Below are positions 1 through 64,000 of a DNA stretch of 64,000 nucleotides, piece by piece. The DNA lies in IMG/VR virus record IMGVR_UViG_3300014501_000001, positions 49,097-113,096 of that record. One strand, written 5' to 3'. Positions within the stretch are counted from its first letter, which is position 1; every line of letters begins with the position of its first letter. Source of the stretch: a virus. Below the pieces are notes generated by a model, which made no database searches, had not been told where the DNA came from, and worked only from the letters and a program-made list of their open reading frames with translations. A program made the position numbers and the translations under genes.

Positions 1-1
1 T

Positions 2-241
2 GGCGGCTCAGCGGAGAAGTCAGGCAAGACCAGCGCCGAGATCCTCCGCGAGTACTGGACCCATGAAGGGCACCCCGGCCCCACGCAGTACGCCCTGGAA
101 GAGAAGATCCGCTGGGGCGAGAAAGACGACTGGTACCGCTGCGTGGACGAGCTAACGCCCTACATCGGCGAGGGTGCGCGTGGCTATTGCACGCTCAGGC
201 ACCACGAGGTCCTGGGTGCCTGGCCCGGACATCCGGTCTGA
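2..241 (+). CDS. 3' end of a head-morphogenesis gene (portal/MuF-associated domain), truncated by the window edge
   Basis: Frame 2 reads ...LREYWTHEG...KIRWGEKDDWYRCVDELTPYIGEGARGYCTLRHHEVLGAWPGHPV* with TGA at 239-241. The YW...KIRWG...RC...G.C...H...G.WPG motif recurs in actinophage head proteins. Confidence 0.6.
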   Translation, partial: GGSAEKSGKTSAEILREYWTHEGHPGPTQYALEEKIRWGEKDDWYRCVDELTPYIGEGARGYCTLRHHEVLGAWPGHPV

Positions 242-260
242 CGGCTAGGCGGGGGGTTGC

Positions 261-650
261 ATCGCCTATCAGGATGCTTACCCGCAATTCACCTACCGGA
301 TGGCCGCCGGCTCGCTCCAGGAACTCGCCTGCAACTTCGTGGTCAACTCCCCGGCTACGTCCGCACCGTGGCCGATCACCGGGGCTACCTGGGAGTATTG
401 CGTCCGGAATACGGCCACGGACACCGGCTCCCCGGTCTTCTCGATCACCACGACGGCGAACGCCTCGGGCGTCATCACGATCACGAACTCCGCATCGGTA
501 TCCCAGGCGCTCCTGTCGATCTACCCGGCAGCAACAGCGGCCCTGACGCCGGGGACCTACTTTCACTCGCTCTGGCAAAACCCCTCGACCGTCAACGCAT
601 ACGCCTGGTTTTCCGGCTCGCTGATCGTGTTCGGGACGCCGCAGCCGTGA
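261..650 (+). CDS. Hypothetical virion protein; probable ATC start at 261 (track start 300)
   Basis: The frame is open from the TAG at 246. A G-rich RBS precedes the ATC at 261. The product is Thr/Ser-rich and beta-strand-like. Confidence 0.65.
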   Translation: MAYQDAYPQFTYRMAAGSLQELACNFVVNSPATSAPWPITGATWEYCVRNTATDTGSPVFSITTTANASGVITITNSASVSQALLSIYPAATAALTPGTYFHSLWQNPSTVNAYAWFSGSLIVFGTPQP

Positions 651-663
651 GCGGGAGGCGGAT

Positions 664-2652
664 GTGAGCACCCCGTATGCGGCGAGCATCATCGTTTCCC
701 CTGCAGGGAACGGGCAGGCCGGGGTAACCATCTCACCAGGAGGACTGCCAGGGCCGTCAGCGCCGGGTACGTACTACCTGGATTCCTACACCGGATCCGA
801 TGACGCGAAGATGACGGCGGCCCTGACCGCCCTGTTCGCCGCCACCCCGGCGGGCGGGACGATCATCCTCGCGCCGCGTGCCTACAGCTGCTCGCTCCAG
901 TCGTGGGCGACGGCCTACAGCGCGGGCGTTGCCACGGCGGTGAAAATCCAGGGCGCCGGCGCGGGCTTCAACGGGGCGTGGGGCGCCCCGGAGGGTGCCA
1001 CGACCGTCACGTTCACCTACTCCGGCAGCGGCGCCGCGATGATGGATTTCCAGCACATCGGCACTATCGAGATATGCGGGATCCAGTTCATCCAGGCGAA
1101 CACCGGTAAGCCGTTTTTGCTGACCACGAACGCGACGCCGAACCTGCACGACAACGTGTGGTCCGGCGGCGGCACCGGGGTCACCTGCGCGACGGACGCG
1201 ATCGTGCTCGGCGGTACCGGGACCACGGTCGGCTCCGGCGACACCGCCCCGTACCAGGGCTATCAGGGCGACATCTACCGCAACTTCTTCGACGGCATCC
1301 GCCGCCCGGTGCTGTTCCAGGAGTACGCGAACTCCGTCCAGGTCCACGGCAACACCATCTCGCTGACCTGCGGCAGCAACCTCTACCAGGGCTCCGCGTT
1401 CGAGATGCTGGGGTCGGGCAGCGGCTCCTGCTCGGGCAACGCGGTGTACGGCAACTGCATCGAGTGCACGCACTATTCGTTTGCCGTCCGGGCGCAGTAT
1501 GCCGTGGGCAACACGCTCGGCCCGAACGGGCTGTTCGACATGTCAACCCCGTGGATCGCCGGCTACTACCTGGGGCCGAACGCGGGCTCTAACGAGGTCA
1601 TCGACGGGGAGCGCACTACGGTCAGTGCCCCGCTGTGCTGGGACCTGAGTCCCGGCTCGAACAACCGGCAGCGGAACGCGGCGCGCGGCTCCGGGCAGTA
1701 CGAGCGCTTCAGTACCCCGGTGGGCTTCTACGGCACGGCAGGACCGCCGCAGAGCTTCTACTTCGGCCAGGGCGTCATCGGGGTCGAGAAGACCGGCAAC
1801 CAGGCTTACTGGGAGACCCTGCCGGGAGTCAATCCGTACCCGCAGGTGGCGCTGTTCACGATCGCCGCCACCCAGTTCACTGACGGTAACCTGGTCAGCG
1901 GCTCGCAGTGGGTCACCAGCCTGACCGCCGCTTTCGCCCTCGCCGACGTGGGCCAGGCCATCGGCGCGACCGGGATCCCGTCGCAGACCCAGATCATGCT
2001 GACGGTCACCGCGACCACCGCATTCCCGTGGCAGGCGTCCCGCGCCTACGCGGCCGGGGACGTGATCCGGCCGGCCAGCGCGAACGCTCACCTGTACCAG
2101 TGCGCCGTCGCCGGGACCACTGCTGCCAGCCAGCCCGTGTTCCCCGTCAACGGCAGCACGGTCACTGACGGCGGCGTGACCTGGCAGGATCTCGGCACCT
2201 CGGCCGCCTGCTGCATCAGCAACCCGGCGACCGCGACCGCTAGCGGCGTCACGATCGGCATCTCCCGGGCAGCCGGGACCAGTACCGAGGTCATCGCGTT
2301 CGAGCGGACCCACATCCGCAGTCAGGGCAGCGCGCCGTCCGGGGCTGCCGGTGCCGGGGCGGGCTCATCGCCGTCCGCGATATCGGCCACGGGCACTGAC
2401 CTGGCCTTCACGTTCAGTATCACGACGGGCGGATCCGGGACCGCCGCCGGCGCGATGTTCTCGGTGGCGCCGGCGCTCGGCTGGACGGCGGCGCCGCACT
2501 TCACCATGACGGCCGGGAACTCCGCGACGGCTTCCCTGATGGCGGGCGGGTTCTGGCTGACGACCACCGGCGGCGGCACCGTGACGGCGAGCTTCGTGAA
2601 CGCCCCGGTGATCTCCACCGCCTACGTGTTCGCCTTCACGGCCATCCAGTAG
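664..2652 (+). CDS. Fibre/depolymerase-like virion protein (beta-helix plus carbohydrate-binding-like module)
   Basis: Pectin-lyase-like start (DDAKMTAAL...GGTIILAPRAY), Asn-ladder repeats, and a WQASRAYAAGDVIRP...YQCAVAGTT...VTDGGVTW module. Confidence 0.7.
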   Translation: MSTPYAASIIVSPAGNGQAGVTISPGGLPGPSAPGTYYLDSYTGSDDAKMTAALTALFAATPAGGTIILAPRAYSCSLQSWATAYSAGVATAVKIQGAGAGFNGAWGAPEGATTVTFTYSGSGAAMMDFQHIGTIEICGIQFIQANTGKPFLLTTNATPNLHDNVWSGGGTGVTCATDAIVLGGTGTTVGSGDTAPYQGYQGDIYRNFFDGIRRPVLFQEYANSVQVHGNTISLTCGSNLYQGSAFEMLGSGSGSCSGNAVYGNCIECTHYSFAVRAQYAVGNTLGPNGLFDMSTPWIAGYYLGPNAGSNEVIDGERTTVSAPLCWDLSPGSNNRQRNAARGSGQYERFSTPVGFYGTAGPPQSFYFGQGVIGVEKTGNQAYWETLPGVNPYPQVALFTIAATQFTDGNLVSGSQWVTSLTAAFALADVGQAIGATGIPSQTQIMLTVTATTAFPWQASRAYAAGDVIRPASANAHLYQCAVAGTTAASQPVFPVNGSTVTDGGVTWQDLGTSAACCISNPATATASGVTIGISRAAGTSTEVIAFERTHIRSQGSAPSGAAGAGAGSSPSAISATGTDLAFTFSITTGGSGTAAGAMFSVAPALGWTAAPHFTMTAGNSATASLMAGGFWLTTTGGGTVTASFVNAPVISTAYVFAFTAIQ

Positions 2653-2660
2653 GGGGGCGC

Positions 2661-2909
2661 ATGGGCACTCTTGTCACAGGCGCCGGGGCGGCAAACACCG
2701 TCTGCGCGGTCCAGCCGGGGATGCACGTGAAGCCTGTTGTCCTGGTGAGCTTCGCGGGCGTGATGGTCACCGCCGGGACCGCTACCACGAGCGCGCCGGG
2801 GCTGGTCACGGGCGCTGGCGCGGCCAACGCGGCCGTCCAGGTCCAGCCCGGCATGAAGGTTCTCCCCGTGATCGTCGTGGATGGCACCGGGGCCTACGTC
2901 TACGCATAG
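2661..2909 (+). CDS. Small virion protein made of two copies of a TGAGA.N....QPGM motif
   Basis: Internal duplication is visible. RBS GGGGGG precedes the ATG. Confidence 0.75.
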   Translation: MGTLVTGAGAANTVCAVQPGMHVKPVVLVSFAGVMVTAGTATTSAPGLVTGAGAANAAVQVQPGMKVLPVIVVDGTGAYVYA

Positions 2910-2950
2910 CCCCCGGCCCGTCCTGCCCGTTCCCAGATCCACGGAGGTGC

Positions 2951-4537
2951 ATGACAGGGAGCCTTGCCACGGGTGCGGGTGCACCAAATACCGTTGTTGA
3001 AATCCAGCCCGGAATGCTGGTCCAGGCTGTCACATTGGTTGACGAATCGGGCAACCCGGTCACCCCCGGCGGCGGGACCGCGACCGCGCTGGCCACCCTG
3101 ACGACGCCCGTTAACGTCTCGGGTGCGACCGCGCCGACAGCGAATCAGGTCCTGACCGCCGTCAGCGCCTCGGTGGCCACCTGGCAGGCGTCATCCTCGG
3201 GGTTCGCTAACCCGATGACGACCCAGGGTGACCTGATCTACGAGAACGCCACCCCGGCAGCGGCCCGTCTCGCGGGCCCCACGTCGGCGACGAGGCAGTA
3301 CCTCCAGTCCACCGGCACCGGGGCAGCGCCGCAGAACCCGGCCTGGGGCACCATCGCCGCCGGCGACGTCCCCACCCTGAACCAAAACACGACGGGCACG
3401 GCGCTCAACGTGACCGGAACCGTCGCTACCACGAACGGCGGCACGGGCGTAGCGGCGGCAAGCGCTGCCGCCGCCTTCAACGCCCTGTCGCCGCTGACGA
3501 CTGCCGGTGACACCCTCTACGGCGGCACGTCCGGGGCGGGCACGCGGCTGGCGGGGCCGGCTGCGGCAACGAAGAACTTCCTGACCAGCACGGGAACCGG
3601 CTCAGCGGCGCAGGCGCCAGCGTGGGCAACTATCGTCTCCGGTGACCTCCCCGGTGCCACCACGTCAGCCCAGGGCGCGGTCGTCTTCGACGGGACCGCA
3701 GGCGATATCCAGCCGGTAGGCACCCAGGCAGCGGGCGCGGTCGGCAAGGCCGCCGACGCGGGCCATGTCCACGGCCCGGCGTTCTTCGCCCAGTACACCG
3801 CGACGCCGGGCACGCAGCCCACCCTCGCGACGGGAACGTACGAGCTGACAGCCGTGGGCGCCGGCGGCGGCGGTTCCGGCGGAGGCACGTCCTCCAACGC
3901 GGCCACCCAGTCGGGCGGCGCCGGCGGCGGCTCGGGGGCGACTGCCCGCATGATCGCCGTCCTGGGGTCCGCGACGACGCTGACCGTCACCATCGGGGCG
4001 GGCGGCGGCGGCGGGGCGGGCGGCGCGGCGAATGGCGCCCCCGGCTCGCAGGGCGCTAACGGCGCCAGCACCACCATCACCGGGACCGGTGTTTCCCTTA
4101 CGGCTTTCGGCGGGTCGCCGGGGCGCCACGCGACCACCAACTCGGCTGCGGCGGCGAACGGCGGCGGCTGGGGCGGCGGCAGTTACAACACGCAGAACGT
4201 GGCCAATGCGTCGCCGCCTGGCAGCGGCCAGGCGTCGGCGGCAGGCGGCACCTCGGGCGGCGGCGCCCCGGTTGACCTCGCGGGCGGCGGCGGCGGCGCG
4301 GGCGGCTCCGCGAATGCCACGCTCGGCGGCGGCGCCGGCGGTCCCGGGCTGGCGAGCGCCGGCGGCCTGGTCGGCACCGACAACACGTCCGGCACCACGT
4401 CAGGCGGCACGGCTGCCACCGCTACCACGATCGGCGCCGGGGGCGGCGGCGGCGGTGGCGGCGCTAACACGACCGGCACGGGCGGCACTGGCGGTACTGG
4501 CGGTCCCGGCTTCGCGATGATCCGCCGCATAGCCTGA
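2951..4537 (+). CDS. Glycine-rich fibre protein
   Basis: RBS GGAGG, PMTTQGDLIY/PLTTAGDTLY shaft repeats and a C-terminal Gly-rich domain. Confidence 0.75.
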   Translation: MTGSLATGAGAPNTVVEIQPGMLVQAVTLVDESGNPVTPGGGTATALATLTTPVNVSGATAPTANQVLTAVSASVATWQASSSGFANPMTTQGDLIYENATPAAARLAGPTSATRQYLQSTGTGAAPQNPAWGTIAAGDVPTLNQNTTGTALNVTGTVATTNGGTGVAAASAAAAFNALSPLTTAGDTLYGGTSGAGTRLAGPAAATKNFLTSTGTGSAAQAPAWATIVSGDLPGATTSAQGAVVFDGTAGDIQPVGTQAAGAVGKAADAGHVHGPAFFAQYTATPGTQPTLATGTYELTAVGAGGGGSGGGTSSNAATQSGGAGGGSGATARMIAVLGSATTLTVTIGAGGGGGAGGAANGAPGSQGANGASTTITGTGVSLTAFGGSPGRHATTNSAAAANGGGWGGGSYNTQNVANASPPGSGQASAAGGTSGGGAPVDLAGGGGGAGGSANATLGGGAGGPGLASAGGLVGTDNTSGTTSGGTAATATTIGAGGGGGGGGANTTGTGGTGGTGGPGFAMIRRIA

Positions 4538-4612
4538 CCGCCCTCTTAGCGATCTTCGTTTCTTCCCTTCTGCCGCCACGGCGGTGTACCCGATCTGCAT
4601 CCACGGAGGTGC

Positions 4613-7303
4613 ATGGCAGCCACACTGACCGCCGGCAACGACCTTGCTTTCGCGAGTTTTCCCATCGAAAAGTGGGAGGACGGCCCGGACGGCTCGGTCT
4701 ACGTCTACGGGAAGGCATCGACGCCCGAGATCGACACGGACGATCAGGTGGTCTCGCCCGATTTCTCGGGCCCGGCTCTCAAGCAGTGGATGGAAGCGCC
4801 CGCGCTCCGGGTGAACCATCAGGCCCGCCGCGACCCGGCCGGATCGGGCATTCACGTCGAGATTGACCGGGATGGCGACGGCGCCCACTGGGTGAAGTCG
4901 ATCGTGGCCGAGAAGGAAGCGGTCCGGCTGGTCAAGGGCGGCCACCTGCGCGCCTACTCCATCGGCATCGCCCGGCCCGTCATCGAGCGCGACATGACCG
5001 GGAAGGCGCGCGGCGGCATCATCACGGGCGGCGTCATCGCCGAGGTCAGCCTGGTCGATTCGCCCGCGAACAGGTCATGTTTCCTAGAACTGGTCAAAGC
5101 GGACAAGAACGGCGACGCGCAGTGGTCCGGCAAGGTGTTCGGCGCTGACGACTTCCTCGCCAAGGACGCCGCCCCGGACCTGATCAAGGGCACCGTCTCC
5201 TTCTCCCCTGATGACCTCGCCAAGCTTCTCCAGCACCGCAAGGTCGCCGAGGAGCGCGAAGCGGAAGTCACCAAGGCGGCGGCGGGAGCCGACGAGGCCG
5301 GCGGCGACAACGCTGCGGCTGACCAGGAGGACGAGTCCGGCAACGCCGACATGGAGAACGCCGACGACACGGACGCGCCGAAGGCAGCGGAGCCGGACGC
5401 GGCAGAGGTTGCCGTGGCCGATGCGGTGAAGGCGGTAGAGGTCGCCGTCTACAAGCGGGACGTCTCCGCAGCGGAGCGCAAGGAACTCGCCGGCAAGGGC
5501 CACGCGCTCAAGGACGGTTCCTACCCGATCGCCAACGCCGAGGATCTGGGCAACGCGGCGATCCTGGCCCGCTCCGGTCACGGTGACGTGGCAGCCGCGA
5601 AGGCGCTGATCGCCAAGCGCGCGAGTGAACTGGGCGTGGCCAACCCGCTCGACGACGACGCGGAGAAGGCCGCCACGGCCGATGACGCGCCCGCCGTTCC
5701 TGTCGCTGACAAGGCCGCGAAGCCGAAGATGGCGTGCCCGTCGTGCGGCAAGAAGTCCGGGGCGAAGAACCCGTTCTGCTTCAAGTGCGGCAAGAAGATG
5801 ACCCCGGACACCGATGACAAGGCCGACAAGGCCGCATCCCCGACGCCCGCCGATGGCGTGAAGGACGCGCCGCCGGCCGAGCCCGTCACCCCGCACCGGG
5901 AGCCTGACGGGGTGGCGATGGAACAGCTCGAGGACGACGCGCACCTGGAGGGCGGCAACCCGGACGAGGGCGGCGAGCGCGCGGCCGAGGCCGCCGTAGC
6001 GCCTCCCGCAGCCGAGGACGCCCAGGTGGGCAAGACGGCCGGCTCCGAGGCCGCGTCGTGGCGGATCAGGGAGGCCGGCGCCTCGTGGGGCGAGGGGATC
6101 CTGCATGATTTCCTGTGCCCCGCGTTCTCCCCGGACGCGACCGCGAAGTCCTACCCCGGCCAGACCCTCGCCGCCGTCGCGGACCCGGCGGAATGGCAGT
6201 CGAAGGCACTGTCGGCCGCGATCGACGCCCCGATCCCGGAGGCGGGCAAGGCGCAGCGCCGCTGGCAGGATGCCCTGACCATCGCCGGCACGGACGCCGA
6301 GACGGTCACGGGCCTGCGCTGGGAGGCGCACAAGGCGTTCGCCGACGCGAACCCCGGCCCCTCCGCGTACCCGACTCCGGGCGAGTTGCGCCCGCAGTCG
6401 TTCCGGCGCCCGATCCTCACTGACGGGCAGTCCCCGAGCCCGGCGGCGTCCGGCGCCAGCCCGTCGCACATCACGGCCGATCACATCTCGGCTACGGACT
6501 TCACCCGCGGCCCGCTCACCGGAGGCCAGGAAGCCTCCAGCGAGCCAGAGGGAGACAACGGCTCCCAGGGCGTCCCGTCAGTGCCGGGGAAGCCGCAGCG
6601 GACCTTCTACCGCAACACGAGCCGCGACGGCGCCAGGGCCGCGATGGCGTCCATGCACGACCACATCGCGGGAACGTTCCCCGACCTGTGCCCCATGCAC
6701 GGGCCCGGGATGGGCGGCCAGCCGCCGGCGGGCGCGCGTCCCGTCCCGGTGCCGGGAACCCGGAAGGCAGAGGACGAGCCGGAGGTTGTCAAGGCAGCGG
6801 CGCCGGCAGGCAAGCCGGCCAAGGTGGCGTGCCCGTGCGGCAAGAAGGCCCGTCCCGGCAAGTTCTGCCCCGGCTGCGGCGAGAAGATGCCGATGAAGGG
6901 CGGCATGGCTGCCAAGGCAGCGGACCCGCTGCCCGCCGTCGCCGCGCTCCCGGTCCCGTCGCTGGACGCCGCGGCGCTCCAGGCAGCCGTCGAGAAGGCC
7001 ATCGCCCCTCTCGCCGCCAGGCTTGAGCAGCAGGGCGATCTCATCGACCAGATGGCCTCTGCCCCTGACCCCCGCTATGCCCCGTTCAAGGCCGTGGCTG
7101 CCGGCGGGGTGCTCCCGAAGGCCCTCCAGCCGGCCCCGGCGGTACCTGAGCGGAGCGCCGTGGAGAAGGCAGCCAGCAACGTGCAGGAAACCCTCCTGCG
7201 CGACCTCCAGTACCAGGCCCGCAACGACCCGGACCCCGGCAGGCGGGAAGTCGCCTGGCAGGAGCTGACCAGGCTGCTGAACGTCGCGGGCGGCACGCGG
7301 TAG
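4613..7303 (+). CDS. Prohead protease (HK97-type) fused to scaffold-like region with two zinc ribbons
   Basis: Protease motifs VYGKAST, VNHQ, YSIG and EVSLVDSPAN; a HALKDGSYPI motif; two CxxC/CxC ribbons; position upstream of the capsid gene. Confidence 0.85.
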   Translation: MAATLTAGNDLAFASFPIEKWEDGPDGSVYVYGKASTPEIDTDDQVVSPDFSGPALKQWMEAPALRVNHQARRDPAGSGIHVEIDRDGDGAHWVKSIVAEKEAVRLVKGGHLRAYSIGIARPVIERDMTGKARGGIITGGVIAEVSLVDSPANRSCFLELVKADKNGDAQWSGKVFGADDFLAKDAAPDLIKGTVSFSPDDLAKLLQHRKVAEEREAEVTKAAAGADEAGGDNAAADQEDESGNADMENADDTDAPKAAEPDAAEVAVADAVKAVEVAVYKRDVSAAERKELAGKGHALKDGSYPIANAEDLGNAAILARSGHGDVAAAKALIAKRASELGVANPLDDDAEKAATADDAPAVPVADKAAKPKMACPSCGKKSGAKNPFCFKCGKKMTPDTDDKADKAASPTPADGVKDAPPAEPVTPHREPDGVAMEQLEDDAHLEGGNPDEGGERAAEAAVAPPAAEDAQVGKTAGSEAASWRIREAGASWGEGILHDFLCPAFSPDATAKSYPGQTLAAVADPAEWQSKALSAAIDAPIPEAGKAQRRWQDALTIAGTDAETVTGLRWEAHKAFADANPGPSAYPTPGELRPQSFRRPILTDGQSPSPAASGASPSHITADHISATDFTRGPLTGGQEASSEPEGDNGSQGVPSVPGKPQRTFYRNTSRDGARAAMASMHDHIAGTFPDLCPMHGPGMGGQPPAGARPVPVPGTRKAEDEPEVVKAAAPAGKPAKVACPCGKKARPGKFCPGCGEKMPMKGGMAAKAADPLPAVAALPVPSLDAAALQAAVEKAIAPLAARLEQQGDLIDQMASAPDPRYAPFKAVAAGGVLPKALQPAPAVPERSAVEKAASNVQETLLRDLQYQARNDPDPGRREVAWQELTRLLNVAGGTR

Positions 7304-7324
7304 GCAATCACCAAAGGAGGAAGC

Positions 7325-7564
7325 GTGATGACCATTCTCGATGGCGCCGAGTCGCCCCCGCGCGCCTGGAAGATCGGCCGCTACACGTTCCAGCACGAGG
7401 TCTACCCTCCCGGCGCTCCCCGGCGCTCCTGGTCCTGCGGCGTCCGGTACGGCCCGGCGGGGCCTGTTGGCGCGGGCGGTCGCAAGTCGCCGCTCTCGGC
7501 GCTTCTTGCCGCTCGCCGCTTCGAGCGCGAATGCGTTGCCGCCACGGCGGCCGGTCATGCGTGA
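7325..7564 (+). CDS. Hypothetical protein
   Basis: RBS AAAGGAGG; overlaps the next gene. Confidence 0.6.
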   Translation: MMTILDGAESPPRAWKIGRYTFQHEVYPPGAPRRSWSCGVRYGPAGPVGAGGRKSPLSALLAARRFERECVAATAAGHA

Positions 7565-7859
7565 GGGATGGCGCTGCCCGGCGTGCTCGCGGATCAACTC
7601 GCCGGACCTGGACTGGTGCCCGTGCTCGGGCGGCAGCGCAGGCGTGATGGCCCCCGCAACGCCCGTCTACCCGGGCACGTCAGGCGGCACGACGACCTTC
7701 ACGTCCGGCGGGGCAGGCGGTTCCGGCGGCGGCGGCGTGCCGGGCATTACCGTCACCTACCACGTGGCCGGCAGCGTAGTCACCGAGCAGGAACTAGCCC
7801 GCCAGATCCGCAAGAGCGCGCTGGCGCGGACCCTGCGCAACACGGGCCGCGCAGCCTGA
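7557..7859 (+). CDS. Small zinc-ribbon protein with tape-measure-like C-terminus
   Basis: MREGWRCPACSRINSP...CPC; the C-terminal HVAGSVVTEQELAR matches the end of the tape measure protein. Confidence 0.7.
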   Translation: MREGWRCPACSRINSPDLDWCPCSGGSAGVMAPATPVYPGTSGGTTTFTSGGAGGSGGGGVPGITVTYHVAGSVVTEQELARQIRKSALARTLRNTGRAA

Positions 7860-7977
7860 CCCGCAAACGTCCCTTTCAGCGGTGCTGAGAGGTAACGACT
7901 GCCCGAGCGCGGCGCGCACGGGCCAGACCCCATAGGAGACAACAAGAACGCAACTACCAGCACCCAATAAGGAGTGC

Positions 7978-8676
7978 ATGGCGGACATTCTCGAAGCAAC
8001 GATCGCCCCGGCTGACCAGCTCAGCCCCACGGGCGCAGAGGTCGCCGGCAACGTCGCGCAGTTCTCCCGCACGGGGGAAATGCTGAAGGCCCGGCTCCCG
8101 AACCTCGTCAAGGGAGCAGGCTACGCCGGGACCGGCAACGCCCCCCTCACCGACGAGATCCAGATCATGACCAAGGCATCCCAGGCCGCTATCGACCTGC
8201 GGCAGGCAACCTGGGACGGCATCACCGACAAGCCGGCCGTGGTCAAGGGCATGAACCAGGGGTTCCTGAACCAGTTCGGGTACCTGAAGACGGCCCTGAC
8301 GGCCCCGTCGCTGATGGACACCCTCGCGGGTGTCTTCGGGCAGATGCCCGGCGGCAGCGAGGCGTTCAAGAATTTCACGGCCGGCAATCTCGGGGTGGGG
8401 TCGGTGTACGGTTTGGTGCCGTTTGACCTCATGCGACCGAGTCGTCTGATCTACCCGGTATATACCGTTTTCCGCAACAAATTCCCACGGCCCCAGGGCC
8501 AGGGCACGAGCGCGCAGGAACGGGTCATCACCGGCATCTCTGGCAGCCAGACCGGCGGCCAGGGTGTCCTCGACGTGTCCATCACCGAGCTGGTTCAGAG
8601 CGGCGGTACGTTCTCGAACTGGCCCCTCAACCTGCCGCCTTCGGGCTCGCAGACTGAGGTCTTCCTCAATGTGCCT
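7978..8676 (+). CDS. Major capsid protein, exon 1 (233 codons)
   Basis: RBS TAAGGAG; capsid-like FRNKFPR..GQG motif; ends ...LNVP at the U8676-G8688 wobble of intron P1. Confidence 0.9.
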
Positions 8677-10024
8677 TGCATCCTGTAGGGCCGCCGCGCC
8701 GCGAGGCGCACGCGATAACCGCGAGAATTGCTGGAAAGCCCGTACCACATGCACATGCCACAACGTGGGGCGAAAGCCCGAGCGTGATGGCCTGAAAAAT
8801 GTGCATTAGGGGTAATCAGCAGCCGAGCCCGCCTGGACCGCGACACGCGGCACCGACGGGATGGTTCAGAGACTATGCACGCGGGTTCTGGTAATCTTTA
8901 ACGATGGAGATTAATAACGATGACTGGCAGATAATGGCCGGTCAGGAGCGGGAAGAGTTCATTCGGCGCTACGTGGCTGGCGAGGCCCTGACATCCCTCG
9001 CCAGGGAGTATCACCACGGGCCTGCCACGCTGAGGGCAATCCTCGTCAGCGTGGGGGTGCCAGTCCGGACAAGGCCCGGATACGCCAAGGGCAGGAAGTG
9101 GTCAGAAGCGCAGCGTGAAGCTCACAGGCGCACAACTAGCACCCCTGAGCACAGGCAGAAGATGCGCGCGATCATGCTGAAACGCCTCCCGGTCATGCGC
9201 GGAGCGGCGACGAACTCTCCGATCGAGCGCCGGATGCAAGATGCGCTCATGGCGGTCGGCATCGGCTTCACAACGCAGTCTGTCCTGCTGGACCGCTACC
9301 TGGTGGACATCGAGATCCACCAGGCACCCATCGTGATTGAGGCTGACGGCGCGCAGCACACACTGCGCATCCAGAAGGCCAAGGACGCCGAGCGCGACAC
9401 GGCTCTCACTGCCGCCGGGTACCGGGTTTTCCGGTTCACGGGCAGCGAGATCAATGCCGACGCCGTGCTGTGTGTCCGGCGTGTTATCGACGCTTGCTTC
9501 CTGGTTCCCGACCAGGAGCCCATCTATGAAATCCGCACGGCTTTCACTGGCGAACTCCACCCGCTCTGGAAGGGCGGCAAGCGGGAGTTCACCTGCGAGA
9601 TCTGCGGGGTCGTGTTCATGGCTCAGCCTGCGCACCGCAAGGGGCCGCACATCTACTGCAGCATGCAGTGCAATGGTGCAGCCAAGCGCGGCAAGACGGC
9701 GAGTGCTGAGACCCGTGCCAAGATCAGCGCCGCGAATAGGGGCAAGGAGCGCAAGCCCCCGCCACCGTTCACGGCCGAGCATCGCGCCAAGATCAGCGCA
9801 GGGCTTAAGGGCAGGCCAAAGACTGCGGAGCACGCCGCCAAGGTTGGTGCAGCGCAGGCTGGCAGGCCAAAGTCCGCCGAGACTCGGGCAAAGATCAGCG
9901 AAACGCTCAAGCGTCGAAACGCAAACCAGAACAAGATAGAGTCCGCTCTGCATGGAGACATGCAGAGGCCGGCAGAAATGACCGGCCCCGCCACCCTGTT
10001 CTGAGGGCGGCGAGTAACAACAGG
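8677..10024 (+). mobile_element. Group I intron 1 (1348 nt) with homing endonuclease in P8
   Basis: P1 GCCUUGCA/UGUAGGGC; P AATTGCTGGAAA 8726-8737; Q AATCAGCAGC 8814-8823; R TCAGAGACTA 8866-8875; P8 GTTCTGGT 8885-8892 with ACCAGAAC 9925-9932; S AAGATAGAGTCC 9933-9944; P9 with GAGA tetraloop; terminal G10024. Confidence 0.93.
8904..10004 (+). CDS. Intron-encoded homing endonuclease (HTH + DUF559/Vsr-like nuclease + Zn finger + NUMOD3 repeats)
   Basis: SPIE...VDI...IEADGAQH...KDAERD..L...GYRVFRF nuclease motif; CEIC...YCSMQC; repeated SAETRAKIS. Confidence 0.88.
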   Translation: MEINNDDWQIMAGQEREEFIRRYVAGEALTSLAREYHHGPATLRAILVSVGVPVRTRPGYAKGRKWSEAQREAHRRTTSTPEHRQKMRAIMLKRLPVMRGAATNSPIERRMQDALMAVGIGFTTQSVLLDRYLVDIEIHQAPIVIEADGAQHTLRIQKAKDAERDTALTAAGYRVFRFTGSEINADAVLCVRRVIDACFLVPDQEPIYEIRTAFTGELHPLWKGGKREFTCEICGVVFMAQPAHRKGPHIYCSMQCNGAAKRGKTASAETRAKISAANRGKERKPPPPFTAEHRAKISAGLKGRPKTAEHAAKVGAAQAGRPKSAETRAKISETLKRRNANQNKIESALHGDMQRPAEMTGPATLF

Positions 10025-10084
10025 TACCGTTTCTTCGGCATCAGCGAGCAGCTTTCCTGGCTCGCGCAGTTCGCAGGACAGGGT
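10025..10084 (+). CDS. Major capsid protein, 60-nt micro-exon 2 (YRFFGISEQLSWLAQFAGQG)
   Basis: Lies between the terminal G of intron 1 and the U10084-G10095 pair of intron 2 P1; joins both neighbouring exons in frame. Confidence 0.88.
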
Positions 10085-10359
10085 CAACTTAGAGGCCCCC
10101 TCGCAGGGTGACCTGCGAGTTCACTCGGCACCGTAACGGTGAACCCCGCCAAGCCAAGGGGAATACCGTGGAAACCTCGCACTACAGGGTTCCGTAGAGA
10201 GCAAGCGTGCCGCGCCTGTGTCATGGGACCTGCCCCGAGTGCATCAGGGGCAGCGGACCGCAGGCGAAGTTGTGCTCCGGGCTCGCGCGATGGAAAAGCG
10301 CGAGAGGCGTCCAGAAATGAGGCGCCCGGCCGTCCCCAGTGGCGGCAGGTAACAGTTCG
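10085..10359 (+). ncRNA. Group I intron 2 (275 nt, ORF-less)
   Basis: P1 GGGUC/GGCCC; P2 CTCGCAGG-GTGA-CCTGCGAG 10100-10119; P3 CGGCAC 10126-10131 with GTGCCG 10207-10212; P4 ACGGT/ACCGT; R CGTAGAGAGCA 10193-10203; S AAGTTGTGCTCC 10267-10278; terminal G10359. Confidence 0.88.
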
Positions 10360-11415
10360 TTCGAGGACATTGCCGGCCTGGCCAACCTGATCATGCTTCA
10401 GGAGGCCATGCTCGGAGAGGAATATCAGTTCATAGCGGGCACTTCCGCTCCGCTGGCCGTTCCCGCAGCACCGACCTGCACTGTCCGCACCGCCGGCTCC
10501 AATGAGACGGCGCTCAACACGAACATCACCGCGGTCAAGGTGGCCGCGACCAACTACTTCGGCTCGACCGCCGTCTCGGCGGCCTCGTCCACGTTCGCCG
10601 TGGCGTCCGGCCAGGTCGTGGATGTCACGATCGCCCCGGTCGCGGGCACGATGACCTACTCGATCTACGCCTTCACGTCCGGTTCCAGCTACTACCTGCT
10701 GGCATCGGGCGTCGGCGGCCAGAAGTACACCCTGCAGGGCTTCTCGTCCCTGCCGACCGCCGTCGTCCCCCCGGCTGCCGACACCGGCACCGGGAAGAAC
10801 ACCCGGATGGAAGGCGTCATCCCGACGCTCACCGGGGCGTCGGCCGCTGCGGGGGTCTACCCCAGCGGCTGGCAGGGCGGCTACGTCAACCAGTCCGTGG
10901 GAACCCACCTGTCCTACAACGCCATCTACACGGCGCTGGACAGCCTGTGGGAGTCCAACTCCAACTCACCGGGCGCATTCAAGGCGGACCCGCAGGAGAT
11001 CGTCGGCGACGGCGGCGACATCATGCGCCTGTCCAACGACGTGATCTCGGCGGGGACGGCGACGAACTACCGCCTGTTCCTGGAGCAGCAGGAAGTCGGG
11101 GGAATGCGCGTCGGCGGCGCCGTCAGCGAGTTCCAGAACCCGATCACCCGGTCCATCCTCAAGCTGGTCGTCCACCCCTGGTTCACGCAGGGCACGGCGG
11201 CCTTCATGACCTACCAGCCGCCGATGACCTACTCCCAGATCAGCAATGCCTGGGAAGCCCGAATGGTGCAAGATTACGCCAGTATTGCCTGGCCTGTCAT
11301 AGATGCGACCTTTAGGTTCTCAATCTTCTGGTATGGGGCCTTGATCGCGAATGCGCCATTCTTCTCCGGTTTGCTCCAGGGGCTCCAGATTAGTGACGTT
11401 ACGCCCTACTCCTGA
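10360..11415 (+). CDS. Major capsid protein, exon 3 (351 codons + stop)
   Basis: FEDIAGLANLIMLQEAMLGEE...; HK97-fold-type C-terminal motifs VHPWF, YASIAWP and APFFSGLLQGL. Confidence 0.9.
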   Translation, partial: FEDIAGLANLIMLQEAMLGEEYQFIAGTSAPLAVPAAPTCTVRTAGSNETALNTNITAVKVAATNYFGSTAVSAASSTFAVASGQVVDVTIAPVAGTMTYSIYAFTSGSSYYLLASGVGGQKYTLQGFSSLPTAVVPPAADTGTGKNTRMEGVIPTLTGASAAAGVYPSGWQGGYVNQSVGTHLSYNAIYTALDSLWESNSNSPGAFKADPQEIVGDGGDIMRLSNDVISAGTATNYRLFLEQQEVGGMRVGGAVSEFQNPITRSILKLVVHPWFTQGTAAFMTYQPPMTYSQISNAWEARMVQDYASIAWPVIDATFRFSIFWYGALIANAPFFSGLLQGLQISDVTPYS

Positions 11416-11580
11416 GCATTCATCCTGTTATGTCCGATTAGGACAGGCAGGGTAGCCGGAGTCTCACAGCGGTGCCGGGCCGGGCGCTCAGCAAGGGCGC
11501 CCGGCCCGAGCCCGCTCCCCAACTTCCCGCACTACCCGCAACAGGGCGGCCATGCCGCCAGTCACCACTACAGGAGGCGC

Positions 11581-11865
11581 ATGGCTCTCTTCGGGCCCGG
11601 ATCCGCAACCACCGTCAGCACCGTCGCGACCCAGGTTTACACGCCCACCTCGGGCGGGCTGCAGGTGAACCCGACCGTCATCAACCAGGGACCCAGCACG
11701 TTCGCGGTAGGAACGTCCTCGGTGACCTACGCCACGGGGCTGCTGGTGGCGCCGGGTGACCAGGTGACCCTGCAGGGGCTGGAGATCGCGATCTACGCGA
11801 TCTGCAACACGTCGAAGTCGTCGCTGGCCCTGGCGGGGCTGGCGACCGTGGAGTCGGTGGTCTGA
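11581..11865 (+). CDS. Small virion protein (possible capsid decoration)
   Basis: RBS AGGAGG; directly downstream of the capsid gene; beta-rich. Confidence 0.7.
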   Translation: MALFGPGSATTVSTVATQVYTPTSGGLQVNPTVINQGPSTFAVGTSSVTYATGLLVAPGDQVTLQGLEIAIYAICNTSKSSLALAGLATVESVV

Positions 11866-11974
11866 CCGGGCTCGCGGTTCCCGGCGGCGCATGGTCTCGC
11901 CCGCCGGGGCCGCGCGCCCTCGTCCTGTTCCTTCCTTTCCCCTGCCGGGTGAGTCCCGGAAGCATTGGAGATGC

Positions 11975-12442
11975 ATGTCGCTTGCCGGAAAGAACCTCGC
12001 GCCCGGGACGGTCAGCGAGACCGCGAATATCACGTTCTCGGGGAACGTGGTCATCAGCGCCCAGGGCGGCGCCCTCGACGTCCACGGGGCGACGGGCTTC
12101 ACCGCCGTTGCCCTGCAGGGCGGCGGGGCGCTGCCGACGATCACGGGGGTCACGCACTGCGTGGCGTCGGTGCCGAAGGGCCATGACCTGGGCGGGAACT
12201 TCACGCTCACCGTCGATGCCTCAGGGGTCGCGTCGGGGACGATCGCCACGGTCGTGTTCGGGACGGTGCTGCCTGCTGCCCCGGTGGCGGTGTACGCCAC
12301 CGCATACGACTCGACTACCAGCGTGAACGTGACCACGGTGACGGCGACCTCGCTGGCTACCACGGGGTTCACGGTGTCGAACTCGGGGTCGGTCGCACCC
12401 ACCCAGGTCATCAACGTGCAGTATTTCGTGGTCGCCGCCTAA
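11975..12442 (+). CDS. Virion protein resembling the C-terminal domain of the 664-2652 fibre
   Basis: RBS GGAG before ATG 11975; GHDLGGNFTLT resembles GTDLAFTFSIT in the fibre. Confidence 0.7.
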   Translation: MSLAGKNLAPGTVSETANITFSGNVVISAQGGALDVHGATGFTAVALQGGGALPTITGVTHCVASVPKGHDLGGNFTLTVDASGVASGTIATVVFGTVLPAAPVAVYATAYDSTTSVNVTTVTATSLATTGFTVSNSGSVAPTQVINVQYFVVAA

Positions 12443-12460
12443 CCGGACAAGGGGAACACA

Positions 12461-13600
12461 ATTCGCATACTCGCCCACAGTAACGCGCCATGGGAGAAAT
12501 CGGGCTACGGTACGCAAATCGCCCTGCTTGCCCAGCGGCTGCCGGAACTCGGCCACGAGGTCGTGCTGTCCGCGTTCCACGGGCTCGGCGGATCGCCGCT
12601 GGCGTGGAACGGGATCACGGTCCTGCCCGGCGCGTTCCCCGGTGACCCGTACGGCGCCGGGATCCTGCCGCAGCACCGGGCACGGCACGGCGCGGACCTG
12701 ATCATCACCCTGATGGACGTGTGGGTGCTGGACCCGGCACCGCTGAAAGGCCAGCCCCTCGCCTGCTGGATGCCATCCGACTCCGAGCCGCTCTCGTCAG
12801 TTGACAGGACGTTCCTGGACGCCTCCGGGGCCATCCCGATCGCGATGTCACGGTCAGGGGAGGCACGGCTCAAGGATGCGGGCTACTCGCCGCTCTACGT
12901 GCCGCACGGCATAGATGTCCAGTTGTTCTCGCCGTCGCCTATCCGGGAGGAGACCAGGGAGATCCTGGAGGCCACCGGGAAGTTCACGATCGGCATCAAC
13001 GCGAACAACAAGGACTCCTTCCGCAAGGGCATGTACGAGCAGATGGCCGCGTTCGCGAGGCTGCACGCGGCGCACCCGGACACGCTGCTGCTGATCCACG
13101 GCCTGGTCCACGAGGTCGGCTCGGTGGACCTGGCGCAGGTGACCCGCAACCTGGGGATTCAGGAGGCGGTGAAGTTCTGCGGGCAGTACGAGTACCTGAC
13201 CGGGATGATCACCAGCCAGCAGGTCGCGAACTGGTACGGGGCACTCGACCTGTACTCGCAGGCGAGCTTTGGCGAGGGCTTCGGGATCACGGCGCTGGAA
13301 GCGCAAGCGTGCGGCGTGCCTGTGGTCACAACCGACGCGGGGGCGATGGCGGAGATGTGCGGCGGCGGCTGGAAGGTCGCCGGGGAGAAGTTCTGGAACC
13401 CGGTGCACAACGCCTGCTGGACCCGCCCGTCGATCGCCGGCATCCACCGGGCGTATGAGCAGGCGTACCAGCGGGGCAAGGCGTACGAGGCCAAGAAGGC
13501 TAAGTGCGTCCCGTTCGCCGCGCAGTACGACGCTGACCGGGTGCTGAAAGAGCACTGGGCTCCCGCGCTCGCCGAGCTTGAGCGGAGGATCACGGCGTGA
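12461..13600 (+). CDS. Glycosyltransferase family 4 (GT-B); probable ATT start
   Basis: (M)RILAHSNAPWEKSGYGTQ N-terminus lies upstream of the track start; signature EGFGITALEAQACGVPVV. Confidence 0.9.
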   Translation: MRILAHSNAPWEKSGYGTQIALLAQRLPELGHEVVLSAFHGLGGSPLAWNGITVLPGAFPGDPYGAGILPQHRARHGADLIITLMDVWVLDPAPLKGQPLACWMPSDSEPLSSVDRTFLDASGAIPIAMSRSGEARLKDAGYSPLYVPHGIDVQLFSPSPIREETREILEATGKFTIGINANNKDSFRKGMYEQMAAFARLHAAHPDTLLLIHGLVHEVGSVDLAQVTRNLGIQEAVKFCGQYEYLTGMITSQQVANWYGALDLYSQASFGEGFGITALEAQACGVPVVTTDAGAMAEMCGGGWKVAGEKFWNPVHNACWTRPSIAGIHRAYEQAYQRGKAYEAKKAKCVPFAAQYDADRVLKEHWAPALAELERRITA

Positions 13601-13896
13601 GTGAGCGCGAACCCGAGGTCCACCTGCTCAAGGAGGACAGCGCCAAGCCGGGATTGCGGCACCTGCCCGAGGAACACGCGCCCGTTACCACGGTCGCCGC
13701 TGATCACCCTGTCGCCGTCCGGGAGCCGGGACGCTGCCAGGCATGCCATGCGTTCGCCCTGCTTGAGCGGCACTGGCCGGGCGGGATCCTGCTGCCGGGC
13801 CGCCACGTTGAGATCTGCGCTGCGTGCCGGGGTCTGGGTGACGAGGAGATCATGCGGAGGCTGCCGGACTGGAGACGGGACGGGGCGAGCACATGA
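13597..13896 (+). CDS. Hypothetical Cys-containing protein
   Basis: GTGA/ATGA overlaps with both neighbouring genes. Confidence 0.65.
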   Translation: MSEREPEVHLLKEDSAKPGLRHLPEEHAPVTTVAADHPVAVREPGRCQACHAFALLERHWPGGILLPGRHVEICAACRGLGDEEIMRRLPDWRRDGAST

Positions 13897-14780
13897 GGGT
13901 TCTCGTAACTGGGGGCGGGGGCTTCATCGGCCGCCACGCCTGTGACGCGCTGACGGCGGCCGGCCATTCGCCGCTGGTGCTCGACCGGCGGCGGGACCGC
14001 AACTGCGGGCATGACGTGATCCTCGGCGATGTCCGGGACGCGACGGCGGTCACGGAGGCGGTCGCGCACTGCGAGGGCGTCATCCACCTCGCCGGGGTGC
14101 TCGGGACGGCGGAGACGATCAGCAACCCGCGGCCGGCGGCGGAGGTCAACATCCTCGGCGGCCTGAACGTGGCCGAGGCATGCGCGCAGTACGGGGTGCC
14201 GCTGGTGAACATCGCGGTGGGGAACTGGTTCGAGTACAGCACCTACTCGGTCACCAAGAGCACCGTGGAGAGGTTCTGCGGGATGTACCGGCGGTACCGG
14301 GGCCTGCCCGTCGCGTCGGTGCGGGCCTTCAACGCCTACGGGCCGGGCCAGTCCGTCGCGGCGCCTTACGGCACGTCGAGGGTGCGGAAGATCATCCCGT
14401 CGTTCATCATGCGGGCACTGCACGGCGAGGCCATCGAGGTCTACGGCGACGGCTCCCAGGTGATGGACATGGTGTACGTCACCGATGTCGCCGCCGCGCT
14501 CGTCACCGCACTGGAGGGCCTCGCGGCCGGGTGCGTGCCGGATGAGCCACTGGAGGCGGGCACCGGGCGGGCGACGACCGTGGCGCAGATCGCGGAGATG
14601 ACCCGCGCCGAGGTGGAACGCCAGACCGGGGTCGCGGGCAAGGTGGGCTTCCTGCCGATGCGGCCAGGCGAGACCCCCGGCAGCGTCGTCCTCGCCAGCG
14701 CGGGCCTGCCCGGCTGCGTCCCGCTCGAGGACGGGCTCGCCCGGACGGTCACGCATTACCGGGAGGCGGCCGGGTGCTGA
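13893..14780 (+). CDS. NAD-dependent epimerase/dehydratase (extended SDR)
   Basis: VLVTGGGGFIG, VIHLAG, YSVTK, FNAYGPGQ, DMVYVTDVA. Confidence 0.93.
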   Translation: MRVLVTGGGGFIGRHACDALTAAGHSPLVLDRRRDRNCGHDVILGDVRDATAVTEAVAHCEGVIHLAGVLGTAETISNPRPAAEVNILGGLNVAEACAQYGVPLVNIAVGNWFEYSTYSVTKSTVERFCGMYRRYRGLPVASVRAFNAYGPGQSVAAPYGTSRVRKIIPSFIMRALHGEAIEVYGDGSQVMDMVYVTDVAAALVTALEGLAAGCVPDEPLEAGTGRATTVAQIAEMTRAEVERQTGVAGKVGFLPMRPGETPGSVVLASAGLPGCVPLEDGLARTVTHYREAAGC

Positions 14781-15451
14781 TCCACCGGATGTGGCTCGGC
14801 CCCCGCCCCATGCCGGCGCCGTTCCGCGGCTTCGGCAAGAGGTGGCAGGAGCTTAACCCCGGCGCGAAGGTCATCGAGTGGAGCTGGCACAACCTGCCGG
14901 AAGACCTCGCCAATGACGGCGTGCTGGAGGACATCCGGGGCCGCTGCACCAAAGGCGGCTCGATCGAGATGGCGGTCGCGCTCGCCGACGTGATCGCCTA
15001 CGACCTGGTGCGCAGGTTCGGCGGCACCTACGTGAACTGCGACATCCAGCCGCTGCGCCCCCTGTCCCTCCTCGGCGATGTCATTGCCACCCGGCCATGG
15101 GCGTCCTGGGAGAGCGATGAGGAATGGCGCGGGGTAGTCAACGCCGCGTTCGGCGGCCCGGCCGGCCACCCGTTCTGGGAGTCCGTGGTCACCGAGCTGC
15201 TGCCGCAGCGCTACTGGCGGATGAAGGCGGAGGGCAACGGCATCATCCCCGACGCGACCGGCAACGCGCTGATGGGCGAGGCGATGACAGCCCATCCCGG
15301 CGTCCTGCACGCCTTCCCCCGCGAGACGTTCAACCCGGTGCACTCCACCGAACTGGGGCTGCTGACGCCCTCGTGGATCCCCCCTCCCGGTGCCGTCGCG
15401 GTCCATTACTGGGATCACAAGCGGACCGGGCGGACCAACTACATCACCTGA
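14774..15451 (+). CDS. Glycosyltransferase family 32 (OCH1-like, DXD-type)
   Basis: IHRMWLG...W..LNPG, ADVIAY..V..FGGTYVNCDI, GHPFW, AVHYW. Confidence 0.85.
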   Translation: MLIHRMWLGPRPMPAPFRGFGKRWQELNPGAKVIEWSWHNLPEDLANDGVLEDIRGRCTKGGSIEMAVALADVIAYDLVRRFGGTYVNCDIQPLRPLSLLGDVIATRPWASWESDEEWRGVVNAAFGGPAGHPFWESVVTELLPQRYWRMKAEGNGIIPDATGNALMGEAMTAHPGVLHAFPRETFNPVHSTELGLLTPSWIPPPGAVAVHYWDHKRTGRTNYIT

Positions 15452-15502
15452 GAAAGAGGAAAGGAATCCCGCTGAAAGCGCTGGTCAAGCGGGCCTTTCC
15501 GC

Positions 15503-15579
15503 TAGAATGTACGTACAGAACCCCCGCGACGGCAGCCACCGCCCGGGGGTCATGGTCAACCTGTAGAAGGCAGGTCAAC
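15503..15579 (+). promoter_or_regulatory. -10 box TAGAAT plus two-hairpin leader of HNH gene
   Basis: TAGAAT at 15503-15508; hairpin at 15521-15549; an ACCTG/CAGGT stem encloses the RBS. Confidence 0.6.
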
Positions 15580-16323
15580 ATGTCTAGTGTTATTGATCTA
15601 ACCGGCCATGTCTACGGACGGCTCACTGTCCTGTTCCGGGCGCCCGATGGGGTCGGCTCAAAGGGGCGACGTCAGATCCAGTGGGTCTGCCAGTGTTCCT
15701 GCGGCAACATCTGCATCATCCAGAGAGGCTGCCTTCGCGACGGCCACACCAGGTCATGCGGTTGCATTTCCCGGGAGAGAAGCAATAGCACCACTCACGG
15801 CATGACCAAATCCCCGGAACATGTGGCCTGGCGGGCCATGAAGACGCGGTGCTTCAATCCGAATACCGCGAGCTGGCCCGACTACGGCGGCCGGGGCATC
15901 ACGGTGTGCCCGCAGTGGCGCAACTCGTTTGAGCAGTTCTATGCAGACATGGGTCCGCATCCGGGGCCGGAATACTCCCTTGACCGCATCGACAACGACG
16001 GCGATTACGAGCCGGGTAACTGCCGCTGGGCGACCGCGTCGGAGCAGGCCTTCAACAGGACCTACCGCAAGCCTCGCATCTGCCAATGCGCATGCAATCG
16101 GGGCGAAGGGCAATGCGGCAGGAAAAACCGAAGGGGCGAAGAGTCGGTGAACGGCTCTGGACTTGGCGGAATGACAGGCGGTCACGGGGACCAGACCTAC
16201 CGCGAGGGACGGGCGCTCCTCGGCCCCGAGGGCATGGCCGGCGACTTCGGCGCCCACTACGGCCAGATCCAGGCGGACGCGGAAATCATCCGGGGACTGC
16301 TGAACGGGGGAAACGGGACTTGA
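15580..16323 (+). CDS. Free-standing HNH homing endonuclease, reading in frame into a probable separate gene starting at GTG 16147
   Basis: DLTGHVYGRLTV, WVCQCSCG, SCGC, YGGRGITVC, SLDRIDNDGDYEPGNCRWAT. Confidence 0.85.
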   Translation: MSSVIDLTGHVYGRLTVLFRAPDGVGSKGRRQIQWVCQCSCGNICIIQRGCLRDGHTRSCGCISRERSNSTTHGMTKSPEHVAWRAMKTRCFNPNTASWPDYGGRGITVCPQWRNSFEQFYADMGPHPGPEYSLDRIDNDGDYEPGNCRWATASEQAFNRTYRKPRICQCACNRGEGQCGRKNRRGEESVNGSGLGGMTGGHGDQTYREGRALLGPEGMAGDFGAHYGQIQADAEIIRGLLNGGNGT

Positions 16324-16598
16324 GCAAGCGCGTAAATCTGCCCCCTGGCTGCATCGGATTCACTTCCGCTGACGGCACCAAGTCACCCGAGGTCAGGCAG
16401 GGCTCGTCGGTGACCATCTCCGACGAGCACGCTGACCGCCTCCGCAAGTCCGCTCATACATCCATCGGGATGATCACCGTGGATCCGGGGACCGTGATCG
16501 GCACCAAGGGCGGACGGGTGTGCGCCTCTTGCCGGCGGACGTGGCAGGTCTGGAGCGATTTCTGCCCTAGGTGCGGCCGGCCTACTGAGCCCGAGTAA
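16320..16598 (+). CDS. Hypothetical protein with C-terminal zinc ribbon
   Basis: TTG start overlaps the upstream stop; CASC...CPRCG. Confidence 0.7.
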   Translation: MSKRVNLPPGCIGFTSADGTKSPEVRQGSSVTISDEHADRLRKSAHTSIGMITVDPGTVIGTKGGRVCASCRRTWQVWSDFCPRCGRPTEPE

Positions 16599-16623
16599 TC
16601 CCACCACCACCGAAAGGAATGCC

Positions 16624-17262
16624 ATGACAGTTTATGCCGCCTCCAGTTTGGACGCGGTTGTCCTCGGCCCGGCTCACGGAGGCTGCTCGGTTCTGCATAG
16701 CCGACCCGTTGAGAACGGTGCACCCGTCAAGCTCTGGGCACTGACCTGCCCTCAGTGCGAGGACCACCTGCGTCACGACCCCTTGTGGTCGGGCACCATC
16801 AACGAACTTCCCGAGACCTACGACGAGCAGATCGAGCGCGAGCGCCGCGAGAAGAACGCCTCCGCCGAGCAGGAGAAAGCCCTCGGGAACCTCCCCGGCA
16901 ACCTGGCGGGAGCCCTCGGCCCGGCCCTCGCGGCGGCCCTGGCGCCCCTCCTGGGGCTCGCGCAGGCGCAGTCAGTCTCCTGCACTGCGGGCCACCCGAA
17001 CACGGCGGGCGTGAAGTTCTGCGGGGAATGCGGCTCCCCGATGGGCTCCCTCCCCGGTGCCGTTGTCCCTGATGCGTCCCAGGCGGCGCTGAGCGGCCCG
17101 CAGAGGCCCGCCACGGCCCCGAAGGCTGCCGGACGGGTGAAGCCCTTGAAGGACTGGCGCGCTGACGACCTGCGCGCCGAGGCGAGGCGGCTGGGACTGC
17201 CGGCGGACGGTGACAGGGCTGCCCTGATCGGCCGTATCAAGGGCGCGAAGGTGGCGGCGTGA
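16624..17262 (+). CDS. Zinc-ribbon/SAP-like domain protein
   Basis: RBS GAAAGGA; KFCGECG; C-terminal DLRAEARRLGLPADGDRAALIGRI. Confidence 0.75.
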   Translation: MTVYAASSLDAVVLGPAHGGCSVLHSRPVENGAPVKLWALTCPQCEDHLRHDPLWSGTINELPETYDEQIERERREKNASAEQEKALGNLPGNLAGALGPALAAALAPLLGLAQAQSVSCTAGHPNTAGVKFCGECGSPMGSLPGAVVPDASQAALSGPQRPATAPKAAGRVKPLKDWRADDLRAEARRLGLPADGDRAALIGRIKGAKVAA

Positions 17263-17428
17263 CTTGGCATCCGTTCCGCCGCCGGCTGAGCCGCCAGCTC
17301 GCCGCTACGATCGGCTCCGGCCTCGTGAGCATCGAGGAAGGGCGCCGCATTCTCGGGGACAACCCGTGGGGGTTGCGGCGCTCCCGCTGGCACCGGCTGC
17401 GCGCGTCCCTCTCGTCGCTGATTGCGCC

Positions 17429-17731
17429 ATGAGCGAGCCGAAGCCCGGTGTCGGCCGCATCGTCCACTACGTCAGCTACGGCACGCCGGGTGGCGAGTAC
17501 GGCCAGGAATGCCGCGCCGCCATCGTCACCGAGACGCTGGAGTTCGAGCCGGGTAGCGCCGAGGAGCATCGCCGGGGTGAGGTCGGCCTGTGCGTGCTCA
17601 ACCCGACCGGCCAGTTCTTCAACCGGGGTGTCCCGTTCGGCAAGGGCGATGCTCCGTGTGTGGCTGGCCAGCTCACGGGGGGTTCCTGGCACTGGCCGGC
17701 GCACGCCGAGCGCGACCCTGACCGGGCCTAG
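17429..17731 (+). CDS. Conserved phage hypothetical protein
   Basis: KPGVGRIVHYV...RAAIVT...GSWHWP motif. Confidence 0.8.
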   Translation: MSEPKPGVGRIVHYVSYGTPGGEYGQECRAAIVTETLEFEPGSAEEHRRGEVGLCVLNPTGQFFNRGVPFGKGDAPCVAGQLTGGSWHWPAHAERDPDRA

Positions 17732-17739
17732 CGAGGTTC

Positions 17740-17940
17740 ATGGCACGCGGCGGACTGTGCGGACGTTGCGGGGGGCGGCGCAGGGGAAGTCAGGCCCGCG
17801 CCGCCCAGCCCGTAGCCCAGTGCGCTGAGTGCGGCTACGCGATCTGCGAACGGCACGCCAGGTGGGATGCCGACGCGGCCCGGGATGTCTGCTCAGCCTG
17901 CGCGCGGCGGCTCGGCCTGCGGGTGATCAGCCGGGGCTAG
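17740..17940 (+). CDS. Small Cys-rich zinc-finger protein
   Basis: RBS GAGG; CGRC, CAEC, CERH, CSAC. Confidence 0.7.
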   Translation: MARGGLCGRCGGRRRGSQARAAQPVAQCAECGYAICERHARWDADAARDVCSACARRLGLRVISRG

Positions 17941-18937
17941 CGCACGGGCTCCGTCTCGATCGTCACCGAGTGCTTGCCGTCCGGGATCACGCTGGTCACG
18001 CGGACATCGCCAGTCCAGGCGCATCCCGTCACGCGGATGATGTCGCCCTCCTCCACGTCCAGGATGCTGGTCTCGGCTATCTCCCCAGGTTTGCTCATGC
18101 CCTCAGCCTGCCACTACCGTCCACGGCAGGCGTGAACGGCCACCGCCCCGCCTTGATCTCCTCCTGGTACCACCGCACGCACGAAGGGCACCGGTAGCCC
18201 TGGAAGAACGGCATCCAGGGGCCTAGCTCCATGCACCTACCGCAGACTCCCCACGCCGGGTCATCCATGTGCTCGGCGGAGTCCTGGGCTCGGGTGTCCT
18301 CGCTCATCGCGGCACCAGCCAGAGCCGCAGCTCAGCCCTGGCGATCGGGATATCCAGCCCGCTATCCCGGTCGCGCCGTATCTCCCCGGTGATCGTGAAC
18401 TCCGGGTGCCGCTCATGCCGGTAGCCGCGATCCTCGGCGGCGATGATGGCCGTCTCCGCGCGCCTGGACAGGGTTGACCGCACCGAGCGCGCCCGGTCCC
18501 AGATGGCTTCCTGGTCATCGGGCAACGGCAGGTCCGCGCCGGGAAAGGGTTTCACGTAGCCCCTGATTTCCAGCCAGCCCAGCGGGGCCTTTCCCGCGCG
18601 GGCCGCGCCTAGCCAGACCGGCGTGATCATGTCCAGCCACAGGTAGGGCTCCAGCGCTTCCGGCAGGTCCGCGCCGGGGTAGTCCGGGGGCAGCCTCAGC
18701 GGCCCGGGTTTTCTCAGGATCGGCATCCACTCAGCCTGCCACGGCAGCTACCGCATCGATGAGCGCGGTCCATACCTGCCTGATCCCGTCCTCCCCGATG
18801 CGGACGAAGCGCTCGGCGGTGACGCGGATCTCGGCCTTCATCAGCGAGCCGGGCTCGGCGGGGTCGGGTACTTCCACGCTCACGTAAATGATGGCCGGCC
18901 AGTCATCCGCCGGTCCTGGTCCTCTTGCGGGAGTCAT
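17937..18937 (-). other. Four small antisense genes (18731-18937, 18304-18726, 18095-18307, 17937-18098) inside the virion operon
   Basis: Closely spaced or ATGA-overlapping ORFs with normal codon use. Confidence 0.65.
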
Positions 18938-18999
18938 TCCCTCAGCCTGCCACCATCGCGCCGAGAGCGCCCGGATGCTCGCGGGGAGGTGATGTCAAA

Positions 19000-19951
19000 A
19001 TGCCCGCCCCGTATCAGACGCCAACGCCCTATATCAACCCAGCTATCCTGACTTCTGCCGCGACAGGCATTTTACCCGGTCTCATGGAGCACTATCCCGA
19101 ACCGGCAGGCGACCCCCGCTGAGCAACTCAGCGAGCAGTACAACCTGTGCCAGCGCGCGACAAACATGGTCGATTCGGCGGCCAACCAGATTCTCCGCGC
19201 CACGGTCACCACGGAGCAGCTGAAAGGCCCCGGCACTACCCGGTTCCAGATCGACAGCATCGGGAACGCGGCCATCATCCTGGCCCGCAGCCCGATCCTC
19301 TCCATCCTCGGCGGCCAGTGCGCTCCCGCTATCCCGCCGCTCCAGTGGACGACGATCCCGGCCAATATGTATGTGGTCGATTCGCCTCCCTTGTCCGTTT
19401 ACGGCACATCGGTTCCCGCCGACGCGGGCGAGTGGGGGCAGTCCGTCACCCTCGGCGGCGGCTACGTCAGCACCTGGAACGGCCGCGGGGGCTACTTCCT
19501 CCAGACGACCTACGTGAACGGGTGGCCCCACTGCTCCCTCACGACTGCCTCCATCGCCGGGGCAACCACGATCCAGGTAGATGACTGCACTGGCTGGGGA
19601 CCGCCGGCGGGAAGCACCCAGGGAGCGGCCGGGGTCATCTACGATCCGGGCGGCGGGGGGCAGCAGGAGACGGCCACCGTCACGCTGGCATCGGCGACGA
19701 CCGGGCCGGGGACGCTGACGATCACCCCGGCCCTGACGTGGCCGCACTCGCAGGGGATCATATTCAGCGGGATGGCCTCAACCCTTCAGTGGGCCGCCAT
19801 CCTGTTCGGCGTCGCCCAGGCCCTCACCAGGGGCGCCACGGCGACCACCCCGCAGACGATCTCGCCTGCCGGGATCAGCACCGGCAGCGGGGCGGACGCG
19901 CTCATGAAGGCCGCGAAGCTGATGGTGCGCGACTTCAAGAGGATCTGGTAG
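19000..19951 (+). CDS. Head-tail connector-like protein with a +1 frame break near 19070-19081
   Basis: RBS GGAGGT and ATG 19000 give MPAPYQTPTPYINPAILTSAATGI; the +1 frame continues SWSTIPNRQ...QRATNMVD...TYVNGWPH...VRDFKRIW. Confidence 0.75.
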
Positions 19952-19955
19952 CCCG

Positions 19956-20468
19956 GTGCCCATCCTCACAGCCCAGACCTGGGTCTACAGCATCCTGAAC
20001 GGGATGCCGATCCCCGGCAACAACACGCCGCTCGCGGTGTTCGTCACCCCGCCGAACCCGGAAGAGGACCAGCTCGACCCGCACGTCTACGTCTGGCCGT
20101 CCGCAGGCTCGGAGGCCCGCGAGTCCCTGCCCCGCGCCGGGGTCCCGAGCGTGGGCACCACCCAGTCAGGGTGGAAGCAGGTCTGGCACTCCATCGACGT
20201 GTGGATCAACTGGTTCGATGACGACAGCGACCCGACCCCGGACTTCTCCTTCCCGGTGATAGTCGATGCGGTCATGGACGTACTGCGGACCTGCCAGGAC
20301 CCGGTGATGCTGACGGACCCGGTAACAGGGCGGTACTCCCAGGTGTTCGCCACCGGGGAGCGGCTCACCTACGACATTGCCATCCCCAGGGGCGTGAACG
20401 CTGACCAGCGCATTTTGAGGTACGACGCGCGGATCGCGGCGAGAGTCGGGGAATCGTTCCAGGCATGA
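19956..20468 (+). CDS. Putative tail terminator/neck protein
   Basis: Size and position between the connector and the major tail gene. Confidence 0.6.
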   Translation: MPILTAQTWVYSILNGMPIPGNNTPLAVFVTPPNPEEDQLDPHVYVWPSAGSEARESLPRAGVPSVGTTQSGWKQVWHSIDVWINWFDDDSDPTPDFSFPVIVDAVMDVLRTCQDPVMLTDPVTGRYSQVFATGERLTYDIAIPRGVNADQRILRYDARIAARVGESFQA

Positions 20469-20851
20469 GCTTCAGGTTCGGCGTCGTGGAGATCGACGGC
20501 CAGAGAGTTGTCATGGATTCCGTCGATGCAATGTACGTCCGGGCGCAGCAGCGCGGCGACACGGAACTCATGAAGATCCTTGAAGAACGCGCCGAGAGGG
20601 AATCTGCCCGCTCAGGGCGCTACTGAGCCGTAGCCCTCGTACGGCACCGTGTCCAGCACGACGGCGCTGCCTTTCTCGCCAGCAAGGAACCATGCCACGT
20701 CCCCGGATGCTTCTTCCCCGCGCATCATGGCCGCCGTTTTCTCGTCGCTGAGTTTGCGCGGCTCGCCGCAGCCGACCTCGTACCAGCCGTCCTCGGGCGC
20801 TATCCAGTCGCTCATCGTTCCATCGTCCCACCATCCTCGTCCCGGAGGTGC

Positions 20852-21127
20852 ATGGCCCTTCAGACCTACGTAGGCCCGCAGGAACAGGTCTTCCCGCACT
20901 TGCGTGCCCTCGACGGGGAGCCCGGCACCCTCGTGCTGCGCCCCGGCGAGTCCTACGACTTCGGCGGCGGGCTTGAGGGCTACAAGGAACCCCCTGGTCC
21001 CGCGTGGTGGTGGAAGCCCGCAGAAGCCCCTGCGGCAGCCTCAGCGCCCGCGCCCGCGAAGGCCCCGCCTGCGGCTCCCGCGGCGGTCCCGGCAGCGGCT
21101 GGTGCCGCAGAGAAGGCGGAGGGCTGA
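20852..21127 (+). CDS. Hypothetical protein
   Basis: RBS GGAGG; Ala/Pro-rich tail; precedes the major tail gene. Confidence 0.7.
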   Translation: MALQTYVGPQEQVFPHLRALDGEPGTLVLRPGESYDFGGGLEGYKEPPGPAWWWKPAEAPAAASAPAPAKAPPAAPAAVPAAAGAAEKAEG

Positions 21128-21130
21128 GGC

Positions 21131-22411
21131 ATGGCACTCACCGTTCCCAGCGCCATCTACCCCTCCGAGCGGCGGTCCCTCGGGATCGCCAAGGAGGCCA
21201 CTCCCGGCACGGGCGTCAACGCCGCCTACACGATCCCCGTCAAGGGCTTCGTCCCCGAGGACAAGGTCACGGGGCTGCTGGATGAGTCGCTGCGGTCCTC
21301 GATGGCCGCCGTCTACGGATACACGCAGGGTGTCTACGTCGCGGACATCACGATCGACGCATCCCCCGTTTACGGGGACACGATCGGGCACATGCTCCTC
21401 AATGTCCTCGGGGACTACACGGCGCAGGGCACCCCGTCCGGGACGATCACGACCACGGTCAACAACGGGCCGGGCTACCCCGCCGGCACGACCGGGGCCA
21501 TCACCATTACGGCGGGCAGTGGGTTCAGCGCCGGGTTCGTGCAACTCGGCACCACGACCACGGCCGAGGTCGTCCAGATCACCGGGGCGACCTCCACGAC
21601 GGCCACGATCGCGACGACCACGCCGACGCGGCTGGCGCACGCCAACGCCGCTGCCATCACGCAGGTCACGGGGCCTTACGCCCATGTGTTCAGTGAGCTG
21701 AACGGGACCGGGAACTGCCAGCCGCCCACCCACACTCTCACCGACGCTAATTATATCAATAGCGTCTTTTCCCGTTGGTATCCGATGAGCTGTTTCTCGG
21801 AGATCACATTGACGGGCAACGCCGAGGGCATCCTCATGTGGTCCGGGAAGGCCATGGGGTTCGCCAACTCGATCCCCGGCACCGCACCGACCGTCAACGT
21901 GTCCACGGTGGCACAGCAGCCGGCGTGGAACTCGCAGGTGGGCATCGGCGGAACGGTGGCAGGCTCGCCGGTGTATAACGTGGGCGAGTGGGAGTACACC
22001 ATCACAAGAGTGGTGGAACCATATTTTACGGCGGATGGCAGCCAAAATCCGTACGTAATAGGGCGAGGCAAGCTTTCGGCGGCAACCAAGGTCAACTTTG
22101 CCCCGGCCGCAATCCAGGCATCCCAGTCATCGCCGTACAACGCCGGCGACTACGAATTGCTGGAACTTCTGAACAACAACCAGCCGCAGACGCAGGTGAT
22201 CGCGACCAACGGGCTGGCCAGCACGAACCTGGTCAAGCTCCAGATCGACAGCCAGGTAACAGCCTTCGAGACCAGCGTCATCGAGCCGAGTAAGGCTTTG
22301 CTGGGTTTCAACAACACGGCTGAGCTGATCGCCAACACGACGAATACGGGCAATAGTGCTGGATTCAGCCCAATACAGGTGACTCTGGTCAACAACCTGC
22401 CCACATTCTAA
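21131..22411 (+). CDS. Major tail (tube) protein
   Basis: LGIAKEATPGT, DESLRSS and YAHVFS motifs; upstream of the chaperone and tape measure genes. Confidence 0.85.
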   Translation: MALTVPSAIYPSERRSLGIAKEATPGTGVNAAYTIPVKGFVPEDKVTGLLDESLRSSMAAVYGYTQGVYVADITIDASPVYGDTIGHMLLNVLGDYTAQGTPSGTITTTVNNGPGYPAGTTGAITITAGSGFSAGFVQLGTTTTAEVVQITGATSTTATIATTTPTRLAHANAAAITQVTGPYAHVFSELNGTGNCQPPTHTLTDANYINSVFSRWYPMSCFSEITLTGNAEGILMWSGKAMGFANSIPGTAPTVNVSTVAQQPAWNSQVGIGGTVAGSPVYNVGEWEYTITRVVEPYFTADGSQNPYVIGRGKLSAATKVNFAPAAIQASQSSPYNAGDYELLELLNNNQPQTQVIATNGLASTNLVKLQIDSQVTAFETSVIEPSKALLGFNNTAELIANTTNTGNSAGFSPIQVTLVNNLPTF

Positions 22412-22437
22412 GACAAACCGGACAACTGGAGACGCAT

Positions 22438-22800
22438 GTGGCACACGTAGAACTCCCTGACGGGCAGTCGGCCGAACTCAAGGACCCGGACAGCCTGACC
22501 GGCGAGGACGAGGTGAAGGTCCGGTCAGCGGTCAAGATCAGGGGCGCCGGGGAGGATGACGGCGGGGAGAAATCCGAGGGCTTCACCGCCACGGCGGCCG
22601 GGACGACGCTGATGGAGTACGCGATGCTGGCCCGCGTCATCACGTCCTGGTCCCTGCCGCAGCCGATTAACGTGCTGAATATCAGGGCGCTGAAACTGTC
22701 GCAGCTGCGCCCGCTCCGTGCCGCGATCAAGCCGCACATGGAGGAGCTGGCGAACGACCCAAACGACCAGAGCGCTGGAGAGACAGATACCGCCTCCTAG
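22438..22800 (+). CDS. Tail assembly chaperone (G-like)
   Basis: Position, ITSWSL motif and slippery C CCA AAC at 22758-22764. Confidence 0.85.
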   Translation: MAHVELPDGQSAELKDPDSLTGEDEVKVRSAVKIRGAGEDDGGEKSEGFTATAAGTTLMEYAMLARVITSWSLPQPINVLNIRALKLSQLRPLRAAIKPHMEELANDPNDQSAGETDTAS

Positions 22801-23003
22801 CGCTCCTCCAGGGCAAGGAAGGACCGCTGCCGTCCGACCTGGACGAGTGGGACGTGCGGTGCATCGCCCTGTATGCGAGGAACCAGAACTGGACTCCTGA
22901 CGTGATCCGGTCTATCCCGCTGCGGCACTGGCGCTACCTGCCGACGCTCTGGGAAGCGCTGGCGGCGATGCAGGACCCTGACCGGCCGGGAAACAAGCGC
23001 TAG
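22758..23003 (+). CDS. Tail assembly chaperone GT extension via programmed -1 frameshift
   Basis: The -1 frame reads RPERWRDRYRLLALL...NWTPDVIRSIPLRHW...NKR* to the TAG at 23001-23003. Confidence 0.8.
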   Translation, partial: PKRPERWRDRYRLLALLQGKEGPLPSDLDEWDVRCIALYARNQNWTPDVIRSIPLRHWRYLPTLWEALAAMQDPDRPGNKR

Positions 23004-23209
23004 CGGGCCACGCGCTCGTCCCATCCTGCGGGTAGCTGCCGGTCGCAGCCGGGGCACAGCCACGCGACGGTCTCGCCGCTGGCGATGTTAACCGGCACGG
23101 CGCCTGCGTGAGCACACGGCCCGAGGACGGCACTCAGCCGGGCGTAGCCGAGTTCGAGGTCAGCCATGGTGGTCACCCGCTCATTCTCCCACGCTGAGGC
23201 GGTGAGCGC

Positions 23210-23698
23210 ATAGCCACCTTCGCGGAGCATGTCGCGGCGATCGGCCGCCTGGAGGGGGCCGCTAACCCCGGCGCGGAAATGGCCGCGAACAACATGGCGG
23301 ACGCCTTCAGGCCGGCCGTGCAGAGCGTCCTGCTGGCCCGCAGTCACGCCTTCTCGACGCAGACCCCCTCGCAGCCCGGGACGCCCCCGGCGGCTATCTC
23401 CGGGGCGCTGGCGGGGTCGATGCTGAATGACGCGGCGATCGAGATAGCCCCGGAGACGTGGCGGTCCCGGTCTGGCCCGACTACCCGGTACGGGCGGATC
23501 CAGGAACTCGGGGGCTGGATGTCCGGCCACCCGGAGATGCACTGGATGCAGCCGCCGGGAATCTGGCATCACAGCACGGGGCATGCACTGCCGCCCCGGC
23601 CGTACCTCAAGCCGACGCTTGACCTGCTCGCGGGTGACGGGACGCTGACGGAGGCTGCGGCCGAGGGTTTCGGGGCCGCGCTGCGAGCGGTGGTTTAG
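23210..23698 (+). CDS. HK97 gp10-like neck/tail-completion protein; probable ATA start
   Basis: TPSQPGTPPAAISGALAGS, YGRIQELGG, LPPRPYLKP; RBS GAGGCGGTGA before ATA 23210. Confidence 0.8.
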   Translation: MATFAEHVAAIGRLEGAANPGAEMAANNMADAFRPAVQSVLLARSHAFSTQTPSQPGTPPAAISGALAGSMLNDAAIEIAPETWRSRSGPTTRYGRIQELGGWMSGHPEMHWMQPPGIWHHSTGHALPPRPYLKPTLDLLAGDGTLTEAAAEGFGAALRAVV

Positions 23699-23704
23699 GG
23701 CGTT

Positions 23705-26650
23705 ATGGCCGATTATCTCGAACCGGTCCTGGCAACATTCATCGCGGACGCAAACCGGTACCTCGGCCCGGTGAAAGACATGCGGACGGCTGCCCTGCTG
23801 GCCGAGAAGGCCAATGACGCCCTGATGGAGTCCTGCGTACGCCTCGATGACGTCCTCGATGACGTGTCCCTCTCAGCGGGCGCGGCGGCGCGGGAAATGA
23901 ACGACCTGCGGAACGCCGTGGGCGAGGCGGCGCTGGCGGATTCCCGGCTCGTCTCCGAGATGAACGACCTGCGGACTGCCGTCGCGGAGAACACGATCGC
24001 CGTTAACACCCTGGCAGGCCGGGTCAATGACCTGCGGACCTCATTCATCACGGCTGCTGCTGCCGCCGCCGCGCTGGGGAAGGCATCGGATGCTGCCGGG
24101 GGGCGGGCCGCAGTGGCGGGCGCGGGCATGCGCCTGTTCGGCACCGGCATCCGCCTGACCGGGAACGCGATCCACTGGCTGATCGCCGGGACCACCGAGT
24201 TCCTCGCCGTCGCCATCCCCGCCACGGTCGCCGCCGGGGCCTGGGCTGCCGCATGGGCCCAGGGCGCGCAGAACGTGGAGCAGCACATGACGGCCGTCTA
24301 CACGGCCACTGAGGCCACGTCGAAGATGTTCCATGTCACGGCCGGGCAGGCGGTCGGCCTCGGGGATGCCCTGCAGAAAGCCCAGAATGCCGCTAACCCG
24401 AACGTGTACCAGGCGCTCGGCTCGGCCGTGCTCATCATCAGGGAGCGGTTCACCGGGCTAGCGCAGGTAGGCGTGCGGGTCGGGCGGATCTTCGACGGCT
24501 TCGCGGCGAAACTTGTCTATGACTTCTCGGCGGCAGGAGGGGCCGGGGCGAAGCTGACGGGGCTGCTGTCAGACGCGGTTCCCGATCTGGTCATGTTCGG
24601 GCAGATCTTCGGCAACATCGGGCATGCCCTGCTGAATTTCGCGTCCGACATGCCGGGGCTCGCGGAGGGGCTGCTGCTGTTCCTCGATGCCGTGTCGCGG
24701 GTGATCCTTGCCATCTCGAAGCTGCCCCGCTACGTGATCATGGGCGCGATGGCGTTCGAGGAGTTCAATCGCTGGGGCGGCCTGGCGGTCACGGTCCTGG
24801 GGAAGCTCGGGTTCTCCACCACGGCACTGTCGGGCGGGTTCTTCAGCCTTGAGCGGGCCAGCGGCGTCTTCATGAACATCTTCCGCGCGCTGCCGCTGGC
24901 CCTCGCCGCCGGAATCCAGAAGCTCGGCGATTTCATCATGACCATCGGGCCCTTCGACGGGAAGATCAACGCCGCCGGCCAGAGCGTGCTCATGTTCGGG
25001 CAGGATCTTGAGGAAGGCATCGCCGGCATGTCCGTGGGGGCGGCGCTGGGGATTACCGCCGTTACCGCGGCGATGGGGTTCCTGATCTACAAGGCCGTCA
25101 CGGCGAAGACGGCCGCGCAGGACTTCGCGGCGTCCTTGCAGGGTATCGCCAACAAGGCATCCAACTTCCAGGTGCTCAACGTGCTGGCCGCCAACATGGG
25201 GGTCCTGCACGAGAAGGCGCAGGCGGCACAGAGTTCCGTCAGCAGGCTGAATGGGGTGCTGGCGGCCGGGCACGCGGCGGGGCAGTACAGCACCAACCTG
25301 CGGTCCGTGGGCGCCGCGCTGGCCATGGACACGCAGACCGCGAATACCTTCACCGCCGCGCAGCAGAGCATGGACAGGCAGTTCGTCACGGTCGGGCGGC
25401 ACGCCGGGGACCTCGCAGGCACCTACCACACGACTCTCCTTGGCGCGATGGCGCTCGCCACGACCGCCGGGGTGAAGCTGAACGCGACCATGAGCAAGCA
25501 GGCGTGGGCGATGGCGCAGATCAAGATCGCCTCCCTGGTGCAGGGCTACCGGTCGATGGGCCAGCCGATGGGCGTCGTCGGCTCCGACATGACGGCGCTT
25601 GCGATCCAGTCCGGGCTCGCCGCGACGAAGGTGTCCGCGCTGAACCAGGCGTGGGACGAGTTCATGCAGAACCTCACCGGGGGAACTTCCGGCCTCGCCG
25701 GGTTCGTGACCTCCATGAAGAACATCGGCCAGGTCGCGGGCACGACGAGCAATAACCTGGCCACCTCGACGGGCAGCATGACGCTGAGCACGAAGCAGTT
25801 CGCGGATGCCCTGACCCATTACACGGCCAGGGGCGCGTCGGCGTGGACGAACTTCGACCAGGTGGTCGGGTCCACCATCCCGCAGGTGACCGACTGGCTG
25901 CGGACCGCCGGCGCGGAGGGCGCGATCTCCGGGGCGAAGTTCACGCAGGCCATCCTCGGCATGGTCAGGCCGCTGATCCCGCTCGCCGCCAAGAGCAAGG
26001 CGGCGCAGGCCGAGATTCTCGGGCTCGTCCAGCAGGCCGACCCGGCCGTGAAGACGTGGGGCCAGCTGTCCAAGGCCATCAAGGACGCCGGGGCTTCGAC
26101 TTCCCAGACCGGGAAGGACATCAACGGGGCGACGATCAAGATGGGCAACATGGCGCAGGTCGCCCAGCAGCTCGGGAACGTGCTGTCCGCCGACCTCAAC
26201 AACATGATGGCCGAGGCCCGGCTGAAAGTGTCCGGGGTGTCGCAGGCACTGGTGACCTACGACCAGAAAATCCGCGACGGCACGTCCGGCACGCTCAGCG
26301 GCCACAGGGCGCTGCAGACGCTCATCAAGGACATCATGTGGGCGACCGGCGACACGTACAAGCAGGCCGCCGCGCTGGCGAAGCTCCAGGCCCAGTGGAA
26401 CAACTGGCACCCGGCGACGAAGACCCTGACCACGGACCTGGTGACCAGCGGATCGGTCCCCGGCTCGGGGGGGCGCCACTTCACCGGGGGGCAGCCCGGC
26501 ACCGGCAACTCGGTGATGATCGTCCACCAGCACATCGCCGGGTCAGTGCTCTCTGATCAGCAGCTTGCCCGCGCCGCTCAGGGCGCCGGGCTGCGGAAGA
26601 CGCGGAGAAACGGGTCAACGATGACTTACATCCCGGGTCGCCTGCACTAG
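23705..26650 (+). CDS. Tape measure protein
   Basis: 981 aa, Ala-rich and helical, with 21-aa NDLR repeats and a central hydrophobic region; follows the chaperone genes. Confidence 0.9.
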   Translation: MADYLEPVLATFIADANRYLGPVKDMRTAALLAEKANDALMESCVRLDDVLDDVSLSAGAAAREMNDLRNAVGEAALADSRLVSEMNDLRTAVAENTIAVNTLAGRVNDLRTSFITAAAAAAALGKASDAAGGRAAVAGAGMRLFGTGIRLTGNAIHWLIAGTTEFLAVAIPATVAAGAWAAAWAQGAQNVEQHMTAVYTATEATSKMFHVTAGQAVGLGDALQKAQNAANPNVYQALGSAVLIIRERFTGLAQVGVRVGRIFDGFAAKLVYDFSAAGGAGAKLTGLLSDAVPDLVMFGQIFGNIGHALLNFASDMPGLAEGLLLFLDAVSRVILAISKLPRYVIMGAMAFEEFNRWGGLAVTVLGKLGFSTTALSGGFFSLERASGVFMNIFRALPLALAAGIQKLGDFIMTIGPFDGKINAAGQSVLMFGQDLEEGIAGMSVGAALGITAVTAAMGFLIYKAVTAKTAAQDFAASLQGIANKASNFQVLNVLAANMGVLHEKAQAAQSSVSRLNGVLAAGHAAGQYSTNLRSVGAALAMDTQTANTFTAAQQSMDRQFVTVGRHAGDLAGTYHTTLLGAMALATTAGVKLNATMSKQAWAMAQIKIASLVQGYRSMGQPMGVVGSDMTALAIQSGLAATKVSALNQAWDEFMQNLTGGTSGLAGFVTSMKNIGQVAGTTSNNLATSTGSMTLSTKQFADALTHYTARGASAWTNFDQVVGSTIPQVTDWLRTAGAEGAISGAKFTQAILGMVRPLIPLAAKSKAAQAEILGLVQQADPAVKTWGQLSKAIKDAGASTSQTGKDINGATIKMGNMAQVAQQLGNVLSADLNNMMAEARLKVSGVSQALVTYDQKIRDGTSGTLSGHRALQTLIKDIMWATGDTYKQAAALAKLQAQWNNWHPATKTLTTDLVTSGSVPGSGGRHFTGGQPGTGNSVMIVHQHIAGSVLSDQQLARAAQGAGLRKTRRNGSTMTYIPGRLH

Positions 26651-26736
26651 CGCGGATCCCCCGCACCGCCTTTCCCTTCCCCTGTTACCGGCGCGCGGGT
26701 CCTTCTCCCGTGGCTGACGCGAGAGGACCCCCGCAG

Positions 26737-27198
26737 ATGGCCCTGACCCCGCACGTCTTCCCCCAGTTCGCCATCGGGCTCGGCGTCGGCGACATCGCTC
26801 TTACCGGCGGCACGTACAAGGTCGCGCTGTCCGACGCCGCCGGGCCGATCGGGCTGAGCACGTCGGGTGTCTCGACGGCGAAGCTGTTTACCGACTGGAC
26901 CAGCAACGTCGCCGCGGAGATCACCGGGACCGGCTACACGGCGGGAGGCGTGGCCGTATCCTCGCCGACTTTCACGGCGGGAGGTTCGAACAACACTGTC
27001 GCGACCTGGACGAGCGCCTCCAACCCGCAGTGGACCAGCGCGACGTTCACGGCCAACCAGGCGATCTACTACGAGAGCACCGCGTCCACCTATCAGCTGA
27101 TCTGCTTCTGGGATTTCGGCGGCGCGGTCACCGTCACATCCTCGACATTTACGCTGACAATAAACGGGTCAGGACTTCTCACGGCAACGGCATCGTAA
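26737..27198 (+). CDS. Minor tail protein
   Basis: YKVAL...EITGTGYTAGG...LICFWDFG...FTLT motif; RBS GAGG. Confidence 0.75.
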   Translation: MALTPHVFPQFAIGLGVGDIALTGGTYKVALSDAAGPIGLSTSGVSTAKLFTDWTSNVAAEITGTGYTAGGVAVSSPTFTAGGSNNTVATWTSASNPQWTSATFTANQAIYYESTASTYQLICFWDFGGAVTVTSSTFTLTINGSGLLTATAS

Positions 27199-27202
27199 TC
27201 CG

Positions 27203-27565
27203 GTGGATGCCGCCGCGAGGGAACTCCTGGACGCCTGCGCCCCGCACGTGCCGACCGCGCTCCTGGCGCACCTGTACCGGCTCGGGGAGCCGTTCCCGGA
27301 GCAGGCCGAACCCCGTCCGGAACGCGATCTGGCCTGGATCCTGGGGCGGGTCACCTGCCTGGGCTGCGAACTCCACGGCGACGGCTACCTGCGGTTCTGG
27401 TGCGATGACTGCCATTCGGTGATGTTCCAGCCGTTCACTGACCGGGGGGTAGCGCACGGGCTCCGGGTGGACATCCACCACAAGCCGGACTGCTGCGCCG
27501 AGCGGAAGATCAGGTACGAGGCAACCGGGATACCGCCGGTGTGGCCTGACCGGCTGGACGAGTAG
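27203..27565 (+). CDS. Hypothetical protein
   Basis: Fills the gap between tail genes; contains Cys/His clusters. Confidence 0.6.
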   Translation: MDAAARELLDACAPHVPTALLAHLYRLGEPFPEQAEPRPERDLAWILGRVTCLGCELHGDGYLRFWCDDCHSVMFQPFTDRGVAHGLRVDIHHKPDCCAERKIRYEATGIPPVWPDRLDE

Positions 27566-27567
27566 TA

Positions 27568-30500
27568 GTGGCCACCTTCACCTGGACGCAGGCGGTCGCC
27601 GGGACGTATACGTGGGTGTGCCCTGCGGGGGTTACGGCTGCGCAGGTGGAGTGCGTCGCGGGCGGCGCGGGCGGCGCCGGCGGGTCGTCGGGGTCAGCTG
27701 CGGGTTCCGGCGGCGGCGGCGGCGAGTACGCGGCCGAGCCTGCGCAATCCGTCACGGCGGGCTCGTCGTACACGGTTGTCGTCGGCGCGGCGGGGACTGC
27801 GGGGGCGACCGCCGGCGGCACGGGAGGCGCTGGCGGGAACTCGACGTTCGCGGCCACGTCCGTCGTCGCCCACGGCGGCACCGGGGGAACCTCCAGCGGC
27901 TCCGGGGGCGGGGCGGGCGGCACCGGGTCATCTAACACGACGCACAATAACGGCGGCGCGGGCGGCGGTCACGGCGGGAAGTCCGATGGCGGCGGCGGCG
28001 GCGGCGGCTCAGGCGGCTCGGGGTCGGCGGGGAACGCGGGCGCGGCTTCGTCGTCCTCGACGGGCGGCGCGGGCGGCACGGCGGTCACCGGCGGCGGCCC
28101 GGGCGGCGCGGGCGGCACCAGCACGGCTGCCGGGAATGCGCCCGCGTCGGGTCCCGGCGGGGCGGGCGGCGGCGGCGGGGATGCCAGCGTGGCGGGCGGC
28201 GCGGGCAAGCCGGGCCGGGTCATCATCACGGTCACGATCCTCTCGCCTGCCCTGTTCACCTCCGCTGACACCGCCTGGGCGTTCGTGGTCCCGGCGGGGA
28301 TCACGGCGATTCACGCGGAATGCTGGGGCGGCGGCGCCGGGGGTTTCCAGGCCGGCACCTCGGGCGGGGCGGGCGGCGGCGGCGGTGCCTATGCGGGCGA
28401 GCCCTCACTAGCCGTCACGGCAGCCGGCTCCTACCCGTTCACGATCGGCGCCGGCGGGGCGGCGAACGCCTCGGGCACGAGCTCGGTTTTCGCCGGCGAC
28501 GCTGTAACGGTCACCGCTAACCACGGCGTGGTCTCGGCGGCGGACGGGACCGGCGGCGCGGGCGGGGCGGCAGGATCGAACACGGCTGCCTTCGCGGGCG
28601 GCGCCGGCGGCACGAACGGGACCACGGGCGGCGGCGGCGGCGGCGGTTCCGGAGGCACGGCTGCCGGGGGCAATACCGGGTCTAACGGCTCCACTGTCAC
28701 GGGCGGGTCCGGGGCCACGGCGGTCACCGGCGGCGGCCCGGGCGGCGGCGGAGGCAGCGCCGGCGGTCCCGGTTCGGCGCCCGCATCGGGGCCGGGCGGC
28801 GGCGGCGGCGGGGCCGGCTACACGAGCACCACGAACGGCGCCGGGTTCGCGGGCCAGGTTCAGCTGACCTGGGGCACCGGGGTAACCGGCGCCGTCTCGG
28901 CCCTCGCCCTCGCTGCTCCCGCCGGGTCGGTCAGCGCCGGGGCAACCGTCGCGGGCGCCGTCGCCGGCCTCACCTTCGCGGCTCCCGCCGGGTCGGTCGT
29001 CACCGGGATCAGCGTCGCCGGGCAGGTCGCGGGCCTCACCTTCGCGGCCCCGGCAGGCTCGGTGAGTGCCGGGGCCACGGTCGCGGGGGCCACGGCTGCC
29101 CTGACCCTGGCGGCGCCGGGCGGGTCGGTCACCGCAGGGGCATCCGCGGCGCTCACGGTCAGCGTGGCCGGGTCCGCGTCGTTCGCTTTCCCGCTCACCG
29201 CCGCCGGCATCCCCGATCCGGGCACTCTCTCCCTGCCCGTACCCGTCAGTAACTTCACCGGGGACTGGCTGTTCGCGATCATCTCGTGGCGGCAGGCACC
29301 CGGCACCCCGCCGGTCACCTGGTCCGTGGGAGACGACGCCCTGGGCCTTACCGGGACGCCGGGCCACAACTGGTGGGACCCGCTCGGCAACCCCGCCGGG
29401 ACCTCCAGCGGCTCCGGGGTGACCCGTACCGCGGTCTGGGTGGCTCCCGCCGCGAGGGCCTGCTCGACCGTTTACATCGCGCCCACGGATTTCTACCTGT
29501 CCGTGGCGTGCACGGTGCTGGACGTTGCCGGGATGCAGCCCTGGTACACCCTGACCGGGATCGACACGGCGTACGTGAACTCGGCGCTGTCGCTGCCCGG
29601 CCTGACCCTCGGGGCGCCTTCGGGGCCGGCGTTCCTGATCACCGCCTGCTCCTCCGACGTGATCACTGACACGATCAGCCGGTCCGGCGCCGGCTGGACG
29701 TCCCTGCCGACCCTCACCGCGACGAACGGCACGGACCTCACCTCCGACCTCAAGCAGACCCCCGCGTGGCAGGTCACTTCCTCGTCGTCGTCGGCGGGGT
29801 ACTCCAGTTCCTCCGGCCAGGATCTGTCCGGGGTCCTCGGCGGGGTCCTGGTGTCGGCGCAGAAGCCGGGCCAGCCGTCCCGGTACTGGCCGGTGACCAT
29901 CGCGGAGATGGCGCCCGGCTCCGGGATAGGGTCGCCGCCGGACACGCTGGCCTGGGTCGCGACGACGGCGCGGTACCTGAAGATGTCCGTCACCCAGGGC
30001 CGCCAGTACGAGCTTGCGACCCTGTCCACGGGCGAGGGCACGCTGCTGCTCGACAACCCCGACGGGGCGCTCCTGCCGCCGGGGACGGGCAATTTCGCGG
30101 GGATCACGGCGGGGACGCCGTACCGGCTGCGGACGGCGTGGCCGGGCGGCGCGTGGCAGGTGTCGTTCCACGGCAACGGCTCCACTGCCGCGCCGCGGAT
30201 CAGCACCGGGAACATCTACCCCGCCGCTGCCGGGACCGTTTACTCGGCGTCGGCGTGGCTGTCGTGCTCGCCGTACTACGCCTCCGGCTGCCACCTGACG
30301 ATGAACTTCCGGCAGTCCGGCGGCACGTTCATCTCCGCGGTGTCGTCCTCCAGCGTGACCGGGCTCGCCGCCGCGCTGGCCACCGTCTCCGGGACGGCGC
30401 CGGCGAACACGGGCCTGATCGAGCTGGTCATCGCCGCCACGGGCACCCCGGCATCGACGGTGACGTTCTACGCCGCTGCCGTGTTCTCCTCCGGCAGCCC

Positions 30501-32385
30501 CGGCTACCTGTTCATCCCGCCCGCCATCTCGTGGACCGCGCAGGACAACGCCACCGTCTCGACCCTCGCGCCGTTCGCCCCGGATCCGGCGGGCCCGCCG
30601 AACGTGAGCCCCTGGTACATCCCGTTCTCCGGGTTCACCGAGCGCCTGCCCCAGTCCTGGGATGAGCTGCTGCGCGGCAAGGTCGAGGCGACGATCGTGG
30701 ACGCCTGGGCCGGCGTCAACTACGTCCCCCAGCCCATCCTGATCGACGAGATCCAGAATGATGATCCCGGCTGGTACTGGCCGTGCACCGACCCTGCGGG
30801 GTCGTCCTCGGCGGCGAACCAGGCGGTCGGCAACACGAACCCGCTGGTCCTGGTGCGCTCCAAGTACGGCGCCGGCGGCGCGACGGAGGCGTTCGGCGGG
30901 CAGCCCGCGAACCCGATCCTCGGCGCCCAGGGAACCCTCCTGCTGACCACCTCCGGGTCGTTCCGCGCCTCGTCGCAGTCCGGCATGTGGGGGCAGGTCG
31001 TCACCGCCGGCACCGCCTTCAACCAGGGCTACGGCCTGCAGTGCCTTGACCTCGGCTTCCCGTCCATCGCCAGCGGGATCACGGCCGAGGGCTGGTTCGA
31101 GATCGACGGCATCGCCACGTCGGCGGCGCAGGGCGTCCTGCTGTCCCTCGCCGGCGCCAGCACCGAGCAGTTCATCAGCGTCACCACCGGCCCCGGCGCC
31201 GGGCCGGCCGGCCTTAACTTCAACTGGATCACCGCGAACGACGTGCCCGGCGGGGTCAGCGTCGGGTTCCCCGGCGACGGCGTCCTGTTCCATCTCGCCG
31301 TCACGCTCACCCAGGGCGCCTACAACGTGTTCTACAACGGGGTCAGCACCGTCTCCGGGTCGTTCCCCTCGCAGATCCCGGCGGACTTCACGTACCTGAT
31401 GTGCTCCATGCTCGGGGTCGCGTCTGCAGGGAATCCGGCCCCGAACTTCAATGGCGGCGCCTATTCCGGGTTCACCGGCCACGTCGCGGTCTGGGACCGG
31501 ATCCTGTCCCAGCAGCGGATCGCCACCCACTACCTCGCCGGCTCGACGGCGATGGCCGGGGAAGCCTCCTCCGACCGGATCGAGCGGCTGCTCCAGGCCG
31601 GGCAGGCGACCGGCCGGCGGGTGATCCTCCAGGAGACCGGCACCTCCGTGGATGCGGTCGTGTCCTGCCAGGACATCTCCGGGAGCCCGGCCTCGCAGGA
31701 CGTCGCCAACATCACCACCAGCCTCGTGCCGGCCGTGTTCTACATCACGCCCGCCGGGGAGATGTACCACCTGGCCAAGCAGTTCGCCTGGAACCAGCCC
31801 GTCGTCTGGACGCTCGGCCAGGACGTCGCCAGCGGCCAGATCCCGTTCAAGGGGGACCTGGTTTTCGACTGGGACCCGACCCGGATCGTCAACCAGATCC
31901 AGCTCACCCAGCTAGACGACCAGTCGATCACCGTCCCCTCGGTGACTGCGGAGGAAACCGCGTCGCAGCTCGAGTACGGGACGATCAGCTACCAGCAGAC
32001 CGGGTATTTGCAGGGCGATTCCTCGTCGCCGCTGACCGCCGGGCCGGGGCTGATGGACCTCGCGGACTACCTGGCTACCACGTTCGCGGCGCCGAGGCTG
32101 AGGCTCTCTGCGATCACCGTGGAAGCCTCCTCCAACCCGACGCTGTGGCCGTTCGTCCTCGGCGTCAGCCCCGGGGACATGATCACCGTGACGCGGGTCG
32201 CGCAGGAGAACGTGCTGGTCACGGTCACGGGGCGGGTGACGCAGACGGAGCGCACCTTCGAGTCGGGGATGTCGCCGGTCGCGTCAGTCAGCCTGCTCAT
32301 CGACCCCGCGCCTGAGGGCAACTGCCTTGCCTTGGACGATCCGGTCAGGGGACTACTAAATGGACAAAACGTCTTGGGCTGGTAG
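27568..32385 (+). CDS. Large minor tail/hub protein (two Gly-rich domains, carbohydrate-binding-like insert, LamG-like domain)
   Basis: GRQYEL..LSTGEGTLLLDNPDG hub motif; FHLAVT...HVAVWDRILS LamG-like motif; IVNQIQLT. Confidence 0.85.
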   Translation: MATFTWTQAVAGTYTWVCPAGVTAAQVECVAGGAGGAGGSSGSAAGSGGGGGEYAAEPAQSVTAGSSYTVVVGAAGTAGATAGGTGGAGGNSTFAATSVVAHGGTGGTSSGSGGGAGGTGSSNTTHNNGGAGGGHGGKSDGGGGGGGSGGSGSAGNAGAASSSSTGGAGGTAVTGGGPGGAGGTSTAAGNAPASGPGGAGGGGGDASVAGGAGKPGRVIITVTILSPALFTSADTAWAFVVPAGITAIHAECWGGGAGGFQAGTSGGAGGGGGAYAGEPSLAVTAAGSYPFTIGAGGAANASGTSSVFAGDAVTVTANHGVVSAADGTGGAGGAAGSNTAAFAGGAGGTNGTTGGGGGGGSGGTAAGGNTGSNGSTVTGGSGATAVTGGGPGGGGGSAGGPGSAPASGPGGGGGGAGYTSTTNGAGFAGQVQLTWGTGVTGAVSALALAAPAGSVSAGATVAGAVAGLTFAAPAGSVVTGISVAGQVAGLTFAAPAGSVSAGATVAGATAALTLAAPGGSVTAGASAALTVSVAGSASFAFPLTAAGIPDPGTLSLPVPVSNFTGDWLFAIISWRQAPGTPPVTWSVGDDALGLTGTPGHNWWDPLGNPAGTSSGSGVTRTAVWVAPAARACSTVYIAPTDFYLSVACTVLDVAGMQPWYTLTGIDTAYVNSALSLPGLTLGAPSGPAFLITACSSDVITDTISRSGAGWTSLPTLTATNGTDLTSDLKQTPAWQVTSSSSSAGYSSSSGQDLSGVLGGVLVSAQKPGQPSRYWPVTIAEMAPGSGIGSPPDTLAWVATTARYLKMSVTQGRQYELATLSTGEGTLLLDNPDGALLPPGTGNFAGITAGTPYRLRTAWPGGAWQVSFHGNGSTAAPRISTGNIYPAAAGTVYSASAWLSCSPYYASGCHLTMNFRQSGGTFISAVSSSSVTGLAAALATVSGTAPANTGLIELVIAATGTPASTVTFYAAAVFSSGSPGYLFIPPAISWTAQDNATVSTLAPFAPDPAGPPNVSPWYIPFSGFTERLPQSWDELLRGKVEATIVDAWAGVNYVPQPILIDEIQNDDPGWYWPCTDPAGSSSAANQAVGNTNPLVLVRSKYGAGGATEAFGGQPANPILGAQGTLLLTTSGSFRASSQSGMWGQVVTAGTAFNQGYGLQCLDLGFPSIASGITAEGWFEIDGIATSAAQGVLLSLAGASTEQFISVTTGPGAGPAGLNFNWITANDVPGGVSVGFPGDGVLFHLAVTLTQGAYNVFYNGVSTVSGSFPSQIPADFTYLMCSMLGVASAGNPAPNFNGGAYSGFTGHVAVWDRILSQQRIATHYLAGSTAMAGEASSDRIERLLQAGQATGRRVILQETGTSVDAVVSCQDISGSPASQDVANITTSLVPAVFYITPAGEMYHLAKQFAWNQPVVWTLGQDVASGQIPFKGDLVFDWDPTRIVNQIQLTQLDDQSITVPSVTAEETASQLEYGTISYQQTGYLQGDSSSPLTAGPGLMDLADYLATTFAAPRLRLSAITVEASSNPTLWPFVLGVSPGDMITVTRVAQENVLVTVTGRVTQTERTFESGMSPVASVSLLIDPAPEGNCLALDDPVRGLLNGQNVLGW
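28888..29151 (+). repeat. Four tandem 66-bp (22-aa) coding repeats
   Basis: G.V..L..AAPAGSV..G.... repeated four times. Confidence 0.8.
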
Positions 32386-33030
32386 CCGCCGCCTGGCCGC
32401 GTTCTTTGCGCGGCGTGCCGCACTTCTTTGCGCAAGGCGCGCGCTGTCGCTAATCCGCGAGCATTCCCGGCATCGGCGCGTGCCCTTCTTGTCCACGTAG
32501 GTGTTCGCCGGGGTGAACTCATGCCCGTGGCAGCAGTGCGTTCTCCCTTCGACTCGCCGTGGCGGGATGCTCAGGTCTTTCACGCCGTGGCAGGTCCGGC
32601 ATTGCCGACTGCCAGGCTGCGCCGGCGGAGTGTAGGTGTTCTCGGGCGTGAACTCATGGCCATGCTTGCAGTGGGTCTTGTTGGCCATGTGGTGGGTACC
32701 GTGGCGTACCCGGTCAAGCACGTTCTCGCGCCGGGTGTCGTAGGAGAGGTTGCTGAGCGCGCTATTGCCCGGATCACCGTCGCCGTGCAGGACTTCCTTA
32801 CCGGGTGACAGCGGACCCAGGAACGCTCGTGTCACAAGGTTGTGCACGCTCCGGCGCTCAGACTGGCCCGCTCCCCTGCTGAGAGAGACGTACGGGTAGC
32901 CCTGCGGATCTATCGACGGCTTCTTGAGCCGTTCGCGCTTGACTCCCCATACCCGGCCGAAGTTGCTGACGTCATAACTTCCCTCGTAGCCGGGGACTGG
33001 CTTCCAGATTTCGGGCGTACCATCGCTCAT
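32356..33030 (-). CDS. Free-standing NUMOD4-HNH homing endonuclease
   Basis: EIWKPVPGYEGSYDVSNFGRV; VHNLV..AF; VLHGDG...N...NL; two THC.HGHEFTP.NTY fingers. Confidence 0.92.
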   Translation of the reverse strand: MSDGTPEIWKPVPGYEGSYDVSNFGRVWGVKRERLKKPSIDPQGYPYVSLSRGAGQSERRSVHNLVTRAFLGPLSPGKEVLHGDGDPGNSALSNLSYDTRRENVLDRVRHGTHHMANKTHCKHGHEFTPENTYTPPAQPGSRQCRTCHGVKDLSIPPRRVEGRTHCCHGHEFTPANTYVDKKGTRRCRECSRISDSARLAQRSAARRAKNAARRRLPAQDVLSI

Positions 33031-33108
33031 GTCGGTCTCCTATCCAGATCGGCCGAGCCCGGGACGGTCTAAGCCGCCGTCGCCGGGGTTTTTCGTACCT
33101 CTATTCTA
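33031..33108 (-). promoter_or_regulatory. -10 box TAGAAT plus hairpin leader of the NUMOD4-HNH gene
   Basis: Minus strand reads TAGAAT...AACCCCGGCGACGG...CCGTCCCGGG...ATAGGAG-ACCGAC-ATG. Confidence 0.6.
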
Positions 33109-33137
33109 GCGCAAGATCGCCGGGAACGGGGTGAGCG

Positions 33138-34301
33138 ATGCCCCTCCCGGTGCTCCCTGTTGCCACGACCTGGAGCAGCGAGGAGTTGGTTCTCGCACCC
33201 GCTCTCCGGGCGCAGGTATCCAACGCCGTGGCCCTGCTGGCGGCGCGGCCCATGTTCATCGGCACCCAGACCGCCGCCAACCAGGTGATCATCGACTCGA
33301 CCACCACAACTATCACGCTCGATACCGAGTTGGCTGACACATGGTCTGGCCACCAGATCGACACCGACCCGTCCCGGTACTACGGAATGCTGCCCGGTTA
33401 CTACCTGTGCGAGGCCACGGTCCCGCTGGTGGACACCGGCAGCCCCGGAACGGGCACCCTGTCAGCGCAGATCGGCGGCGTCCAGGCAGGCGGCGCGCAA
33501 ACCTACTTCGGCGGGATGCGGACCCCGAACAACAACGGGCACGCCACGACGGCGACCGCGGCGAAGCTGATGGTCATGCAGAACGTGGGCTACGGGACCG
33601 GGGACTACATCCAGGCAGCCGTCTTCCAGTCCTCCGGCAGCCTCCAGTCCCTGACTAACAGCGCCACGAAGTTCCCGTACCTGTCGGCCCGGTGGGCGGG
33701 CGCGATCGCGGGCACGCAGCCGCTGATCGTGCCGACGAACGACGCCTGGCCCGTCCCGCCCACGCTGCTCGGGCACGTTTTCATGAATAAAAACGTGAGA
33801 GATACAATTTCCTACCTCATCTACCCGCCCGTGTTCGAGGCGCAGCAGGCCGCCAACCAGGCCCTCGCCTCCCAGTCCTCCGTCCCCGCCACCGGGACGA
33901 CGATCACGATGGGCAGCAACTCGGCCAGCGCCATCTCCGCGGATACCTACGGCGCGTGGTCCAACACCACGAACACGTGGACCGCCCCCGTCCCCGGCCT
34001 CTACTATGCCTACGGCCAGGTCGGGCTGACTACCGCCGCCGGCGCGGTGTCGCACGCCGCCGGGCTCACCGTGAACAGCGCCAACTACAACTCGGGGAGC
34101 ACTTACACGATCTGGGGCGGGACGATGGCCGCCGGCGCCTCCACCGTGAGCGTCAACAACGTGCGGCGGCGGCTGCGGCTCAACGCAGGCGATACGATCC
34201 AGCTCGCCGGGTTCTACAACGACTCCACCTCGGCCAACGGCTCACTGAACGTGGCCGGGGCGTGGCGGTCCAGGCTGATAGTCGTCTGGGAAGCTGCCTG
34301 A
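33138..34301 (+). CDS. Minor tail protein (two C1q-like domains)
   Basis: Duplicated architecture; TWTAPVPGLYY and LRLNAGDTIQL. Confidence 0.75.
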   Translation: MPLPVLPVATTWSSEELVLAPALRAQVSNAVALLAARPMFIGTQTAANQVIIDSTTTTITLDTELADTWSGHQIDTDPSRYYGMLPGYYLCEATVPLVDTGSPGTGTLSAQIGGVQAGGAQTYFGGMRTPNNNGHATTATAAKLMVMQNVGYGTGDYIQAAVFQSSGSLQSLTNSATKFPYLSARWAGAIAGTQPLIVPTNDAWPVPPTLLGHVFMNKNVRDTISYLIYPPVFEAQQAANQALASQSSVPATGTTITMGSNSASAISADTYGAWSNTTNTWTAPVPGLYYAYGQVGLTTAAGAVSHAAGLTVNSANYNSGSTYTIWGGTMAAGASTVSVNNVRRRLRLNAGDTIQLAGFYNDSTSANGSLNVAGAWRSRLIVVWEAA

Positions 34302-34302
34302 A

Positions 34303-34812
34303 ATGTCCCTCTCGCCGCCGCTTATCCCGGTGTTCCCGGCCGGCTATGGCCCGCTCCCGGCCGATTTTGATACCTGGGTGCAGGATTCCTTCGGGTTTCT
34401 CACCGCGCAGGTCGTATTCCGCGCCGAGCAGCACACCACCCAGACCCTCAACGGGTTCACGCCCATCACCTACGACACGATCCTGGAGGACCCCTACTCG
34501 GGGTGGAATGCTTTCACTGGCGAATGGCTGGCACCATTCAGCGGCTGGTACGAGATCACCCTCGGGCACTCGATCGCCACGGCGACCGTGATCACCGAGG
34601 CGGTCCCGGAGATCAGCGGGACCTTGTACGAGATGTCGGAGGTCACGTGCACGAGCTCCAATGAGGGCGGCACGAGCGCGTCGCTGCTGGCGTCCATGGT
34701 CGGCGGGATCGACTACGTGCGGGGAGTGGCCTGGACCTCGGCGTCGGTGAGCATTGACGTGTCGTCAGAGGGCCGGGTTCCGTGGATCGAGGTCAGTTTT
34801 ATATCGCAATGA
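34303..34812 (+). CDS. Minor tail protein (C1q-like)
   Basis: YDTILEDPYSGWN...APFSGWY motif. Confidence 0.75.
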   Translation: MSLSPPLIPVFPAGYGPLPADFDTWVQDSFGFLTAQVVFRAEQHTTQTLNGFTPITYDTILEDPYSGWNAFTGEWLAPFSGWYEITLGHSIATATVITEAVPEISGTLYEMSEVTCTSSNEGGTSASLLASMVGGIDYVRGVAWTSASVSIDVSSEGRVPWIEVSFISQ

Positions 34813-34914
34813 CCCGTTTTAAGCTGAACTAGTAGCGTGGCGGCCCTGATCACCCTCCTCGTGGTGGTCTTCCACCGTTAGGACGCCAGCGAGGCCGGCA
34901 AGCCCTTTGGAGAG

Positions 34915-35184
34915 GTGGCGAGTTTGCGTTGGGGTACATGGTGGCTGGTAATCAAGGACATCCTGCTGACCGGGCTTGGCATCTTGACGATCTGGTCTCA
35001 GATCCGCTCAGCGCACCCGGACGGGTTCCTGATCGGCGCGGGCCTGGCTCTCACCGTGCCGTCCGTGGCCGAGCACGTGAGGGCACTGCTGCCAGGGCCT
35101 GGCGCTTCGCCCACCTTGCCGTCGTCGCCTTCTTCTGGGGAGCAGGCATCACCGCCATCGCCTGGGGGGCAGTCCGGTGAATGA
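34915..35184 (+). CDS. Two-TM membrane protein (holin candidate)
   Basis: Two hydrophobic segments; first gene of the lysis region. Confidence 0.6.
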   Translation: MASLRWGTWWLVIKDILLTGLGILTIWSQIRSAHPDGFLIGAGLALTVPSVAEHVRALLPGPGASPTLPSSPSSGEQASPPSPGGQSGE

Positions 35185-35578
35185 GATGGAGGCCAGGTTC
35201 CGCGGCGCGAAGGGCGAGCGCGGCGAGCGCGGCGAGACTGGCACGGACGGCCCGCAGGGCTCGGCAGGCGTCATCCCGCCCCGGATCCGCCGCGCGTTCG
35301 CGTACCTGCTGCTGCTCGCGCTCGCGCTCGCGGCAGCGAACCTGTTCTGGTCCTGGCACCTGACAACGGAATCCCAGGCCGCGCAGAGGTCCGCGCAGGC
35401 GATGGCGCACCGGCAGAGCGCGGTAGTCGAGCGCAAGATCTGCACCACGATGCGGGAACTCGCGGCACTGAGGCCCCCGGCCGGGAACCCGGCGGCTAAT
35501 CCAAGTCGAGCCTACGATCAGCGCCTCCACGCGACGCTCGACCAGCTAGGAGCCGACCTGGGCTGCAACTCCCGCTGA
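35177..35578 (+). CDS. Membrane protein with short collagen repeat (lysis accessory candidate)
   Basis: (GXY)7 repeat, one TM helix and two Cys. Confidence 0.65.
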   Translation: MNEMEARFRGAKGERGERGETGTDGPQGSAGVIPPRIRRAFAYLLLLALALAAANLFWSWHLTTESQAAQRSAQAMAHRQSAVVERKICTTMRELAALRPPAGNPAANPSRAYDQRLHATLDQLGADLGCNSR

Positions 35579-35615
35579 GGACGCACCATCACAAGCCCAT
35601 CACCAGGAGGTACCC

Positions 35616-35807
35616 GTGAGTAACGAGACAACCCCGCGCCGCCATTACAGCGGCGTGAACTTCGGCACCCTGTTCGTCGTCGCCGCGATCCTGTGCTTCA
35701 TCCTCGCGGCGCTGGACGCATTCGGGACCATCAAGATCTCCGGGGGCGCCGCGCTCGGCCTGGTCGCCGTAGGTCTCGCCCTGTGGGCGGCTGCCGGGTT
35801 CGCCTGA
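35616..35807 (+). CDS. Small two-TM protein
   Basis: RBS AGGAGG; two hydrophobic helices. Confidence 0.7.
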   Translation: MSNETTPRRHYSGVNFGTLFVVAAILCFILAALDAFGTIKISGGAALGLVAVGLALWAAAGFA

Positions 35808-35912
35808 CCGTTCCCGCTCACCTGTCCCTGCCGGGCACCCCCGGCGCGTTCCCTCATGCCCGGAGGCGCACCCGCCCCCGGCCCGTTATCACCCAAACCG
35901 AAAGGCACCACC

Positions 35913-36206
35913 ATGGCCTCCATCACCAGCATGTCCTTCGACCAGGCGTCCTACGACCCCGGCGCCACCATGACGCTCACCGTCGAGTACGTGGCCGACA
36001 CCCCGAGCGCGAACCCGGTCACCGGCACCGCTACCGCCGACATCACCAACTCGGGCGGCACGGTCACCGCGACCTCCTCGGCGCCGTTCGTCGTCAACGA
36101 GCCGGTAGCCGCCGGCGATGTGGTCTCCGTCAGCGATGACGGCGGCCGGACCTGGACTGAGGTCAGCGACTCGGGATCCGTCGCTGTCTTCACGGCAGTC
36201 GCCTGA
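35913..36206 (+). CDS. Small acidic Ig-like protein
   Basis: RBS GAAAGG; FDQASYDPGATMTLTV. Confidence 0.65.
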   Translation: MASITSMSFDQASYDPGATMTLTVEYVADTPSANPVTGTATADITNSGGTVTATSSAPFVVNEPVAAGDVVSVSDDGGRTWTEVSDSGSVAVFTAVA

Positions 36207-36489
36207 TCCGTGCCTGCCGTCCGCGACCGTGAGCATCTCGCCACGGTCGTCATCACTGACGGTGCCGGCGACGTGCGCGCTGTCCGCAGCGCCTCGTTCC
36301 TGGTCCGGTACCGGTACTGCCCGAGGTGCGGGTGGGAACATCTCGCCGAGGACGTAGAGCGGGGCCTGTGGCGCTGCCTGTCGGCTTTCTGCGACTGGAC
36401 CGGGATCTAGCTGCACACACCCACGCCGCATGCCCGGAGCCGCCGAGGGAGCGGCTCCGGGCATGCCATCTCAGCGCCAAGGAGGCAGC

Positions 36490-37062
36490 GTGAGCGCATA
36501 CCAGCACGTCCCCCATCCCTGGCGCCATCAGCGCGCCCAGGAAGGGCCGGTCAAGGTAGCCGACCAGGGGAAGCAGGGCAGCGCGTTCGCCCGCTTCAAC
36601 TCCGCTGCCGCGCTCAGGATCACCGCTGTCGTCGGCACGATGGTCTGCGGCTACGTCTTCGTGCTCCTGGCCCTGTACGGGCTGCCGACCGCAGTCAAGG
36701 CCGGGCCGTCCGGGATCGTGCTGTGGACCTCCAGCGAGTTCCTCCAGCTATGCCTCCTTCCGGTGATCATCGTGGGCCAGAACTTGCAGGCCAGGGCAGC
36801 CGACGCGCGGGCCGAGGCCACCTACAACGACGCGGAAGCCGTGCTGCACGAGTGCACGCAGCTTCAGGAGCACCTGGCAGTGCAGGACGGCGTGCTCGAG
36901 CGCCTCATCGCCGCCGAGACCTCCCGCACTGAGGCAGCGGCAAGGAGCCTGGCCGCGCCTGCTGAGGTTCTCGCTCCCGCTAAGGGCACCACGGCGGCAA
37001 AGGTAGCTGCGGCGAAGGCAGACGGGCCGAAGCTGCGGGATCCGGGGAAGGGGAAGATGTGA
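36490..37062 (+). CDS. DUF1003-like membrane protein
   Basis: ITAVVGTM...FLQLCLLPVIIVGQN.QARAADARAE motif; GTGA overlap with the endolysin gene. Confidence 0.7.
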   Translation: MSAYQHVPHPWRHQRAQEGPVKVADQGKQGSAFARFNSAAALRITAVVGTMVCGYVFVLLALYGLPTAVKAGPSGIVLWTSSEFLQLCLLPVIIVGQNLQARAADARAEATYNDAEAVLHECTQLQEHLAVQDGVLERLIAAETSRTEAAARSLAAPAEVLAPAKGTTAAKVAAAKADGPKLRDPGKGKM

Positions 37063-37640
37063 AGATCACCGTGCCGGGCCGCTGTCACGTCGGCAACGAG
37101 GGACGGCTTCGCGGCCCCATCTCGATCAGCTACAACTCGCCATGGCCGTGCGCCAACGGCACCCCCGGCGGCTTCATCGCGCCCGCCCGCGGCGTGGTGC
37201 TCCACACCGAGGTCGGCACCGAGGAAGGTACGCGCGCCTGGTTCAACAACCCGGCCGCGCAGGCATCCGCTTTCTTCTCGGTGAGCTTTGACGGCTCCGT
37301 GAGGCAGTACGGTCCCCTTGACGGCTGGATGGCGTGGAGTCAGGCAGAGGGCAACCCGGAGTGGATCGGCGTCGAGCACGAGGACGACGGCAACCCGGCC
37401 ATCCCCTTCTCAGCTGGCCAGATCGCGGCGACGGCGCAGATCTTCGAGGCGACATCGGCTCACTTCGGCTTCCCGCTCGACATCACCGACAACACGGACG
37501 GCCACGGGCTGATCTACCACGGCGCGGGGGGAGTTGCCTGGGGCGATCACCCGGACTGTCCTGGCGACGTCAGGAAGCACCAGCGGCCCGCGATCATCGC
37601 GGTCGCGAAGGCAATCCGCGCGCTCCCCGTGAAGCCGTGA
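37059..37640 (+). CDS. Endolysin, N-acetylmuramoyl-L-alanine amidase (Amidase_2), catalytic domain only
   Basis: VVLHTE, ASAFF, AWSQAEGN, IGVEHE, IYH and CPG motifs. Confidence 0.9.
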   Translation: MKITVPGRCHVGNEGRLRGPISISYNSPWPCANGTPGGFIAPARGVVLHTEVGTEEGTRAWFNNPAAQASAFFSVSFDGSVRQYGPLDGWMAWSQAEGNPEWIGVEHEDDGNPAIPFSAGQIAATAQIFEATSAHFGFPLDITDNTDGHGLIYHGAGGVAWGDHPDCPGDVRKHQRPAIIAVAKAIRALPVKP

Positions 37641-37683
37641 GCGCCATGACGTAGGCTGAGCGTCCTCGCATCTGGCTGATAGC

Positions 37684-37727
37684 GAAACCGGCGCCGTCGT
37701 CCTTCGGGGCGGCGGCGCCGGTTTTTC
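37684..37727 (+). terminator. Intrinsic terminator ending the late operon
   Basis: GAAACCGGCGCCGTCGTCC-TTCG-GGGCGGCGGCGCCGGTTTTTC. Confidence 0.9.
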
Positions 37728-37759
37728 GCGTTCCCGCAGGCCAGGCGCTATGCCCGAAT

Positions 37760-37807
37760 GCTCTCGCTAATGGTGAAAGAGCACGCTTTAAAGAGCTTAG
37801 TGATAGC
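37760..37807. other. Candidate attP of the serine integrase
   Basis: 48-bp AT-rich imperfect palindrome; outer arms GCTCTCGCTAA/TTAGTGATAGC (9/11); centre AGC-AC-GCT. Confidence 0.6.
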
Positions 37808-37815
37808 TTAGCCGC

Positions 37816-39222
37816 ATGGTCGAACGATGCGCGCTCTATGCCCGCCTCAGCTACGCCCCGGACGGCTCCGTCGAGGCCGTCACCCGGCAGGAGGAGTTCG
37901 CCCGGGGACTGGCCGCCCGGCTGGGGTGGGGAGTCGGCGCGGTTTTCGTGGACAACAGCCTCTCAGCCTGGAAGCGCGGTGTCATCCGGCCCGGCTGGGA
38001 CCGGATGCTGGCCGGCCTCCGATCCGGGGCATGCGACGGCCTGGTTTCCTACCACGGCGACCGGCTCATCCGCAGCGACCGGGGCCTGATCGACCTGTTC
38101 GACATCGCCGAGGAACGCGGCCTGCCGATGGCATCGGTGTCCGGCACCCGCGACCTGTCCAGCCCCGATGACAGGTACATCCTGCGCATCGAGGTCGCCG
38201 GGTACATCAGGGAATCCGACAGCATCTCCCGCCGCGTGAAGGCCGCCCTGGAGCGCAACGCCCGGCTCGGGAAGGCCCGGCCGGGCAGGTACCGGGCCTA
38301 CGGCTACGACCGGGCCGGCATGGAGATCATCCCCGGCGAGGCGGCGGTCGTGCGGGAGATGGCCGCCCGGATGCTCGCCGGCGCCGCGCTCAACTCCGTG
38401 CCCCGCTGGCTCAACGCGGAGAGCGTGCCGACCGTGACCGGAGCCCCGTGGATCCGCGCCACCGTCCGCTCCGTGCTGACCTCCCCGCGCATCGCCGGGC
38501 TGCGGGCACTGCGGGGCGACATCATCGGCCCCGGGCAGTGGCCGGGGATCCTGGACCGGGAAACCTGGGAGGACGTCCAGCAGGTCGTGAAGTCCTGGCA
38601 CTACGGCAAGGGAAGGGGGTCCAGGGTGCCCCGCGCTCACCTGCTCACCGGCATCGCCGCGTGCGGCTCCTGCGGGCGCGGCCTGCGGTCCCTGCGCCGC
38701 AGCGGCCACCCGGACAGGCACATCTACTGGTGCGACAACCCCGCGTGCCCCGGCCCGAAGGTCGCGCGCTCGGAGGAGCACCTGGACGAGTACGTGACCA
38801 CCGCGACGATCACCGTGCTGAACTCGCCGGAAGCCCGCGCCTCCCGGCAGCAGCGGCAGGGCAGCCCCGTGCTCGCCGCGGAGATCGCGGCCCTGGAGAC
38901 CCGGATGAGCGCCGAGCAGGCCGCGATGGACGAGATGCGCGACAGCGGCGACCCCGACTACGACCCGGTACTGGCGATGCGCCGCATCGGGTCGTGGAAA
39001 CGGCGCATCGCCTCGCTGCGGGGGCAGATGGAGGCCACCTCCCGCCAGCGGCTCATCGACGCCACGGGAGAACTCACCCGGGGGCAGTGGGACGGGCTGA
39101 CCCTGGAGCGGCGGCACGCCATCATCTCGGCGCTGTGGGAGGTGACCGTGCTGCCTGCCGCGAGGAAGGGGAGGCAGCCATTCGACCCGGAGTGCGTGCG
39201 GCTGGTGCTGCGGGAGGACTGA
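37816..39222 (+). CDS. int: Large serine recombinase (integrase)
   Basis: YARLS catalytic motif, DNSLSA, RPGW, DRLIR, recombinase domain, and zinc ribbon LLTGIAACGSCG...YWC. Confidence 0.95.
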   Translation: MVERCALYARLSYAPDGSVEAVTRQEEFARGLAARLGWGVGAVFVDNSLSAWKRGVIRPGWDRMLAGLRSGACDGLVSYHGDRLIRSDRGLIDLFDIAEERGLPMASVSGTRDLSSPDDRYILRIEVAGYIRESDSISRRVKAALERNARLGKARPGRYRAYGYDRAGMEIIPGEAAVVREMAARMLAGAALNSVPRWLNAESVPTVTGAPWIRATVRSVLTSPRIAGLRALRGDIIGPGQWPGILDRETWEDVQQVVKSWHYGKGRGSRVPRAHLLTGIAACGSCGRGLRSLRRSGHPDRHIYWCDNPACPGPKVARSEEHLDEYVTTATITVLNSPEARASRQQRQGSPVLAAEIAALETRMSAEQAAMDEMRDSGDPDYDPVLAMRRIGSWKRRIASLRGQMEATSRQRLIDATGELTRGQWDGLTLERRHAIISALWEVTVLPAARKGRQPFDPECVRLVLRED

Positions 39223-39319
39223 GCGGGCTGTCCGCAGACGACCAGAGTCAGCGAGAATAGTTCGGCTTTTGCGCGCGGCGCGCTGGGAAGGGCGTTGAGC
39301 CCCCTGTATAGTACGGCTT

Positions 39320-39979
39320 ATGAGCAATTCCCTGACGGGACATGGTTTCGGGCAGCAACCGGGCACTCATGCACCCAACTACGACCGGAAGTTCCCGGCC
39401 GAGCCGCTGAGCCCGGCCGAGGTCGGTGCCATCATCGGCGCATGCTCCCGGAAATCACCGACCGGGATCCGCAATCGCGCGCTGCTGACCCTGCTCTACC
39501 GCTCCGGGCTCCGCGTGTCCGAGATCCTTGCGCTGCGTCCGGCCGACGTGGACATGGCCCGTCGCAGCATCCGGCTGCTGGACACAAAGAGCGGTCACGC
39601 GCAGACGCGCCACTTCCATGCCACGGCCGAGGACGCGCTGGCGCGCTGGATCGATACCCGCAAGGGACTCGGGATCAGGAGCGGCAAGTTGTTCTGCACG
39701 CTCACCGGAACTCCCATGTCCGATGACTACGTGCGCGGCCTGCTTCGGCGACTCGCCGTGAGGGCGTCGATCGACAAGCGCGTGCACCCGCATGGCCTGC
39801 GCCACACCTTCGCCGTGGAACTGGAGCAGGACGGCACTCCGGTCACCGTGATCAGCAAGCTACTCGGGCACTCCAGCGTGGCCGTCACGGCTCGCTACCT
39901 GGATCACCTGACCAACGCACAGGCTGGATCGGCTTTGCAGTCGGCCCAGCTTCCATCCTTGGAGGATTCCGATGACTGA
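39320..39979 (+). CDS. Tyrosine recombinase, catalytic domain only
   Basis: RNRALL...SGLRVSE, K, HPHGLRHTFA, LLGHSS...TARY; TATAGT lies 7 nt before the ATG. Confidence 0.92.
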   Translation: MSNSLTGHGFGQQPGTHAPNYDRKFPAEPLSPAEVGAIIGACSRKSPTGIRNRALLTLLYRSGLRVSEILALRPADVDMARRSIRLLDTKSGHAQTRHFHATAEDALARWIDTRKGLGIRSGKLFCTLTGTPMSDDYVRGLLRRLAVRASIDKRVHPHGLRHTFAVELEQDGTPVTVISKLLGHSSVAVTARYLDHLTNAQAGSALQSAQLPSLEDSDD

Positions 39980-40256
39980 GCGGCTGGCACCGCTGAGCGA
40001 GCCGCTGGAGTTCGCCCGGAATCCCAGCACCGGCCGCGTCCACATCATGCGCTGGTGCCCGCGCGATGAGGGCCCGTCCTTTGCCGCACTCACGCTGTCT
40101 GTCCATATCCGGGTACTCTGCGGCGTTGACCTGTGGGGCGCACCGTACGTCGCTGGTGACGGCTTCGCTGACGACGACTTGTGCATCGCATGCGTCCGGG
40201 CGCTCGGTGACCAGCAGTGGCGTGCATTCCACGTTGGCAACCGGGGGCCATCATGA
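39972..40256 (+). CDS. Hypothetical Cys/His protein
   Basis: Overlaps both neighbouring genes. Confidence 0.6.
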   Translation: MTERLAPLSEPLEFARNPSTGRVHIMRWCPRDEGPSFAALTLSVHIRVLCGVDLWGAPYVAGDGFADDDLCIACVRALGDQQWRAFHVGNRGPS

Positions 40257-40675
40257 CCGATGAGCTGGAAAGGGCACGGGAGCGCAGGCGCCGGGCCTGC
40301 CAGCGCGTCGGCGCGTTCGGTCCTTCTGGCCGGAAACGGCAGGCGATCGACCGGGTGATGGCCAGGGTTGACTCGGCGGCGGAACGGCATGACCCTGCCG
40401 CCTACTACGCAGGGAAGGCGCCAACGCCCGAGCGCATCACGATAGCCCTTGACTACCGGGAGTTGTACGGCCCCGAGGTTGACCGGGCACTCGGCGGTGA
40501 GGAACCCATGGTTGATGAGTGGGAATCGGGGGTGCGCACGCCGGGCCTTGAGCAGATCCAGGCACTCGCGGAGATGACGGGCTTCACGGTCCGGTGGTTC
40601 TACGAGCCAGCGCCCCCGCCTCTCGGCGGCGGCTGGATTTGCGGCACCGATGGCTGCGCTCCCCTGACCTCTTGA
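40253..40675 (+). CDS. XRE-like HTH protein
   Basis: PERITIALD...GPEVD..LG..EPMVDEWESG..P..EQIQALA. Confidence 0.75.
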   Translation: MTDELERARERRRRACQRVGAFGPSGRKRQAIDRVMARVDSAAERHDPAAYYAGKAPTPERITIALDYRELYGPEVDRALGGEEPMVDEWESGVRTPGLEQIQALAEMTGFTVRWFYEPAPPPLGGGWICGTDGCAPLTS

Positions 40676-40730
40676 CACCCTGTCACCCCGGAGGCCGGGC
40701 AGTCCCCCGCTGACCTGGCCTGGTTCCCGG

Positions 40731-41414
40731 CTAGCGGTAGAACTCCCGGCGCACGCTCAGCAGCCACGCCTCTGCTGCCGCGATGTCAGGCTCACCGGGC
40801 AAGACGCCCGGCTGGTCGAATACCCGCTCAGCGGCGGCGATCATCCTCTCGCCGATGGATGGATCCTCGGCGACGTGCTCGCCGAACTCCCGGCACTCCC
40901 GCACCTGACCGGCCGTCAGCCTGATCGCCAGCTCGCCCGTGGAGTGCAGCGCCGTGCCTTGCTGGCACAGCCTCATCAGGTGGCGTCCGTGTTTTTGCGT
41001 GCGCTTACGGGTGTCGGCCGAGAATGACCCGTCGCCGCGGTCCCTGAGCTTGCGGAGCTGGCTGACGGAGTACCCGAGGTAGGCGTTCCTGACCGTCCGG
41101 GTGCTGAGCAGCCTGCGCCGGATGGCGATCAGTTCGTCACCGAGGACGGAGCATGTGTCGTATTCCGGCAGCCACAGTAGCTCGGTGATCGTCGGGTTGG
41201 CCTTGAGCGCAAGCGAGAGGTACTTGCGCGCCTCGTGCCAGGTGATGTCCGAGGGCTCCTTGTAGACGTAGCTCTCCTTCGGCGACGACAGCCCGAGCAG
41301 GTCAATGGTCGGCCGGGCAAACATGCCGATGCGGTCCACATCGGAACCGGAGTGATCAAGCCCGTAGGCAGTGGATCCGACCACGCCGGCAAGCAGCACG
41401 GTTCCGGGGATCAT
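40731..41414 (-). CDS. Pol-beta superfamily nucleotidyltransferase (YcgL/RlaP-like)
   Basis: VGSTAYGL...SDVDRIG, KANPTITELLW, KHGRHLMRL. Confidence 0.88.
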   Translation of the reverse strand: MIPGTVLLAGVVGSTAYGLDHSGSDVDRIGMFARPTIDLLGLSSPKESYVYKEPSDITWHEARKYLSLALKANPTITELLWLPEYDTCSVLGDELIAIRRRLLSTRTVRNAYLGYSVSQLRKLRDRGDGSFSADTRKRTQKHGRHLMRLCQQGTALHSTGELAIRLTAGQVRECREFGEHVAEDPSIGERMIAAAERVFDQPGVLPGEPDIAAAEAWLLSVRREFYR

Positions 41415-42794
41415 GCCGCCTCCCGGTCCGCCAGCCAGCGGAGCGCCCCGGCCTCGTCCTCGAACTCCCCGGCGTCCTGCGCGGCCAGGGCCTCGGCGAG
41501 AAGCGGCCGGAACGCCGGGCCTGGCACCATCCCGGCGGCGATCAGGTGGTCACCCGTCAGCAGTCCCTTCGCGGGCCGTTCCTGCACGCTCAGCCCGCGT
41601 CCCATCTCCAGCCATGCGGCGGCAGGGTTGGGCGCATCAGGGTCGCCGCGCCCGGCCTGGTCGGCGCCGCAGACGAGCGTCATCTCGGCCAGCGTTGCCG
41701 GGGCGAGCCTGCGGGCCAGCCTGCGCACCGCGGGCTTCGTCGGCCGCCCGGCGATGCACATGTGCTCGCGCACCAGCGGCAGGATGCGCGCGGTGGTTCC
41801 CTCCGGGCAGCCGATGGAGCGCAGGAAGTCCCGTGCCGGCTCCACGCCTGCGGCGGCGTGGCCGTGCGAGGTGATCCGGCCGCCGTGCGGCCACTGCGTG
41901 TGGGTCACCTTCCCGAAGTCATGCGCCAGCGCGGCCATGACGACCACGAAGCGGTCAGTGCCAGTCAGCCCGGCCTCATCAGCGAGCCTCGCGGCCTGGT
42001 CCGCAGCGAACCCGGAGTGAACATGGACATTACCCTCCGGGTGCCAGCCGGGGTCCTGCGGCACGGCGTGCAGGGCGGCGATCTGCGGGAAGTGGCGTTC
42101 CCATCCGGAGGCTTCCAGCGTGTCAAGGGCGACGGAGATGCGCGTCCCCCTGGTGCCGATCTTCTCCATCTCGCACCAGACGCGCTCCACCGGCAGTTCG
42201 CTGTAGGCGTCTGCGAGCCGGCGGCAGAGGATGATGGTTCCCAGCGCCAGCCGGAACCCGAACCTGGCAGCGAACTGGACGGCTCGCAGGACCCGCAGCG
42301 GGTCCTCGCTGAACGCCTCCGTGGTGTGGCGCAGGACGCCGGTCTTCAGGTCGGCCATGCCGCCCCAGTGGTCGGTGATCTCGCCCGTTGCCGGGTCGGC
42401 CATCATCGAGTTGACGGTGAAGTCACGCCGGCCGCTGGCCTCCCGGAAGCCGAGGGAGCCGTCCGGGATTACGTCAAAGCCGCGATGGCCTGCGCCGGTC
42501 TTGGACTCGCGGCGCGGCAGGGAGATGTCCAGGTCCGTATCCCCGGCGCGGACCTTGAGCACGCCGAACGCCTTGCCTGCCTCGGTGACCTTCCCGGCAT
42601 CAGCCAGTGCCGCAGCCAGGACGTCCGGATCGGCTACCCCGGTAGACCTCGACGTCTATGTCCTTGCTGACAGCGCCGGGGTTCATGATGGCGTCGCGGA
42701 CGTAGCCGCCAACCAGCATTGGCCGGCCGCCAGCCCTGCGGATGACGGCGAGCGCGCGCTCCGCATCCGGTCCCGGCCGACTGGCTAGCTGCAT
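41411..42794 (-). pseudogene. cca: Class II CCA-adding/tRNA nucleotidyltransferase with HD domain, broken by a one-base insertion near 42641 (or sequencing error)
   Basis: LVGGYVRD...KDIDVEVY in one frame; GKAFGV, RRDFTVNSM, EDPLRVLR, ERVWCE, HPEG and HDFGK in the next frame. Confidence 0.85.
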
Positions 42795-45184
42795 GCTTCT
42801 TATTCTCCCGTGGCCATCGGCGCAGGTACATCGGGTTTCGCGCTCGCGGCCACGAGTACCGCCCGTGCCCGCTCGCTGCATTCCCGGCATGCTCCCGACG
42901 CCTCATGCTCGGCTAGCTGGCTCGTGGACAGGCTCTTGCAGCCTGCCATGAAGTGGCGGTCAAGGCTCTCGATCAGTTCTGCGGCGGTCACTGCTCCCCC
43001 TCTGGTGCCGGGCAGGACATAAAATCACCGCGCGCAATGGCCTCCGCAGCCATCCTCAGCGACTCCTCGCGGATAGTGAACGCTCCTGCTGCGATCCTGG
43101 CAGCAATGGAGAAATGGCGCCTGCGGGCCCGCCAGCGTGTTCCGGTTGCCCCGGGCGGCTCGTACTTCTCCATGTGGGCGAGGATCTTTTCCGCTACAGA
43201 CTCAGCAAGAAGGGGTGCTGCCGCGTCCAGGGCAGCACGGGCCGCGTCCGTCTCGAACGTGAACGGCTTCCCGTCGCAGGCGCCGTCAGCCATGCAGCCG
43301 TTTACCCCGTCGCCGCGGCAGTCGATCCGGTGCAGGGCCATGGCCGCAGCGTCAAGGGCGGCTTGCGGGTAGTCAGGCATCCGGCCAGCCTCTCAGCTTC
43401 CGCAGCGCCGCGAACAGCGCCTCGATGCCATCCTCGTCGTAGCCCAGCGCCGTTCTCGCTGCTGTGGCGACAAGGCAGTCTGATTCCGTGGCCTCTGCGG
43501 TCTCCATCCACTGCAGGGCCATACCGCGCGCCTCGTAGGGGCTCAGCGCTCCCCGCATGGATCCCCGGCTCACCAGCACGAGGGCTTCCCGGCGCTTGCT
43601 GGACCCGGCCGGCAGGAGGCTCAGCGTCGTGGCCGTGCCGAACTGGGTGCGCCCGGAATCGGACAGGAGGTCCGACGCGAAGGCCGATACCTGCGCGGCG
43701 GGCAGGCCGACGTCTACGAGCTTCATCATCATCTCGGCGTAGGCGGCGCAGGTTACGAGGTCCAGGGCCGTGGCGCGGACATCAGCGACGGAGGCGTAGC
43801 ACTGGAGCGGCCCCCACTCGATGAGGCACGCGCGCTCCCGGTCAGGGTCACGGGTGGACTCGATCCTGATCGTCTCGTCGTCAGGCATCGCCGGTCTCCT
43901 CCAGCAGCGCGCGCCTCCGGTGCCCGCTGTTCTCGCGGCTCAGGTTCCGGAACTCCGGGTCGTCGCTGAGCGACCACAACTCGTCAAGCACGATGTCCGA
44001 CGCCAGCTCATGCGGCTTGCGGCCCGTGCGCTCGCACAGCGCCTCGAATGTCCCGACCTGCCGCTCTCCCCAAACCCGGACCGTGGTCCTTACCCAGGGA
44101 ACACCAGAGCGCCGGTCGGTGTAGCGGCGCAGCGGGTTAGCTGGCATCGGTGGCCGCGCATCCGTGCTCTACCTGATGCGCGGCCACTCGCGTGGCTAGG
44201 TCGCCCCAGCCATCGCCAGCGCCGACAGGGCACACGATGTCGCCGTCCTCCGCGTCCGGGTCATTGGCGAAGCATTCCAGCCAATGCGAGTCACCGTCGT
44301 ACGTGACGAAGATCATGCTGGTATCAGGCATCCGGCTTCCCCTTCGGCTCCCAGATCAGCCACAGCCCGCATCCCCGGCAGGGACGCTGGTCATGGGTCT
44401 CCATCATCAGGTCCGCGTACTCGCTGGATGCCACGTAGGGCCCGGGCCACGGCTCGTGAGGCTCGCACTCCGGGGTAGTAGCGGGCCGGGTGACGAGCGG
44501 CATGCCGGGACGGTAGCCCAGGTCGCAGACGAACACCTGGTTGCGGCGGGATCTAGGCACGGGCAACTCCCGGCATCAGCGCAGGCATGTCGCCCGAGCC
44601 GTACATCGCGTCTAGCTGCGGGTGCAGCTTCTCCCCCAGCGTCAGGCCATCCGGTAGCACGACCCACCCAAGGAATGCCTGCTCGGCCGTCACGATCTCG
44701 CTGTCGATCGCCTCGCACTGCGCCTTGATCCACAGCGATAGCGCGGCCCACCGCTGGCGGACGGCCTGCTGGTAGCGCTTCTCGGCCTCGGCGGCGCTGC
44801 GGCTCGTGTATGACCTCGGCGGCGGCAGGTGAGTGAACTCGCGCGACTCCCGGTCCGGCAGTGCCACGTCGAGCCGCATGCGGCGGCCGTTCATCTCGAA
44901 CACGACCTGCGCCCGGTCGCCCGTCGTGGCGTAGCCGAACGCTGTTGCGCCGTAGCGGGCCAGCGTGCGCTCGATCTCGCCGCGCCGCTGCTCAGGGCTG
45001 ACGCTCGTCGTTGCCGCGTACTTAGCCATCACTCGTCCCCTATCAGGTCAGCGAACGGCACCCAGTGGCCGCCAGCCGCTGCTCGCTTGCTAAGCGCCTT
45101 GATGACGTGGACCTGCCCGGCGCAATTGCCTGAGCCGTCGCACCTCTGGAGCGTCCTTGCGTCGTGCTTGATGACAAGTTGCCG

Positions 45185-45334
45185 GATCCGTTCCCGCTCT
45201 GCTGCCCGTATGGCCGGTGCCGAGTCCGGGCATCCGCCCTCATGCGTGATCACTCCCTCAGTAAGGGGAGCCATGCAGGCTGAGCAGCACCAGATGCCAT
45301 CGGGGTACCCGCCGCTGAGGGTAAGGAGCCAGCG
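45185..45334. repeat. Direct repeat, copy 1 (copy 2 at 63844-63993)
   Basis: About 150 bp with about 14 mismatches by hand alignment. Confidence 0.9.
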
Positions 45335-46303
45335 AGAGGGAGGCTGGTCAACTGCCATCAATGGCCTCCATCGGTCCCGTGAAGCGGCGCCCGGAGTTGT
45401 TCTCCTCATGCCGGGAGATGGCCGGGACGCTGTAGCCCAGCAGCAAGCCGAGGATCTGGTGCCGGTTCGGGTGCTTGTCGCGGAACGCCGACTCGAACAG
45501 GTCAATGACCCATCGCGCCGCCGCGTACCCGCAGGATGCCGTCCCGTCGCCGTTGTCGATCACGAAGGGCAGCACGTCCTGGCCGATGGCCGCCGTGCTC
45601 AGCCGCGTGGATGCGCGCAGCATCACCATCGGGTCGGCCGGGCAGTGGCCGGCCAGCGCCATCGGGCGGACGCCACGGGAAACTAGGTAGGCGTGCTCAA
45701 GCAGCACGTCGTTACCCGGCAGGCCGGCGTCATCTGGTCCCCAGCCTGGGATCGGGTCAACTGCCATCGGTACTCTCCTCGCCGAGAATGGCCAGCAGCT
45801 CACCAAGGGGCACGACTTCCATGCTCTGCCCCTGCGCCGGCCCGTTGCCAGGGCGGAACAGGGTGAAGGCGGCTTCTCTCGCTGCCGTCCTGATGCGCTC
45901 TTGCTCGGCTGCCACGGCCCCGGCCATGGCGCCGTCGATGATGTTGGCATCGGGACTGCCTCCCAGGTGCAGGACGTGCGCGCTCTCGCACGGCGCGGGC
46001 TCGTCGCCTAGCTCGCGGATCATCGCGCCGAGAGGGAGCCGGTGCACGCCGTGCTTCCCGTTCCCGGCGCACCAGGATGCGTGGCAGTCAACCGGGTAGG
46101 TGGCTTCCCAGATGTCAGCGAGAGCGGCGCAGCGTTCCCGCTCGGCTGCCGCGACGGCATCGCCGATGAGCATGTCCACTTCCCGCTGCCCGTCGTCCAG
46201 GTCATCCCAGGGCACCAGCCAGGAGGGCTTGGGCGCGGGCTGCTGCTTGGCCCATGTGACCCACGTTTCCCTGACGGTCTGGCCACGCTGCTCGCTGAGG
46301 GAG

Positions 46304-46672
46304 TCAGCCATTGCCCGCACCCGCTTTCTGGTACCGGGCATGCTGGCCGCCCCACGGCAGCAGCAGGCCGTCCCCGGCCCGGCGCGGCACAACATGCACA
46401 TGGAGGTGATAGACGCTCTGCGTGGCCAGCGCTCCGGCTGACGTGATGAAGTTGCAGTGCCCTAGTTCCATCTGCCCGGCCAGATCGGCGGCAAAGCGCA
46501 GCGCATTCCCGGCCGCCTCCGGTGCTGCCATCGCGTCGGTGACATGCACCTGCGGCACCGCCAGCCAGTGCTCCGGCGTGACCGGGTTCAGCGGCCGGAA
46601 TGCGACGGAGCAGTCATCCTCGTAGTCGTACTCACCAGCCGCGATGCGCTTGCAGAACGGGCAGTCAGCCAT
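46304..46672 (-). CDS. HIT family nucleotide hydrolase
   Basis: DCPFCKRI, PLNPVTPEHWLAVP, QSVYHLHVHVVPR. Confidence 0.92.
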   Translation of the reverse strand: MADCPFCKRIAAGEYDYEDDCSVAFRPLNPVTPEHWLAVPQVHVTDAMAAPEAAGNALRFAADLAGQMELGHCNFITSAGALATQSVYHLHVHVVPRRAGDGLLLPWGGQHARYQKAGAGNG

Positions 46673-49600
46673 CGGTGCTCCTGATCCGCTTCACGATCAC
46701 GGTGCTGTCGGTGAACGTGAGGAACGCTGTCGCCGTGGCGGCAAGATGACGGCGGCAGGAATCCTGCGCGTCGTACTGGCGCCCCTGGGAGACAAGGAAG
46801 GACGCCTCCGCGCCGCAGCGCTCGGCTCCGTCGATGAGCCATTCGCATGTGCGCTTAGGTGTCATCGGCATCCCCTTCCCCGGTAAGGGCGGCGCTGATA
46901 GCCCGGTACTCCGGGCACGGCCAGCGGTGATTGTCATAGCGGCATGTGAGGCTCCAGTTGGGGCGCCGGGTCGTTGGCTCGTGCGCGGTCAGCGCGGCTT
47001 CCAGCGCGTCCAGGGCCTTCCCCCACCCGCCGAGCAGGACCGGGAGGTCAAACGCCTCTGGCTGCACTATCGCGGCGTCCAGGGTGGCACGGAGGTAGCC
47101 GAGTCTTGCGGCTACCGGGTCTGCGCGCGTCGGCACGGCGTAGCACGGCTGGCCCGGGTCCAGGTCCGCGCAGGACATGCACCCGGGAGACTCTCCCTGA
47201 TGGTCACGGAAATCCCCGCGCAGGCACATCCCGGGAGTGCAGGTGCAGCTCGCGGCTACCGGGCCTGCCGTTGTTCCGTCGTCAGCCACTGACCGGCACC
47301 TTCTGCTTGTCGTACTGGCCGATGCCCCACTGGATAGCGTGGCAGCACCAGAGGAACTGCCAGTCGTAGTCGTGCAGGTCCCACTCCCAGGCGTCGGTGA
47401 AGCGGAACGGCTCGCTGCCGGACCCATCGCCCTCGGGCCGGTACTCGAAGTCCCTGAGCGCTTCCCGCGCGCCTTCCTCGTAGCCGGTGTCCCACTCTTT
47501 GAGGGCACCGAAGATCCGCTCTGCGATGGCGGCGGTCAGGCCCGGCTCATCAGCCTCCGCGTCGGCGGCATACTCGGTGACGAGCTGGCGGAACTTCGCC
47601 GGGCTGTAGCGGGTCGTCTTGCCTGCGCGCACCTTCTCGGCCCAGTACTGCGGGTTGATGCCGTGGCCCCGGAAGAACTCGAACATGTCATCGCAGCGGG
47701 CCAGCGTGAAGCTCCCGCAGTCCCCGTTGACCACCAGCGAGCCAGGCCAGGTGATCAGGTCGAACCAGTAGGCCGAGCGGTCCGGGCGCCGGAACCGCAG
47801 GTGCCGGTACAGGCCGTCGTCGTGCAGGATCGTCATCTGGTGCCCGGCTGTGTCACGCTCGAACCGGGCGGCCATGTCGTCAGCCATCGTCCTTGCTCCC
47901 CTCGGTGCCGCTCTTGACGTGCAGCCCGGAGATGGCGCGCTGGACGTCCTGCAAGGACGCGGTCAGCCCTGCGGCACGCTCGGCTGCCAGCCGCAGGTGC
48001 ATGCTCGCGCCCTCGCAAGCGACCGCCGGGTCGCGCCCGCTGTCATCACCGAGTTTTCCCGTGGCAAGCTGCGCGGCCAGGAACTCCGCAAGCTGGCCGC
48101 AGAGCTGCGGTAGCCGCGAGGTTGCCGAGTAGAGCTCACCGAGCAGCCGGTACGCCTCAGACGGGTAGTCCAGCCCCGGGGCGCTTCCCATCGTGCTGTA
48201 GACCAGGAAGCGCGAGCAGGCGTCGAAGATGGCGGCTACCTCGGCCGTCCGCTCTGGTGAGTGCGGGCCATCGGGGTTCAGGTCGATGTTCACGGGGTCT
48301 CTCCTGCCTGCGCCACGGGGGCGCTCTCAGATCCGGGGCTGCATGTCACGAGCGCGGGGTCCAGGGTCATCCGGTGCCATGAAGGCACCTCGAACGGGGT
48401 CTTTCCGCAGCAGGGAAACAGCCCGTCGCCGCCGTCCGCGAAGGGAACGGGGCAGCGGTGGGTGACGCTGCCGTGCTCTGCGGCCAGGGCGTCAAGGCCG
48501 CGGGTCATCGTTCCCCCCCCCAGGTATGCCCGCGCTACCGCGAGAGCGGCCTGCCTGATGTCAGCGTGGTCGTCGCCTTCCTCGCACTCGCAGGTGGAGG
48601 CGGCATCAAGGAGGTCAGCGACGGCGAGAGCGGTGCCGGGGTGCATGCCAGCGATGTGCTCGGCGTCGGCCCGGTCCCGCTCGATCAGGACCAGTTCGGC
48701 GCTGCCGGGCTCGTCATGGATGCCGGTCGTCACCTGCCCGTAAGTCCTGCTGGCCACGTACCACTCCTCGTGCACGCTGTTGAAGGCGTGCCATTCGCCC
48801 GGCGTTGCCGCCTCGGCGCGCTCTCGCATCAGCTTCGCTGCCTGCCTTAGCTCGGCTGCGGGTGATAGGTCAGCCATCACTTCTCCCCTTGCCGCGCTAG
48901 GCGATCAAGCTCATCGCCCGGCGTATCCGCATGCGCCTCAATCGACGCCCAGCACGCCGGGCAGTAGGTGCACTGCGTGTAGGGATCGAACGCGACCCAG
49001 CCCTCAGGCGTGATGTCCTCGACGGTGCCGGTGCGGAACTGGCCCCAGCCGTGATCCTGGCCGCTGAGGCTCACGAACTCGCGCCGGAGGGGAGCGGTGC
49101 CCTCGGCCTTGGCGAAGCAGCCCCCGCATTCGAGGGTGATGGTTATCGGCATCGCTCAGCCCTCCAACTCGGTCATCTTCGCCAGCACCTTGTCGTAGGC
49201 ATCCACGTAGCCGGCGGCGATGGCCTGCTTGCGGTACTCGCCAGCTTTGCCCTGCGCCGTAATCTCCTTCGCGTAGATCAAGCGGTCACCGTCGATCTCG
49301 GCGCGGAGTGCCTGCCAGCGTCCCTCTGCCGACTGAGGGCATGGCCACGGATCACCGTGGTCGCACCAGGTTCTGCCAGCGTCGCGGACGTGCTCAGCCA
49401 TCGGTCTCAGCCTTCCACGTAGCGGCGGACGGCGGCGTAGGTGCCGGCCGGGATGATCACGTTGTTCTCGTCAGCGAGCAGTACGAGTCGCAGCGGCTCC
49501 GCATCGGTGACGGGGCTGTTCCAGGTGACGAGGCGGAACTCGCCATCCCAGATCACGAGGTCTCCCTCGCGGACCTCGGACCACGGCAGGATCTTGTCGG

Positions 49601-51557
49601 CTACGGCGCTTGGCGGGCAGTCCTTCACGTCGAACTCCCGCCAGCGGGTATCGGTGGCGGTCATGGGGTGGTCTCCGCATCAGGCTTGCGCACGTCGAAG
49701 CGGTGGATCCGGCCGTCAGCCCGGACGGCTAGTTCGTGGCCGGCCGGTCCCGGCGTCCATGCGCTATCGCCCTTGCGGGCCAGCTTGATGGCGTCCTCCA
49801 GATCCCAGTCGGCACCGAGGAAGGCGATAGGCGAGTCCAGCATGCAGTGGACGATCACCCGCTGCTTGCCGAGCGCGGCCTCAACCACCTCGCGCACGTC
49901 CGCCGGGCTCACCATCGTCAGGCCGTGGCCACCCAGCGGCGTCGGTCCCGTCTCGTGATCGGCGCAGAACGAGAGCACGCACTCCACGGCGTTCCGGTAG
50001 TCGTCCTCGCCCGGCTGCTCATGGAACGCGCCGGCAGTCAGCGCGGCTACTGCCTCATCAGCCGTGATGAGTTCTGCGGTGCCCTGCTTCATCGGTCATG
50101 CCTCCGTGTTGTCAGTGAAGGTGCGGGCTACGTCGGCGCTCTTGGTGATCTGCACGAGGCAGTCCCCCGGCTCGTGAGCGCGCGGCGGGACGATGAACCG
50201 GACCCGGAACGCGGCAAGCGTGCTGCTCTCGTCAAGGCGGCAGCAGTAGGCGCCGGGCGGCAGGTCGGCGGGGATCTCGTGCTGGTTGATCACGGTCAGG
50301 CTCACAGGTCAGTCCCCCAGACTGCCGCGTCAACGGCATCAGCAGTGCGCGGGGCAACTTCCCGCAGTGCATCCATCAGGGCGTCCCACCTAGCACTCAG
50401 CCGGGCGCACTCAGTCTCGGCGCTCCCCCACTCAAGGGCGTAGCGGCCCCGGTTCGCCAATGCCCAGCCGCGCTCCGGGGACGCCTCCGGGACGGGCCGG
50501 GTTAGGCGGCGGTCAAGCTCGGTGCGCATCTTGCCTGCACGCCATGCTGCCGCGCGGGCATCACGGCCGAGGGCCAGGGCCTCGTTGGCGCCGGGTACTG
50601 CGCTGGCAACGAGGATCATCGGTCAGCGTCCTTTCCGGGAACGCGGCGCGGGACGACGCGGACGGGCTGGGCGTACCGCGCCGGCATCTGCCAGCCCGAG
50701 CGGGCAAGGTCGCGGTTGTAGCAGGTCACGTAGAAGTGCCCGAACGCGCCGCCGATCCGGTCAGTGAGCCAGATGAAGGCGTGCGCAACGGCGTACGGGA
50801 TGAACAGCACGCAGACCAGCGGGAGCGCGATCAGCACCCGGACGGGGACGCTGAGCCAGACCAGCCGCCAGTGCCGGACGGGCAGTCCGCCGCGAGGCGC
50901 GTAGGCGATTCGGTGCAGCACGCGGGACGGGAGACCGGTCATCGGTCGTACCAGGGCGAGAGCGCGGCGCGAGCGTCATCGAACGCGCGTGATAGATCAT
51001 CGGTCATGTCCGAGCACTCCTTGATGGCTTCCATCGCGGCGACCAGACGGGCAGCCTTGGCCTCAGTGATCTTCTTGCCGCGCGGCTGCCGCGAGTGCGG
51101 GAAGCGCGCGCCGCTGTAGTTGTTGCCGGTTCTCATCGGTCGCTCCCCTATCGCTTGATGGTGATGTCGGCCATGTCGCCGAGCACACTGCGCTTCACGT
51201 CCGAGAGAAGCCAGCTGCGGACGTGATCCACGATGACGCGAGCGGGCGCCTTGGTGCCGGGCATCGCCAGCCCGTACTCCTCGGCGTAGTCCGCTACCTG
51301 CTGGTCGCTCATCTCGATCACGAGCGTGACTGCTATGCGCATCAGGACTCCCTCGCGGGCTTTATCGGCTGCACGTTGGTCAGGTCGGCCGGGTACCACG
51401 CGTCAACGCTGCGCTTGTGTATTCCGCACAGCGGGCGGCGCGCACCCGTGGCCGGGTCGGTCCACTCCCACTTGGCGTTGCGCCCGCAAGTGGACGGCCC
51501 GCTGTAGGCGGTTCCGGTGGCATGATCGCACTTCATCAGGCATTCACCTTCTCCGTG

Positions 51558-51639
51558 TGTCTCGACATTCTGTCTAGACACAGGCTAGCGGTACTAGCTG
51601 CCGCGCGCAAGCTTGCGATACCATCGGTGTGTCTAGACA
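51558..51639. promoter_or_regulatory. Divergent control region with three TGTCT(A/C)GACA palindromes
   Basis: Copies at 51558-51567, 51571-51580 and 51630-51639. Confidence 0.7.
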
Positions 51640-51655
51640 ACGAAAGGGGGAGCCA

Positions 51656-51838
51656 GTGACCCCGATGCGCGGCACCAAGCGCGAGGCGATCCGCGTTGAG
51701 CCTGAGCTGTGGCGTGAGTACGGACTCGCCTGCGTGGCCGACAGCACCAACAGGTCGGCCGATCTTCGGGCGCATATGCAGCGCCGCGTCCGCAGGTGGA
51801 AACGAGCTGAGCGAAGCGCGGCCCGAGCCGCCGGTTAA
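51656..51838 (+). CDS. Ribbon-helix-helix DNA-binding protein
   Basis: TKREAIRVEPELWREY...NRSADLRAHM; RBS AAAGGGGGAG. Confidence 0.75.
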   Translation: MTPMRGTKREAIRVEPELWREYGLACVADSTNRSADLRAHMQRRVRRWKRAERSAARAAG

Positions 51839-51971
51839 CTCCCCGCACGCGCCAGGGCCGGCCAACTTCTCACGGCAGACCGGCCCCGGCGCTTCTCCCA
51901 GTGATAGGAGATCCGTCAGTATGCCATGCGGACATTTTAGGTCACTCTGCGAACATGCAGGCTGACTAAGG

Positions 51972-52421
51972 GTGAGCTGCCCGCTGGGCTTCACGCTCAC
52001 CCAGTGCATAGAGGACCACTGGTGCCGCGCCCTGCACGGGGAGCGCGTCGGTGCGCACTGGCGTGCCCGGTGCCCGGCGTGCCTGAAAGACGATGCGTTC
52101 GAGATCAGCATTACCGGCACCGGGGCCAATGCCCGGCTGAAATGGAACTGCCACACGAAGCCAGCATGTGACCATGACCGAATCCGCGTCCTGCTCGCCA
52201 AGGCGCTGCCCTGCAAGATGGCGGCGCGCGGGCCGAAACCTGACGCGCTGGCGGCCGAGATCGGCAAGCTCATCTGCTCGGGCATGGACCCCTCCGAGAT
52301 GAGGCTGCGGATCGGGCAGGCCATCTGGCCGGAACGATCGGCCGCGCAGGTCGCCGATGAGCTTGGCCTGTCGCGCGCCACCCGCTACCGCCTGCACTGC
52401 CCGCCATCGGTCGGCCGTTGA
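51972..52421 (+). CDS. Protein with primase-type Zn-binding domain and C-terminal HTH
   Basis: WRARCPAC...WNCH...C; SAAQVADELGLSRATRYRL. Confidence 0.7.
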   Translation: MSCPLGFTLTQCIEDHWCRALHGERVGAHWRARCPACLKDDAFEISITGTGANARLKWNCHTKPACDHDRIRVLLAKALPCKMAARGPKPDALAAEIGKLICSGMDPSEMRLRIGQAIWPERSAAQVADELGLSRATRYRLHCPPSVGR

Positions 52422-52491
52422 CCCGTTCATACGTTCGCCGGCCTGCGCCGGTTACGCTAGCACGAGAAGTCAAGTCCGCTGATTCGGTGCC

Positions 52492-52589
52492 TGACCTGCG
52501 GTTTCGTCTCACGCAGAGACGCCTTCCCAGTCTCACGGTGAGACGCCGCCGATGCGGTGCCGACCTGCGCGTTTGTCTCACGGTGAGAT
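52492..52589. repeat. Three GTCTCACGGTGAGAC-type palindromes, two preceded by GACCTGCG
   Basis: Copies at 52506-52520, 52530-52544 and 52575-52589, in non-coding DNA. Confidence 0.85.
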
Positions 52590-52600
52590 TCACGGCCACG

Positions 52601-53140
52601 CTAGCTCGCCTCCAGCCCGAACAGGGTCATCTCGTCGCAGGGAATCCCGTCCCTCGTAATCGCCGAGCACACCGGGGGACCACTGGAGCCGGGCCGGAAC
52701 ACCGCGACGACGGACGGGAACGGGGCGTTGTGAGCGCCGCTGGCCGCCCTCCGCTCCTCCTGCCGCACCCCGCCGAAGCTGAGCCGGCCGCGGATGAACC
52801 GGACCTCGGCGGCGCGCATCACGTGGTCATGCCACCAGCCAGTATCGGTGCGGGCGGGCAGGAGGCAGACGACGACGGAACGGCGGCTCTCCCGCTGCGC
52901 CTTCGCCACCCACTTGCCGATTTCGACCCCATACGGGGGATTCATCCAGCAGCTTCCCGGCCAGTCCTGCGCTAGCCCGTCCTGCGCGCGGGTGTAGTAC
53001 CGGGCGCACTTCGCGTTCACGTCGCTGGCGCAGACGTCGAGGGTGAAATGAAACTCGGCGTCGAGGGCTGCGAACAGGCGAGGCGGCGTCGGCCACTCGT
53101 CCGTGGTGGAGGCGAACATGCCGGGGTTAGGCGCTCCCAT
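52601..53140 (-). CDS. Phage N6-adenine DNA methyltransferase (Dam-like)
   Basis: DEWPTP, FTLDVCA, DGLAQDW, WMNPPYG, LLPARTDTGWW, FIRGRLSF. Confidence 0.93.
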   Translation of the reverse strand: MGAPNPGMFASTTDEWPTPPRLFAALDAEFHFTLDVCASDVNAKCARYYTRAQDGLAQDWPGSCWMNPPYGVEIGKWVAKAQRESRRSVVVCLLPARTDTGWWHDHVMRAAEVRFIRGRLSFGGVRQEERRAASGAHNAPFPSVVAVFRPGSSGPPVCSAITRDGIPCDEMTLFGLEAS

Positions 53141-56100
53141 CACGCACCCCCCGGCGCATCCGTAGCGGATCCATCTGGCTCCGGGGTGTCCGAGCGCATT
53201 CCTCGACCAGGGCTGCCGCCATTTCCCCTGCTGCCGCTCTCACGGCATCAACGAGGGCGCAGTCAAACTCGCTGGCCTGATCCTGGGTGACTGCTCCTGA
53301 CTGGGCTGCCTGGCGGTGAGCACGGCCCCGCTGGCGGATTGCCTGCCAGGCGGCGGCCTCGAAGCGCTCAGCGGGTGTCAGGGAATCTGCGACGGGATGA
53401 GGGGCGGTCATTGCGCACCGTCCAGGGTTGCCTGCACTGGCTTGCCCGCGGCCTTAACGTCGATCGCCTCGGCCTCATCGGCGACGGACAAGAGCGCGGC
53501 AGCCAGCACGCGAGCCTGCGCCGGGGTGTGGCCGTATGTCCCTCGGGGCCAGTAGACGATGACCTTCGTCTCGCCCGTGGTCATGGTGACGGCCTTGACG
53601 TCGCCCATTCCGGGCACGCGGGCGCTCACCGGGCATCCGCTCCCTGCTCTGCCGCAATCTGCTGCCTTGCGTAGTCAGTGATGTCCGCAGTAGCCCTAGC
53701 GAGTGCTTCCGGTGACCCGCCGCGCTTAGCCGCCTCGATCCACGCGGACCGCAGCGGCCACGGCAGCAGCCTCCAGTGCCCGTCGTCCATGATGTGGCGG
53801 CGGTCCACCTCGGTGCCGCAGCCCGGCCAGAGGCAGAGACGGGCGGCGGGACGGCGGGGCTTCTTACGCGGGGTCACGCGGCCACCTGCTCTCGCTGCTG
53901 CCGTCTCCTGAGTTCCGCCGCGTACTTCCCGGCTGTCCGCATCGTGACCCCGACCCTCCTGGCCGCCTCCTCAAGCGGGCGTCCACAGGACAGGAGTTCG
54001 GCAAGGTCTTCCATCCGGGCTTCCTTGGCGGACTGGCGCCGCTCGTTCAGGCGCCGGGCACCGTCCAGGTCGCGCAGCTCGGTCTCGTACTTGCCGGCGG
54101 TCACCAGGGATACGCCCACCCGCTCCGCTGCCTCGGCGATGCTTTTCCCCCAGGACCGGAGTTCCGCGAAGTCCTCAACGCGGCCCGCGCGTTCCTCCAG
54201 CCGTTTCGCGTTCGCCGCCGCCGCGCGGTCCCCGCAGGGCCTCGGGTCCGGCGGCCCGCTGCCGGGCTTCCCGGCCCGATACCAGCGGTCCCAGCACGGC
54301 CGGCAGTAGCCCGCGGCGCCGTCGTAGCCTCCCGTGTGACGCCTCGGCTGCCGGACTGCCCTGCACTTCGGGTTACGGCAGCGAGGGGGGATCTCGGTGA
54401 GGACTTCGGGGGCGCTCATTCCGGGCCCGCTTCCATGCAGTCCGCGGCCCCAGGATCGCGCAGGAGGCTCGCGGCGTCCCGAGCGTCACCGGACTGCGCA
54501 CTAGGGGCTACGGCGCTCCCAGGCTTGCCGTGGGCGCGCTCGCGGGCCAGGTTTGCGGCGCGGCTGAAAGCCTGCCCGACCCCGCCGCCCTCGTAGCCTG
54601 CGGGGTGGCGGGACTCGGCTTCAAGCTCAGCAGCAAGGGAGAGCAGGACAGCGGTCGCGTAGGCATCCCCGGCCCTGTCGATCGCGGCGAAGCTCTGCCC
54701 GGGGTAGGTGGCTGCCTCGCGGACAGCGGCGCGGAAATCCTCGCGGGGACTGCGGGCGGCTACCACGGTCCTTCCCCGTCCCAGCCGTCACGGTCCCCGA
54801 ATCCGTCATGGACGTCGTGAGCGGCACCAGCGGGAAGCGCGCGGCGGGTCTCAGCGGCAGCGTCAGGGCGCTTGAGCGGCGTCGCCAGCGGCACGAACCG
54901 GTACAGCGAGTGACCCGGCACTTCCGCGATCACGAAGCCGTCCCAGTCCCGCACGACCATGACCGGCTGCCCTGCCCTAGTGCTCTCGGTCACCCAACCC
55001 GTGTGCTCGTCGTGGCCCATGATCTCGACGCGGGCGTACTCGCCGCCTGGTAGCGGCGGCTCCCCGACTGCCGGCAGCATCGCCTCGCTGGCCTCAGCCA
55101 GGGTTTGCGCCGGCCCGTCATCCCCGGCGATCAGCTTGAGCAGGAACTGCACGGCCATCGTCACCGTGCAGTGCTGCAACTGGCCGGCGGTGCACGGCTC
55201 CCCGACTGCTGGTGAGTGCATGTGCTCTCGCGCACAGTCGGCCACTGCGGCGACGATGGCCCGGACTCGCCCGATGGTGCCGAGGTTCTCCAGCCACGGG
55301 GGCCAGGGGAGGTCGTCTTGCGGTTCTGCTGCCGGGATACCCAGGTCTAGCTCAGGTCCGGGCTCGGGTGCGAAGCCCTCGGTCTCATCAGGCATGGGGG
55401 ATCACCCCGTCCGCGTCATCGAGCGGGTAGTCGTCCGGGTCCGGCAGGAGGTCCGTCACGGCGGCTGCGAGGGGCTCCAGCGCCTTGTACGCGGCCTCCA
55501 GCGCGGTCCACGCGGCGGTCAGCGCTTCGTCGCCCTCGGGCATCTGCTCTGCCTTGATGCCGTAGTCGAGGGCCTCCATGAGGCCCCCTTCCCACTCGAT
55601 CTTGCCGGCCAGGGCGGAGCGGCTCTCGTAGCGGTCGGTCATCGCGTGAACCTCCGCGTCTTGCCGCCGCGAGTGCTCACCAGCGCCGCGAGCAGGATCA
55701 CGAGCAGCACCAGCACGGCGAACGCCGCGCCGATCCACAGCGGCGACAAGACCCACCACCAACTCCACGTGATCTTGTGCAGGAGCTTGAGCGTGATGAA
55801 CACGATGGCCAGGAGTCCGGCGAAGCCGATTCCCCCGGAACTGCTGCTACTCGAATTGCCGTTACTCATCGGTGATTTCCTTCCGTTTCAGTCGGGTAGA
55901 TCAGGTCAGGCGGTCCTGGCTGCAAGATCTGGTCCCCAGCAGCCAGGGGCATGGTCGGGAATCTCGTAGCCGCAGCCGTAGCAGAGCTTCCGGGGATGGG
56001 CGCCGAGCATGGCCACGGCCAGGACGTGAACGGCCTGGCGCAGCAATGCCTCCTGCCGGCTGCGCTCGTCGGCGATCCTGCGGGCACGGAACTCGGCGAT

Positions 56101-56487
56101 GGCGGCGGCGTGCTCACGCTCGGCCTCGATCTGCGCCACCCTGGCGGCGAGTGCGGGAGTCATGCCGCATCGCTCCCCTCGGCGCTGCGGGTAGCCCGCT
56201 GGCGCTCTAGTTCGGCACGGGCTGCGGCGTACTCCGGGTTGTGCTCGGCGGGCACGCTGGACGGGCGGGCGTGCTGGTACTCGCGGACCATCTCGCGGGG
56301 ATGCGATGCCGGGTCGAGCATCAGGCGAGGCAGCGCAAGCAGGACTTGCTCCCATGTCATCCCGTCCTGCGCTGCGGCGGCGATGGCTCCGGACACGTGA
56401 TGCTCTGGCCAGTCCGGGCGCACCGCGATGGCCAGGGCGATCAGCTCGGCGGTGGCGCGGTGGACGGTGGTCTCACCGGAGGTCATG
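53140..56487 (-). other. Array of about ten small early genes, including a double-HTH protein (53874-54419) and a membrane protein (55639-55869)
   Basis: Coupled ORFs; duplicated EDFAELRSWG/EDLAELLSCG HTH; SWWWVLSPLWI. Confidence 0.75.
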
Positions 56488-57505
56488 ACGCCTCCTTCAG
56501 CGGATGGCAGGCAGGGCAGCGGCCCGGCGGGTCGGTGATGGTCAGCCGGGTTTGCTCGTCGCACTCGCGGCACCAGTCCGGCTTGGGGGCCGGCGCCAGG
56601 GCGGTCCGGGAACGCCACCACGGGCCGTCGCCAGTGAGTCGGCCGGGGTGTTCCGACGCGGGATCACGGGCAACGGCCAGCACGGCTGACCGCACCAGCC
56701 CGGCGGGCCGCTCGGCGACACGCTCGTCAGCGAGTGCCCGCCGGATTGATGCGCTGGCCCAGTCGGGGCGTATCTCGCGGACTTCGGCGATGAGTGAATC
56801 AAGATCCACCTCCTCCGCTGTGGCGCCAGCCGGATCAGCGGCAAGCGATTCTGGTGGCGGCGAGCCGGCGTCTGGCACGGGGGAGGGGGTTAGGGGCAAG
56901 GGGATAGGGGCCCTCGTTGTACTACTACCGTTACGGGCCCCTTTCCCCTGGGGGCTATCGGGGTGACTACCGGCATCGGTACCGGCTTGCGTATCCGGCT
57001 GCCTATCCGAATTGGTACCGGGATGCCTACCGGATAGGGTATCTAGCTGGCATTCCATGTGCCTGAGAAGATCATCTAGCGGACCCAGGATGGCCTTGTT
57101 TACCTCTCCCTCGCCGCGGGTCCTGACAAGCTCGCACAGCAGGGCGGCGCGGATGTGCACAGAGTCGATCTGCCCGATTGATGCGGTGAGCGGGAGCCAC
57201 ATCTTCGGCTGCCGCAGGATCTTGTCGCGGCGCACTAGCGACCGCGCCAACAGTTCCCCGGACTCGTGGTCGGTGACGGTCCAGCCGACCGCCTCCAGCT
57301 CCTTCAGTGCCGCGCAGACCTCATCGAGCGATTGCCGGGACTTCCTGGCCCACCGTGCCGGCCGCAGTGCGATAACGCCGCAGTGGCTCATGTCCGGCTG
57401 GGTCAGCAGCACGACGTAGTACATGTGCCGGGCGGCGACGGACAGGCTGAGGCAGTCCTCGTCATCCCAGATGGACGCGAAGATCCGGGCCTCGCTACGG
57501 GGCAT
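56483..57505 (-). CDS. Phage replication initiator
   Basis: ARIFASIWDDED..SLS..AR..Y N-terminus, repeat-containing linker, and C-terminal WCRECD...RCPACHP. Confidence 0.8.
   Translation of the reverse strand: MPRSEARIFASIWDDEDCLSLSVAARHMYYVVLLTQPDMSHCGVIALRPARWARKSRQSLDEVCAALKELEAVGWTVTDHESGELLARSLVRRDKILRQPKMWLPLTASIGQIDSVHIRAALLCELVRTRGEGEVNKAILGPLDDLLRHMECQLDTLSGRHPGTNSDRQPDTQAGTDAGSHPDSPQGKGARNGSSTTRAPIPLPLTPSPVPDAGSPPPESLAADPAGATAEEVDLDSLIAEVREIRPDWASASIRRALADERVAERPAGLVRSAVLAVARDPASEHPGRLTGDGPWWRSRTALAPAPKPDWCRECDEQTRLTITDPPGRCPACHPLKEAS
56952..57047. repeat. Eight degenerate 12-bp iteron-like units (candidate origin)
   Basis: Units of form NNNNTA(C/T)C at 56952, 56964, 56976, 56988, 57000, 57012, 57024 and 57036. 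Confidence 0.7.
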
Positions 57506-58112
57506 CAGCCCTCCCCTTGTCCTCGGGCTCGCTGAGCAACTCGGCAAGGCGCGTCAGTGCTTCGCGTGGCATCCACTTGCGCAGCGCCTTATTGACACGC
57601 TCGGGTGTTGTGATCTGAACTCGCGGCGGCTTCCAGCCCTTGGTTCGGGATGCGGCGTAGGCGGACACTTCGCCGCGGACCACCTTGTCGGCCAACTCGG
57701 GGTCACTCTTCTTGAGCCGCCGCACCGTGCGCTCGGCCGTCTCCGACTGGGGAGGTTTCAAAAGCGTGGTACGCTTTTGAAACTCAAGAGAGCGACGATC
57801 GCCCCCCTTCTCGGCTGCGGCAGGGTCCTCCTCAAAGAGCAGTTTTCGAGCAAGCGACTCAACGTCTGCGAGCCTGGCAGCGTCAAGCAGCTTGCTGGTG
57901 GTCATCCCCAGGCCAACCGGTTCGGGTGCCTCTATGAAGGCTCTGAAACTCGGGAAGCCCTCCGCTATCCAGGCGCGCTCTTGAAACGTCTTGCGCAGCA
58001 GAAGCGCGAACGACTTCGGATTCGCGCCATCGGTGTGCGCGGCAACCCTCAGCCTGTTCAGGAGCAGCCGGGTATCGGCAAGTTCCATTGCTTCCCGCCG
58101 CACGGCGGTCAC
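57495..58112 (-). CDS. Hypothetical DNA-binding protein
   Basis: KGGDRRS and RRLKKSDPELADKVVRGEVSAYAA; coupled to the helicase gene. Confidence 0.7.
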   Translation of the reverse strand: MTAVRREAMELADTRLLLNRLRVAAHTDGANPKSFALLLRKTFQERAWIAEGFPSFRAFIEAPEPVGLGMTTSKLLDAARLADVESLARKLLFEEDPAAAEKGGDRRSLEFQKRTTLLKPPQSETAERTVRRLKKSDPELADKVVRGEVSAYAASRTKGWKPPRVQITTPERVNKALRKWMPREALTRLAELLSEPEDKGRADAP

Positions 58113-60217
58113 TGCCAGCCCTCTTCGTTGAGGCGGGCGAGATGGGACCGGACGTGCGCTACGTACTTTTCAGCGTCTTCCGAGGTGGTGATTTCCGCAG
58201 TCGAGTCAACGCTGAACGCGAGGTTGATCTCATGTGTCAGCCGCTGCCGAGTCCGCCTGTAACGGGAGTCCTTGGGATCCCATCCGTGCTGGCGCAGGAA
58301 TCCGCCGATAATCTTTGAGGCTTCGCCCTTGACCTGGGCGGTCGCCTGCTTGTCTGTCATCGAAGGCCCAGGGCTCATGCTCGGGCGGTCCCGGCCTGCG
58401 GGCGGCGCACCCGAGGTCTCCGAGGACGGGCGCATGCCCTTGGCCTCCCAGTAAGCGCGGAAGTCGGCCGGCGTCACCAGTGGCCCGAACTCGTCTAGGT
58501 CCGCCTCCCACAGCGCGTATTCGTCGGCGCCGATATCCTCGTCATTCGTAGCGCCGCGAACATCTGTCGCCCAGGCGTCTTCCATCTCGGCAGCGGTCCC
58601 GTCTGGTGCTTCCCCGCCATCGCCATCACGCTGGCTAAGACCCCTGGCCTGCTCGTTCCGCAGGTAGACGATGAAGCGTTGCATCGCCTGGTCATCGGGC
58701 ACGATCAGGTGCAGGCACTGCTTGTTGAACGGGCCGCCTTCCTTCCACACCCGGCCGCCGCGGAAGACGAGCTGAGTAAGGTGGCCGAGATCCCTGTAGT
58801 TGGTCAGGACGCCAACGACCGTGATCTCAGGGCAGTCGTAGCCAATGAATGCCATCCGGACTGATACGAGGATGTCGTACGGATTGCTCTTGAAATCTTC
58901 AAGCGCGGTTAGCGCTGCACCCCCATCCACCGAGACGGCCTTGGCTATCTTAAGTTCCGGGTACTTACGGGAGAGATAGTCAACGACCTGGCGCACATCG
59001 CTTATGCCGATGCACGCGATGAGCGCGCGATGTTCCTTCTTGACGCGCTTGGCAGCGCGGAGTCGTCTGACGGTGAGGTCGCACAGCGGCTTCCAGACGG
59101 CCGGGTCGCGCAGGACCGAAGCCAGCGCGGCCCGCTCACCGGGTGGCTGAGAGCTGGCCATGCTGAGGTCGTACTCGACGCCGCTCTTGAGCCGTATGCC
59201 AGCATCAAGGATTGCCGCATCGAACTGCCGGAGGTATCCGAACGTGATGCCGTCGCTGTAACTGGCGGTGACATCCGGCTGAAGATGGAGCCGGTCGCGC
59301 GGGCCAGCCTTGTAGCGGTCGTCGCACAATACGAGCTGGCGCCCGTCGGAGCGCTCGGCTGTTCCCGTGAGCAGCAAGACGTGAGCGGCGTGCTCGGCTA
59401 TCTGCTCAATGAACTTGCCCGCAGCGGGAGCGCCCGCGTCCTCTTCGTCGTCCTGAGCGCCGCAGTACTGCGCCTCATCGGCGATCAGCAGGAACTCCCC
59501 CGCGTGCTGTCTCGCCCATCGCAGGTGGAGCTGGCCGCCATCCTGCGCCGTCCTCGTGAAGTCGCTCACGCCAGACTGGTAAGTGGAAACAAGCCCGATG
59601 CGAGTTTCGCCGGGCGGTAGTAGCGGCTCCTGGTTTGGCCGGTGATAAAGCCACTCAAGACGGCATGCCGTGTCAAAGAGCCTGAAGCTGCCAAGCTCGG
59701 CCGCCTTGCCCGTCGATGGATCCGTGACCTTGCGGCCTTTGTCATCGCGCAGGTAGGTGCGGTATGTCATCTCGGCCTGCCGCGCGAGGGTGACGCGGGG
59801 CACGTAGATCAGCACGTACTTGACGCCCGGCAGAGTCCTCGACTCAAGGCGCATGAGCGCCGTGGCAACTGCCTGGTAGCCGATGGTCTTGCCAGAGCCG
59901 CACCAGACCAGCCCGACAGTCACCTTCTCGCGAGCCGTGTAGCGGTTGACTACGGCCTTGATCAGCTCACCCTGGAACGGGCGCACGTCGGGGTCAAAGC
60001 CGTCCTGATATTCCATCGACATTCCCTTTCTCAGATTGCATGCCGGACACAAGGGGCGCCCGTTATCCCTCTCTGTCTGACCACCGCGCACCCATGGCAC
60101 GAAGTGGTCGGCGTGCCAGCCGTCGCCTAGCTGCACTCCGCACTCCGCGCAGCGCCCGTGCCACGCGGCGTACATCGCGTTCTTCTCGCGTCGGCTGAAC
60201 CGGCGCCGTTCGGTCAC
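58109..60217 (-). CDS. HNH nuclease-SF2 helicase (ResIII-like) fusion
   Basis: CAEC...ADHFVPWVRGG...N...LCPACN; GSGKT; DEAQ; TGT; GYDCPEI; QLVFRGGR. Confidence 0.88.
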   Translation of the reverse strand: MTERRRFSRREKNAMYAAWHGRCAECGVQLGDGWHADHFVPWVRGGQTERDNGRPLCPACNLRKGMSMEYQDGFDPDVRPFQGELIKAVVNRYTAREKVTVGLVWCGSGKTIGYQAVATALMRLESRTLPGVKYVLIYVPRVTLARQAEMTYRTYLRDDKGRKVTDPSTGKAAELGSFRLFDTACRLEWLYHRPNQEPLLPPGETRIGLVSTYQSGVSDFTRTAQDGGQLHLRWARQHAGEFLLIADEAQYCGAQDDEEDAGAPAAGKFIEQIAEHAAHVLLLTGTAERSDGRQLVLCDDRYKAGPRDRLHLQPDVTASYSDGITFGYLRQFDAAILDAGIRLKSGVEYDLSMASSQPPGERAALASVLRDPAVWKPLCDLTVRRLRAAKRVKKEHRALIACIGISDVRQVVDYLSRKYPELKIAKAVSVDGGAALTALEDFKSNPYDILVSVRMAFIGYDCPEITVVGVLTNYRDLGHLTQLVFRGGRVWKEGGPFNKQCLHLIVPDDQAMQRFIVYLRNEQARGLSQRDGDGGEAPDGTAAEMEDAWATDVRGATNDEDIGADEYALWEADLDEFGPLVTPADFRAYWEAKGMRPSSETSGAPPAGRDRPSMSPGPSMTDKQATAQVKGEASKIIGGFLRQHGWDPKDSRYRRTRQRLTHEINLAFSVDSTAEITTSEDAEKYVAHVRSHLARLNEEGWQ

Positions 60218-60392
60218 CCAGGTCCCTCCCGTCCAGCGTGAAACTCACTGCTACTATATATCCGCGTAGGTTAGGACCATAGCAGGTGTTGAGGTATGCT
60301 TGTAAACACCATCCGGTCAGCCGGGTGTAACGGGGCACGGGTGCTGTTACGCTCTGCGGCATTCGTGCGATAGTGGAGGTGTGGACGACGCC

Positions 60393-60629
60393 ATGACAGA
60401 CGTACTGGAAGCCCGGCAGGCGTTCGATGACGCCCGGCAGGAGGCAGCGGCGATGGTCGCCCGTAAGCGAGCCCTCCTCGGGCTGGCCATGATCCGTGCC
60501 CGCGAGAACGGTCGCGAGTCGCAGATGACGATCGCCCGCAAGATGAAGATCGGCCCGCAGCAGGTCCGCGCCTACGAGCAGGCATACCGGGACTGGGCCG
60601 CGAAGCACGAGGGTGAGCAGCTCGGCTGA
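60393..60629 (+). CDS. Small HTH protein, divergent from the helicase gene
   Basis: SQMTIARKMKIGPQQVRAY. Confidence 0.7.
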   Translation: MTDVLEARQAFDDARQEAAAMVARKRALLGLAMIRARENGRESQMTIARKMKIGPQQVRAYEQAYRDWAAKHEGEQLG

Positions 60630-60635
60630 TCCCGC

Positions 60636-61004
60636 TCACCGTTCAAACCGCCGCGCCGCGCTCTTTGCCCTCGGTGCCTCTTCCCTCAGCCCCAGCATCT
60701 CCAGCAGTTCCCGCATGACCCCCAGGTCGCCCTTGTGCGCCCGCTTACGGCACCGCAGTCCCGTGCACCCGTGACGGCGCACCATCCCGTAGTCCGCTAC
60801 CCACCGGGATGCACCGAGGGCTATGGCGGCTTCCTGGCGCTCAGCCTCGGCCTTCTGCGCCGGCGTCCGGGCAGGCATCTGCGGGATATGCAGAACCGAG
60901 TCGTCGTTCCCGAAGCTGCTGATGACGACGGGTGGCCTGCCTGCTGACACGGCCTGCGCGATGTGCATGTCGCCTACATGCTCCGAGGCTCCCCGGCGGC
61001 TCAC
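60636..61004 (-). CDS. Hypothetical protein
   Basis: Overlaps the RusA-like gene; RELLEMLGL motif. Confidence 0.6.
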   Translation of the reverse strand: MSRRGASEHVGDMHIAQAVSAGRPPVVISSFGNDDSVLHIPQMPARTPAQKAEAERQEAAIALGASRWVADYGMVRRHGCTGLRCRKRAHKGDLGVMRELLEMLGLREEAPRAKSAARRFER

Positions 61005-61405
61005 GGCGGATCACCCGGTACCTCGGTTATGGTCACTCGCAGCAATCCGCGGGGATGCGTCTCGTCGGCCAGCCGGTAAGTGACCTGCCGGACGCACCGC
61101 TTCGTGTCCGTGGGGAACACCCCGCATTTCACGAGGCCATCGACCAGCGCCTTTCCGGTCGGCGCCATATTGTCGGCGTCGGTGATCACGCCCGACGCGA
61201 AGGGGTGCCGGTCCCGCTTCAATCGCGGCGGCGAGAGGTATTCCACGGTGACATCGGAGCGGCCGAGTGGCGGAATCCCTCGCGCAATGGCTGCGACCTT
61301 TGCCTTGATGTCCTGCGTGAGGTCGTTCCGGGCGTACCTGTTGAGCCGGTTGTTAGCGGAGATCAGCGCAGTCCCCGGCGGCATCTCCAGCGTGAATGTC
61401 CTCAT
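61001..61405 (-). CDS. RusA-like Holliday junction resolvase
   Basis: ISANNR...DADNMAPTGKALVDGLVKCGVFPTD. Confidence 0.8.
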   Translation of the reverse strand: MRTFTLEMPPGTALISANNRLNRYARNDLTQDIKAKVAAIARGIPPLGRSDVTVEYLSPPRLKRDRHPFASGVITDADNMAPTGKALVDGLVKCGVFPTDTKRCVRQVTYRLADETHPRGLLRVTITEVPGDPP

Positions 61406-61452
61406 CCCTTCTCCGGGGGACATCTGCCCGGGTGCCCGGGGGGAGGGGGAAG

Positions 61453-62370
61453 TCACGCGCTTACCGTTTCGGCAGCGGCAGCGGGAAACTCGCGGATGCG
61501 CAGGTCGGCCGGCCATGCGTCCCAGTCGCCACCGTGAGAACCGGCACCAAGGGGAATGCCCGTCACGGCCCCGAGCTGCTTAACGAACGGCGTGATGCCT
61601 GCCTCGCGGCTCTGCCTCACAAGCGTGCGCGCCCAGTCGATTTCCATTGGCCTCGCGCCGGGGCCGGACTCGCCACCGATGATCAGCCAGTCGGGCCGGA
61701 TCAGGTCCGGGCACGGGCTGGAGCAGAATCCGCCGGGGAAGTCGTGAGTAGGGCAGTGCCCGTGCCCTCGGTGCAGCCTGATCGGCCCTATCAGCGGCTC
61801 AGCTGAGACGAACCGGATAGCGGCTGGCGTCTGATTCAGCGCCGGGATGCGGATGTCTGCCCAGTGCTGATCCTCGGCGCTGACCCCCAGCCAGACATTG
61901 CGGAGCGGCCATGCGTAACCCCTGATGGCAGGAATGTCAGATGGCAGGCAGCAGTAGGCACGGTTCACACGGCCAGCGAAGTCTTTGCTGTTCAGCAGCG
62001 ACCGCATGCGCGCGTGGCGTTTTGTCAGCACCTGGAATGTGTGCTGCTGAGCGGCAGCCATCACCGCAAACACATCGGCAATGAAGTCCTCGGGAATGTC
62101 CTTGTGGAACAGATCCGACATGCTGTTGACGAAGATTCGGCGTGGCCGCTTCCAGCGCAGCGGCTGGTCAAGCGCATCCGGGTGGACTGCCACGCCGAAG
62201 CCGGGACCGCTGGTAAACGGGTGGCCATCAGTTTGGTACTTTGCCGATCCCATGCTCTTTAGCCGCTTGGCCAGCGTTATCGCGTAGCAGTTATCGCAGC
62301 CCGGCGAAACGCGGTCACAGCCCGTTGTGGGATTCCATGTCTCGTTAGTCCATTGTATTCCAGTGCCCAT
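61453..62370 (-). CDS. DUF5131 (Gp37Gp68) family protein
   Basis: IQWTNETWNPTTGCDRVSPGCDNCYA, FVNSMSDLFH, FQVLTKR, WLIIGGESG. Confidence 0.93.
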   Translation of the reverse strand: MGTGIQWTNETWNPTTGCDRVSPGCDNCYAITLAKRLKSMGSAKYQTDGHPFTSGPGFGVAVHPDALDQPLRWKRPRRIFVNSMSDLFHKDIPEDFIADVFAVMAAAQQHTFQVLTKRHARMRSLLNSKDFAGRVNRAYCCLPSDIPAIRGYAWPLRNVWLGVSAEDQHWADIRIPALNQTPAAIRFVSAEPLIGPIRLHRGHGHCPTHDFPGGFCSSPCPDLIRPDWLIIGGESGPGARPMEIDWARTLVRQSREAGITPFVKQLGAVTGIPLGAGSHGGDWDAWPADLRIREFPAAAAETVSA

Positions 62371-63056
62371 TACGCGACCGCCTGAAATTCCGTGAGCGCC
62401 AGGACATCCATGAGGTTTGCATTAGGAACGCGATTGGTGCGCTCTAGCCACTCAAAGACATCCGAGTCGTTCTTGCTTGAGTTGCACGAATGGCAGGCAG
62501 GAACAATATTGCCCGGCGCGGTGCGGCCTCCACGGGAGACGGGCATGACGTGATCCCATGTCGTGGCCGGGGAAGGGCAGTAGGCACAAGCACCCTCGAA
62601 CTGCTCGGTCAGGTATTCCATCCCGAGCGAATCCATCGGCTCTACGCCCCGCTTGCGTGCGTGGACACGGCTGCGGATAGCTACCGGGTTGGCCGCATAC
62701 TGTGCCCGATATTCCGCCGCGATGTGTTCGCGGCAAGCACCCTGTTCAAACGGAACCTGTTCCGATGGCAACCACGCCCGGCATCCGCGACACCACGATC
62801 GTCCTTGCGCTTTCTGTGCGCGGCGCTCTGCGGTTCCGGGCCGGGAGGGATTCTTGCGTCTCGCCGCGAGCGAGCGGCGGCACGAACTGGCGCGCCCGCT
62901 AACCCTTGATGAGTCCTTGCCGAAGTCTTCGGCATCGTGCCAGTCTTGGCACCGCCAGCAGTACAGCAGGCCCCTGTTGAGGCGGTCGATGTACTCATTG
63001 ACGCCAAGTCCGGTCCGGGTTGCAGCAGCCTTAATGCCGCCGTCACGGCTACCCAC
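62370..63056 (-). CDS. HNH endonuclease
   Basis: CAYC...TWDHVMPVSRGG...NIVPACHSCNSSK. Confidence 0.9.
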   Translation of the reverse strand: MGSRDGGIKAAATRTGLGVNEYIDRLNRGLLYCWRCQDWHDAEDFGKDSSRVSGRASSCRRSLAARRKNPSRPGTAERRAQKAQGRSWCRGCRAWLPSEQVPFEQGACREHIAAEYRAQYAANPVAIRSRVHARKRGVEPMDSLGMEYLTEQFEGACAYCPSPATTWDHVMPVSRGGRTAPGNIVPACHSCNSSKNDSDVFEWLERTNRVPNANLMDVLALTEFQAVA

Positions 63057-63104
63057 GACGCCACCAGGTGGCCTCAGTCCACTGGATTCCGGTCTTGTCG
63101 GCCA

Positions 63105-63350
63105 TTACGCTGCCTCTCTCCCCGTCGCTGCCATTGCTTCCGCGTCCGCTGTCCGTACCTCGTGAGGCGCTGATGCCATCAGTCCCGTAATAGCCCGGCA
63201 CCCTTCGCCTTCACGCGCCCCGCAAGGTGTTCTCCCGGACTCATCCCGGCAGCGGACGGTGCGGGCTGTAGCGTCGGCCTCAGCGAGCAGCAGGAGGCGG
63301 TACGTGGCTGCCCAGTCGGCGCGGGTCTGGGCTAGCAAGCCCGCGCTCAC
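63105..63350 (-). CDS. Small zinc-finger protein
   Basis: C...CGAREGEGCR...HEVR motif. Confidence 0.6.
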   Translation of the reverse strand: MSAGLLAQTRADWAATYRLLLLAEADATARTVRCRDESGRTPCGAREGEGCRAITGLMASAPHEVRTADAEAMAATGREAA

Positions 63351-63715
63351 GGTGCCTGCTCCCCGGCGCCCAGGGCGGCCCGCAACTCGTCGTCAACGAG
63401 CGCGAGCATGGTGAGCACCCCCGCATCCCCGAGCACGTCCAGGTGCCGCGTAGTCCGCGCGATCCGCCGTGCCGCCGCGAGTACGTGACCGCGTGATGAC
63501 GGCGGCAGAGCCTCAGCGGCAGGCAGGAGGGCTGCCGGCTCCACGTCGAGTCCCTTAGCTACCCGCAGCAGCGTGGAGACCTGCGGGTCCCGGCGGCTGT
63601 TCTCCCACATCCACAGGGCGCTCTGGCCGACGCCTGATCGCACGGCTACGGCACGCAGGGACAGTCCCGCGCGGGTCCTCGCCGCCCGCAGGAGTTCGCC
63701 GGTGGTCGCGGTCAC
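63347..63715 (-). CDS. XRE-family HTH regulator
   Basis: LRAARTRAGLSLRAVA...WENSRRDPQVSTLLRVAKGLDV. Confidence 0.88.
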   Translation of the reverse strand: MTATTGELLRAARTRAGLSLRAVAVRSGVGQSALWMWENSRRDPQVSTLLRVAKGLDVEPAALLPAAEALPPSSRGHVLAAARRIARTTRHLDVLGDAGVLTMLALVDDELRAALGAGEQAP

Positions 63716-64000
63716 GTCGGCTCGCCGCCGATCAGGTCAGCAAGGCGCTCGGTCAGCTGCTCCAGCCGCATCGGCCAAAGCTCCGGAGCAGTGAATACGA
63801 GGTCACTGCGGTAGCGCTCGATAAGGTCCGGGACGCCGGCGCTGATCCGTGCCCGCTCGGCTGCCCGGATGGCTGGGGCCGAGTCCGGGCATCCGTCCTC
63901 ATGCGTGATCACTCCCTCGGTAAGGGGAGCCATGCAGGCTGAGCAGCACCAGATCCCGTCCGGGTATCCGCCGCTCAGGGTGAGAAGCCAGCGTCCGGCC
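63712..64000 (-). CDS. Hypothetical protein (5' end beyond the window), partial paralogue of 45029-45358
   Basis: Shares RWLLTLSGGYPDGIWCCSACMAPLTEGVITHE.GCPDSAPAIRAAER. Confidence 0.75.
   Translation of the reverse strand, partial: AGRWLLTLSGGYPDGIWCCSACMAPLTEGVITHEDGCPDSAPAIRAAERARISAGVPDLIERYRSDLVFTAPELWPMRLEQLTERLADLIGGEPT

Follow-up and report, generated by a model that had tools for sequence, protein, structure and literature searches.

Cluster J mycobacteriophages provide the closest described systems: BAKA and Optimus carry an intron in a minor tail gene, and LittleE carries one in its capsid gene (Pope et al., 2013; PMC3706429). Splicing of the BAKA intron (28,186-28,450) was demonstrated by RT-PCR, with U ending the exon and G ending the intron, and splicing of the LittleE intron was demonstrated by RT-PCR together with N-terminal protein sequencing (PMC3706429). 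The endonuclease ORF of the LittleE intron is transcribed leftward and is given as HNH in the figure legend and as LAGLIDADG-like in the text; the class of these introns was left open as “most likely a group I” (PMC3706429). Another relevant case is orf142, the tail tube gene of the Staphylococcus phage Twort, which has three group I introns and a 23-nt exon between two related ones (PMC10136302, PMC11878797). The Twort introns belong to subgroup IA2 (PMC10136302). Introns in capsid genes, phage genes with several introns and micro-exons flanked by group I introns have all been described before, and the locus reported here changes no principle. A preliminary description of this DNA had presented phage group I introns as best known from DNA-metabolism, terminase and lysin genes of enterobacterial and Firmicutes phages. 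This framing of novelty is out of date, as splicing of actinophage introns in capsid and tail genes was demonstrated in 2013 (PMC3706429).

We examined a stretch of 64,000 nucleotides (the window) from the 113-kb contig of an uncultivated high-GC phage, assembled from a metagenome. The capsid gene encoded there very probably carries two group I introns that are spliced out to give an mRNA for a 604-aa product (Table 1).

Table 1. Exons, introns and predicted RNA elements of the capsid locus (positions of the window).
Feature	Position	Strand	Description
Capsid exon 1	7978-8676	+	233 codons; last base U8676 is the predicted 5' splice site
Intron 1	8677-10024	+	1348-nt group I intron, P5abc-type extension, ORF in P8 loop; ends in G10024
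Intron 1 internal guide sequence	8685-8691	+	GUA (P10), then GGGC (P1)
Intron 1 P1	8673-8676/8688-8691		GCCU/GGGC, including U8676-G8688 wobble
Intron 1 P10	8685-8687/10025-10027		GUA/UAC, 3/3 pairs
Intron 1 5' ribozyme part	8693-8891	+	From family covariation; P8 read from sequence
Intron 1 P2	8693-8712		
Intron 1 P3	8719-8723/8880-8884		
Intron 1 P4	8730-8734/8816-8820		
Intron 1 P5/P5a-d	8738-8813		GAAA tetraloop 8772-8775
Intron 1 P6	8825-8867		
Intron 1 P7	8869-8876/9938-9944		5' strand/3' strand
Intron 1 P8	8885-8891/9926-9932		GUUCUGG/CCAGAAC, 7/7 pairs by eye
Intron-1 ORF	8904-10004	+	366 aa; DUF559/Vsr-like residues 118-188, NUMOD3 repeats from residue 263
Intron 1 3' ribozyme part	9926-10024	+	From family alignment A2, covariation and profile match
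Intron 1 P9	9948-9965		
Intron 1 P9.1	9968-9986		Conserved CAGAAAUGA loop
Intron 1 P9.2	9990-10011		Followed by GUAACA and terminal G10024
Micro-exon	10025-10084	+	60 nt, 20 codons (YRFFGISEQLSWLAQFAGQG)
Intron 2	10085-10359	+	275-nt ORF-less group I intron; terminal G10359
Intron 2 P1	10081-10084/10095-10098		GGGU/GCCC, with U10084-G10095 wobble
Intron 2 internal guide sequence	10092-10098		
Intron 2 P10	10092-10094/10360-10362		GAG/UUC, 3/3 pairs
Intron 2 P2	10102-10117		GUGA loop
Intron 2 P3	10126-10131/10207-10212		
Intron 2 P4	10136-10140/10165-10169		
Intron 2 P5	10144-10161		
Intron 2 P6	10170-10192		
Intron 2 P7	10197-10203/10273-10278		
Intron 2 P8	10213-10266		
Intron 2 P9	10282-10304		
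Intron 2 P9.1	10306-10326		
Capsid exon 3	10360-11415	+	351 codons and stop

Left unjoined, the first capsid ORF (7978-8688) ends at the TAG of 8686-8688. Joined, the three exons are in frame over 604 aa with 0 internal stops, and the product aligns without gaps over both junctions (LNVP/YRFF...GQG/FEDI) with approximately 40 uninterrupted homologues of 550-635 aa, an observation far beyond chance. Exon 1 aligns to residues 1-233 in the intron-less homologues. The predicted RNA junctions are GUGCCU/UACCGU and CAGGGU/UUCGAG, and the peptides spanning them would be NVPYR and GQGFEDIAGLANL. Natural alleles lacking the introns occur: a 95% identical relative (L002) is without intron 2 exactly at the predicted junction, so that the micro-exon and exon 3 are contiguous, and two others (L004 and L005; 68.5% identity) lack both introns, a single frame covering residues 1-604. 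The introns are sporadic, with 78 of the 80 relative loci uninterrupted. All homologues keep the 20 residues of the micro-exon, which are contiguous with both flanks in intron-less relatives, and compared with L002 this exon has 4 synonymous and 0 non-synonymous codon changes. The preliminary description had proposed the 604-aa protein from the three-exon join, with alignment to intron-less homologues as a check on its 20-aa segment; the protein and the segment are both borne out, and the stop at 8688 does lie inside a P1 hairpin closed by the U8676-G8688 wobble.

Structural comparison and gene content identify this gene as the only major capsid gene of the genome, with a predicted HK97 fold. 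The exon 1 ORF matches phrog_13692, and both large ORFs match one PHROG family; the gene is present in a single copy and is preceded by a protease-like gene. The fold was compared on a homologue (P0001, which shares 60% identity with exon 3 and whose model has a mean pLDDT of 77.8) rather than on the joined window protein. The AlphaFold model of this homologue matches phage HK97-fold capsid proteins with E-values of 4e-11 to 5e-5, the matches being the capsids of Pa223, SPO1, SU10, T5 and HK97. The micro-exon would be positioned just ahead of the long spine helix of this modeled fold. A tblastn search of the capsid protein against 50,697 phage records returned 0 matches.

Both inserts belong to large intron families of IMG/VR phage contigs. 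Profiles built without the window's own sequences match just these two elements in the 113-kb genome (E 6e-42, 1e-51 and 2e-13); the first value is that of intron 2, and the nhmmer matches to intron 1 cover 8686-8889 and 9932-10022. Within the intron-2 family (alignment A1, 22 sequences), 96.8% of cells are paired, compared with 34-42% when the partners are slid, and compensatory changes occur at 32 of the 53 pairs, including those of the P3 and P7 pseudoknot; 0 of 500 shuffles reached the observed values. The intron-1 family (alignment A2, 20 rows) is similar, with 95.8% of cells paired (32-39% when slid) and compensatory changes at 51/79 pairs. The covariation fits a complete group I structure from P1 to P9.2, including the P3/P7 pseudoknot. 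All 53 of the 53 family base pairs are canonical in intron 2 of the window and 68/74 in intron 1, which has an A-G mismatch in P7 and an outer P2 weaker than in its relatives. The P7 G-C pair is invariant (22/22 in A1, 16/16 in A2), and the nucleotide left unpaired ahead of it is A both in the window and in the copy of Mycobacterium phage Beem; pair and bulged A together form a putative guanosine-binding site. In the 22-sequence alignment G10359 (22/22) and the preceding GTAACA are also invariant. The two introns are related in their 3' domain and differ in the P4-P6 domain and the guide sequence, and both have a P1 of just 4 bp. Where homologous introns occupy other sites (L012, L002 and L042), the guide sequence, P1 and P10 co-vary with the exon, as does the P1 guide in Beem. 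The complete cores noticed earlier, each ending in G (10024 and 10359), are confirmed by family covariation, and the suspected pairing of the downstream exon starts with the internal guide sequences amounts to full P10 helices in both introns.

A covariance-model search had also been suggested as a check, with an absent hit counting as refutation, and its outcome was mixed. The Rfam model RF00028 (Intron_gpI) gave 0 matches in the window, either at the gathering threshold (50 bits) or at E<=10, but relatives do match, with 61.5 bits for L030 (above threshold), 45.6 for L008 and 28.6 for Beem. Because a 1.1-kb ORF splits intron 1 and intron 2 has a compensated P7 variant, the miss in the window is uninformative and lowers the group I claim only slightly. 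Although they score below detection, the window introns have in common with RF00028 the P1-P10 architecture, the P3/P7 pseudoknot, the P7 G-C with bulged A, and R-like and S-like sequences (GGUUCAGAGACUA, AAGAUAGAGUCC), as well as, in intron 1, a GAAA tetraloop on the P5 extension.

We propose that the capsid gene would be transcribed into a precursor of approximately 3.4 kb carrying both introns, each of which would fold as a conventional group I ribozyme. At the 5' splice site the short P1 would provide the U-G wobble, the P3-P9 core with its P3/P7 pseudoknot would offer the P7 G-C next to the bulged A as the guanosine pocket, the 3-bp P10 would align the following exon, and the terminal G would be the 3' splice site. 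Two guanosine-initiated pairs of transesterifications would then join the three exons. Since each virion has hundreds of capsid subunits, efficient action of both ribozymes would be needed on one and the same transcript, in the correct combination. The original proposal, that two group I introns flank a genuine 60-nt exon and that two splicing events yield the capsid protein, is supported by the homologues, by L002, L004 and L005, and by the covariation; the splicing itself is what we infer.

A substantial share of transcripts might skip the 60-nt exon. Its length is a multiple of three, and skipping would leave a frame-preserving 584-aa isoform. Documented precedents for tandem group I introns are the 23-nt exon of Twort orf142 and a 34-nt exon of Coxiella 23S rRNA, both of which can be skipped (PMC10136302, PMC11878797), and the two introns here are related in their 3' domain. 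However, their guide sequences differ (GUA+GGGC vs. GAG+GCCC), the GCCU at the end of exon 1 cannot pair with the GCCC of intron 2, P10 of intron 1 would match exon 3 at 2/3 positions, and differing splice-site sequences suppress skipping (PMC10136302). Because the 20 residues are conserved in all homologues, the skipped protein would probably be non-functional, and we consider skipping on this scale quite unlikely.

It is very improbable that the ribozymes are inactive and that the contig represents a non-viable variant or a mis-assembly with a capsid pseudogene. Such a reading could draw on the metagenomic origin of the genome, the small imperfections of intron 1 (the P7 A-G and the outer P2) and the missing Rfam match in the window. 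Against this, the exons are intact and in frame, drift relative to L002 is synonymous only, and the family pairs are kept in the numbers given above. Furthermore, the record has terminal repeats and a completeness rating of 100%, the ORF of the putative endonuclease is intact, and independent contigs have the same intron families at the same or nearby sites.

Hardly credible is a split gene that stays unspliced, in which the inserts are mobile endonuclease cassettes and the capsid pieces assemble non-covalently, as reported for Aeh1 NrdA split by mobE. Phage genes that are split by HNH endonucleases and remain unspliced do exist (PMC7344957). Here, however, the middle piece of 20 codons lacks its own start codon and is nevertheless conserved, with purifying selection acting on it, and exon 3 starts mid-helix at a junction without a start codon. 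In both inserts the ribozyme core is still complete and covarying and the splice sites follow the group I rules, and intron 2 is without any ORF. Removal as inteins, as a group II intron or by translational bypass is effectively refuted by the reading frames, as stop codons and frame changes separate the pieces. The inserts of 1348 and 275 nt also far exceed the known 50-nt bypass in T4 gene 60, Pfam/PHROG searches of the window ORFs found no intein, reverse-transcriptase or maturase domains, and Rfam gave 0 group II intron matches in the window.

Under the favored reading, two spliced group I introns, the ORF of intron 1 is probably a homing endonuclease that would spread the intron to intron-less capsid alleles during co-infection. 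Starting in the P8 loop, it overruns the 3' strands of P8 and P7, P9 and P9.1 and reaches into P9.2. Pfam matches are to DUF559 (3e-14, 53 bits, cut-off 20.6) and NUMOD3 (1e-7, 32 bits, cut-off 20.4), and the C-terminal part matches PHROG families annotated as homing endonuclease. Homologues of this ORF are found within other introns in the same capsid family, and an HNH ORF occupies the same P8 position in L002. The predicted Vsr-like/NUMOD3 homing endonuclease in P8 of intron 1 is a new detail.

Another new detail is the number of intron sites in the capsid family, at least eight, with some homologous introns only 6-10 nt apart (10 nt for L002 vs. the window and L042, and 6 nt for L012 vs. 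the window). Possibly the capsid family is a hot-spot in which one group I superfamily moves between neighboring positions with its guide sequences re-tuned, although we consider this, including its consequences for tandem arrangement and ordered splicing, to be unlikely. Homologous introns at such short distances with re-tuned guides would suggest that the introns insert ectopically through reverse splicing and not by endonuclease homing. If the hot-spot were real, tandem arrangements like the one around the 60-nt exon would arise repeatedly, ordered or mutually dependent splicing might constrain the making of the most abundant virion protein, and a regulated 584-aa exon-skipped isoform would be possible.

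The expectation that gene callers would misannotate such loci has proved correct. Database homologue proteins begin at exon-3 residues 17 or 25, and the homologous Beem intron falls in a stretch left without annotation, flanked by two CDSs called “minor tail protein”. The capsid gene here and in many IMG/VR relatives will be mis-called as at least two fragments, and keeping the 20-codon exon will take intron models made for the family; the generic Rfam model does not detect the window introns. With its short middle exon, the locus offers a natural high-GC system in which tandem group I splicing can be tested, and the natural intron-minus and site-shifted alleles allow comparison.

Among known systems, the intron-1 ORF resembles the Vsr-like/PD-(D/E)XK-type and NUMOD-containing homing endonucleases of phage introns (I-TevI and I-HmuI being examples for NUMOD3) in combining a nuclease with repeated NUMOD3 in a peripheral group I loop. 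The usual partners of NUMOD3 are GIY-YIG or HNH nucleases, whereas the window ORF pairs it with a DUF559 (Vsr-like) domain. Twort orf142 is alike in being a virion structural gene with several group I introns and a very short internal exon. Its host, however, is a low-GC Firmicute and the window phage is high-GC; skipping has been observed for the 23-nt exon, and the window exon has 60 nt and is predicted to lie between introns that are unlike each other in P4-P6 and guide sequence. The window introns have no P7.1/P7.2, elements that are usual in the IA2 introns found in T4, SPO1 and Twort.

The Cluster J phages are closer. They and the window phage alike have high-GC genomes of approximately 110 kb and introns in virion structural genes, including the capsid gene; their exons end in U and their introns in G, and both have an ORF-less form of approximately 265-275 nt and an endonuclease-bearing form. 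The window phage differs in being unrelated at the capsid level, in having two introns in its capsid gene instead of one, and, compared with LittleE, in its DUF559/NUMOD3 endonuclease encoded on the sense strand. Intron 2 is homologous to the experimentally spliced intron: its nt 45-125 (81 nt) match the minor-tail intron of Cluster J at 81.5% identity (E 5e-10, 28 Cluster J records), and A1 includes the Beem copy aligned over its full length. Intron 1 shares only the 3' domain with this family (E 4e-11). The BAKA-type intron and intron 2 have the whole fold in common, with compensatory changes in P3 and P7; the 5' strand of P7 is GAGCA in intron 2 and GACUA in Beem and the BAKA type, both strands having changed together. 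On comparative grounds, the family covariation settles that actinophage introns of the Cluster J type are group I.

The prediction of two group I introns in the major capsid gene is well supported by the gene pieces and by family-wide RNA structure. The parent IMG/VR virus record (113,096 bp, with a G+C content of 68% over the whole genome) has direct terminal repeats, and the window is its 3′ 64 kb. Two open reading frames of the capsid locus match one PHROG family, phrog_13692, over different stretches of the profile (positions 34-86 and 197-488), and are thus pieces of one gene. A preliminary description had proposed that two introns, intron 1 (8677-10024) and intron 2 (10085-10359), flank a hidden 60-nt micro-exon. 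Joining 7978-8676, 10025-10084 and 10360-11415 indeed yields a 604-aa product free of internal stops, and its alignment with 40 homologues, a check called for in that description, is gap-free across both junctions. For example, the uninterrupted homologue P0001 reads LNVPYKFWGLSESLSWLAQFGGQGFEDISALANL across the junctions, and in two IMG/VR loci (L004 and L005) a single frame encodes residues 1-604. The micro-exon has a 60-nt orthologue in relatives that lack the introns, and there it continues directly into TTCGAGGAC, the start of window exon 3. The 95%-identical locus L002 differs in the micro-exon by four synonymous and no non-synonymous codon changes, and lacks intron 2 exactly at the predicted junction. 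No second capsid gene was found in the genome.

Exhaustive profile searching recovered 306 relatives of exon 3; many span 550-635 aa, with the first residue of exon 3 aligning at about positions 204-280. The related-locus search of the capsid family used an alignment of nine closer sequences as query. When 50,697 phage records were searched with exon 3 by tblastn, no match was returned. Because a sequence-profile search of solved structures gave nothing useful (best match only E 0.005), we relied on fold comparison, for which the homologue P0001 was modelled. Its AlphaFold model (mean pLDDT 77.8) resembles the HK97-fold capsid proteins of phages Pa223, SPO1, SU10, T5, and HK97. The long spine helix and the strand and helices that lead into it are encoded by the micro-exon together with the start of exon 3. 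Genomes of Streptomyces, Actinoallomurus, Arthrobacter, and Streptosporangiaceae carry the closest prophage-like capsid gene copies, so an actinomycete host is plausible.

Immediately upstream of the capsid gene is an 896-aa open reading frame (4613-7303, + strand). Its N-terminal ~190 residues are like head-maturation proteases (a weak phrog_3270 match, and the “head maturation protease” of Alicyclobacillus phage MMB025), and two CxxC...CxxC zinc-ribbon motifs occur within a long Ala/Pro/Asp-rich region. The product may be a protease-scaffold fusion. Outside the capsid gene, about 560-630 nt ahead of the window start (genome C1:48471-48536), a 22-residue stretch is encoded that is 73% identical to capsid residues 130-151 (tblastn E 3e-5).

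Reading frames and interruption sites of the capsid family. Interruptions were mapped with the joined product as tblastn query against the retrieved relative loci (L-numbers) and are given as joined-product residues; other positions are window nucleotides.
Feature	Position	Strand or setting	Remarks
Capsid 5′ ORF	7978-8688	+	stop TAG at 8686-8688
Intron 1 ORF	8904-10004	between capsid ORFs	366 aa; DUF559 (Vsr-like nuclease) domain and NUMOD3 motifs
Capsid 3′ ORF	10339-11415	+	second ORF of capsid locus
Interruption	~143-158		L039, L120, L132
Interruption	164		L033
Interruption	~231		L002
Interruption	233/234		window intron 1, L042, L044, L045
Interruption	251/252		L012
Interruption	253/254		window intron 2
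Interruption	272/273		L003, L033, L037, L049, L052
Interruption	562/563		L033, L042

The covariance-model match anticipated for the introns did not appear. Rfam cmscan found no Intron_gpI match, either across the whole window at the gathering threshold or within 8500-10500 at E<=10, and its only matches in the window were chance ones (Mnt IRES, SAM-IV, and similar families). This miss is uninformative, since the same model matches relatives of both introns: against a gathering threshold of 50, an ORF-less member of the intron 1 family (L030) scores 61.5 bits, a member of the intron 2 family (L008) 45.6 bits, and the intron 2 relative in mycobacteriophage Beem 28.6 bits. Given the lack of an Rfam match in the window we gathered family members, retrieving 22 IMG/VR loci by the conserved P4-P5 motif of intron 2 and 24 by an intron 1 motif, and assessed structure with nhmmer profiles and explicit pair counts.

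Across the 22 aligned sequences of the intron 2 family, GTAACA and the terminal G (window 10359) are invariant. The structure scored comprises P2, P3, P4, P5, P6, P7 (the pseudoknot), P8, P9, and P9.1; 96.8% of cells pair, compared with 34-42% for slid partners, and compensatory double changes occur in 32 of the 53 pairs, values that no shuffle reached. The intron 1 alignment (20 rows, with the window and L002 entered as 5′ and 3′ halves flanking their ORFs) includes two further elements, P9.2 and a P5a-d extension that ends in a GAAA tetraloop, and gives 95.8% pairing versus 32-39% and compensatory changes in 51 of 79 pairs. The window introns retain these structures, intron 2 with 53/53 family pairs and intron 1 with 68/74 plus a perfect 7-bp P8 (8885-8891/9926-9932) that brackets the ORF insertion. 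The P1 and P10 pairings, U-G wobbles, and terminal Gs of both introns are in the sequence exactly as first described. Built without the window rows, the nhmmer profiles match only these two introns in the whole genome. The introns are related to each other in the P7-P9.2 domain and differ in their P4-P6 domains. Folding intron 2 as a single sequence gave a z-score of only -1.6 and a minimum-free-energy structure that is not group I, which for a pseudoknotted ribozyme is expected and uninformative; blastn of the 5′ half of intron 1 against the 50,697 phage records gave no match.

Other explanations of the interrupted gene were considered. A model with one large intron, linking exon 1 straight to exon 3, was rejected on reading-frame and domain grounds, as were an intein, a group II intron, and translational bypass.

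The capsid mRNA is most likely produced by conventional group I splicing, with the intron 1 ORF acting as a homing endonuclease. One late transcript would undergo two independent guanosine-initiated reactions, and the endonuclease would promote spread of the intron. The end of exon 1, GCCU, is unable to pair with the intron 2 guide GCCC, and the P10 of intron 1 pairs with exon 3 at only 2/3 positions. Because the guides of the two introns differ, inclusion of the micro-exon should be favored over skipping, in agreement with the engineering of tandem Tetrahymena introns (PMC10136302). PHROG families that match the intron 1 ORF product carry homing endonuclease annotations. In the intron 1-type ribozyme of L002, P8 holds an HNH ORF in place of the DUF559/NUMOD3 ORF. 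Homologues of the window endonuclease (29-49% identity) at L039:4157-4987, L132:2993-3706, L120:4628-5392, and L138:846-1505 lie within or beside capsid-family interruptions at a different site, about residues 143-158; one of them is on a Streptosporangiaceae MAG contig.

Of the 80 top-scoring IMG/VR loci, 78 have an uninterrupted capsid gene; mobile introns are expected to be distributed sporadically in this way. The homologue at L033:214-2831 (IMG/VR 3300032783_000064) is in four apparent pieces (residues 1-164, 163-272, 273-563, and 563-604), so that this one capsid gene would contain three introns, and L042, L044, and L045 have two interruptions each (233/234 and 562). An intron homologous to window 8677-10024 lies at L002:3867-4936, 10 nt upstream of the window site, and one homologous to 10085-10359 at L012:~225-507, 6 nt away. 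Guides match the local exons: CUG+GCCG with ...CGGU/CAG in L012, GAG+GCCC with ...GGGU/UUC in window intron 2, and GGUA+GGGG with ...CCCU/UACC in L042. Homologous introns 6-10 nt apart with guides re-tuned to local exons suggest that these introns move to neighboring sites, perhaps through reverse splicing, and do not simply home. Two intron 2-type ribozymes, about 1-9 kb apart and in different positions or genes, occur on each of three IMG/VR contigs (L008, L019, and L024), so one intron family has seemingly colonized several structural genes.

A segment matching nucleotides 45-125 of intron 2 at 81.5% identity occurs in 28 Cluster J mycobacteriophage records. In Beem, where the intron copy is at L007:2450-2714 (MZ622169.1 28520-28784), the segment falls in an unannotated stretch that separates two “minor tail protein” CDSs; P3 and P7 of this copy differ from those of window intron 2 by double compensatory changes. 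The GenBank record of Beem and other Cluster J records leave the known tail-gene intron unannotated, with two “minor tail protein” CDSs or a first CDS running into the intron. The segment belongs to the tail-gene intron of BAKA and Optimus, whose removal was shown by RT-PCR, with U ending the exon and G the intron, and whose type was called “unclear, but most likely a group I” (Pope et al., 2013; PMC3706429).

Each element of the capsid locus already has a precedent. Among phage capsid genes, group I introns are known from LittleE, where a spliced intron was reported, and, by a citation in Pope et al. (PMC3706429), from Tuc2009. Several introns share one gene in Twort orf142 and the CB7 DNA polymerase gene (PMC7344957), and very short exons separate two group I introns in the tail tube gene orf142 of Twort (23 nt) and in Coxiella 23S rRNA (34 nt) (PMC10136302; PMC11878797). 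Specific to the locus described here are the tandem intron pair in a capsid gene, the Vsr-like/NUMOD3 endonuclease, and a capsid family in which introns occupy many sites, some displaced by just a few bases.
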